Source: Candidatus Peribacteria bacterium (GTDB lineage Bacteria; Patescibacteriota; Gracilibacteria; UBA1369; LOWO2-01-FULL-3). Taken from it: DNA of 37,098 bases. The notes under the pieces were generated by a model. The model worked only from the letters and a program-made list of their open reading frames with translations. It had not been told where the DNA came from and searched no databases. The DNA lies in NCBI GenBank assembly GCA_943359415.1, contig CALRHQ010000002.1:1-37098 (forward strand), given 5' to 3'. The position numbers and the translations under genes are program-made. Within the stretch, counting starts at the first letter, position 1. The number at the start of each line of letters is the position of its first letter. This document shows positions 1 to 37,098 of this stretch, piece after piece.

Positions 1-2
1 TC

Positions 3-1637
<1,635 letters not shown>

Positions 1638-1639
1638 GG

Positions 1640-1683
1640 AAGATTTTGAGTAGACAGATCTCCTTTTTCCTTCTCAAAATCTT
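1640..1683 (+). terminator. Hairpin 3 nt after the groL stop codon (11-bp perfect stem, 22-nt loop); possible terminator or 3' stabiliser
   Basis: AAGATTTTGAG (1640-1650) is the exact reverse complement of CTCAAAATCTT (1673-1683). The stem is AT-rich and no clean T-run follows, so it is not a textbook intrinsic terminator. Confidence 0.3.
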
Positions 1684-1739
1684 TGCAAAAATGTATTTGC
1701 CGTAGTATTATTTTTGCGTGTAAATTTAAAATAAAAAAA

Positions 1740-3353
1740 ATGAGTATAAAAAAATATATTTCCAAATCTGTTTCGACTTTTTTGATCGTGGCTCTTTTGA
1801 TTGGATCGTTTGTGTATATGGCTTCTGTTGTCGCAATGGCTGCAGAATGGATTGGGGATGATGAAGAAATTCTTGATCATAATAAAGGTTTCGTGAGGAT
1901 GACTGCTGAAGAAAAGGCTGCGGCGGATGCGGTAGCAAGAGATGAGGCTGAGGCAAAAGCTGCTGAGGCTCCAACGGAAAAAGCGGCCGAAGAAGTTGTT
2001 GAAACTGTAGAAAGAACTACTGTTGAAGAAAAAGCGGCTGAAGAAGTTTACACGGAAAATACTACCAGATACCAGCCTCCTGTCGAAGAAGTGACGGTAG
2101 AAACTACTACACGAGAAGAGGTTGTAACTGAGGAATCTATTGTAGATGCTACAGAAAGAAATGAGGTTTCAGAAGAAACAAGTACGAGAGATGAGGTAGC
2201 GACGGAGCAGACTGCGTCAGAAGAAAGTTCTACTACTGAGGTTGTTGCTGTTGGTGTTTATACTGAAGAGGTAAGGGAAACTATTACAGATTCTTTGACG
2301 GATGCGATTGCTGATTCCGGTGGTGTGCCTGTTGAAGTGTATATTGGAAATGGTGAATATGCTCAATTATCAAGTGATTCTGACGTCGCGAAGCTTACTC
2401 AGATTGATAAAATGACTGATCAAGTTTCAAGAGATTGGAATAATAATGGAATTGTTGATTCTATTGAGGTTCAAACAACTGGAGAAATTACCTTTGATTC
2501 TACGAGAAAAAATGAAGCTGTGAAGGTGGCTGTTTATGGGAATGTTGCCACTGGAGAAACTGTCATAGTTTCTGTTCCTGAAACTATGACCAAAGGTACA
2601 ACTGCTCCACAGGTTGTTGGAGATAAACCTTTTTTGAAAACAAAAATCGAACCAAAATCAGGAGAAGATGCGAGTACTGTGAAAGATCAAACTTTGGAAA
2701 TTAAAATTTATGATGCAGATGATAAACTTGTTGAGGTTCAAACTGTAATAACTGATGAAAATGGAGTTGCCACTTATAATCCAAAAGTGTCTCTTCAAAA
2801 TGGAAATTATTCAACGACTACTACAAATAAGGCAGGTGAAGTTATTGCTGTTAAAGAACTGACGGTTGAGGCTGAAACTGTACCGTTGGCCCCTGTTATT
2901 GAATTTAAAGAAATGAATCCACGAACAAGTGATGCTCAAATGAATTCAACTGTGGGTGGATTTGCAGAGTTGAATTATGCTCAAGCTTCTGTGCTTGGAG
3001 CTGATGTATCTGTAAAGGAAGTTGATATAGTTCAGTATTTGCTTAGAGCTTATATTTATAAAATTTATCCTTATCTTGATCCGGAAAATCAAGATGCTGT
3101 TTTAGAGGCTGGTATCTCTGTTGTGAAAGGCGAAGTTCCAAAGGTTGTAGAAGGGTCTGCACCGGAGGGAACTGTTATTTTTGTCACTTGGAAAAGTATA
3201 GTTGGGTATTCTATCGTAATGGCTGATGCAAAAGGCAAATTCAAGGTTGAAGATCCAGGAGTTGCAAAAGGAAATCATGAAGTTATTGCCTTTGTATATG
3301 ATTCTAAAAAGAATCTTGTTGGAAATGCTACGTCAATATTATTCAAAAAATAA
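1740..3353 (+). CDS. Secreted or membrane-anchored hypothetical protein with an acidic E/T/V/A-rich low-complexity region and a beta-rich C-terminal half
   Basis: I chose the internal Met at 1740 (MSIKKYISKSVSTFLIVALLIGSFVYMASVVAMA|AE), which gives a signal-peptide-like N-terminus. The track start at 1683 lies inside the groL hairpin. The motif EKAAEEV occurs twice. No family was recognised. Confidence 0.7.
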   Translation: MSIKKYISKSVSTFLIVALLIGSFVYMASVVAMAAEWIGDDEEILDHNKGFVRMTAEEKAAADAVARDEAEAKAAEAPTEKAAEEVVETVERTTVEEKAAEEVYTENTTRYQPPVEEVTVETTTREEVVTEESIVDATERNEVSEETSTRDEVATEQTASEESSTTEVVAVGVYTEEVRETITDSLTDAIADSGGVPVEVYIGNGEYAQLSSDSDVAKLTQIDKMTDQVSRDWNNNGIVDSIEVQTTGEITFDSTRKNEAVKVAVYGNVATGETVIVSVPETMTKGTTAPQVVGDKPFLKTKIEPKSGEDASTVKDQTLEIKIYDADDKLVEVQTVITDENGVATYNPKVSLQNGNYSTTTTNKAGEVIAVKELTVEAETVPLAPVIEFKEMNPRTSDAQMNSTVGGFAELNYAQASVLGADVSVKEVDIVQYLLRAYIYKIYPYLDPENQDAVLEAGISVVKGEVPKVVEGSAPEGTVIFVTWKSIVGYSIVMADAKGKFKVEDPGVAKGNHEVIAFVYDSKKNLVGNATSILFKK

Positions 3354-3358
3354 GACTT

Positions 3359-3766
3359 ATGTATAAAGATGATGACATCATTGATTTAAGAGGAAAACGT
3401 CTAAAGGATGAGAACGTTGAGTTCCGTATAGGTCGTGAGACTACTATAGTTGGTGAGTCTGAAAATCGTGTTGCCAAAGAAGTAGGTGCTTCTTCTATTT
3501 CTGTTGCTGAAGAGGAAACGTCAAGGGTTAATGATAAAGTGAAAATTAAATTTGATAAATTTGTAAATCTTATCGCGACTCATGCATATGAAGATGTTGT
3601 GCGAAAACATGCTGATGATGATGTAATAATTTCTACTGATCTTTTGGCCGATATTGCGAATGCTCATGATGAAGAAGAAAGCGACACAGGTCATAAAATT
3701 CCGATGATCTTTATCATAGGAATTGCGCTTGGGATAGCTCTTACTTATATTTTGTTTAAGATGTAA
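3359..3766 (+). CDS. Small hypothetical protein (135 aa) with a single C-terminal transmembrane anchor
   Basis: The ORF starts 5 nt after the preceding gene. It has an acidic soluble part and a C-terminal hydrophobic segment (IPMIFIIGIALGIALTYILF). No family was recognised. Confidence 0.55.
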   Translation: MYKDDDIIDLRGKRLKDENVEFRIGRETTIVGESENRVAKEVGASSISVAEEETSRVNDKVKIKFDKFVNLIATHAYEDVVRKHADDDVIISTDLLADIANAHDEEESDTGHKIPMIFIIGIALGIALTYILFKM

Positions 3767-3782
3767 TTCATAATTTATTAGA

Positions 3783-4499
3783 ATGCCAAAATTAAAATAT
3801 AAAAGAATTTTGTTGAAACTTTCCGGAGAGGTTTTCAAGGGGGATCTTCCTTCTGGAATTGATGGAGAAATTTTGATGAAATTTGCAAAGGATATAAAAA
3901 AACTTCAAGATCTTGGTGTACAAGTTGGGATTGTGATTGGTGGTGGAAATATTTGGAGATTTAGAGATTTTAAACATTTGAAACTTGATCGTGTTACGTC
4001 TGATTCTATCGGAATGATGGCGACATGTATGAATTCTTTAGCTCTTGAGAATGCACTAAAATATATAGGGGCCGATGTTCGCGCTGTGACAAATTTTCCT
4101 TGTGAAAAAGCTATGGAAACGTATGTCCCAAAACGTGCTCAACAACATTTGGATAAAGGCCGAATTGTGATTTTCGCAGGAGGAACAGGTCATCCGTTTT
4201 TCACTACTGATTCTGCTGCGGCACTTATGGCTCTTGAAACAGGATGTGAAGTGCTTTTGAAGGCTACAAAAGTTGACTATGTTTACGATAAAGATCCAAA
4301 AAAATTCAAAGATGCCAAGAAGTTTACGAAGATGACTTTTATGCAAGTTCTTGAGCGAAAACTCGAGGTTATGGATCTTACTTGTGCAAGTATGTGTATG
4401 GATGGAAATTTACCTATGATTGTTTTTAATCTGGAAAAATCAGGAAATATTGAAAAGGCCGTGAAAGGGGATACGATTGGAACTATTATTTCGAATTAA
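3783..4499 (+). CDS. pyrH: UMP kinase
   Basis: KRILLKLSGEVF...GIVIGGGNIWR...IFAGGTGHPFFTTDSAAALMA are hallmark amino-acid-kinase/UMP kinase motifs. It sits in the conserved pyrH-frr order. Confidence 0.95.
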   Translation: MPKLKYKRILLKLSGEVFKGDLPSGIDGEILMKFAKDIKKLQDLGVQVGIVIGGGNIWRFRDFKHLKLDRVTSDSIGMMATCMNSLALENALKYIGADVRAVTNFPCEKAMETYVPKRAQQHLDKGRIVIFAGGTGHPFFTTDSAAALMALETGCEVLLKATKVDYVYDKDPKKFKDAKKFTKMTFMQVLERKLEVMDLTCASMCMDGNLPMIVFNLEKSGNIEKAVKGDTIGTIISN

Positions 4500-4522
4500 A
4501 ATTATTAATTAACAAAATTTAT

Positions 4523-5083
4523 ATGACTACAGCTGAAGCGATTTCAAATGCGGCCAAAGAATTTGAAAAAATTGTTGTGCATTTGAAAGAAGAATTTTCA
4601 AGACTTCAAATCGGACGTGCGAGTCCTGGGCTTGTGGAAGGTGCAAATGTTGAAATGTATGGAGTGACGCAACCTTTAAAAAATATTGCTAATATTTCTA
4701 TTCCTGATGCAAGAAGCATTCTTATTCAACCTTGGGATAAAAGTGCACTTACTCATATTGAAAAGGCCATTCTTGGAATGGGAACAGGATTGAATCCTAC
4801 GAGTGATGGGATTTGTGTGAGAGTTCCGATTCCACCTTTAACTGAAGAAAGAAGGACTGATTTAACAAAACATGTAAAACGTCTTGCTGAGGATGCGAGA
4901 ATTTCTGTGAGAACAGCTAGGCAGGAGGTGCTTGGTATTTTTAAAAAATTAAAAGCGGATGATGAAATCACTGAAGATGATCTATTCTCTGCGGATAAAG
5001 CTTTGCAATTAAAAGTTGATGAAGTTAATGCAAAAATTGACGAAGTTACTGTGGCAAAAGAGAAAGACGTCATGACAGTGTGA
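4523..5083 (+). CDS. frr: Ribosome recycling factor
   Basis: 186 aa, which is the canonical length. LKEEFSRLQIGRASPGLVEGANVEMYG...IQPWDKS...NPTSDG...RVPIPPLTEERR matches the RRF family. The gene ends at a TGA. Confidence 0.95.
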   Translation: MTTAEAISNAAKEFEKIVVHLKEEFSRLQIGRASPGLVEGANVEMYGVTQPLKNIANISIPDARSILIQPWDKSALTHIEKAILGMGTGLNPTSDGICVRVPIPPLTEERRTDLTKHVKRLAEDARISVRTARQEVLGIFKKLKADDEITEDDLFSADKALQLKVDEVNAKIDEVTVAKEKDVMTV

Positions 5084-5201
5084 AACTTTTGTAAATCATT
5101 GATTACTGCGTCAACTTCGTCGTTCTTTTCCTCGCTGTACTGTAAGTACAGCTCGTCAAAAACTCCTTGTTTCCTTGTACTGAATGATTTAGAAAAGTTT
5201 C
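5082..5201. repeat. 120-bp inverted-repeat element (25-bp arms, 22/25 paired) filling the frr-rseP spacer
   Basis: Arm 5082-5106 (GAAACTTTTGTAAATCATTGATTAC) pairs with arm 5177-5201 (GTACTGAATGATTTAGAAAAGTTTC), checked base by base. An inner 8-bp hairpin is GCTGTACT-gta-AGTACAGC (5134-5152). The left arm begins inside the frr TGA stop codon. Confidence 0.7.
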
Positions 5202-5224
5202 TTGTATAAAATAACTTTATTCCT

Positions 5225-6856
5225 ATGTCTTATGTGTTTACCGCTATAATATTTGTTCTGATTTTCTCGTTACTTATTTTGATTCATGAGTTGGGGCATT
5301 TTTGGGCGGCCAAAAGGTCAGGTGTAAAAGTTGAAGAATTCGGACTTGGTCTTCCTCCAAAAATTTTTGGAAAAAGGATTGGTGAAACGCTGTATTCTTT
5401 GAATTGGATTCCTTTTGGAGGATTTGTGAGACTTTTTGGTGAAGATAGTTATGATCCAAGTATCTTAAAAAAGAAAAGAAGTTTTGCTGCGGCAAGCCCA
5501 CGAAATAGATTTAAAATTGCTTTTGCCGGAGTCTTTATGAATTTCTTTTTGGCTTGGGTGCTTTTGTCTATCGGTTTTTCTGTTGGCATGAAGCCACTTA
5601 TTGGACCTGATGAAGTTTTTGATTATGTTAGTTCAGGCCAAGTCCAGCTCATAGAAGGAATAAAAATTAAAGATGTCTCCAAGGATAGTTTAGCGGAATA
5701 TGTAGGGATGAAAAAAGATGATCTTCTCTATTTGTTGAACGGTAAAAATGTAGGGGAAGAATTTTTGATGAGATTAAATACGAATCCTGTAGGAACTTAT
5801 AAAGTGAAAAGGGGGACTGAAATCTTGTCTTATGATGTGACAAAAGAAATGGTTGAAAAAACTGGCCTTAAGTCTCTTGGAATTGTTTTAGGAGATAGTA
5901 CTGCGTTTCCGAGGGTTAAAGTTTTTCATGTTGATCCAGCAGGTTCGCATTATGCTTATGGATTTAGAGATGGTGATATTATTATTAGTGTAAATGGGAA
6001 ACAGGTTTTTGATGTTTACCAATTTGAATCTTTTGTTCGCGGAATAAGTGTCTTGGAATATGAAATTTATAGAGATGGTGAAAGACAAAAAGTTATAGTT
6101 GAAGCTTCTCAAGGTAGAAAAGTTATTGTCTCTGACGTGTTGGCGGAAAGCCCTGCGGCAAAGGCCGGCATTTTGCCTAGGGACGTTATTTTGTCTGTGA
6201 ATGGTAAGAATGTTACGGATAGTCTTGAATTGATAAATTACGTCGATCTTCATGCTGGAGAGTCTATTGCTTATGCTGTTGAGAGAGATGGAGTTAAACT
6301 GTTTTTTGAAATAACACCTAATGATGATAAAAAAATTGGAGTGCTTTTGTCGGAACTTATGACTTATGCGAGTTTTAAAGATATGAGTCTTTATAATGTG
6401 AATGTCGTTTCTTCCGTTGCTGAAGTTAGAGATGAAAAATATCCTGTAAACGAAGCTTTGTATAAGTCTTTCACGGAAATGGTGAAAGTGTCCAAACTTA
6501 CGGCTTCGGCTTTCGGATCTTTTGTCGGAGGATTTTTGACTAAAGGAGAAGTTCCGGATGGCGTTTCAGGGCCTGTTGGAATTGCGAGGATGACACATAC
6601 TTTTGCCCAAGAAGGAGCTATTTCTTTGATAAGGTTTGTTGCTGTTTTATCACTTAGCTTAGCCGTTATAAATCTGCTTCCTTTTCCTGGGCTTGATGGG
6701 GGAAGAATATTTTTTATTATCGGAGAAGTTGTTTTAGGCAGAAGAATAAGCCGAAAAGTTGAAGCAAAGATTCATGTTTTAGGATATTTTCTAATATTAC
6801 TTTTGATCTTTGTTGTTACCTATAGCGACATAGTTCGATTGGTAAAAGGTGTGTAG
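5225..6856 (+). CDS. rseP: RseP-type site-2 protease (M50 zinc metalloprotease) with PDZ domains
   Basis: HELGH zinc motif in TM1 (LILIHELGHFWAAKRSG), a C-terminal NLLPFPGLDGGR motif and PDZ-like segments (e.g. GILPRDVILSVNGKNV). At 543 aa it is longer than typical RseP. Confidence 0.9.
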   Translation: MSYVFTAIIFVLIFSLLILIHELGHFWAAKRSGVKVEEFGLGLPPKIFGKRIGETLYSLNWIPFGGFVRLFGEDSYDPSILKKKRSFAAASPRNRFKIAFAGVFMNFFLAWVLLSIGFSVGMKPLIGPDEVFDYVSSGQVQLIEGIKIKDVSKDSLAEYVGMKKDDLLYLLNGKNVGEEFLMRLNTNPVGTYKVKRGTEILSYDVTKEMVEKTGLKSLGIVLGDSTAFPRVKVFHVDPAGSHYAYGFRDGDIIISVNGKQVFDVYQFESFVRGISVLEYEIYRDGERQKVIVEASQGRKVIVSDVLAESPAAKAGILPRDVILSVNGKNVTDSLELINYVDLHAGESIAYAVERDGVKLFFEITPNDDKKIGVLLSELMTYASFKDMSLYNVNVVSSVAEVRDEKYPVNEALYKSFTEMVKVSKLTASAFGSFVGGFLTKGEVPDGVSGPVGIARMTHTFAQEGAISLIRFVAVLSLSLAVINLLPFPGLDGGRIFFIIGEVVLGRRISRKVEAKIHVLGYFLILLLIFVVTYSDIVRLVKGV

Positions 6857-7161
6857 TAGAATTTTTCCACATAAGATTATCGTCGTTTTCCCTTGTGGAT
6901 GCGACGATTTTTGTTTGTGTGTTTTTTTAGGTTGCGGTGGTTGTCAAATATGTGATGTGGGATTATTGCGTTGAGTAAGGATGTGTTGTTTAATTGTGTG
7001 TTTTCCCTAAATGTTGTATGTCTGGTGTAGGAATTGTCTACTTGTAGTGGAGGGCTTATTTAAGGGTAAATCCCTTGTAGTTTATGGGTAAAATAAATAG
7101 TATTGGTGGTGCAAGAATTTTTTTGGAAAAATGTATTTCATACTATTTAATCTTTCCTATC
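6857..7161 (+). promoter_or_regulatory. 305-bp non-coding region upstream of dnaA; G+T-rich and C-poor; weak candidate for oriC or a dnaA control region
   Basis: My hand count of 6901-7020 gives G 36, T 56, A 20, C 8. One near-consensus DnaA box is TTTTCCACA (6863-6871) and one weaker reverse box is TGTGGATGC (6894-6902). The motif CTTGT(A/G)G occurs three times. Confidence 0.3.
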
Positions 7162-8601
7162 ATGACAAACCGTGAGCTTTGGACTAGTGTTTTAAATAGA
7201 ATCAAGCCTACTCTTCAAAAGGCTCATTTTATTACTTGGTTTCAAAATACGGCTGTTGTGAAGAACGAGGCAGGGGTCGTCACGGTTGGAGTGCCTACGA
7301 TGTTCGCAAAGGGCTGGATTTCATCAAAATACAACATCAAGCTTCTTCAAGCTATGCAAGAAATAGATGTTTCGGTTGAATCTGTTGAATATGATGTTTG
7401 CGCGAGATTATCTGAAGTTGAAAATATTGAAGCTCCAGAAATCAAATCTTTTTTCAATGAAGAGGATGATAAGAAGGTTAGAAAAGTTCGTAATATGAAT
7501 GAGGTGGTTGTTAAGAAAGGAAATTTTGGTGGACATATCTCAAGCCAAATGTTGAACAACAGATATGATCTTTCAAATTTCGTTGTTGGACGTGAAAACA
7601 TGCTTCCACATGCGGTTTGTACGGCTGTTTCAGATAATCCGGGAGGAATGTACAATCCACTTTATATTTATGGAAGTGTTGGTCTTGGAAAGACTCATTT
7701 GGTTCAAGCTATTGGAAATCAGATTTTGAAAAATTTTCCAGATATGGTTGTGAAATATATTACTGCTGAAAAATTTGTTACTGAAGTTGTTGAGGCGATC
7801 GGAAAAAGACATATGGCTAAATTCAAGGATCAATACAGAAATGTAGATGTTTTTTTGATTGATGATGTGCAATTTTTTGCAAGAAAAGATTCTTCACAGC
7901 AAGAATTCTTTCACACTTTCAATGAACTTTATGACAGAAACAAACAGATCGTTTTGACTTCAGACAGACCACCAAGTGAACTTGATGATTTGGATGAAAG
8001 ACTAAAAAGTCGTTTTGGAATGGGAATGGTTGTAGAGCTTCTTTTCCCTGATTTCGAGACAAGACTCGCGATTTTGAACGAGAAATGCAAAGATTTTGAA
8101 GTGTTGATTGATCCTGAAGTTTTGAGTTTTATTGCAAATAATGTTCATTGTAGTGTTCGTGAACTTGAAGGTGTTTTGCGCCAAGCTGTTGCGGAAAGCC
8201 AATTAAAAAATAGTGTTCCTACTATCAGATCTGTTGCGGAAATCATCAAAAGATTAAACAAAGCTCAGGAAATTATTGGTTATGATGTAAATGAAAAATC
8301 TGCGAAATCTTATGCAAAAACTTCAGAGGATGTTATGCAAATTGTCGCAAAATATTACAATATGAATTCCGGCGATTTGATGGGACAGGACAGGCATAAA
8401 GAGTTCATGATTCCACGACAAATCTGTATGTATTTGATCAAACATGAACTTGGCGAATCTTATGAAAAAATTGGTGACGGATTCGGCGGTAGAAACCACA
8501 CAACTGTAATGCACGCCTGCAAAAAGACCGAAATCATGCTAAAAAAAGATGTTCATTTGGTTCGTGACATCAATGCGATAAAGAGGGAGATGGGGATGTA
8601 G
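7162..8601 (+). CDS. dnaA: Chromosomal replication initiator DnaA
   Basis: I chose the start at MTNRELWTSVLNRIKP (7162), which matches typical DnaA N-termini; the track start at 7084 adds a non-conserved extension. Walker A is GSVGLGKTHL, Walker B is LIDDVQF, and the C-terminal DNA-binding domain reads IPRQICMYLIKHELGESYEKIGDGFGGRNHTTVMHA. Confidence 0.93.
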   Translation: MTNRELWTSVLNRIKPTLQKAHFITWFQNTAVVKNEAGVVTVGVPTMFAKGWISSKYNIKLLQAMQEIDVSVESVEYDVCARLSEVENIEAPEIKSFFNEEDDKKVRKVRNMNEVVVKKGNFGGHISSQMLNNRYDLSNFVVGRENMLPHAVCTAVSDNPGGMYNPLYIYGSVGLGKTHLVQAIGNQILKNFPDMVVKYITAEKFVTEVVEAIGKRHMAKFKDQYRNVDVFLIDDVQFFARKDSSQQEFFHTFNELYDRNKQIVLTSDRPPSELDDLDERLKSRFGMGMVVELLFPDFETRLAILNEKCKDFEVLIDPEVLSFIANNVHCSVRELEGVLRQAVAESQLKNSVPTIRSVAEIIKRLNKAQEIIGYDVNEKSAKSYAKTSEDVMQIVAKYYNMNSGDLMGQDRHKEFMIPRQICMYLIKHELGESYEKIGDGFGGRNHTTVMHACKKTEIMLKKDVHLVRDINAIKREMGM

Positions 8602-8605
8602 GCTA

Positions 8606-9121
8606 TTACTCTTTTGTATAGTGCAATTGAACCAACTCGGAATCGTAAGATTTTATTTTCAACAACTTCAAATTTTGTTCCGGATTTTTGTTTTGGAACA
8701 ATGCGATGCCTTCGCCAAGTAATATCGGAATTATTGTGACGATGTATTCGTCTATTAAATTTGCGTCTAAAAATTGATTCACTAGGTCTGCACCGCCAAC
8801 TAGCCACATATTTTTGTTATCTCCTAATTTTATATTTTCAATAATTGTTTGAACGTCACCACTGACAAAATGAAAGTTATCTGCTTTGTGTTTTGGTTCT
8901 TTTTTTGAAAAGATATAAACCTCTTTGCCTGCATGTGGATCTTCAATTTGTCTATGCGTTGCACCTCCTATGAGTACAGTTCCGACGCTTTCGTATAACT
9001 CTTTGAAGCCATAATCTTCTCCACTGTTGTCGTATTTTGTAAGCCAATCAATGTTGCCATCTTCTTTTGCAATAAAACCATCAAGACTTGTCGCTATGTA
9101 AAGAATTATTTTTTTATCCAT
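8606..9121 (-). CDS. Dihydrofolate reductase-family protein (RibD C-terminal domain-like)
   Basis: KIILYIATSLDGFIAKEDGNIDWL...VLIGGATHRQI...WLVGGADLVNQFLDANLIDEYIVTIIPILLGEGIALF is the typical RibD_C/DHFR-like pattern. The exact substrate is unknown. Confidence 0.8.
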   Translation of the reverse strand: MDKKIILYIATSLDGFIAKEDGNIDWLTKYDNSGEDYGFKELYESVGTVLIGGATHRQIEDPHAGKEVYIFSKKEPKHKADNFHFVSGDVQTIIENIKLGDNKNMWLVGGADLVNQFLDANLIDEYIVTIIPILLGEGIALFQNKNPEQNLKLLKIKSYDSELVQLHYTKE

Positions 9122-9215
9122 ATGTGATAATTATATATGTTTTCATTTTTATTGCCATTCTACTGCACTTTGCGCTAATATGTGTGCGTAAAAAAAATCA
9201 ATAAATTCTTCAAAT

Positions 9216-10577
9216 ATGTATAATTCTCCTTATCGAACTCAAAGAAGAGCACCTTCAAAAAAGGGTTACCTTATGCCGTTCTTGGTAATTTTATGCATTG
9301 GAATTATTGGAGTTTTGATTTTTAATCTATGGAGTTTTATTTTTGGAGGAAGGTCTGTGAATGGAGCTTATTTGCATATATTAGAAGGAAGTGTTCAAAT
9401 GAAAACGTGGAATACTCAAGACTTTTTTGGCGTTTCTTCTGATGCCTTGGTGCTTCAGGGGGATGAATTTAAGACTTCTGCAGACTCAAAAATTATTGCG
9501 GAATTTTTTGATGGAACTGTTATGAGAATTGCCGGGAACAGTGACATAGTTTTGAGTGTGATTGATGATAGTGAGAAAAACCCTGCGATAAGCCTTCTTC
9601 TTGTAAATGGAAAAATTTGGGTAAATAAAGTTTACGGAGCGACTGCTGGTCCTACGGTTGTGGAAGTAAGGGGTGATAGTGTCGTTGTAAAGTCCGACAA
9701 GCAGAGTATTTTTGATTTTGAAAATGAAACAGGTGAGGCTTTGAGGGTTGTTGCCGGAGATAGCGTTGCTATAGATATTTTGAATGAGGTTGGCGATAAA
9801 GTTGTGGATAGTGAAGTTGTTGGAGTTGGACAAGAAGTTGTTTTTACGGATGATGTGATGAAGAGTTATTGGGAATTTAGAAGTCCTAGTGTGCTTTCTA
9901 TGCTTTCTGATGCATTTAAGGCTGGCGAATTCTATCTTTGGAATATTGGAGAAGATAAAAACCCAACGAAATTTATTAAATCTACGAGCGGTGATGGACA
10001 ATTTGTGAGAGTGGAGCCTGAGGTGATAGTGCCGCTTGAACTTACTGTTGATACTGATGGTGATGGAATTTTTGATGCACCTGCGCTTGATGTGGCCAGT
10101 GAGGTGACGAATCCAGATGGAACTAAAGTTGATCCTACTGCTGCGGCGAAAACTGACGCTGAGAAGGCAGCTGCTGCTAAAGCTGCGGCAGATAAGGCAA
10201 AAGAGACTGCTCCAAAAGTTGTTGGGGCTGCGCCGACTGTTGTTTCAGTTGGTGGTGGACAGCCTGACGGCAAGGGTGTTTATCAAGTTACTGCGAATCC
10301 GGCTGTTATTGTTGGAAATCCAAATGGTGCGATTGCTATTGTAGTAAATGGCTTAACTTTGAAGAAATTTAGAGCGAGCGATAAAACTTGGTCGTATTTC
10401 GCAAATAGTGATTACGGCTTCATGAAAGAAGGGGAGAACATCTATGAAATTTATGGTATAGATAAAGATGGTAATAAAACGCCGATTACTACTATAAAAG
10501 TGTTCTACAAAAAGCCTGCTGTGGTCGTTGCTCCTGTAGAGTCAAAACCAGAGGAGGCTACGAAGCCAACGCCGTAA
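9216..10577 (+). CDS. Membrane-anchored hypothetical protein with a FecR-like beta domain, an Ala/Lys-rich linker and an Ig-like C-terminus
   Basis: An N-terminal TM segment (LMPFLVILCIGIIGVLIFNLWSFIF) is followed by a segment resembling FecR-type domains (GSVQMKTWNT...LQGDEFKTSADSKIIAEFFDGTVMRIAGNSDIVL). The linker reads AAAKTDAEKAAAAKAAADKAKE. Confidence 0.65.
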   Translation: MYNSPYRTQRRAPSKKGYLMPFLVILCIGIIGVLIFNLWSFIFGGRSVNGAYLHILEGSVQMKTWNTQDFFGVSSDALVLQGDEFKTSADSKIIAEFFDGTVMRIAGNSDIVLSVIDDSEKNPAISLLLVNGKIWVNKVYGATAGPTVVEVRGDSVVVKSDKQSIFDFENETGEALRVVAGDSVAIDILNEVGDKVVDSEVVGVGQEVVFTDDVMKSYWEFRSPSVLSMLSDAFKAGEFYLWNIGEDKNPTKFIKSTSGDGQFVRVEPEVIVPLELTVDTDGDGIFDAPALDVASEVTNPDGTKVDPTAAAKTDAEKAAAAKAAADKAKETAPKVVGAAPTVVSVGGGQPDGKGVYQVTANPAVIVGNPNGAIAIVVNGLTLKKFRASDKTWSYFANSDYGFMKEGENIYEIYGIDKDGNKTPITTIKVFYKKPAVVVAPVESKPEEATKPTP

Positions 10578-11603
10578 TTAAAGGTATTTCGCTTTATTTG
10601 AGTTGTGTTCTTCGTTTGTTTTTGAGTAGATTGTTGTGCCGTCTTTTGCTGATAGATAAAACCAATATTCTGTATTTGTAGCATTTAGTGCAGCAGAAAT
10701 TGCATCTATGTCCGGATTACAGATCGGTGTGGGAGGAAGGCCTTTAACTTTTCGTGTGTTATAAGGAGAATCTTTTTGTAAATCTTCTTGTGTGATTTTA
10801 TTGTTGTTTTTTTCGTATAACAAAGTCGCGTCTGCGCCTAGCATCCAGCCACTTTCAAGTCTTTTCCATAAAATTCCAGCTACTATTTTTCTGTCATTCT
10901 TGCCGAAAACTTCGCGTTCTACTATTGAGGCCATTGTTATTATTTCTGAAATTGAATATTTTTTTAGCATTGTGCCGTTTGCGCTTACAGCTGTTTGCCA
11001 TTTTTTCTCAAAATTATCCAATGCCTTATATATAAGGTCGTTTGATTTAAAGTCTGATGGATCTAGATAATAAGTGTCAGGATAAAGGTATCCTTCGAGT
11101 GGAACATTGGATTTGCTAAGAGTGTTTTTGTCTAAGAATGAATAATATTGCCATCCGTTGAAGCTTTTTATCGCTGAAATAAATTCACCTGATTTGATTA
11201 GCTCCATCTCTACGAGTTTTTCGTCGATGTCTTTTACAGTAAGGCCTTCTTGGATTGTTATTACAAATTCAGATTTTGATGCATCTATCAATGTATTTGC
11301 GATTTCTTTTACTGTCATTGATTTATTTAGTACAAATCTTCCGGCAATTAATTTTTCTGATGTGTCCTGAAGTTTTCCATATATGTAGAAGGCAGTTGAG
11401 CTTTTTATGAGGTCTTTTCCTTCGAGATTGTTTGCCACTTCACGGAGTGTTGAATTTTTCTTTATAGTGAATGAGATTTCTTTGGTGTCAGTTTTATCGA
11501 CAGGTGTGTTTATGTTGCTGAAATAAGCTTTTGTGAAAAGGAAAATATTGATTAGCACTATAGCTAAAATAACGAATAAGGCTTTGTTTGTTTGGTTTTT
11601 CAT
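10578..11603 (-). CDS. mltG: Endolytic murein transglycosylase MltG (YceG-like)
   Basis: An N-terminal TM segment, a YceG-family core and the C-terminal signature SPYNTRKVKGLPPTPICNPDIDAISAALNA. Confidence 0.9.
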   Translation of the reverse strand: MKNQTNKALFVILAIVLINIFLFTKAYFSNINTPVDKTDTKEISFTIKKNSTLREVANNLEGKDLIKSSTAFYIYGKLQDTSEKLIAGRFVLNKSMTVKEIANTLIDASKSEFVITIQEGLTVKDIDEKLVEMELIKSGEFISAIKSFNGWQYYSFLDKNTLSKSNVPLEGYLYPDTYYLDPSDFKSNDLIYKALDNFEKKWQTAVSANGTMLKKYSISEIITMASIVEREVFGKNDRKIVAGILWKRLESGWMLGADATLLYEKNNNKITQEDLQKDSPYNTRKVKGLPPTPICNPDIDAISAALNATNTEYWFYLSAKDGTTIYSKTNEEHNSNKAKYL

Positions 11604-11616
11604 TTATTGTGAAGTT

Positions 11617-11910
11617 TTAAGTCAATCCTGGGATATTGAAGTCAGGTCCCATAACATTTTTCATCAGGTCTGCTCCGATTTGTTGTGATCTTTTTACAGC
11701 TTTGTTGAAGCATTTTTCGAGTTTTTTCTCCAATGCTTCTTTACTTTCATTTGTAAGCTCCGGAAGAGTGACTTTTACGACGTTTTGTTCTCCATCTATT
11801 ACTACGGTTACGCCATCGTCTTCGGCTTCAATATGCGTATTCTTTAGCTGACTTTTTATCTCTCTAGCCTTCTTTTGCAGCTGATATAGTTGCTTTGCTT
11901 TGTCGAACAT
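11617..11910 (-). CDS. ybaB: Nucleoid-associated protein YbaB/EbfC
   Basis: 97 aa. MFDKAKQLYQLQKKAREIKSQL...VTVVIDGEQNVVKVTL...LMKNVMG..IPGL is the typical YbaB pattern. Confidence 0.9.
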   Translation of the reverse strand: MFDKAKQLYQLQKKAREIKSQLKNTHIEAEDDGVTVVIDGEQNVVKVTLPELTNESKEALEKKLEKCFNKAVKRSQQIGADLMKNVMGPDFNIPGLT

Positions 11911-11974
11911 AAATGGTTGTTTTAAGCGATTTTGGCTAACTATACCATAGATTAGAATTTCCTCAAAAAATCTA

Positions 11975-12003
11975 TTGCATGGGTAAGTAAATTCGGCTAG
12001 ACT
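11975..12003 (+). promoter_or_regulatory. Candidate sigma70-type promoter for rplY (TTGCAT-N17-TAGACT)
   Basis: -35 TTGCAT at 11975-11980, an exact 17-nt spacer, and -10 TAGACT at 11998-12003, 21 nt upstream of the ATG. This rests on motif match only. Confidence 0.35.
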
Positions 12004-12024
12004 GAGCCAGCAATTTATTTTTGA

Positions 12025-12684
12025 ATGGTTAAATTTATGGATGCAACAATATTAGAAGTACAAAGCAGAAATGCTGAAGAAAAAGCCAAAGATTTGTTGG
12101 CTGAAGATTTTATTCCGGCAGAATTTTATGGGAAAGGTGTTGATAATATGTCTTTTAAGATGGATTACCAAACTTTCAGAAGAATTTTCAATAAAGCCGG
12201 AAATAATACTGTTATCGACATTGTTGTCGATGGTAAAAAAGGTCCAAATGTTCTTGTCGGTGAGGTTCAGTATCATCCGATTAGCGGAAATATGATTCAC
12301 GTTGATTTTAGAAATGTGAAAATGGATCAGGAAATTACTACAAATATACCTCTTACTTTCGTTGGAACTGCACCTGCGGTTAAAAATCTTTCTGGAATCT
12401 TTATGTCTAAGATCGATGAAGTTGAAGTTAAGTGTCTACCAAAGGCTCTTGTTCACAATATTGAAGTAAGCATTGATTCACTTGAAGATTTCCACTGTTT
12501 CGTTAGGATTAAGGATTTGGTTGTTCCTGCTGGAATTACTATTCTAAATGAACCTGAAGATCTAGTCGCAGTAGTTGTTGAGCCAAGAGCTGAAGAAGAA
12601 GTTACTCCTGTAGCGGCTGTTGTTGCTGAAGGTGAAACTGCTGAGGGTGAGGCTAAAGAAGGTGAAAACAAAGAAGGAAAATAA
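12025..12684 (+). CDS. rplY: 50S ribosomal protein L25 / general stress protein Ctc
   Basis: IPAEFYGKGVDNMSFKMDYQTF...GEVQYHPISGNMIHVDFRNV matches the L25/Ctc N-domain, followed by an acidic C-terminal tail. The start could instead be the Met at 12037. Confidence 0.9.
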   Translation: MVKFMDATILEVQSRNAEEKAKDLLAEDFIPAEFYGKGVDNMSFKMDYQTFRRIFNKAGNNTVIDIVVDGKKGPNVLVGEVQYHPISGNMIHVDFRNVKMDQEITTNIPLTFVGTAPAVKNLSGIFMSKIDEVEVKCLPKALVHNIEVSIDSLEDFHCFVRIKDLVVPAGITILNEPEDLVAVVVEPRAEEEVTPVAAVVAEGETAEGEAKEGENKEGK

Positions 12685-12707
12685 TTTTGAATTTGGTTCT
12701 AATGATT

Positions 12708-12737
12708 TTATTGCATTTTGATTTCAAAGTGCAATAA
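12708..12737 (+). terminator. 12-bp hairpin downstream of rplY (possible terminator)
   Basis: TTATTGCATTTT (12708-12719) pairs with AAAGTGCAATAA (12726-12737): 11 Watson-Crick pairs plus one G-U, with a 6-nt loop. No strong T-run follows. Confidence 0.35.
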
Positions 12738-12760
12738 TGTTAGTTGAATTATTTATACCT

Positions 12761-13276
12761 ATGAAAAAAGTTATTTATTCATTTATATTGGTTGGAATTT
12801 TTAGCCTGATTTATACGGGTTGTTCTCTGTTTAATTTGAAGGCTTCAGATGTTGTTTCTGCTGAGTTTTATGTAGATGATGGAAATATTCCTGATGATTA
12901 TTTTTCAGTTTCTACTTTTAAATTAACACCAAGTTTGACAGATAGAACTATTTCTCTTGATTATGCTCGTTTGTATCCGAAGGCATCTGAAAGCGTTAAA
13001 CTCGAAAACCCTGAAGTGAAAAACAATGGTATTGTTGGTGGGGAGTTTTTTGATCGTTTTGATGAAATGACGGATTTGGTTCTTGATGGAAAGTTGAAAA
13101 ATTCTGTTGAATACGATCCGGCGACTGGAGTTGGAAAGTTTGAATTGACTCTTAATTTTAAAAATGGAAAAAGTCAAAAATATGACTATAGTATGATACA
13201 AAATGATGTGGAATTCGATTCTATCAAGTCTTTATTTACTGATCTTACGAATCTTTTTAGTCAGGATGTTTATTAA
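12761..13276 (+). CDS. Putative lipoprotein (hypothetical)
   Basis: The internal Met at 12761 gives MKKVIYSFILVGIFSLIYTG|C, a lipobox-like signal. The track start at 12737 lies inside the upstream hairpin. No family was recognised. Confidence 0.65.
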   Translation: MKKVIYSFILVGIFSLIYTGCSLFNLKASDVVSAEFYVDDGNIPDDYFSVSTFKLTPSLTDRTISLDYARLYPKASESVKLENPEVKNNGIVGGEFFDRFDEMTDLVLDGKLKNSVEYDPATGVGKFELTLNFKNGKSQKYDYSMIQNDVEFDSIKSLFTDLTNLFSQDVY

Positions 13277-13293
13277 AATTTAATCAAAACAAA

Positions 13294-13884
13294 ATGGATC
13301 TTAAAAGTTATGTTATTTCCGAAGCAAAAGATGCTTTGGCGATTTTGAAGTTTGATAAAGTAAAAATGGCTCATGTTGCAGGTAAAGCTGAGGCTACTAG
13401 AAATGGTATTATTATTCTTCTTGTGCCTGCACTTTTCAATATTCTTTTTGGTGCAATGAGTTTTCCTTCCGGATTCTCCGCTATTTTTTCAAGGTTTCTT
13501 GTTTGGCCACTTTTGATTCCTGTTTTTGCTTTTGTTGGAATGGTTTTTGGAGTGAGTTATGTGGCTAGAAAATATTTTCATGGAGTAGGGCACGATATCG
13601 GATTTTTTAGAGTTTTGTCTTATGCATCTATTGTTTCTTGGGTTTCTATCCCTGTTGCTATTCTTTCAATGATAGGGATTTTTGATATATTTAATTTGCT
13701 TAGTTTGATAAATTTGGCGGTTGTGATCGTGGTTTTTGCTGTTGCTTATCATATGCTTTTGGATTATCACAAAGTTCATAAAGATGATGCCTTAAAAATA
13801 ATGGTTATTGGAATTATCGGATATTTTGTTCTTCAGTGGATTTTTGGGAAGATTTTGGTAGGGGATGTGTATAGATACTTCTAA
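13294..13884 (+). CDS. Polytopic membrane protein, Yip1-like (hypothetical)
   Basis: A soluble N-terminal ~35 aa is followed by about five hydrophobic helices. The topology resembles the Yip1 family. The assignment is tentative. Confidence 0.6.
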   Translation: MDLKSYVISEAKDALAILKFDKVKMAHVAGKAEATRNGIIILLVPALFNILFGAMSFPSGFSAIFSRFLVWPLLIPVFAFVGMVFGVSYVARKYFHGVGHDIGFFRVLSYASIVSWVSIPVAILSMIGIFDIFNLLSLINLAVVIVVFAVAYHMLLDYHKVHKDDALKIMVIGIIGYFVLQWIFGKILVGDVYRYF

Positions 13885-13886
13885 AG

Positions 13887-14047
13887 AGAGAAAAGGCAAG
13901 AAATGAGGTTATATCTCTTCACAATTTGTTTGTGCAATTTGTCATATCTAACATGTACGATATGACAAAAATTTAGGCATCATGATGCCTAAATTGGCAC
14001 AAAAATAAATTGCTCATAGACATAACCTCATTTCTTGCCTTTTCTCT
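13887..14047. repeat. 161-bp nested palindromic element (perfect 26-bp terminal inverted repeats plus two internal hairpins); MITE-like or structured RNA
   Basis: 13887-13912 (AGAGAAAAGGCAAGAAATGAGGTTAT) is the exact reverse complement of 14022-14047. Inside are an 11-bp hairpin (13938-13948 / 13959-13969) and a perfect 26-nt palindrome (AATTTAGGCATCATGATGCCTAAATT, 13970-13995). A further imperfect stem pairs 13922-13935 with 13997-14012. Confidence 0.85.
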
Positions 14048-14079
14048 AATTCTGCTTTTATGATAATATTGTTGTGGAT

Positions 14080-14105
14080 GTCGAGATCGATAATGGTTAT
14101 CCTGA
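14080..14105 (-). other. Partial degenerate copy of the 5' half of the adjacent tRNA-like gene
   Basis: On the minus strand, TCAGGATAACCATTATCGATCTCGACAT aligns with the tRNA-like TCAGGGTGGTCCAGTTATCGATTTCGACAT. The block TTATCGAT(C/T)TCGACAT matches at 15 of 16 positions. Confidence 0.55.
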
Positions 14106-14136
14106 AAAAGAACCCCGCAATTGCGGGGTTCTTTTT
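14105..14136. terminator. Bidirectional rho-independent terminator
   Basis: AAAAA-GAACCCCGC-AATT-GCGGGGTTC-TTTTT: a 9-bp GC-rich stem and 4-nt loop, flanked by A5 and T5. It lies 9 nt past the 3' CCA of the minus-strand tRNA-like gene and downstream of the plus-strand Yip1-like gene. Confidence 0.88.
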
Positions 14137-14145
14137 GGTTAATGC

Positions 14146-14216
14146 TGGTGGAGCCACAGGGAATCGAACCCTGGTTATGCGAATGTCGAAATCGATAACT
14201 GGACCACCCTGACCCC
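14146..14216 (-). ncRNA. Non-canonical tRNA-like RNA gene (71 nt including encoded CCA); resembles the tRNA-like domain of tmRNA; not foldable as a standard cloverleaf
   Basis: Minus-strand sequence: GGGGTCAGGGTGGTCCAGTTATCGATTTCGACATTCGCATAACCAGGGTTCGATTCCCTGTGGCTCCACCA. The 7-bp acceptor stem is GGGGTCA/TGGCTCC and includes G3-U70. The T-arm is perfect (CAGGG-TTCGATT-CCCTG), followed by discriminator A and CCA. No D-stem is possible. Instead a 10-nt single strand precedes an 8-bp bulged stem (GTTATCGA/TCGCATAAC) capped by a 9-nt loop (TTTCGACAT). A strong terminator follows. Confidence 0.6.
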
Positions 14217-14346
14217 CCAATGCATTAACCAGATTGACTGTGTAGCAAGGCGATATTAAATTTTTCTAAAATCTTTGTGATTCTTATTGTTTCGTTCGAG
14301 GATTTGTTGTGAAATGGTTTTCGGGCTTTAAAAAGAGTTGATTTTG

Positions 14347-14355
14347 TGGTATAAT
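14347..14355 (+). promoter_or_regulatory. Extended -10 promoter element (TGGTATAAT) upstream of the 653-aa gene
   Basis: The TGnTATAAT consensus is matched exactly at 14347-14355, 23 nt upstream of the ATG at 14379. A weak -35-like TTTAAA sits 17 nt upstream. Confidence 0.45.
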
Positions 14356-14378
14356 ATTTAGATATAAATTAGCTATAA

Positions 14379-16340
14379 ATGGCCGATAATAAATCAAAAA
14401 GTTTTGGGGTAAATCCGTTTGATGATGATGCAAATAGTGCTAAAGCTAAGCATTTTTCTGACGACGAAGGTTCGAATGTGGGTGATTCTCCGAGAAAAAA
14501 GGAAAAGAAGCCAAAAGTTTCTCGTGTTGTTGATGAAGATTTGGTTGATGATCAGACTGAAGTTCAGCACAAAACGAAGAAAAAGATCAAAGGATATAAG
14601 AGTGATGTTAAGGAATATGTTAGTAAAGTCGCTTCGAAAGGTCAGAGGTCTGAGCTTAAAGACTCTCTTGCCGAGGAAGGTACTTTTGCGGATAAAGATG
14701 TGAGTGTAAAGAAAAAACGTAAAAGGAAGCGAAGGAAGAAAGTAAGTGGTTCTGAAGAAGTTAATGAGAATAGTGGTGGTACAATGCCTTCTGTTGGAGC
14801 TGTTCCAGCGCCGGAGAGTTCTGAGTTCGTTGAATCTGGTTTCGTTCCTGAAGTTTCTGAAGGTATTATTGAAGAATTGGAACCTGATGGTCAAATTGTT
14901 GACCAGGCTATGCCTGAAGAGGTTGTACCTGCGAAGACAACTTTTCCTGAGGAAGAACCTGTGGTTGAAGAAAGTATTGTGCCAGAGCCTGAAGAAAGTG
15001 TTTCGACTGTGGAGGCTGTTGTTGAACCTGTTGAAGAGCCTGTTGTTTCAAAAAAAGAAACTTTTAATCCTTTTGGTGCTGAAAATGTTGAAGAGCCGGT
15101 TGTCTCAGAGAATGTTGTTCCTAAGGTTGAAGATGAATCAAATCCTTTTGCAACTTCAGAAGAAAAAAAAGAAGAAGTCATTCCGATAAATCCTTTTGCT
15201 GAGTCGTCTCAAAACACTTGGGATGAGCCAAAGTGGAGAAATTTTTCTGAGGATGAAAATGTTGTGAAAAAAGATGAACCGGTTGGTGATTTTACTGATA
15301 ACATGCCTAAGGAATCTTCTCAAGCAATTGAGCCTGAAATCGTGGAAACTCGAACTGTTTACGAAGAACCTAAGATTGTTACTAAAGAGCCTATTGCTGT
15401 CCCTCAAGAAACGAAATCTGTGTTGAAGGAAAGTACTACGCCTATAGATATTGTTTCAGATCTTCACGATCGAGATGGTTTCTTTTATATGCTTGAGCAG
15501 GCCGGAATCACAAAAGGTAAAATTTTTGGAATTGCTGCACTTTTTGTTTTTGTTCTTCTTGGAATTGTTGGAGCATTTTTTATTCCATTCGGTAATATTT
15601 TTGAAGGACTTGGTGGGAGTGATAATGCCGAAAAAAATCAACAAAAGGAACAACCTAAAAAAATAGAAAAAAAGGATGTTGAAAAGGAATCAACTTCTTC
15701 TGTGCAAAATGGTGCGGATGTCTTAAATATGAGTGAAATCTTGGGAAATGAATATGATTATTTAGTCCTTGGAAATGATAAAATTGCTGGTGCTTTTTTT
15801 GCACTTAGACTTGGTGGTGAATTTGTGAGTTCTGAACACAGATTTTCGTATTACATGAGACACCTAACTGAAATGCAAAATTTGTACGCCACAGATGTGT
15901 ATAAATTACTTGATCAATCTTATGATAGAAGGGCTACTTTAACAGATTTTTTGAATACAATGAAGGTCTCGATTGAGACTGGAAAACAGATTTATGGAGA
16001 AGCTGCAAAAGCTGCTTCGAATTTGAATGCAGCTGATATTTCTGCAAATAATCAAAAGGATATTTTTGAGCAGGAATTTTTTACCGATATTAAAGATTTG
16101 AGAGGGCAAGATTCTTTCACAAATCTTGAAAAATTTGTAGGATTTTCTCAAAATGCTGTGCGTCTTCGATCTTATTATAAAGCCTATAATTATATTTCGC
16201 AGATGTATCTTAATTCTCTTAAAAAGATTGAACCGAGATATCATGATATTTTTGTGAATTTTGATGCATTGGTGAAAGGTGTTCATGTCTTTGATGTGAT
16301 TGGTTCTGATATAAATGCAATTATTCGTTTATCTCAATAG
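14379..16340 (+). CDS. Single-pass membrane protein: ~390-aa acidic disordered N-terminal region with four NPF motifs, one TM segment, and a ~240-aa C-terminal domain (hypothetical)
   Basis: The 653-aa ORF lies behind an extended -10 promoter. The TM segment is IFGIAALFVFVLLGIVGAFFIPF. NPF occurs at residues 12, 230, 255 and 271. No family was recognised. Confidence 0.75.
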   Translation: MADNKSKSFGVNPFDDDANSAKAKHFSDDEGSNVGDSPRKKEKKPKVSRVVDEDLVDDQTEVQHKTKKKIKGYKSDVKEYVSKVASKGQRSELKDSLAEEGTFADKDVSVKKKRKRKRRKKVSGSEEVNENSGGTMPSVGAVPAPESSEFVESGFVPEVSEGIIEELEPDGQIVDQAMPEEVVPAKTTFPEEEPVVEESIVPEPEESVSTVEAVVEPVEEPVVSKKETFNPFGAENVEEPVVSENVVPKVEDESNPFATSEEKKEEVIPINPFAESSQNTWDEPKWRNFSEDENVVKKDEPVGDFTDNMPKESSQAIEPEIVETRTVYEEPKIVTKEPIAVPQETKSVLKESTTPIDIVSDLHDRDGFFYMLEQAGITKGKIFGIAALFVFVLLGIVGAFFIPFGNIFEGLGGSDNAEKNQQKEQPKKIEKKDVEKESTSSVQNGADVLNMSEILGNEYDYLVLGNDKIAGAFFALRLGGEFVSSEHRFSYYMRHLTEMQNLYATDVYKLLDQSYDRRATLTDFLNTMKVSIETGKQIYGEAAKAASNLNAADISANNQKDIFEQEFFTDIKDLRGQDSFTNLEKFVGFSQNAVRLRSYYKAYNYISQMYLNSLKKIEPRYHDIFVNFDALVKGVHVFDVIGSDINAIIRLSQ

Positions 16341-16384
16341 TGAGAAGTGCTATACTGTGGTCTGGTATTTATTCTTGAACCGGT

Positions 16385-18586
16385 ATGGCACAAAAAGTTT
16401 CAAAAAAGGGAAAATTATTTGATTCCGAAAGGTTTAATAGTGCCCTTTCTCTTGCGAAAAAACACGATGCTTGCTGTGTCAAAGCTTTGGATATTTTGAT
16501 GCCGATGAATCCTGATGAAGATACTGCGATAGCTTTACTCGTGAAAGATCTTTTTTCGAGAGAAATTCTAAGTGAAAAGCAAATTGAAGAATTATTTGGT
16601 AAGTCTGTTATGGAGCTTATTAATGCTGTTATAAAGATTGAACATTTGAGTTATGAAGAAAATGATAAAACTTCAAAACTTGAAATTCTTAGAAAGATGT
16701 TTTTAACTATGGCCAAAGATATAAGGGTTGTTTTGATGAGTTTGGTTTGTAGACTGAATAAACTTAAAAATTTTCATGAAGTGGCTGATGATGTTTTATT
16801 CGCTAAGGAAACCCTTGATTTGTATGTTCCAATTGCGGATAGACTTGGAATTTATACAATAAAGACTGAACTTGAAGATCTTTCTTTTAAATATACTAAT
16901 TCTGTAGAGTATAAAAATATTTCAGGAAAATTAAAGGAAATAAAAAAAAGTTGTGAAATTTCAATAGCTTGGATTACTAAAAGTTTGACGGATTTCTTTT
17001 CAAATCGTGGAATTGTTGTTGATATTTCCGGAAGAATAAAAGGTGTTCATAGTATTTATAAAAAACTTGCTAAAAAAGGTCTGACTTCTCCGGAAGATTT
17101 ATATGATGTTTTTGCTATTAGAATTGTTTTACCTCAAAAAAAAGATGTTCTTGGAAATCCTCAAGTGGATCATCTTTATTCTGTGTTGGGACTTATCCAT
17201 AGTGAGTGGAGGCCTGTTACTAGAAGGTTTAAAGATTATATCGCTGTTCCGAAATCGAATGGATATAAGAGTTTGCATACGGTCGTTTTAGGTCTTGCTC
17301 CAAAGGATATGGATCAACCTGTTGAAATACAAATAAGGGATGAAACCATGCATATGGATAGTGAATTTGGAATAGCTGCGCATTGGGTTTATAAAGAAAA
17401 TGGTGTTGCTTCAAAATCATCTGCGCTTAAGGCTCACTCCGATTGGATCAGAGGAATCTCCGATATTCGCGATGGAGTTTACGATCTGGATGTTTTTAAA
17501 GATAAAATATTTGTTTTGACGCCGCGTGGAGAGGTTCGTGATTTGCCGGCAGGATCCACTCCTATTGATTTTGCTTATAGCGTCCATACAGATGTTGGAA
17601 ATAGATGTGTTATGGCAAAAGCTGATGGTAAAATCGTATCTCTTGATTATGAACTTAAGAATGGAGAAGTTGTTGAAATTATCACCAGGGGTGATGCAAC
17701 TCCGAAACTTCAGTGGCTTTCTGTTGTAAAAAGTGGATTTGCACGGAATAGAATAAAGGCTTATTTCAGCTCTTTAAATAGAGATAACAATATTAAACTT
17801 GGACGTGATCTTTTGAACACTCATTTTGAAAGAATTGGTAAACCTTCTCTCGATCAAAATTATACTATTTTAAAAAAATATCTTGGTAAAAGTTTGAGTT
17901 TATCTGAGCGTGAAACACTTCTTGAAGAAATAGGTCGTGGTGGAAAATTTGCACATGATATTGTGAAGAAAATTTATCCTTACGAAGAATCTGTTGTTCA
18001 TTCTGTAATCAAGCCTGTTAAGACTGTTAAAAAGCTGAAGAAAAATGATCTTGCTCAGAGTGTTGTGATAGAAAAAGAAGTTTTGATCGGTGGTGAAGCT
18101 GGTTTGCCTATAAAATTTGCAATTTGTTGTGGACCAAAATTTGGAGATAATATTATTGGATATGTTACGCGTGGAAATTGCGTTACTGTTCACAAAATGG
18201 ATTGTAAAATGATTGGTGCGCTTAATTATGACAGGTTCGTTTCCGCTCATTTTAAAAATGCTTTTGATGATGTTACCAAATATCTTGTAGGTATAAAACT
18301 TATCGTTATGTCTAGAATTGGGCTTATGAATGCTATTACTGCTGAGATTTCAAAACAGAATGTTGTTATAAAAGATATTCAGATTAATGAGCTGAAAAAT
18401 TCTGAACTTTATGAGGATTATTTTTTGTTGGAGATGAATGATTTAAATAAATTTGATATTATTATCGATAGGCTTGAAAATATTGATGGAGTTATTAAAG
18501 TTACCAGAGCTGAAAAAGGTGGTAAGTATGTTGCTGGGGCTAATGGAAGGAAAAAAACAGGTGTAGATTTAAAAAAAAAGAATTAG
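16385..18586 (+). CDS. relA: RelA/SpoT-family (p)ppGpp synthetase with a degenerate hydrolase (HD) domain, plus TGS and ACT-like C-terminal domains
   Basis: The synthetase core is GRIKGVHSIYKKL...DVFAIRIVL...RRFKDYIAVPKSNGYKSLHTVV...VEIQIRDETMHMDSEFGIAAHWVYKE. The TGS domain is IFVLTPRGEVRDLPAGSTPIDFAYSVHTDVGNRC. In the N-terminal domain, LLVKDLFS and VCRLNKLKN replace the usual LLHD..ED and ADRLHN motifs. Confidence 0.9.
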   Translation: MAQKVSKKGKLFDSERFNSALSLAKKHDACCVKALDILMPMNPDEDTAIALLVKDLFSREILSEKQIEELFGKSVMELINAVIKIEHLSYEENDKTSKLEILRKMFLTMAKDIRVVLMSLVCRLNKLKNFHEVADDVLFAKETLDLYVPIADRLGIYTIKTELEDLSFKYTNSVEYKNISGKLKEIKKSCEISIAWITKSLTDFFSNRGIVVDISGRIKGVHSIYKKLAKKGLTSPEDLYDVFAIRIVLPQKKDVLGNPQVDHLYSVLGLIHSEWRPVTRRFKDYIAVPKSNGYKSLHTVVLGLAPKDMDQPVEIQIRDETMHMDSEFGIAAHWVYKENGVASKSSALKAHSDWIRGISDIRDGVYDLDVFKDKIFVLTPRGEVRDLPAGSTPIDFAYSVHTDVGNRCVMAKADGKIVSLDYELKNGEVVEIITRGDATPKLQWLSVVKSGFARNRIKAYFSSLNRDNNIKLGRDLLNTHFERIGKPSLDQNYTILKKYLGKSLSLSERETLLEEIGRGGKFAHDIVKKIYPYEESVVHSVIKPVKTVKKLKKNDLAQSVVIEKEVLIGGEAGLPIKFAICCGPKFGDNIIGYVTRGNCVTVHKMDCKMIGALNYDRFVSAHFKNAFDDVTKYLVGIKLIVMSRIGLMNAITAEISKQNVVIKDIQINELKNSELYEDYFLLEMNDLNKFDIIIDRLENIDGVIKVTRAEKGGKYVAGANGRKKTGVDLKKKN

Positions 18587-19152
18587 AAGTCGATCAATCT
18601 GTTTAAATATTTTTCAATGTAAACGTCTTCTTCGTTTGTTGTTTTTATATTTTCTATTTCTGTAAAAGTTTTTGTTTTTATGAATTCGAAAAATTTAATA
18701 TATTTTTCGGCCATGAACATTGTGCTTTCTTTGAAATCCGGAACTATTCCAAGTTTGTCCATTAATTTTATTGCGAATGCGGTATAGACGAGGTTTGGTT
18801 TTTTTGATGTCATCAGATGCATGATCGCTTTTTTCATTAAACTGATGAGATTTTCGTACTTTTGTTCTTCGAGTAACATTGCGTTTGCGATCTCTGAAAT
18901 TTTTAGTGCGCTTTGAAAAGTTTCAAGTTTTGTAGCTTTTTTTAGAAGAGTTTCATTGCTTGAAATTTCTGTGATTATTATACTTTGTGGTCCGAAATAA
19001 AGTGATACTTCTGCTATGTTTAGTGTTTCGATGTGTCCTACAAATTTACTTGTTAGTTTCCTTCCACCTTTTGCGTATGCTTTTATTTTGCCTAATTCTT
19101 CCGAATATAAAAAAACAAGCCTGTCGGATTCGCCGACATTTTTATGGCCCAA
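18583..19152 (-). CDS. recO: DNA repair protein RecO (short form; start codon uncertain)
   Basis: GESDRLVFLYSEELGKIKAYAKGGRKLTSKF...LYFGPQ matches the RecO N-terminal OB-fold region. The track start is a TTG. The conserved beta-strand appears to begin a few codons upstream (..CIIL), where I see no canonical start codon. Confidence 0.75.
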   Translation of the reverse strand: MGHKNVGESDRLVFLYSEELGKIKAYAKGGRKLTSKFVGHIETLNIAEVSLYFGPQSIIITEISSNETLLKKATKLETFQSALKISEIANAMLLEEQKYENLISLMKKAIMHLMTSKKPNLVYTAFAIKLMDKLGIVPDFKESTMFMAEKYIKFFEFIKTKTFTEIENIKTTNEEDVYIEKYLNRLIDF

Positions 19153-19169
19153 GATGATGCATTTTGTTG

Positions 19170-20093
19170 TTACTGATTTAGATATTCGTGTACTGCGATT
19201 AGAGAACTTGTTGTGCTTAAGATGATTGTTGCTAGAATTTCTCCTGCAATTATTTTTATGATTTCAGTATTTTCAAATGTTGTCGAAATCCCATAAGAGG
19301 AAATGTCTATTTTTTGTGTAATTATTGCAAACATTCCAAGGCTAAGTATTACCGCTAAAAGTCCATAAATTATGCTTTCCATGATGAATGGAAGTCTTAT
19401 GAATGAATGTGATGCTCCAACAAGTTTCATAACTTCGATTTCTTTTTTACGATTAAATATCGTGATTTGTATTGCGTTTAACATGATTAAGGCCCCTCCA
19501 ATAATAAAAATTGTTATTAACCAAAAAATTATTTGCCCTGCAAAATTTGTTATTTTTACAAGATTTTGAGCAGCGCTTGTTATGAGGGATGTGTTCTCAG
19601 AACTGGTTGATTGAAAATTTGAAAGATATGGAGTGTATTTTTCTTGAGATAAAAATTTTGTTACATTTTCATAATATTTTGGATGAATCGTTTTGATGTT
19701 TATGCTCGCCGGCAGTGGATTCCCGAGACTGTATTTTTCGAATGCATTTGAAATATCCGGATGTAATTTGTTGATTTGTTTCAGTGCATCTTCTTTTGAA
19801 AAATAAATTGCACTTTCTATCCCTTCAACTTTTTTAAGATCATTTATTACTGAAACCACTTGTTCGTATGTTGTACTTTCCTTGATGTATGCGACGATAT
19901 CTATTTTTTTATTTAGGTCTGAAAGTGCGTCTCTTGAAATGAAATTTACAAGTAGAATCGTGTTGAAGATAAGCAAAATAACCGCCATTACAAATATTGT
20001 TGCTACTGACAAAAATTTATTTCTCCATACATTTGAAATTGCGAGCGAAAGCCCGCGTTTAATCAGGTTGAGAGATGAGGGTATTTGTTTCAT
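19170..20093 (-). CDS. ftsX: Cell-division ABC-transporter permease-like protein FtsX
   Basis: IKRGLSLAISNVWRNKFLSVATIFVMAVILLIFN is followed by a periplasmic-type domain and three C-terminal TM segments containing KKEIEVMKLVGASHSFIRLPF. No ftsE is adjacent. Confidence 0.88.
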   Translation of the reverse strand: MKQIPSSLNLIKRGLSLAISNVWRNKFLSVATIFVMAVILLIFNTILLVNFISRDALSDLNKKIDIVAYIKESTTYEQVVSVINDLKKVEGIESAIYFSKEDALKQINKLHPDISNAFEKYSLGNPLPASINIKTIHPKYYENVTKFLSQEKYTPYLSNFQSTSSENTSLITSAAQNLVKITNFAGQIIFWLITIFIIGGALIMLNAIQITIFNRKKEIEVMKLVGASHSFIRLPFIMESIIYGLLAVILSLGMFAIITQKIDISSYGISTTFENTEIIKIIAGEILATIILSTTSSLIAVHEYLNQ

Positions 20094-20529
20094 GAGGTTG
20101 ATTTACGCTATTTAGATTATATTTAATTATTGAAGATTTGTACATATCAGGACGATATGGTTTTAATCTGACGATTTTTGTTTCGAGTTTAAGTTCGATT
20201 ATCATTTTGTCGAGCAAATATGTGAATGCGAATTGGTCGTATCCAAGAGCGATAATGTCAGGTTTGTAATTTCTTATTCCTGTTGTTTTGTCTTTTATAT
20301 CTCCCAAAATTACTTTGTTTGCCCAAGATGTTTCTTCAAGAGCTTTCATTCTTTCTTTTTCGCTATGGTCTGGACTAAAGCCTTTTATGGTTTTTACAGT
20401 TTTGTCGCGTGCGATAATAGCGATTATCTCGTCGCCAAGTTCGCGTGCTTGGGAAAATAAATTTTCATGGCCTGCATGCAAATAATCAAATGTTCCAAAT
20501 ACCATAACTAATTTTTTGTCTTTTTCCAT
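20059..20529 (-). CDS. Cytidylyltransferase-fold nucleotidyltransferase, RibL-like (archaeal-type FMN adenylyltransferase / FAD synthase candidate)
   Basis: VFGTFDYLHAGHENLFSQARELGDEIIAIIARDKTVKTIKG....ERMKALE....KVILG......KPDIIALGYDQ closely follows, from my memory of it, the pattern of archaeal RibL (GTFDILHPGH...IVARD...KPDIIVLGPDQ). The 3' end overlaps ftsX by 35 nt. Confidence 0.7.
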   Translation of the reverse strand: MEKDKKLVMVFGTFDYLHAGHENLFSQARELGDEIIAIIARDKTVKTIKGFSPDHSEKERMKALEETSWANKVILGDIKDKTTGIRNYKPDIIALGYDQFAFTYLLDKMIIELKLETKIVRLKPYRPDMYKSSIIKYNLNSVNQPHETNTLISQPD

Positions 20530-20835
20530 TTATACGATTGTTGGGATTGCGAGATTTACGATGACTAGCGCTATCAGGACGAGTATTATCAATGATATCA
20601 GGAAAATGTCCAGTACTTTGTGTGAATTTTCCGGATCAAAGAAGGAAATTCTGAGAGAAGACAGTCCGTAGATCATTCCTGTCAAAATGAATGGAATTTC
20701 CATTGTTTTATTTACTATATAGCTGATTTGTGAAGATACGTTATTTGCGAGCATCATGCTGGATCCGAGGTGTATCACCCCTATCGCAATAAAGAAGATT
20801 AGAGAGACTTTTTTGATGTTTAGAAATGTGTTCAT
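20530..20835 (-). CDS. Small membrane protein (101 aa, about three TM helices), hypothetical
   Basis: The ORF abuts the downstream gene start, with no gap. Three hydrophobic helices are visible. No family was recognised. Confidence 0.55.
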   Translation of the reverse strand: MNTFLNIKKVSLIFFIAIGVIHLGSSMMLANNVSSQISYIVNKTMEIPFILTGMIYGLSSLRISFFDPENSHKVLDIFLISLIILVLIALVIVNLAIPTIV

Positions 20836-20874
20836 TTTTGTTTGGCAGTCAATGAAGGAATTCTAGCTTAGTTC

Positions 20875-20903
20875 TTGCTTTTTGGCTACTTTTTTTGTAG
20901 AGT
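20875..20903 (+). promoter_or_regulatory. Candidate promoter for gatCA (TTGCTT-N17-TAGAGT), predicting a leaderless or near-leaderless mRNA
   Basis: -35 at 20875-20880, a 17-nt spacer, and -10 at 20898-20903. Only 6 nt separate the -10 from the gatC ATG (20910). Confidence 0.35.
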
Positions 20904-20909
20904 TTTGGC

Positions 20910-21200
20910 ATGTTAACAGAAGAACAGGTCAGGCACACAGCAAAGCTTGCAAGGCTTAACCTTACAGATGAGGAGGTTAAAAAATTTGCCGGACAATTGT
21001 CCGGAGTTCTTGAATATGTGGATATTTTGAAAGAAGTGGATACGGAAGGAGTGGAAATCACCAGTCAAGTTACGGGACTTAAAAATGTTATGAGGAAAGA
21101 TGATGTTGTTCAAAGTGAGGCTACGAGAGAGGAACTTTTGGCTTGTAGTGAGCTTGAAGTCGATAGTAATCAAGTAAAAGTGATGAATGCAATTAAATAA
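20910..21200 (+). CDS. gatC: Asp/Glu-tRNA(Asn/Gln) amidotransferase subunit C
   Basis: 96 aa. MLTEEQVRHTAKLARLNLTDEEVKKFAGQLSGVLEYVDILKEVDTEGVE is the canonical GatC pattern. It overlaps gatA by 14 nt. Confidence 0.93.
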   Translation: MLTEEQVRHTAKLARLNLTDEEVKKFAGQLSGVLEYVDILKEVDTEGVEITSQVTGLKNVMRKDDVVQSEATREELLACSELEVDSNQVKVMNAIK

Positions 21201-22629
21201 ACTTAAAATTAGTGAAGTGGCAAAAGGGCTTAGGGCGGGGGATTTTTCTTGTGAAGATGTCATGAAGGATTGTCTTGCTGAGATTTCGCTAAAAAATAAA
21301 GATTTGAACGCCTATATTTTTGTTGACGAAAAAATGGCTTTGAATGAAGCAAAAGAGATGGATAAGAGATTTAAAAAAGGTGAAGATTTGGGTCCTTTGA
21401 TGGGAATTCCTTGTGGACTTAAAGATAATTTTAATACTAATGGTGTAAAGACTACATGCTGTTCTAACATGTTGAAGGGTTTTGTTCCGCCTTATGATGC
21501 AAATGTTGTAAAAAGGCTTAGAGATGCCGGAATGGTAATGGTTGGAAAGACAAATATGGATGAGTTTGCATGTGGAGGAAGTACTGAACATTCATGTTTT
21601 GGGGCGACGAGAAATCCTTATGATCTTTCGAGAGTTGCAGGAGGAACGTCTGGAGGAAGCGCTGCGGCGACTGCCTCTGATATGTGTATTTACGCTATGG
21701 GAAGTGATACTGGAGGTTCTATTCGTCAGCCTGCAAGTTTTTGCGGAGTTGTTGGATTGAAGGTCACTTATGGTCGTGTTTCAAGAAGTGGAATTACGGC
21801 GATGGCTTCTAGCTGGGATACGGTTGGGCATTTTGCTAAAAGCGTAGAAGATGCGGCAATTGTTTTGAATGTAACTGCAGGAAAAGATTTAAAAGATGCT
21901 ACGACTCCGGATGTAAATGTTCCGGATTATACTTCGTTTCTTGGAAAAGGTGTAAAAGGGCTTAAGATAGGTATTCCGAAAGAATATTTTGGGGAGGGGA
22001 TTGACAGCGAAGTTGCGGATAAAGTGATGGAAGTTGTGGAAAAACTTAAAAAAGAAGGGGCAAAAGTGATGGAAGTTTCTTTGCCGATGACGAAGTATGC
22101 GGTGGCGGCTTATTATGTAATGATGCCTGCTGAACTTTCTGCGAATTTGGAAAGATTTGATGGAATCAGATATGGGAAAAAGCCTTCAAAGAGCGCTCCA
22201 CAAGATTTAGTGGAATATTATTTTGCTGCTCGTGGAGAAGGATTTGGAAGTGAGATAAAGCGTAGAATAATGATCGGAACTTATGTTTTGTCGGCTGGTT
22301 ATTATGATGCGTATTATAAAAAAGCTCAGAAAGTTCGAACATTGATTATCAAAGATTTTGAAAAGGCTTTTGAGGAAGTGGATGTTTTGATCGCTCCTGT
22401 AAGCCCAATTCCTGCGTTTAAAGTAGGTGAGCTCGTTGATAATCCGCTTGCGATGTATATGGCGGACGTGTTGACGATTCCTGCAAGTGCGGCTGGACTT
22501 CCTGCGATGTCGGTACCTGCTGGAATGTCTTCAGGAGGTCTTCCAATTGGATTGCAGATCATCGCTCCGCAGTTTGAAGAGGGACGATGTTTTACTGTTG
22601 GGGAAGCGGTGGAAAAAGTTCAGCAATAG
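21187..22629 (+). CDS. gatA: Asp/Glu-tRNA(Asn/Gln) amidotransferase subunit A (amidase signature family)
   Basis: GIPCGLKDNF...GKTNMDEFACGGSTE...GGTSGGSAAATAS...GSDTGGSIRQPASFCG is the amidase signature and GatA pattern. gatB is not in the window. Confidence 0.95.
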   Translation: MQLNKLKISEVAKGLRAGDFSCEDVMKDCLAEISLKNKDLNAYIFVDEKMALNEAKEMDKRFKKGEDLGPLMGIPCGLKDNFNTNGVKTTCCSNMLKGFVPPYDANVVKRLRDAGMVMVGKTNMDEFACGGSTEHSCFGATRNPYDLSRVAGGTSGGSAAATASDMCIYAMGSDTGGSIRQPASFCGVVGLKVTYGRVSRSGITAMASSWDTVGHFAKSVEDAAIVLNVTAGKDLKDATTPDVNVPDYTSFLGKGVKGLKIGIPKEYFGEGIDSEVADKVMEVVEKLKKEGAKVMEVSLPMTKYAVAAYYVMMPAELSANLERFDGIRYGKKPSKSAPQDLVEYYFAARGEGFGSEIKRRIMIGTYVLSAGYYDAYYKKAQKVRTLIIKDFEKAFEEVDVLIAPVSPIPAFKVGELVDNPLAMYMADVLTIPASAAGLPAMSVPAGMSSGGLPIGLQIIAPQFEEGRCFTVGEAVEKVQQ

Positions 22630-22779
22630 TTTTAAAAAGAAAAAATATATTTGAGAAAACAGTTAAAGCGCTATTCGCGCATCGCTTGGGCTAGCATGTA
22701 CGCCCTTCGCGAAGACTCGCATCGTGATGCTCGTCTTTTTTAACAATATTTTCTCAAATATATTTTTTCTTTTTAAAAC
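22629..22779. repeat. 151-bp inverted-repeat element (perfect 31-bp AT-rich arms plus a 6-bp extension) enclosing a ~60% G+C core; it fills the entire gatA/TrmB-like convergent spacer
   Basis: 22629-22659 (GTTTTAAAAAGAAAAAATATATTTGAGAAAA) is the exact reverse complement of 22749-22779. GTTAAA (22662-22667) also pairs with TTTAAC (22739-22744). By hand count the core 22668-22735 has 41 of 68 G+C. The arms overlap the last base of the gatA stop codon and the stop codon plus last codons of the minus-strand gene. Confidence 0.85.
22714..22741 (+). terminator. Intrinsic terminator for gatA, embedded in the inverted-repeat core
   Basis: GAC-TC-GCAT[CGTG]ATGC-TC-GTC hairpin (7 bp with a 2x2 internal loop) followed by T6 (22736-22741). 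Confidence 0.55.
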
Positions 22780-23636
22780 AACGATAAATTCTTTCTATAA
22801 ATATCTTCAGCAGTTTCTTCTCTATCAGCGATAAGATTTTTTGGGTTCTTTATTGGTTCGAGGAGCTTTGTTTTTATGTCTTTTGATTTTTCCACCTCTC
22901 CTAAGATTTTTGCAAATTTCCAACACATATCGAAAATTGTGCGTTGGCTGTTTGCAATTTCTGCGCTTTCGATGATCATTCCGATCAGTTCATCTTTAAA
23001 TGAAATTATTGCAACCTTGTCATCGTAAATATTTATTTCGTTTGTGAAATCAAATTGAGATGGATCTAGTATACGCATTTCTCGAAAGTTTTTTTTATCT
23101 AGTTCATGTACTTTTTTGCCATATTCGTCGTTTTGACATATTCCTTTCAAGAAGATTTGTTTTTTTGCTCTTTTTTCTACGTATTCCGTGTCATAGCTTG
23201 GCCAATTTTTTCTTATCTCTAGAGAATTTGAATAATTTAGAATTTCTGTTTTACTGCTTAAAGTATCTGCATAAATGGCTTTGATCCCTTCAATTCCTTC
23301 GAAATATCTGACCCTTGGATGTGCAGTTTCGCCTGTTAATCTTTTTAATTTTGGTAAAGCCACTCGAAGTGAATTTGTTCTTTTTTCAAATTCTTCGAGA
23401 AGAGTTTCAGGCTTTGTCGCAACAAAATATTTGATTTGTTTTTTTGTAAAATGACTTATCAGTCCGCGTTGTTTTAGTTTTTCAAGAATGTCATATGTCG
23501 TGACTCTGTTTATTCCTGCTTTTTGTGCAATTTGTGAAACGGGAGATGTTCCTGATTCGGTTGCAGCAAGGTAAACCTTTGATTCTTTATCTGTAAGTCC
23601 GAGGCTTATAAGGATTTGGATAAGCTCTTTTTCCAT
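22773..23636 (-). CDS. TrmB-family transcriptional regulator (winged HTH plus C-terminal domain)
   Basis: LGLTDKESKVYLAATESGTSPVSQIAQKAGINRVTTYDILEKLKQRGLI is the typical TrmB N-terminal wHTH. 287 aa. Confidence 0.8.
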   Translation of the reverse strand: MEKELIQILISLGLTDKESKVYLAATESGTSPVSQIAQKAGINRVTTYDILEKLKQRGLISHFTKKQIKYFVATKPETLLEEFEKRTNSLRVALPKLKRLTGETAHPRVRYFEGIEGIKAIYADTLSSKTEILNYSNSLEIRKNWPSYDTEYVEKRAKKQIFLKGICQNDEYGKKVHELDKKNFREMRILDPSQFDFTNEINIYDDKVAIISFKDELIGMIIESAEIANSQRTIFDMCWKFAKILGEVEKSKDIKTKLLEPIKNPKNLIADREETAEDIYRKNLSLF

Positions 23637-23694
23637 TGTGCATGAATTTATGTTGTAGAAACCTACGACGAATTTACGAAGTAGATTTTAACAA

Positions 23695-24714
23695 TTACTT
23701 TTTCTTACAGCAATCAATTATAAATTTTTCTATTGCTAGTTTATGATGACTGTTGTCTTGAGATGAAGTTTTTATTTGTCCTGTTTTGAAATCTGTATCT
23801 ATTTTGAGTAATTTTTTGTAAATTTCAACAAGATCTTCTTCTGTAAAATTTCGGCATTGTGAGGCCATTTTTGGAACTACGAAAACCGGTAGACTTAATT
23901 TTTTTACAATACTTTGATGTATTTCTTTTCGTTGAACCATGTCGAAAACTTGAATAAGGAGTCTGAAATGCCTGACTATCATGAAAAATATTTTTGCCAT
24001 ATCTCCATCGGATTCTTCGAGTATTTGTAAAATGCTTATGGCTTCTTTTTGTCTTTTCTCTGCGATAAAATCTGTTAAATGAAAAATTGATGCTGAGAGA
24101 GTGGGGGATACAAGTTTTTCAATCATTTCTTTAGTTATTTCTTCTCCGTTTGCAAATGTTTTGAGCTTTTCATATTCGCTTGAAAGAGCCCATAGGCTTC
24201 CTGAAACTTGGTCGGCCAGAGCTCTTGCGGCCAATGGTGAGATTTTTACGTTTTCCTTCTTTGCCTTTGCAAGTATCCATTGGGCACTTTCTTGAGGAGA
24301 AAGCGGCGCAAATTCTTCCACTTTCCCTATCTGTATAATTTTCTTGTACAATGCGGACGTCTTTGTGATTCCTGCGTTTTCGTAGAAAAATAGTACGCAA
24401 AAATCTGGAGTTTTTTCTATGATTTTGGCCATTTGCTTTTGTTCTTCGGCGTTTCTTTCGTCGAAAAAATCTTTGATGATTACGAGTTTTTTTTCTGATA
24501 AGAAGGGGAGTGACTGAAGGTCTGTTTCAAAATTTTTCATGTCTAACTTTTCGCCGTCTAAAATTTCAACACTACTATCTTCTCCGTATTTTTTTATGAA
24601 TCCGTTTTGCCAAGCTTTTAGCTTTTGGTTCGATGAAAAATTGTCTTCACCGAAAAAGAGGAAGACGTTGATTTGGGTTGAGGCTTCTGGTTTTTGTGAT
24701 TCTTCTTGTGTCAT
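23695..24714 (-). CDS. holA: DNA polymerase III delta subunit
   Basis: VFLFFGEDNFSSNQKLKAWQ...LDGEKLDMKNFETDLQSLPFLSEKKLVIIKDF matches the HolA N-domain. The length (339 aa) is typical. Confidence 0.82.
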   Translation of the reverse strand: MTQEESQKPEASTQINVFLFFGEDNFSSNQKLKAWQNGFIKKYGEDSSVEILDGEKLDMKNFETDLQSLPFLSEKKLVIIKDFFDERNAEEQKQMAKIIEKTPDFCVLFFYENAGITKTSALYKKIIQIGKVEEFAPLSPQESAQWILAKAKKENVKISPLAARALADQVSGSLWALSSEYEKLKTFANGEEITKEMIEKLVSPTLSASIFHLTDFIAEKRQKEAISILQILEESDGDMAKIFFMIVRHFRLLIQVFDMVQRKEIHQSIVKKLSLPVFVVPKMASQCRNFTEEDLVEIYKKLLKIDTDFKTGQIKTSSQDNSHHKLAIEKFIIDCCKKK

Positions 24715-24774
24715 ATTTTGATCTCGTTTTCTGTTTTTGGATAACGGGAGCTCATTATAGTCTAAATATGTGTC

Positions 24775-24809
24775 AAAAAAAAGAGCCCCATACTTAAGGG
24801 CTCTTTTTT
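24775..24809. terminator. Rho-independent terminator downstream of the giant-gene operon (bidirectional architecture)
   Basis: A8-GAGCCC-cat acttaa-GGGCTC-T6: the stem AGAGCCC/GGGCTCT has a 9-nt loop and is flanked by A- and T-runs. It lies 19 nt after the 1847-aa gene stop on the minus strand. Confidence 0.85.
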
Positions 24810-24827
24810 GTTAAATTAGATTGTTTA

Positions 24828-27800
24828 TCATCCAGGAATCAATGATTGAGTTACGTTTAGAAGGTCGCTTAGTCCCGGTGGGGTGTTTAGCAAGATTCTT
24901 TCGTCATAACGGATTGTGACTGAACCTTCGTCTTTTGTAGGATCACCGGCACCTGTACGTGTGCTGAATAATTCTGCGACGTTTCCGATAAGACTTCCGT
25001 TGATTATAAGAAGTTTATCTGTTGTATTGTTTTCGTCGAAGTTTTTGCTGTTTGTGATTCTTCCGTCCTTATCTTTTCCATCTGTATCTATAGCCATTAT
25101 GATTGCGTCGATTTGTTCGACATCATTGTCTATGATGATGTTTCCATCAATTACGATGAATGCTGCTGATGGAATTTTGTTTGGATCTGTATAATCTGTT
25201 GTTCCATATTTTACGTTAGATGAAATACGAAGTGTTCCATTTTTGATGATATATGTTTGACCGGCTGGAACTTTTCCGTTTGCTTCGATTGTTAAGTCTC
25301 CGTTTTCTCCGATTGTAAGATCTCCTTGCTTAACAAATACTCCGCTTTGTGCATTTGATACAGTTTGTAGATCTTGCATTGCTGAGATTGAAGATACGTT
25401 TAGATTTTCACCGAATCTTGAGATTCTTTCTACATTGGCTTCGATTGATTTGTTGATATATGTTTCTTTCCATGTTTCTGCGACGTCTGCACGCATTTCA
25501 CAAATTGTACTTGAGAAATTTGTTAGGATGTCGTCGTATCCTTCTATGTTTTCGTCTGAGTTGCTATATCTACAAATGTCATGTGAAGGAACCTCAAGGA
25601 ATGCTGCTTCTTCTGAGATCTCTCCCGTACCCGTACCTGTGTTTGTCACTTTTTCTTTTTTAATCTTTTCAGGTTGGATTACTAGACCTGGAGTACTTTT
25701 TACTTCAGAACAACGTGATACGTCGATTCCTGTGTCAAGTACGTCATGGAAGAATACATCTCCGGCTTGTCTTGTAAGAACGTAAGGACAGATTACTATT
25801 ACTTTTGCTGTGGCTGAGCCTTTTTCATTTTCTTCTGTAGATAATGTTGCCTCAAATTTTGCTGTATTTTTAAACTCTTCTCCACAACCTTGTGTCTTTG
25901 AAAGTTTTTTACAGCTTTCCGCATTTATTTTTGTATTGTTCTTCATCTGAACTTTGATTTCGATGACGGTTGCTGGTCTTAGATTTTTGAATTCTATCTT
26001 TTCTCCATCTTTGAAGTTTTCGACTGTTGTGCTGAAATTTTCGTCATCAATACAAACTTTTTCATCGTTTTGAGTTCCGTCTTTACAGTTGTGTTTATCT
26101 TCCAAAGACTTTAGAGAATATTTGTAATCTGTGAATTTTGAATCTGCTGTTTCAAGTGCATATGATCCGTCTTTCAAGATTGTGTATTTTTCTGAGCCTT
26201 CTGTGACATTTACTATCATTCCAAGATAAGATAGATTTCCATCTTTGTCTCCAAGGATTTGTCCGCTATTTCTCATAGCGCTTTCCCAGATGTCCACTTC
26301 TTTTGCGGAATTTGCTTTGAATTGGATGCTGTATGTTACATTTTTATTTTTTGATGTTGATCCCACATTCAAAAGATCTTTGGTTGTGCTTGATGGATTT
26401 GTAGCAGTTACGTAAACTGATTTTGTCATCACAGGGCTTTCAAGTGTTTTTGCTTTTATTGTGTCTGAACATTGGTCGACTTTTTTGCCGTCTTTGTCCA
26501 AAGCATAAACTTCTACTGTTGTTCCACTTTCAGCGTTTTTAAGAGTATTTTTTTGTGAACCTTTCTTTGTATCTGTTTTGTTTCCAGAAGTGTTCCATGT
26601 TCCTTCACCTTTTGTAACTTTCCATTCGTAAGTAAGGTCACTTGCTTGGTTTTTTGGAGTTGTAGTGACATCGATTTCAAATAGTTCTTTTGATCCGTCA
26701 GCGATCCATGGAGAATTTGGAGTTTGGATATTCAAATCTTCACAGATTGTTGTTTTAGGTTGTTCCGGTGGCTCTTTCGGTGCAGTGTAAATCAATGGGA
26801 ATGTTTTGTCACAACTTGCCGGAGTTGAGAAATTTTCAGCTTTTACTCGTAGTGCATTTGCTACGGAAATTTTTGTGTTGCTGTATGTTACAAGAAAGGC
26901 TGAGCCTTCGTTTGGTACGTCTGTGAAAGGAAGTGTTTGGATTGATTTTTCGACAATTTCTTTTGTAAGACCACCTGCAGTTTTAAGGGCGTTTAATGTA
27001 AGATATTGTTGCCACCAATTTTTGTCGAGATTTATAATCGTTCCCACATTTGAATCTACTGAGAATCTATTTTTATCTGTTGTTCCTATCTTTGAATATT
27101 CGGTTGTTGCTCTTATTTGGTAGATCTGGTTTGGAACAAGTGTTGGGGCTTGATTTGTGGTATTGTCGACCACTTTTATTTCTTTACACATCAAAGGCTC
27201 TTCAGGTTTCAAGATTGATAAATCGGCTTTACATGCTGCCGGAGTAATAGAACTTGATGGATCTATTGTTACGGTAATTTGACCTGCTTTATCAGTTCCT
27301 GAGAATGCCAATGGAAGATTTTCGGCTGTAGTTGTGAATTCTCCCGGTTTTGTATTTTTGTTCCCTTTTGAATCTGTAACTGTTCCATTTGTATTCCATA
27401 CCCATTTGAATTTTGTATCTTCCGGAAGGGTGTCTCCTTGATTATCTTTTGTCGTTAATTTAAGTGAAAACTTCATGTCTTCTTCTATAACTAGTGGTGA
27501 TGAATTTTTTGGAATAGTCGTCGAATTGTAGTTGAATAAAATTGATGAACAATATTTTGTACATGGAACTACAAATGCAGAACATGCTTTTTCTGTATAT
27601 GGTTTTCCATTTATTGCGACGAGTGTTGCAGTCACTTTTCCTTCACCGATGTATTTAACAGTAAGGTGTGCTGATGCAATTTTTTGTTTTGATCCAACTT
27701 GATTCTTTGGTGCTTGTGGAGATGCATCGTAGAATAATCCGTTTGGATCTGTGGATTCCCATTTCACAGATGTGTCTGATGGTTTTGCTACAGATTTTCC

Positions 27801-30371
27801 TTGTGGCTTGTCGGAATAAAATCCTGCGTTTACCAAATATTCTCCTTTTTTGAGACATGAAACTTGTTTTTTTGTCACAAGATCGGTTGCAGTAACTCCT
27901 GCCGCTTCACAAACTATAGGTTTTTCTTTTGGAGCAGGAACTATTTCGAATGATTTGCTGCATACTCCTTCAGATGTACAGTTTATGTATAGTGAAATAA
28001 CTTTTTTACCGTCAGATCCTTTTTTTGGAACAAAATATACTTTTGTATTTGGATCAACTGTGATTGTTGAACCTACTTGTTGGGGGTCTCCGGCTTTTAC
28101 TTTTAGTATTTTTTTGTTTAATTCTGATGCTTTTATTTTGTTTGCTTGTGTTAATTTTCCTGCATCAAGAGCATTGAATACGTTGTTTTGGCCAGGATTT
28201 GTTGTTTGGCCGGTTGGATATAACGGATTTACTAAGTCTGACGTATTTGGATCTATAAAGAATTGTGATCCGCCACTTTGTTGCATAATTTGTTCCATTG
28301 ATTTTGCTGACATTTTTCCGTACATGCTGTCTATTAAAATATCAATTGCAAACGGAATAAGGTTTGGATCTTTTATGATCAGAGGTGTTAAATCTTTTGG
28401 TTTTTGTGTTGAATTTTCACAAAATTCTCCTCCAATCGGTTTCGCAAGATCAAGATTTCCTACGTTTGTGTCATCGTATTGTTTTGATTTTTGAGATGTG
28501 TTTGCTTTTGCGGCTTTTACAGCTGGATCATTTGGATCTGTGTAAAATGTTCCATATTCTGCAGGTACTGAATATGTGATTTTTCCGTTGTATGTTTTTC
28601 CTTTCGCGTCTCGACCTATTGCAGAGAATGTTGATAATTGGCCTTCTGTGATTACTAAATCTTTGTTTAAGATAATACTTTTACATTGTGGAGCTTCGCT
28701 TATGGTGAAGTCTTGCTGACACTTTGTGACGTCAATTTTTCCAGTTTTGTCGTATGCTTGAACGTGGATTTTTTCGCCTGCTTTAAGGCCGACGAAATGT
28801 GTCCACGTTTGTTGGTTGATTGTAGTTGTTTGTGTTCCTGTTTGTCCTGTTTTTTTTGTTTTCTTTTGCAGTCCTCCTTCTGGAGATCCAAATGGAGCGA
28901 TGTTATATGGTTGATTCATGTATGGATATTCCGCCGGAGGATTTGTGTAAAATTTTCCGTTTTCCGGTTTGTCCACCCAGTATTTTATTTGGCCTGAGAA
29001 TTGGCTTTTGTCTTCATTTATTGCTTTTGCTGCGAAGTCGGAAATAATTCCTTCTGTGGCTTGCAGTGGATAATTTACTTGTAGTTCCGCACATTTTTGA
29101 GGTTTTACGAGCGTGAATTTAGCGGTACATTTTTCACCTATAAGAGTTTTGTCTACGTTTTTGAGTTCTGCTTTGATTTCTCCATAGCCTGTGTAGTAGA
29201 TTTCTTCATCAGGCAGCGAAGTTGTTTGATTGTATTGTGGATTTCCAGAACCTGTTATGTCTAGATATTTGTATTTGCTTTGTGCCGCTGTGTATGCTTT
29301 TTTCCAAAATTTTCCTGTTTTGTCAGTTGAACTCCATAAAATTTCTGTCGTGTCCTGGGCTTTGTTTGTTGGTGCAAATGTTGGAGTTGCTGAAATCTTA
29401 GATGCTGTTTCAGGTGAAAGTAGGGGATCGGTGAAATCTGTTTTTGTGATTTTAAGTGCTGTACAAATTGATTTTTCCACAGGTTTTTTTACAACCTTTA
29501 CGTCAAAATATACAAATCCACTGTAACGGAAACATCCTGGAAGGCGGTCGAATGTGATCGACATTTCTGTTGGAGAATAATCTATTGCAGTAACTTTTGT
29601 TTTGGCTAAGTTAGTTTTTGTTGCCGGAGAGATTGGTGTCTCATTTGAGTCTGCTGTGAATGTCATTTCATCGCCGACTTTTACCGTTTTGTCAAAATTT
29701 GCATTTTTATTCCAAAGCCAAGCGCTATCCTTTACAGGTTCTAAGTATAGACCTTTTTCTCCAAGCATAATCGCCATGTCGTCTGTCGCTGTCTTTAATT
29801 CGCTGCCATCTTGATTTTTTATAACAGAATTTGCGTCTGTTATTGTTGTTCTATATTGGTTATTATCGGCGTAAATATATCCTTGTGGTCTTAGCCAATC
29901 TTGTGCGAATTGCGCGTTTGGATCCTGTTTGTCAAAAACTACTCCGATTTTTACGTTTGTTGCATCTTGGATACTTTTTACGCTTGTTTCTTTTACGTAT
30001 GGATCACCTCCATTGTTGTGAAAATATACAGCAAATCTTACTGTGTCTCCTTCTTTTATCCCTTGCTCTAAAGTATTGTAATATGGTTTTGATCCACAAT
30101 CTGTTGCTGATTGTCCACAATTTTTACCTACGATGAATTGTCTCTCGTCGTTTTTGAATGCCCCAGGGATATTTGGATTGTTCAAGAAATTATTGAAACT
30201 TGTGTAGCTTAATCCTTGCACTCCATCTTTGTATTCTACTGTGGCTCTGTTTTGAGGAGAGAATACCGAGATGTTTTGGTAGTCTACGGCGTAGGCATTG
30301 TTTGTTGGATAAGCTGACATCAGCATTGAGATGATAATGGTTGTCAGGCTAATTTTTTTGAATATTTTCAT
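24828..30371 (-). CDS. Giant secreted protein (1847 aa): signal peptide, N-terminal beta domain, about seven tandem Cys-bounded beta modules, and a C-terminal beta-helix-like module
   Basis: The signal peptide is MKIFKKISLTTIIISMLMSAYPTNNAYA|V. Module junctions recur as C-x(6-25)-C (e.g. EKCTAKFTLVKPQKCAELQV, TKCQQDFTISEAPQCKSIIL) and each module has a W/Y-x-S-T-D-x-x-G-x-F-Y-like motif. No anchor motif and no recognised family. Confidence 0.85.
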   Translation of the reverse strand: MKIFKKISLTTIIISMLMSAYPTNNAYAVDYQNISVFSPQNRATVEYKDGVQGLSYTSFNNFLNNPNIPGAFKNDERQFIVGKNCGQSATDCGSKPYYNTLEQGIKEGDTVRFAVYFHNNGGDPYVKETSVKSIQDATNVKIGVVFDKQDPNAQFAQDWLRPQGYIYADNNQYRTTITDANSVIKNQDGSELKTATDDMAIMLGEKGLYLEPVKDSAWLWNKNANFDKTVKVGDEMTFTADSNETPISPATKTNLAKTKVTAIDYSPTEMSITFDRLPGCFRYSGFVYFDVKVVKKPVEKSICTALKITKTDFTDPLLSPETASKISATPTFAPTNKAQDTTEILWSSTDKTGKFWKKAYTAAQSKYKYLDITGSGNPQYNQTTSLPDEEIYYTGYGEIKAELKNVDKTLIGEKCTAKFTLVKPQKCAELQVNYPLQATEGIISDFAAKAINEDKSQFSGQIKYWVDKPENGKFYTNPPAEYPYMNQPYNIAPFGSPEGGLQKKTKKTGQTGTQTTTINQQTWTHFVGLKAGEKIHVQAYDKTGKIDVTKCQQDFTISEAPQCKSIILNKDLVITEGQLSTFSAIGRDAKGKTYNGKITYSVPAEYGTFYTDPNDPAVKAAKANTSQKSKQYDDTNVGNLDLAKPIGGEFCENSTQKPKDLTPLIIKDPNLIPFAIDILIDSMYGKMSAKSMEQIMQQSGGSQFFIDPNTSDLVNPLYPTGQTTNPGQNNVFNALDAGKLTQANKIKASELNKKILKVKAGDPQQVGSTITVDPNTKVYFVPKKGSDGKKVISLYINCTSEGVCSKSFEIVPAPKEKPIVCEAAGVTATDLVTKKQVSCLKKGEYLVNAGFYSDKPQGKSVAKPSDTSVKWESTDPNGLFYDASPQAPKNQVGSKQKIASAHLTVKYIGEGKVTATLVAINGKPYTEKACSAFVVPCTKYCSSILFNYNSTTIPKNSSPLVIEEDMKFSLKLTTKDNQGDTLPEDTKFKWVWNTNGTVTDSKGNKNTKPGEFTTTAENLPLAFSGTDKAGQITVTIDPSSSITPAACKADLSILKPEEPLMCKEIKVVDNTTNQAPTLVPNQIYQIRATTEYSKIGTTDKNRFSVDSNVGTIINLDKNWWQQYLTLNALKTAGGLTKEIVEKSIQTLPFTDVPNEGSAFLVTYSNTKISVANALRVKAENFSTPASCDKTFPLIYTAPKEPPEQPKTTICEDLNIQTPNSPWIADGSKELFEIDVTTTPKNQASDLTYEWKVTKGEGTWNTSGNKTDTKKGSQKNTLKNAESGTTVEVYALDKDGKKVDQCSDTIKAKTLESPVMTKSVYVTATNPSSTTKDLLNVGSTSKNKNVTYSIQFKANSAKEVDIWESAMRNSGQILGDKDGNLSYLGMIVNVTEGSEKYTILKDGSYALETADSKFTDYKYSLKSLEDKHNCKDGTQNDEKVCIDDENFSTTVENFKDGEKIEFKNLRPATVIEIKVQMKNNTKINAESCKKLSKTQGCGEEFKNTAKFEATLSTEENEKGSATAKVIVICPYVLTRQAGDVFFHDVLDTGIDVSRCSEVKSTPGLVIQPEKIKKEKVTNTGTGTGEISEEAAFLEVPSHDICRYSNSDENIEGYDDILTNFSSTICEMRADVAETWKETYINKSIEANVERISRFGENLNVSSISAMQDLQTVSNAQSGVFVKQGDLTIGENGDLTIEANGKVPAGQTYIIKNGTLRISSNVKYGTTDYTDPNKIPSAAFIVIDGNIIIDNDVEQIDAIIMAIDTDGKDKDGRITNSKNFDENNTTDKLLIINGSLIGNVAELFSTRTGAGDPTKDEGSVTIRYDERILLNTPPGLSDLLNVTQSLIPG

Positions 30372-30400
30372 TTTGTTTTTTATTATTTTATTTATTATTT

Positions 30401-33400
30401 TTAATGCGATAGGCCTGTTCCTTTATTTTCTCCCGGAGCGGTATAAGTTGTTCCGCTTGGTGCTGGATTTCCTAGCGCTGCGCCTTGGGCTGCCTGTTTG
30501 TCTTCGACCACTGTTCCTGCTGCACCTTGTTTTGCTTGTTTGTCGTGAACTTCTTGTTTTGGCTCAGGTTTCTCCTCATCTTGGTTTAGTCCAGTAATTG
30601 CGGCAGTGACTACTGATTTGCTTTGTTTTGATTTAACTATTTCTGTCGATTCTGAAAATAGCGCGATTGGTTCTTCCGGTACTTCAGGTTCGAGCGGTTG
30701 TGGATATTCTGGAGAAACCGGTATTTCACCTGGTTTTTGAGTCTTGAATATTTGAACTTCACCATCTTCTTTTACAGAGAAGCTTCCGTTTGCACAACGT
30801 GCGTATGCGCCGGCTTTTATGCTCGATTTCATTGTCAATTTTAGAACGTATTGATCACTTCCACGGTTGAATGGTGCTTCATACGCTCTGCCTTCTAGTT
30901 CAGCATCTCTTACATCCTGAACAATTTTTTTGTACGCTTTTAATGCTTCTTGGTATTCAGGTTTTGCAAATAGTTCTGCGAATTTTTTCGGATCTGCTAT
31001 GTTTTCGTAAAGTTCTGAGATCTTGTCGAATTTCGTTTTTCCTAATTCAGGAATAAGCATCAGTGTTTCCAAACTTGCTAGTTTTATCGCTAGTGGTGAT
31101 CTTAGGAATTTTTCTGCTTTCTCTGCTGTGTCTATGTTTTGTTCCGGAGATGGGCTGGCCATTTCTAGAAGAAGTCGTGCGATTTGTTTGTCTTCTGGGT
31201 CTTTGCTGTTTATGTCATATTCTTTTATGGCGTCTTTTATGAAGCCATGGTTTAGTTCCATTTTTCCCCAGTTTTGAGTAAGGGTTTTGTAGGCGATTGT
31301 TTTTGTTAGTGTTCCTTCTCCTTTTTTACCTCCTTTCTTTCTTGTTGTTGAGAATAAAATTGCGTCTGTTTCAACGTCTTCTACGTCGCTGTCTTCTCCT
31401 GTCCATTTTAGATCGCTAAATTTGAAATCTTTTTCTCTGATTTTTTCGTATATTTTTTCTGTGACTTGTTTTGCTGCATCTTCTGCTGAAATAGTTATTT
31501 TTTTACCTGCAGGAAGACGTGCATTGATTTCTTTAATTGATTTCTCGAAAGATTCTTTAAGTATACGTTCTGCAAATGGAATTCTTCCATGTTTTTTGCC
31601 TTTTTTGTCTGTTCTTTCAAGTAAGTTGTGTATTTCTTTGTCTCCTTCTGTGCCTTTTTTGTATAGAGGAAGGAACCATTCATTTAGTACTATAATCATT
31701 GCATGGTCCAGTTCTGCTTCATGTCCAGGCTTTGCTATATCTTGTAATGCTGGATATTTCAGATTTCCTTTTGAATCTTTTTCTTTTGATGATTCTATTA
31801 TGAGTTGTTTTATTTTATCATCATCGTCTGTGATAAGGCCAAGTTTTTCCTGAAATTTTTTGTCTATAGTTAGTTTTGAAATATCTTGCCAATATGCAGC
31901 AGGACGCTTTTGGGCCTCATACTGTGCTTGATCGATCGCACCTATTGCTTTATGTCTTCTATCTGCAGATTTGTCCATTTCTACAGTTTCTTTTGCACGG
32001 GTTGCTCTTTCAGTTTTTCTTGTTTTGAATCCTTTGTTTCTTGTCTCTGTTTCTGCTTTTATTCTTGCTATTTCTGCTTTTCTCGCATCTAACGCTTCTT
32101 GTCGTTTTTTTGAAACTTCAGCTTTTTTTGTTGAAACTGTTTTTAGTTCTGTTTCTTCTTCACCTGTTAATTTTTCTTCTCCTTTTAGATTTTTTTGTTC
32201 TGATTTTCCGTATCCTTTTTCAAGTGAGAATCCTAAATCTCCCTCAAGTTTTTCAGCATATGAGCCTGAATGTTTTTCTATCCATTCTCTTGTGATGTCA
32301 CCTGCAACTGAACCTTTGTTTCTTAGAACAATTATGTCTTTTATATTGCTTGCACTTTTTTGTGAATTGAATGGCATGAAAAATCTTTCGCGTGTGATTA
32401 CGAGATTGTCCGTGTTTCCTAGAAGCATCAATTTTCCTCCTTCAACTTTTAGTCCAAGTTCTTCTACGTCCAAATTTGGATCGATATATACTTCGATGTC
32501 TTTGTTGTGAGTGTTTAATATTTTTAGTTCACGTCTGCCATCTTTTTCTTCACCAAGTTGTACTTCAACCGCTTGTCTTAGTTTATCGTTGAAGTCTTTT
32601 GCTTTTTCAGCTTCTGTTTTTGGTACTATTTCTTCTGCAGGTTCTTTCCCTTCTGCAGGTGCTATTTCTTCTGCTTCTGCAAGATTTTTCGCAAATTCGA
32701 ATGTCTTGCCTGTGATTATGGTTCGAAGTCTTCCATCAGGAGAATATGACTGTGTTCCTGTTTGGTCGGCTGGTGTGAATTCTGTTTTTGTTTCTGCTGC
32801 GCCTTCTGCTTGTACCTGAGATCCATTTACTACTATAGGTTTTGATTCAGCCATTCTCTTGTCTGCATCTTCTACTGCTTTTCTTAATTTTAATTGCATC
32901 ATCTTGTCGGACATAGAGTCTCTCATCTTTCCGATTTCGCTTCTGTTTGGAATGTAGACTTTTGCAGATCCGATCTTGAAGACAAATACCGGCATCAGCA
33001 TAGGTGGGTATGGTGTCACCATAAGTCCACCTCCGTGGAAGAATTCCCATGGAGAACTTGCTATCTTGTCGACGGCTTGGTCTGTTATTTTGTCTTTGTA
33101 GCTGTCTATCAAATAAACTACGTCTTCGTGTGTGGCATTGAATGTCGATTCAAGTGGTTGTACAAGAACCGAATATAGTTTTGTAACTTTTTGAAGAAGT
33201 TTGTATCTATCTTCAATAGGTTTTCCTTGTGAAGACTTGAATGCTTCCCATTCCGGAGAGGCAAGTCCTGTTTCTTTTTCGATATTTGCTTTGTTTTCTG
33301 CGATTCTTAATCCTACGTTTCTGCGTGTGATAATTACTCCGACTCCTAGCGTTAATCCATTTTTCCCATAATGTCCTCCGGCCAATAGTGTGAGTTTTGC

Positions 33401-36400
33401 TCCAAGGACATCTTCCCATGAAGCGTTTGCCCCAAGTCCTCCACCGAAGCTTGGATCAGATGGATCCATGTTGAATTCTGCTGTAACTCCCGCTTTGAAA
33501 TTTTCTCCTTCGTATATTCTGTAGGTTAACGCGGCTCCCATATTCCATCCGTTTGCTAATTGTGTGCCTGATTTTGCTAATCCGACACTTAGGGTGAGTC
33601 CAGGTCTTACTGTTATTTGTTTGCTTGCTGCTATTCCCGCTGAATCGAATTCCCAATTTTTGAAAATTGCGCCACCCATTAGTAAGTTTTTATCTTCCAA
33701 TAGTGCGATATCATCTTTTGAAATTCCTTGTTTCTCAAGGTCTTTCAGTATTCCTGCGATCATAGGATTTTTTTGATCTTCTGGTAATTTCTTGTCCTCG
33801 TTTTGTAATTCTTTTTGGATATCTTCGACTTCTCTATTTGCCTTCATTTCCTGAGAGATGATGAATCCAAGCTGGAATGCTTCAGTGTGTTCCTGAGTTA
33901 TAAGGCCTGGAGCATTTAGGGCGCCAAGTGGAGATGGAACAAGTGCTTTGAGTTTGTCTTTGTATGTTGGATCTTTTTGTAATTCTTCAAGTGGTTTCTT
34001 TTCTTGAAGCATTAATTTTTGCATTGCTATACTTATTCCTCCGAGGCGAATCATTTTGTTTACCTCTTCAAGCATCTTTGCTTGGTCGATTATCCTGTTG
34101 TCGTCTTTATCGACAGTGTATGCTCCGCGTGTTTCAAGAAGTATCTTGTATGCGGCTTTTGGATCGTATGAACGTCTGAAAATTCCTCTATCCAGATATT
34201 TTGTTTCTCCGTTTATATCTGTCATGACAGGGATTTCGTCTTTTGCTCCTCCGATCCATCCCATTAGTTGTTCCCATTTTTCAGGTTCTCTTTCTGAATA
34301 CTGGAACATCTCGTAAAGATTTGTTCTTACAAGTTGTTGTTCAGCTGAAAGCCCTTCTGCTTCTTTTGATTCTTTCGCCCATTCTTTTCCCATTTTTGCC
34401 TCTTTTTCACGTCTTTCTGTTATTTCTTTAACTTCTTTGTATTCAAGTTTTGTTATGGCATCAAGAAGTTCTAGAGTAGGGTGAATGATTTCGTCAAACA
34501 TTTTTCTTAATTCTCCTGTTGCCCTTCCGTCTGGTCCTATGTTTTTTGGATCATTGAAAAGTTGTTTAAATGTTTTCATGAAATCTCCATAACTTTGAGG
34601 AAAATTCTTGTTATATTTTCCTGCGAATTTGAAAATATCTTCAAAAGTAACAGTTTTGTCTGAAAAAATATGGTCGGTTAGAGCTTGTGCGATAAATTTC
34701 CCTGTTTGGCCTTTATCCAATTTGAATGGACCTTCTGTGTTTGTAAGGATTTTATCAACTCTTCCGTGTCCTTTTATGTGTTTCCATTTGTTCTCGATTC
34801 CATCTTCATCGAGTTTGTATACCGATTCATGGATAGGATAATCTTTTTCAAAAAGTTCTTGCCATGCATCAATATCCATTACTTGCCTTTCTTTTAATCT
34901 TTTAGTTTGTTCAGTGAATTCTTTATCATTTTTTCGAAATAGATTGAATTCTTGTGAATCTTTGCCTTGAGTTTTTTCTTTGAATTTTATTGCTTTTTTA
35001 ACTAATTTTGCCATGTCAGGTTCGTCTTTTGCGAAACCTTCATGACTTCCATTTTCCCAAGTTATGCCTAGATTTGTGAATGTGATTTTGTCTACCTTTG
35101 TAGTGCTTGATTCTTGTTTCAAAATCTTGCCTGCTTTTTGCATAGCGGCCCTTATTTCTCCTGAATTTTGTGCTTGAAGAATATTTGTTTCAAGCTCTTT
35201 AGTTGTGTCTATAAGTTTCTGAACTTGGTCTTTATTTAATGATATTTTGTCTTTTGGTGTTTCTATGATTATTCCTGCTACTTTAAGCGCATCTAGATTT
35301 TCATCTAATGTTTTTGGTGTTTCGATTGGAGCGGTTGCAGTGGCTTTGGCTGCAGTTGTTTTTATTTCTCCAACTGGTTTGCCTTTAGCATCCCATTCTC
35401 CTATATCTGTATGGCCGTCAGCATATGTTATTTTCCCTTTTAATAGACGACCTGTGTTTATATCAAATTGTCCTTCTTCTATTTGTTTTCCTGTAGCTAG
35501 TGTTGTTATGCGTCTACCTTCTTGAAGGCCTCCTTTTTCATAAAAATTACCTTCTTCTACTGTTGCTTTGTCTGCAGAGATAGATCTTCCTTTTTCAAGC
35601 CATCCTTTTCCGGAAAATTTACCTACATGTATGCGTTTGTCGGAAAATGTTATTTCTCCAAATGTTATTTGCTTTGTTTCTGGGTCGAAGTATCCTTTAA
35701 ATGTACTGTTTTTATATACTGCTGTTCCTTCAATAAATTTCCCATTTTCGTCGACTATTCCTATACGTACTACTTTCTTTTTTGATGTACTTGTTTCTTT
35801 TTTCTCACCTTCTCCTGGATCCCTATCTCCTGCATCTTTTGCAGAGGTAGTTGCTTCATTTGCCAATCTTGCAGCCTCATCGGCAATTTGTATAGCATTT
35901 CTTACTATTTCATTTTCTGTGGCTACTTCAACTGGAGCTTGTTTTGCAGCTGGACTTGGAGTTGGTGCTGGTGTTGCTGATTTTTCTGCTGTAGCGACTA
36001 ACGGTGCGATAGTTTTGACTACTGTGTTCTCTTTAATTATTGTTATAGTACCGTCTTTATATATTATTTGACCATCGCTAAGCCCACCACCTTCCCATTT
36101 TCCTTCTGAGATTGTTCCATCATTAGATATTGCGCGACCATTTTTAAGTTTTACGTCTTCATCAAATTCGCCTTCTTCTATTTGGCCATTTGGATAAATT
36201 CTTTGGCCCAGTTTTAATAGGTATACGCCCGTCGCTGGAGATCGTTCTCCTGTTTCTATTGCCCCGCTTGGGTGTTTTATGGGTGCTTTGTCTGCTGCTA
36301 ATGCATCTTGTATTGCTGCAAGCGGTTTGTCTGGATTTGGTGGATTGGTTTCTTTGTTTGCTTTTGCGTATGATTCTTTTGCTTTTTCTCGTGCTGCGTC

Positions 36401-37084
36401 TGCTAATTCTAGAGTTTTTTCGTGTATTGTTTTTTCTTTTTCTGGTGCTGGAGCTGGAGCTGGAGCTGGAGCTGGAGCTGGAGCTGGAGCTGGAGCTGGA
36501 GCTGGTGCTGGAGCTGGAGCTGGTGCTGGAGCTGGAGCTGGAGCTTCAGGTTCTGCTGGAGCGCCTGCGGCTGATAGTTTTGTCAGTTCTCCTTTTTTTA
36601 ATTGTTCTTGTTGTCTTTTAAGAAAATCCAGATTTAATGAACCTTTCAATATCGATGCAGTGTCGTCGCTAAGTTGATTCAATTCTGCTTTCAATCTTTT
36701 TAATACTTCTTCAATCCCTTCTTTTTCTACAATTCTTGCAAGTTCTTTATAAACCGCTTGCTTGATTTTCTCTGCATCGTTCAGTGTTTTTATTGTGTCT
36801 TCAAATTTTTGTGACCATAAAAAACTTCTTTCAAGCCCATTTATTTTGAATACAAATCTTTGTTTTGTGTCATCTGATTCTTGAGATGTTTTATTTCCGA
36901 TTTTGATCTCTGTTTTTTCTTCAAGAAATTTTTTGAATTGTTCATGATTCATCTCTTTTGGCTCTTTTGGAGCTTCTGCTTTTGAGCTTTTTGGGGCGGC
37001 TTCTTCATGCAAAAATCTATTCTCTTTTGAAGATAGATTTTTGCTGTAGTTAGCCATGCAGTCTAGAAATTTTCTTATAGCCAT
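30401..37084 (-). CDS. Giant protein (2227 aa) without signal peptide: (Ala-Pro)17 linker, two MORN/YwqK-like repeat blocks, K/E-rich helical regions, and an internal Gly-rich amphipathic beta segment
   Basis: An uninterrupted 6.7-kb ORF lies 29 nt upstream of the 1847-aa gene on the same strand. The N-terminus (MAIRKFLDCMANYSKNLSSKENRF) is hydrophilic. The domain calls come from visible repeat patterns only. No enzyme motifs were recognised. Confidence 0.85.
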   Translation of the reverse strand: MAIRKFLDCMANYSKNLSSKENRFLHEEAAPKSSKAEAPKEPKEMNHEQFKKFLEEKTEIKIGNKTSQESDDTKQRFVFKINGLERSFLWSQKFEDTIKTLNDAEKIKQAVYKELARIVEKEGIEEVLKRLKAELNQLSDDTASILKGSLNLDFLKRQQEQLKKGELTKLSAAGAPAEPEAPAPAPAPAPAPAPAPAPAPAPAPAPAPAPAPAPEKEKTIHEKTLELADAAREKAKESYAKANKETNPPNPDKPLAAIQDALAADKAPIKHPSGAIETGERSPATGVYLLKLGQRIYPNGQIEEGEFDEDVKLKNGRAISNDGTISEGKWEGGGLSDGQIIYKDGTITIIKENTVVKTIAPLVATAEKSATPAPTPSPAAKQAPVEVATENEIVRNAIQIADEAARLANEATTSAKDAGDRDPGEGEKKETSTSKKKVVRIGIVDENGKFIEGTAVYKNSTFKGYFDPETKQITFGEITFSDKRIHVGKFSGKGWLEKGRSISADKATVEEGNFYEKGGLQEGRRITTLATGKQIEEGQFDINTGRLLKGKITYADGHTDIGEWDAKGKPVGEIKTTAAKATATAPIETPKTLDENLDALKVAGIIIETPKDKISLNKDQVQKLIDTTKELETNILQAQNSGEIRAAMQKAGKILKQESSTTKVDKITFTNLGITWENGSHEGFAKDEPDMAKLVKKAIKFKEKTQGKDSQEFNLFRKNDKEFTEQTKRLKERQVMDIDAWQELFEKDYPIHESVYKLDEDGIENKWKHIKGHGRVDKILTNTEGPFKLDKGQTGKFIAQALTDHIFSDKTVTFEDIFKFAGKYNKNFPQSYGDFMKTFKQLFNDPKNIGPDGRATGELRKMFDEIIHPTLELLDAITKLEYKEVKEITERREKEAKMGKEWAKESKEAEGLSAEQQLVRTNLYEMFQYSEREPEKWEQLMGWIGGAKDEIPVMTDINGETKYLDRGIFRRSYDPKAAYKILLETRGAYTVDKDDNRIIDQAKMLEEVNKMIRLGGISIAMQKLMLQEKKPLEELQKDPTYKDKLKALVPSPLGALNAPGLITQEHTEAFQLGFIISQEMKANREVEDIQKELQNEDKKLPEDQKNPMIAGILKDLEKQGISKDDIALLEDKNLLMGGAIFKNWEFDSAGIAASKQITVRPGLTLSVGLAKSGTQLANGWNMGAALTYRIYEGENFKAGVTAEFNMDPSDPSFGGGLGANASWEDVLGAKLTLLAGGHYGKNGLTLGVGVIITRRNVGLRIAENKANIEKETGLASPEWEAFKSSQGKPIEDRYKLLQKVTKLYSVLVQPLESTFNATHEDVVYLIDSYKDKITDQAVDKIASSPWEFFHGGGLMVTPYPPMLMPVFVFKIGSAKVYIPNRSEIGKMRDSMSDKMMQLKLRKAVEDADKRMAESKPIVVNGSQVQAEGAAETKTEFTPADQTGTQSYSPDGRLRTIITGKTFEFAKNLAEAEEIAPAEGKEPAEEIVPKTEAEKAKDFNDKLRQAVEVQLGEEKDGRRELKILNTHNKDIEVYIDPNLDVEELGLKVEGGKLMLLGNTDNLVITRERFFMPFNSQKSASNIKDIIVLRNKGSVAGDITREWIEKHSGSYAEKLEGDLGFSLEKGYGKSEQKNLKGEEKLTGEEETELKTVSTKKAEVSKKRQEALDARKAEIARIKAETETRNKGFKTRKTERATRAKETVEMDKSADRRHKAIGAIDQAQYEAQKRPAAYWQDISKLTIDKKFQEKLGLITDDDDKIKQLIIESSKEKDSKGNLKYPALQDIAKPGHEAELDHAMIIVLNEWFLPLYKKGTEGDKEIHNLLERTDKKGKKHGRIPFAERILKESFEKSIKEINARLPAGKKITISAEDAAKQVTEKIYEKIREKDFKFSDLKWTGEDSDVEDVETDAILFSTTRKKGGKKGEGTLTKTIAYKTLTQNWGKMELNHGFIKDAIKEYDINSKDPEDKQIARLLLEMASPSPEQNIDTAEKAEKFLRSPLAIKLASLETLMLIPELGKTKFDKISELYENIADPKKFAELFAKPEYQEALKAYKKIVQDVRDAELEGRAYEAPFNRGSDQYVLKLTMKSSIKAGAYARCANGSFSVKEDGEVQIFKTQKPGEIPVSPEYPQPLEPEVPEEPIALFSESTEIVKSKQSKSVVTAAITGLNQDEEKPEPKQEVHDKQAKQGAAGTVVEDKQAAQGAALGNPAPSGTTYTAPGENKGTGLSH
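36443..36544 (-). repeat. Hexanucleotide microsatellite (GCTCCA)n, 17 units with three GCACCA variants, encoding (Ala-Pro)17
   Basis: The plus strand reads (TGGAGC/TGGTGC)x17 from 36443 to 36544, which corresponds to residues 181-214 (APAP...AP) of the 2227-aa protein. Confidence 0.95.
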
Positions 37085-37098
37085 TTTGTTTTTGTTTT

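What the first reader, a model, noticed from the sequence alone, without database searches (positions are those of the whole stretch)
14146..14216. D-arm-less tRNA-like gene that resembles the tRNA-like domain of tmRNA and has G3-U70
The minus-strand 71-mer has a flawless T-arm (CAGGG/TTCGATT/CCCTG). Its 7-bp acceptor stem contains a G3-U70 pair, the alanine identity element used by tRNA-Ala and tmRNA. It also has discriminator A and an encoded CCA, followed by a strong terminator 9 nt downstream. These are clear signs of an expressed, aminoacylatable RNA. No D-stem or 5-bp/7-nt anticodon arm can be drawn. I tested every register for a 5-bp stem with a 7-nt loop. Instead, a 10-nt single strand (GGGTGGTCCA) leads into an 8-bp bulged helix capped by TTTCGACAT. 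The loop contains UUCGAC, a sequence conserved near the 5' end of tmRNAs. The overall layout (acceptor, D-loop analogue, long helix, T-arm) is that of a tmRNA tRNA-like domain whose P2 helix is closed by a loop, with no mRNA-like domain. The only GGGG that could serve as a 5' end is at 14216, so a full-length tmRNA does not fit here.
Basis: partly seen in the sequence, partly recalled or inferred. Interest (0 to 1): 0.62.

Follow-up and report, generated by a model that had tools for sequence, protein, structure and literature searches.

The report
Alanine-type tRNA mimic with private antisense RNA
The flagged 71-base stretch is a real, conserved small-RNA gene shaped like a stripped-down alanine tRNA, and it sits beside a second small RNA built to pair with it and unfold it; this two-RNA cassette recurs in many uncultured small-genome (CPR) bacteria, and I found it in no RNA family library or paper.

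Summary
The sequence, T-arm, G3·U70 acceptor stem, A73, encoded CCA and terminator 9 nt downstream are all present as described. ARAGORN and Rfam (gathering thresholds) call nothing. A covariance model built here finds a 69-74-nt family in 51 of 56 genomes of the same family (Peregrinibacteria/Peribacteria-type CPR), up to ~11 copies per genome, and scattered across Patescibacteria. Covariation is strong: 94.6% of cells paired against ~45% for slid controls, and 18 of 24 pairs show double changes. G1-C72/G2-C71/G3·U70/A73 are invariant in 50 of 50 members.

A covarying 3-bp mini D-stem with a YGGU tetraloop exists. The loop "UUCGAC" is not conserved.

New here: each copy has a private partner. 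This is a ~66-nt sRNA with its own TATAAT promoter, convergent and sharing the bidirectional terminator. Its 5' end is antisense to the mimic's acceptor 5' strand, D-arm, long arm and loop (window: -46.5 kcal/mol). The partner co-varies with its mimic and shows a G·U-preserving substitution bias (76 versus 18, p≈1e-9).

There is no linked protein gene. A genuine tmRNA lies elsewhere in the genome. Function is unknown. My best guess is an AlaRS-chargeable tRNA mimic switched off by its antisense RNA. No expression data could be obtained.

The parts
14146..14216 (-). Compact tRNA-like RNA gene ('T', 71 nt). Acceptor 5' strand 14210-14216 and 3' strand 14150-14156 (G3·U70). Mini D-arm 14200-14209. 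Long bulged arm 14174-14199 with loop 14184-14190. T-arm 14157-14173. A73 at 14149. CCA at 14146-14148.
   Evidence: Sequence. R1 92.6 bits and R2 76.1 bits. Family covariation 94.6% paired, 18 of 24 pairs with double changes. The cloverleaf is also the minimum-free-energy fold, -22.1 kcal/mol.
14217..14232 (-). 5' leader of the T precursor. GGUUAAUGC (14222-14230) pairs with the 3' trailer.
   Evidence: Perfect 9-bp complement in the window. Leader-trailer pairing is conserved and co-varies in the family (own median -12.0 versus mismatched -5.1 kcal/mol). The precursor minimum-free-energy fold extends the acceptor stem.
14137..14145 (-). 3' trailer GCAUUAACC, which pairs with the leader.
14239..14265 (-). 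Conserved upstream motif of T genes (AAAAATTTAAT ... TGcTACACA), read as an extended -10 type promoter. The transcription start would be about 15-17 nt before G1 (inferred).
   Evidence: The same motif lies at the same distance upstream of nearly all 30 family members. The simple sigma-70 scan did not call it.
14105..14136 (.). Perfect 16+16-nt palindromic intrinsic terminator (AAAAAGAACCCCGCAA/TTGCGGGGTTCTTTTT) with an A-run and a T-run. It can serve both convergent RNAs.
   Evidence: inverted repeat I2, 100% complementary. Weak Rfam hits on both strands are terminator-driven. The same layout is seen in the other loci.
14072..14137 (+). Convergent antisense sRNA ('A', ~66 nt; ends inferred). 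Nucleotides 1-34 (14072-14105) are complementary to T positions 4-40. The rest is the terminator hairpin.
   Evidence: Direct repeat 14073-14093 versus 14178-14198. Duplex -46.5 kcal/mol; cofold -77.3 versus -50.8 for the two RNAs apart. The partner co-varies in ~26 of 30 loci. Own duplex median -35.2 versus -19.2 for mismatched partners. G·U-preserving bias 76 versus 18.
14035..14067 (+). Promoter of the antisense sRNA: TTGCCT, 18-nt spacer, TATGAT (or the overlapping GATAAT). It places the start at about 14071-14074.
   Evidence: Promoter scan. A near-consensus TATAAT lies 5-9 nt upstream of the complementary segment in nearly every family locus. Consensus TTGACA-17-TATAAT is present in the tandem-type loci of other classes.

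Best explanation
The element is one half of an autonomous two-RNA cassette.

Shown. T is a 71-nt compact cloverleaf RNA. It keeps the full alanine/tmRNA acceptor signature (G1-C72, G2-C71, G3·U70, A73, CCA), a canonical T-arm, a 3-bp/YGGU mini D-arm and a 9-bp anticodon-like arm with a 7-nt U-turn loop. It has no variable loop. Directly beyond a shared bidirectional terminator lies a separately promoted ~66-nt sRNA, A. The 5' 34 nt of A are antisense to T from acceptor position 4 through the D-arm and the long arm into the loop. Each genomic copy has its own co-evolving T/A pair. No protein gene is linked.

Inferred. T is transcribed with a leader-trailer helix, matured by RNase P and 3' trimming, and charged with alanine by AlaRS. 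The single-stranded 5' end of A nucleates on T's U-turn loop and zips up. This unfolds everything except the T-arm and so inactivates T. The long duplex may also be destroyed by RNase III.

Speculative. Free T acts on the translation or tRNA-handling machinery as a non-canonical alanyl-tRNA mimic, which would make the cassette an RNA-only effector/antidote (addiction-like) module.
For: Family and structure. R1/R2 hits of 69-74 nt occur in 51 of 56 genomes of the home family and throughout the order, with up to ~11 per genome. Covariation is 94.6% paired versus ~45% for slid partners, 18 of 24 pairs have double changes, and no shuffle out of 500 reaches the observed score. Acceptor pairs 1-3 and A73 are invariant in 50 of 50 members while pairs 4-7 turn over; CCA is encoded in 44 of 50. 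U33 is present in 44 of 45 loops and R35 in 40 of 45.

Partner. The best flank match of each hairpin lies downstream at 44-63 nt in ~26 of 30 loci (median score 14, versus control median 7.75 and control maximum 11). A conserved TATAAT sits on the opposite strand right before the complement. Own duplex median is -35.2 versus -19.2 kcal/mol for mismatched partners. Wobble-compatible substitutions outnumber incompatible ones 76 to 18, p=1.2e-9. In other classes the partner is arranged in tandem instead of convergently but is still antisense, with TTGACA-17-TATAAT. Genuine tRNA-Ala genes have no partner.

Window. Duplex -46.5 kcal/mol, covering T positions 4-40.

Autonomy and machinery. No shared neighbouring ORF in 52 loci. 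Flanking gene orientation is random, 23 versus 26. AlaRS and RNase P RNA are present. Leader-trailer helix.
Against: Leader-trailer pairing could mean the CCA is never a free 3' end. Position 37 is C in 34 of 45 loops, which is unfavourable for decoding, so a ribosomal role for T is doubtful. A few members lack a detectable partner. The models were trained on G3·U70 sequences, which biases ascertainment slightly towards that pair. Which of the two RNAs is the effector and which the regulator is not determined. The simple promoter scan did not call T's promoter.
Confidence: 0.62

Rival explanations
1. One reading: a tag-less mini-tmRNA (tRNA-like domain only). It would be alanylated and work with SmpB to release stalled ribosomes without tagging.
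For: It carries the alanine acceptor set. The Rfam tmRNA model aligns both ends (20.8 bits here; 47.8 and 47.1 bits for two relatives). Some family members share the tmRNA acceptor and T-arm exactly. Reduced tmRNA forms exist in jakobid mitochondria (abstract of PMC3590771, listed).
Against: It has a covarying D-stem and a full-length anticodon-like arm where SmpB would bind. A complete tmRNA is present in the same genome. The family is multi-copy with private, variable arms and dedicated antisense RNAs, which a rescue factor does not need. The window copy's acceptor and T-arm differ from the tmRNA's.
Confidence: 0.08
2. The roles are reversed. The sRNA A is the functional riboregulator, or its 5' end is the thing being controlled (as with RNA-IN). 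T is a stable, tRNA-shaped sponge or antisense regulator, like RNA-OUT or the RNase P-processed C4 RNA of phage P1. The alanine signature would then serve only for processing and stability.
For: T carries the structured U-turn loop and A the single-stranded 5' tail. That is the geometry of regulator and target in RNA-OUT/RNA-IN and Sok/hok (own knowledge). T has tRNA-like ends suited to RNase P. The pair co-evolves.
Against: A has no conserved ORF and ends at a terminator ~66 nt after its start. No downstream gene is consistently co-oriented. The own genome holds no other match to the seed or hairpin beyond chance. This view does not explain the strict retention of the G3·U70 wobble and A73 in 50 of 50 members.
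Confidence: 0.15
3. A dedicated non-ribosomal alanine carrier, for example a donor for Fem/MurM-type cell-wall enzymes or MprF-type lipid aminoacylation. The antisense RNA would set its level.
For: The AlaRS identity set is strictly conserved. The anticodon-like loop is atypical for decoding, with C37 in 34 of 45. Non-proteinogenic tRNAs for cell-wall synthesis are known (own knowledge).
Against: No Fem/MprF-type or any other gene is linked in 52 loci. Up to ~11 paralogues per genome, each with a private arm/antisense specificity, are hard to explain for a simple carrier. The arm length and U-turn loop are conserved although a carrier would not need them.
Confidence: 0.06
4. An odd but genuine translational tRNA. 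The window copy would have anticodon CGA and read UCG, and would be charged with alanine or serine.
For: The shape is cloverleaf-like, with an arm about as long as the D-stem plus anticodon stem of a tRNA and a 7-nt loop with U33. ARAGORN even calls the second copy in the own genome 'tRNA-Arg(acg)'.
Against: It scores below the Rfam tRNA cut-off and ARAGORN finds nothing in the window. C37 is present in most copies, and the window copy has a U·U closing pair. It has no long variable arm, which bacterial tRNA-Ser requires (own knowledge). Normal tRNA-Ser genes (UGA, GCU, GGA) are present. The copy number and triplets vary freely between close relatives. Ordinary tRNA genes lack antisense partners.
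Confidence: 0.05
5. A decaying tRNA/tmRNA pseudogene, or an attachment-site remnant of an integrated element.
For: Integrases often target tRNA and tmRNA genes (own knowledge). The second copy in the own genome (C11) has a disrupted 3' end.
Against: All four helices show compensatory covariation. The identity nucleotides are invariant. The promoters, the leader-trailer helix and a co-evolving partner are all conserved across families and classes. The context is housekeeping genes, not a prophage.
Confidence: 0.02

Closest known systems
tRNA-like domain of tmRNA, and reduced tag-less tmRNA genes (a reduced tmRNA in jakobid mitochondria, abstract of PMC3590771; other tag-less cases known to me only from memory or earlier notes)
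   Same: G1-C72/G2-C71/G3·U70/A73/CCA and the T-arm GGGUUCGAxUCCC. There is no tag reading frame. Some family members share the host tmRNA's acceptor and T-arm exactly and reach the Rfam tmRNA cut-off.
   Different: It has a covarying D-stem and a closed anticodon-like arm with a 7-nt loop instead of an open D-loop and P2 helix. It is multi-copy. It coexists with a full tmRNA. It has a dedicated antisense RNA.
tRNA-Ala and the AlaRS minihelix substrates (G3·U70 identity; own knowledge of Hou and Schimmel 1988 and Francklyn and Schimmel 1989)
   Same: The complete acceptor identity set is present, and a cloverleaf-like fold. R2 also detects genuine tRNA-Ala genes at 50-57 bits.
   Different: It is 69-74 nt long with a 3-bp/4-nt D-arm, no variable loop and a 9-bp bulged arm. 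No alanine anticodon occurs in 45 loops and C37 is common. Real tRNA-Ala genes lack the antisense partner.
C4 antisense RNA of phages P1/P7 and CI RNA of P4: tRNA-like antisense RNAs matured by RNase P (own knowledge; 'C4 antisense RNA' appears in RNase P papers listed)
   Same: A small tRNA-like RNA with a CCA-type end whose loop sequences pair with a private, co-evolving complementary RNA segment encoded nearby. Specificity differs between copies.
   Different: No Rfam C4 match. The target here is a free-standing ~66-nt sRNA, not a site in an mRNA upstream of a regulated gene. The alanine identity set is conserved. The host is a CPR chromosome, not a prophage.
Antisense pairs that use U-turn loops and 5' tails: hok/Sok and other type I toxin-antitoxin loci, IS10 RNA-IN/RNA-OUT, plasmid CopA/CopT (own knowledge)
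   Same: Locally encoded, co-evolving sense/antisense RNAs. A U-turn loop meets a single-stranded 5' tail. Transcription is convergent or tandem with a shared terminator. The loci are multi-copy and autonomous.
   Different: There is no toxin ORF or any conserved ORF. The structured partner is a tRNA mimic carrying aminoacylation marks.
Pseudo-tRNA 'tRNA-Other' of Bacillus cereus (PMC3399842)
   Same: A chromosomal tRNA-like gene that, according to that paper's abstract, does not function in translation but has physiological effects.
   Different: The fold and identity are unrelated. No antisense partner is described there. It is a single locus.

Membership tests
tRNA (Rfam RF00005 / ARAGORN) | Scores at or above the curated covariance-model threshold, or is called by a tRNA finder | tested here: not met
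   22.5 bits against a gathering score of 29. ARAGORN finds 0 genes in the window.
tRNA (Rfam RF00005 / ARAGORN) | Four-arm cloverleaf with a 5-bp anticodon stem, a 7-nt loop with U33 and a purine at 37, and a variable loop | tested here: not met
   The D-arm is only 3 bp with a 4-nt loop. The arm is 9 bp and bulged. There is no variable loop. C37 occurs in 34 of 45 loops. U33 is present in 44 of 45.
tmRNA (Rfam RF00023) | tRNA-like ends with G3·U70 and a T-arm | tested here: met
   Both ends align to the model. The score is still below the cut-off (20.8 versus 47). Two relatives reach 47.1-47.8 bits.
tmRNA (Rfam RF00023) | mRNA-like domain with a tag reading frame, and pseudoknots | tested here: not met
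   The whole RNA is 71 nt, and the model's 326 internal positions are deleted. The true tmRNA, with the tag ANTVQRLAERLAEREFSPSLAFAA, is on contig C4.
AlaRS substrate (alanine identity set) | G3·U70 wobble pair, A73 and G2-C71 in a 7-bp acceptor stem stacked on a T-arm, with a CCA end | tested here: met
   Present in the window. Invariant in 50 of 50 family members, with CCA encoded in 44 of 50. AlaRS is encoded in the genome.
AlaRS substrate (alanine identity set) | Actual aminoacylation with alanine, and a free mature 3' end | not testable with these tools
The leader-trailer helix implies that processing is needed.
Type I toxin-antitoxin locus | A small toxic-peptide ORF whose mRNA is bound by the antisense RNA | tested here: not met
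   No conserved ORF in or next to the cassette in 52 loci. The sRNA has no conserved reading frame.
C4-type RNase P-processed antisense RNA (Rfam C4) | Match to the C4 model, with target sites in an mRNA upstream of a regulated gene | tested here: not met
   No Rfam hit at gathering score. Flanking gene orientation is random, 23 versus 26.
Cis-/locally-encoded antisense RNA pair | Two separately promoted transcripts with extended complementarity that co-varies between copies | tested here: met
   Promoters. Co-variation. Directional G·U-preserving bias, p=1.2e-9. Transcription itself was not observed.

The most novel reading that the evidence does not exclude
The cassette would be an RNA-only toxin/antidote (addiction or conflict) module. 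The effector would be an AlaRS-charged, L-shaped tRNA mimic that enters the translation machinery. There it would either misinsert alanine at codons matching its free 'anticodon' or jam tRNA-handling enzymes. The antidote would be a private antisense sRNA that unfolds the mimic. Three observations fit this reading: rapid diversification of arm/antisense specificities, copy numbers of up to ~11 per genome, and the complete absence of alanine (NGC) triplets among 45 loops.
Probability: 0.2. Interest if true: 0.92.

Novelty: categorically new. Interest (0 to 1): 0.78.

Why it matters
If the two RNAs are made as predicted, CPR/Patescibacteria maintain, often in many copies, a class of gene cassette that contains no protein. 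It consists of a tRNA mimic that keeps exactly the marks read by alanyl-tRNA synthetase, plus a dedicated antisense RNA that can unfold it.

That would be a new kind of RNA-RNA regulatory or conflict module. It would also be a natural example of an aminoacylatable non-tRNA beyond tmRNA.

There is a practical annotation issue as well. Family members are currently either missed or mis-called as tRNA-Arg by ARAGORN, or reach the tmRNA threshold in Rfam.

The cassette is small enough to test directly in vitro and in E. coli laboratory strains.

Tried and rejected
- ARAGORN and Rfam at gathering thresholds found nothing in the window. Most permissive Rfam hits (Leu/Thr/Phe leaders, isrJ and others) are driven by the terminator alone.
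- The mascRNA hit (24.8 bits) only reflects generic tRNA-likeness.
- A BLAST-type DNA search in relatives mostly picked up T-arms of ordinary tRNAs. Only G024 and G052 gave real homologues. A covariance model was needed.
- Stand-in for a missing tRNA-Ala: rejected. The assembly lacks the whole rRNA operon, relatives have a normal tRNA-Ala(UGC), and no family loop carries an alanine anticodon.
- sRNA as a leader or attenuator of the downstream ORF 14379-16340: rejected. Gene orientation is random across 49 loci, and that ORF has its own promoter-like site at 14327-14355.
- Conserved protein partner: none. At most 3 of 52 loci share a flanking ORF.
- Extra genomic targets of the seed or hairpin: only chance-level matches.
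- T-box-like reading of the CCA end by the sRNA: the window's sRNA has UGGU after the seed, but this is not conserved in other loci.
- DNA-repeat or att-site explanation of the downstream copy: rejected because of the conserved promoter, the tandem variant and the directional substitution bias.
- Literature: four searches found no description of such a module.

Full report
**1. What is in the window**

The minus strand of 14146-14216 reads GGGGUCAGGGUGGUCCAGUUAUCGAUUUCGACAUUCGCAUAACCAGGGUUCGAUUCCCUGUGGCUCCACCA.
- a 7-bp acceptor stem with G3·U70;
- the T-arm CAGGG/UUCGAUU/CCCUG;
- A73 and an encoded CCA;
- 9 nt further on, a perfect 16+16-nt palindromic terminator at 14105-14136.

ARAGORN finds no tRNA or tmRNA in the whole window, and Rfam finds nothing at gathering score. 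In permissive mode the tRNA model gives 22.5 bits (cut-off 29). The tmRNA model gives 20.8 bits by aligning only the two ends (cut-off 47).

The surroundings are housekeeping genes: YceG/MltG, ribosomal protein L25, RelA/SpoT and FtsX. The genome is a 0.92-Mb, 88%-complete assembly. Its closest named relatives are Candidatus Peribacteria, Peregrinibacteria and Gracilibacteria MAGs, that is, CPR/Patescibacteria. A complete 414-nt tmRNA with a tag reading frame lies on another contig, so the element is not the organism's ssrA.

ARAGORN finds 30 tRNAs but no tRNA-Ala. The assembly has no rRNA operon at all, and that is where tRNA-Ala and tRNA-Ile normally sit. The gap is therefore an assembly artefact.

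**2. It belongs to a conserved family**

DNA similarity search found two 71-nt homologues, in another genus (G024) and another family (G052).

A covariance model built from the three sequences (R1) found 69-73-nt members in 51 of 56 genomes of the home family. Many score 40-93 bits, clearly above ordinary tRNAs (74-77 nt, ~33-38 bits). Some genomes hold up to ~11 copies.

On 30 members the proposed structure is paired in 94.6% of cells, against 42-54% when partners are slid. Eighteen of 24 pairs show changes on both sides. The covariation score is 0.726, against ~0.10 for slid partners and 0.22 for shuffles, and none of 500 shuffles reaches it.

- There is a D-stem. Nucleotides 8-10 pair with 15-17 around a YGGU tetraloop, and all three pairs covary (GAG/CUC, GGG/CCC, AAG/CUU, GUA/UAC). 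The window copy has two pairs plus a G·A.
- The long arm is a 9-bp bulged helix closed by a 7-nt loop. The window copy has a U·U at the closing position, which is why the loop looked 9 nt long.

The loop consensus is N-U-Y-R-N-C-A, with U33 in 44 of 45, a purine at 35 in 40 of 45, C37 in 34 of 45 and A38 in 42 of 45. The central triplet varies freely: UGA, UGU, CGU, CGA, ACG, GAU and others. The loop's 'UUCGAC' is therefore a coincidence and not a conserved tmRNA motif.

A shorter subtype (69-70 nt) has canonical-looking loops of the form C-U-NNN-A-A/C.

Acceptor pairs 4-7 turn over by compensatory change. In contrast, G1-C72, G2-C71, G3·U70 and A73 are invariant in 50 of 50 distinct members, and CCA is encoded in 44 of 50. 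Keeping a G·U wobble that a single transition would 'repair' argues for selection on the alanine identity mark itself.

**3.

In the window, 14073-14093 is an 86% direct repeat of 14178-14198, which covers the loop and one strand of the long arm. A sigma-70-like promoter on the plus strand (TTGCCT-18-TATGAT, 14035-14064) would start transcription at about 14072 and run into the same palindromic terminator.

Across 30 family loci, the best flank match of each copy's own arm lies downstream, on the same strand, 44-63 nt past the CCA in about 26 cases. The median score is 14. Mismatched-locus controls give a median of 7.75 and a maximum of 11.

On the opposite strand, a near-consensus TATAAT sits 5-9 nt before the complement in nearly every locus.

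Predicted duplexes between each T and its own partner have a median of -35.2 kcal/mol, against -19.2 for mismatched partners. Only 0.6% of mismatched pairs reach the own-partner median.

In the window, sRNA nucleotides 1-34 pair with T positions 4-40 (-46.5 kcal/mol). The co-fold is -77.3 kcal/mol, against -22.1 plus -28.7 for the separate RNAs. Only the T-arm stays folded.

Two further tests show that the selected interaction is RNA with RNA.
- In other classes of the phylum the partner is arranged in tandem instead of convergently. A TTGACA-17-TATAAT promoter follows directly after the CCA, then the seed, then a terminator. The transcribed strand is still antisense to the arm.
- Where T and the downstream sense copy differ, G·U-preserving transitions (T=G/copy=A, 51; T=U/copy=C, 25) outnumber the reverse transitions (13 and 5), giving 76 versus 18, p=1.2e-9 over 41 loci. 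Simple AT pressure would not give this pattern.

Genuine 76-nt tRNA-Ala(UGC) genes detected by the same model have no partner.

**4. Other anatomy**

T genes share a conserved upstream motif (AAAATTTAAT...TGnTAnnAC). I read it as an extended -10 promoter that places the transcription start ~15-17 nt before G1 (inferred).

The leader then pairs with the trailer just after the CCA. In the window this is GGUUAAUGC with GCAUUAACC. The helix co-varies across the family (own median -12.0, mismatched -5.1 kcal/mol) and extends the acceptor stem in the precursor's minimum-free-energy fold. This suggests a processed stable RNA. RNase P RNA and AlaRS are both encoded.

**5. What the cassette is not**

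- No protein gene is linked. At most 3 of 52 loci share a homologous flanking ORF.
- The genes on either side are randomly oriented, 23 versus 26. The sRNA is therefore not a leader or attenuator for a downstream gene, even though in the window it happens to point towards ORF 14379-16340.
- The own genome holds no further target of the seed beyond chance.
- Pseudogene or att-remnant readings are contradicted by the covariation and by the conserved promoters and partner.

**6. Relation to tmRNA**

tmRNAs of this order have an invariant acceptor (GGGGAUG/CAUCUCC) and T-arm. Several short-subtype members share both exactly, including the own genome's second copy on C11. Two members reach the Rfam tmRNA cut-off through their ends alone. 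Other members share the acceptor of tRNA-Ala.

Descent from the tmRNA tRNA-like domain or from tRNA-Ala is therefore plausible. The present architecture differs, though. The D-stem plus a closed, full-length anticodon-like arm occupies the space SmpB fills on tmRNA. The multi-copy, private-antisense biology also does not fit a ribosome-rescue factor.

**7. Mechanism, with its status**

- Shown: the conserved structure, the identity nucleotides, the co-evolving antisense partner with its promoters and shared terminator, and the autonomy of the cassette.
- Inferred: T is matured at G1 and CCA and charged by AlaRS. The sRNA's free 5' end nucleates on T's U-turn loop and unfolds T up into the acceptor stem, so switching it off.
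- Speculative: free T acts on translation or tRNA-handling enzymes. The multiplicity of cassettes, their private specificities and the lack of linked genes resemble addiction or conflict modules. None of 45 loops carries an alanine (NGC) triplet, which is intriguing but weak evidence.
- Points against a decoding role: C37 in most copies, and the U·U closing pair in the window copy.

**8. Novelty and limits**

Rfam 15 has no matching family, and four literature searches found no description.

Several earlier AI notes of this scan describe the same kind of cassette in other CPR genomes. I treat them as leads.

The ends of both RNAs are predictions.

Noticed in passing
window 13887-14047: A 161-nt nested palindrome lies just beyond the sRNA promoter. 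Its 48-nt arms (13887-13934 and 14000-14047) are 85% complementary and enclose two further hairpins (13938-13969 and 13970-13995). The latter hairpin is a terminator-like site on the minus strand. The right arm contains the predicted -35 box of the antisense sRNA. It is also flagged by another first-stage note (e1-4489483). It may be a MITE-like insertion or a structured RNA.
   Followed up: no
own genome, contig C11:16176-16245 (not in the window): A second, short-subtype family member (loop CUACGAA) has the same upstream motif, but its 3' end reads ...CUCCGCAG instead of ...CUCCACCA and no terminator or partner follows. ARAGORN mis-calls it as tRNA-Arg(acg) with shifted ends and a mismatched acceptor. 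It may be a copy disrupted by an insertion.
   Followed up: partly
own genome as a whole: The assembly has no 16S or 23S signature motifs and no tRNA-Ala or tRNA-Ile(GAU). The rRNA operon was evidently not binned.
   Followed up: yes
G025:C11:591-661 (L111) and G071:C6:90123-90192 (L069): These 70-71-nt family members score 47.8 and 47.1 bits with the Rfam tmRNA model, whose cut-off is 47, purely through their two ends. Automatic annotation could therefore label them as tmRNA.
   Followed up: partly
family-wide (alignments A6, A7): Among 45 seven-nucleotide loops, none has an alanine anticodon (NGC). Position 36 is C in only 2 of 45, although position 35 is G in 34.
   Followed up: partly
L049 (G070:C2) and L053 (G023:C1): In these two loci the partner lies 107 nt downstream instead of ~50. 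The extra spacer contains a second copy of the T 3' end (...CGGCTCCACCAGC...) after the first terminator. This suggests a local duplication or insertion inside the cassette.
   Followed up: no
G077:C76:2620-2690 and 3642-3712; G077:C6:2744-2816 and 3469-3538: Cassettes sometimes occur in tandem, 0.7-1 kb apart, and one genome holds about 10 copies.
   Followed up: no
window 14327-14355 (+): A strong promoter-like site (TTTAAA-17-TATAAT with an upstream TG, 10 of 12 matches) lies directly upstream of the 653-aa ORF 14379-16340, which has no Pfam match.
   Followed up: no
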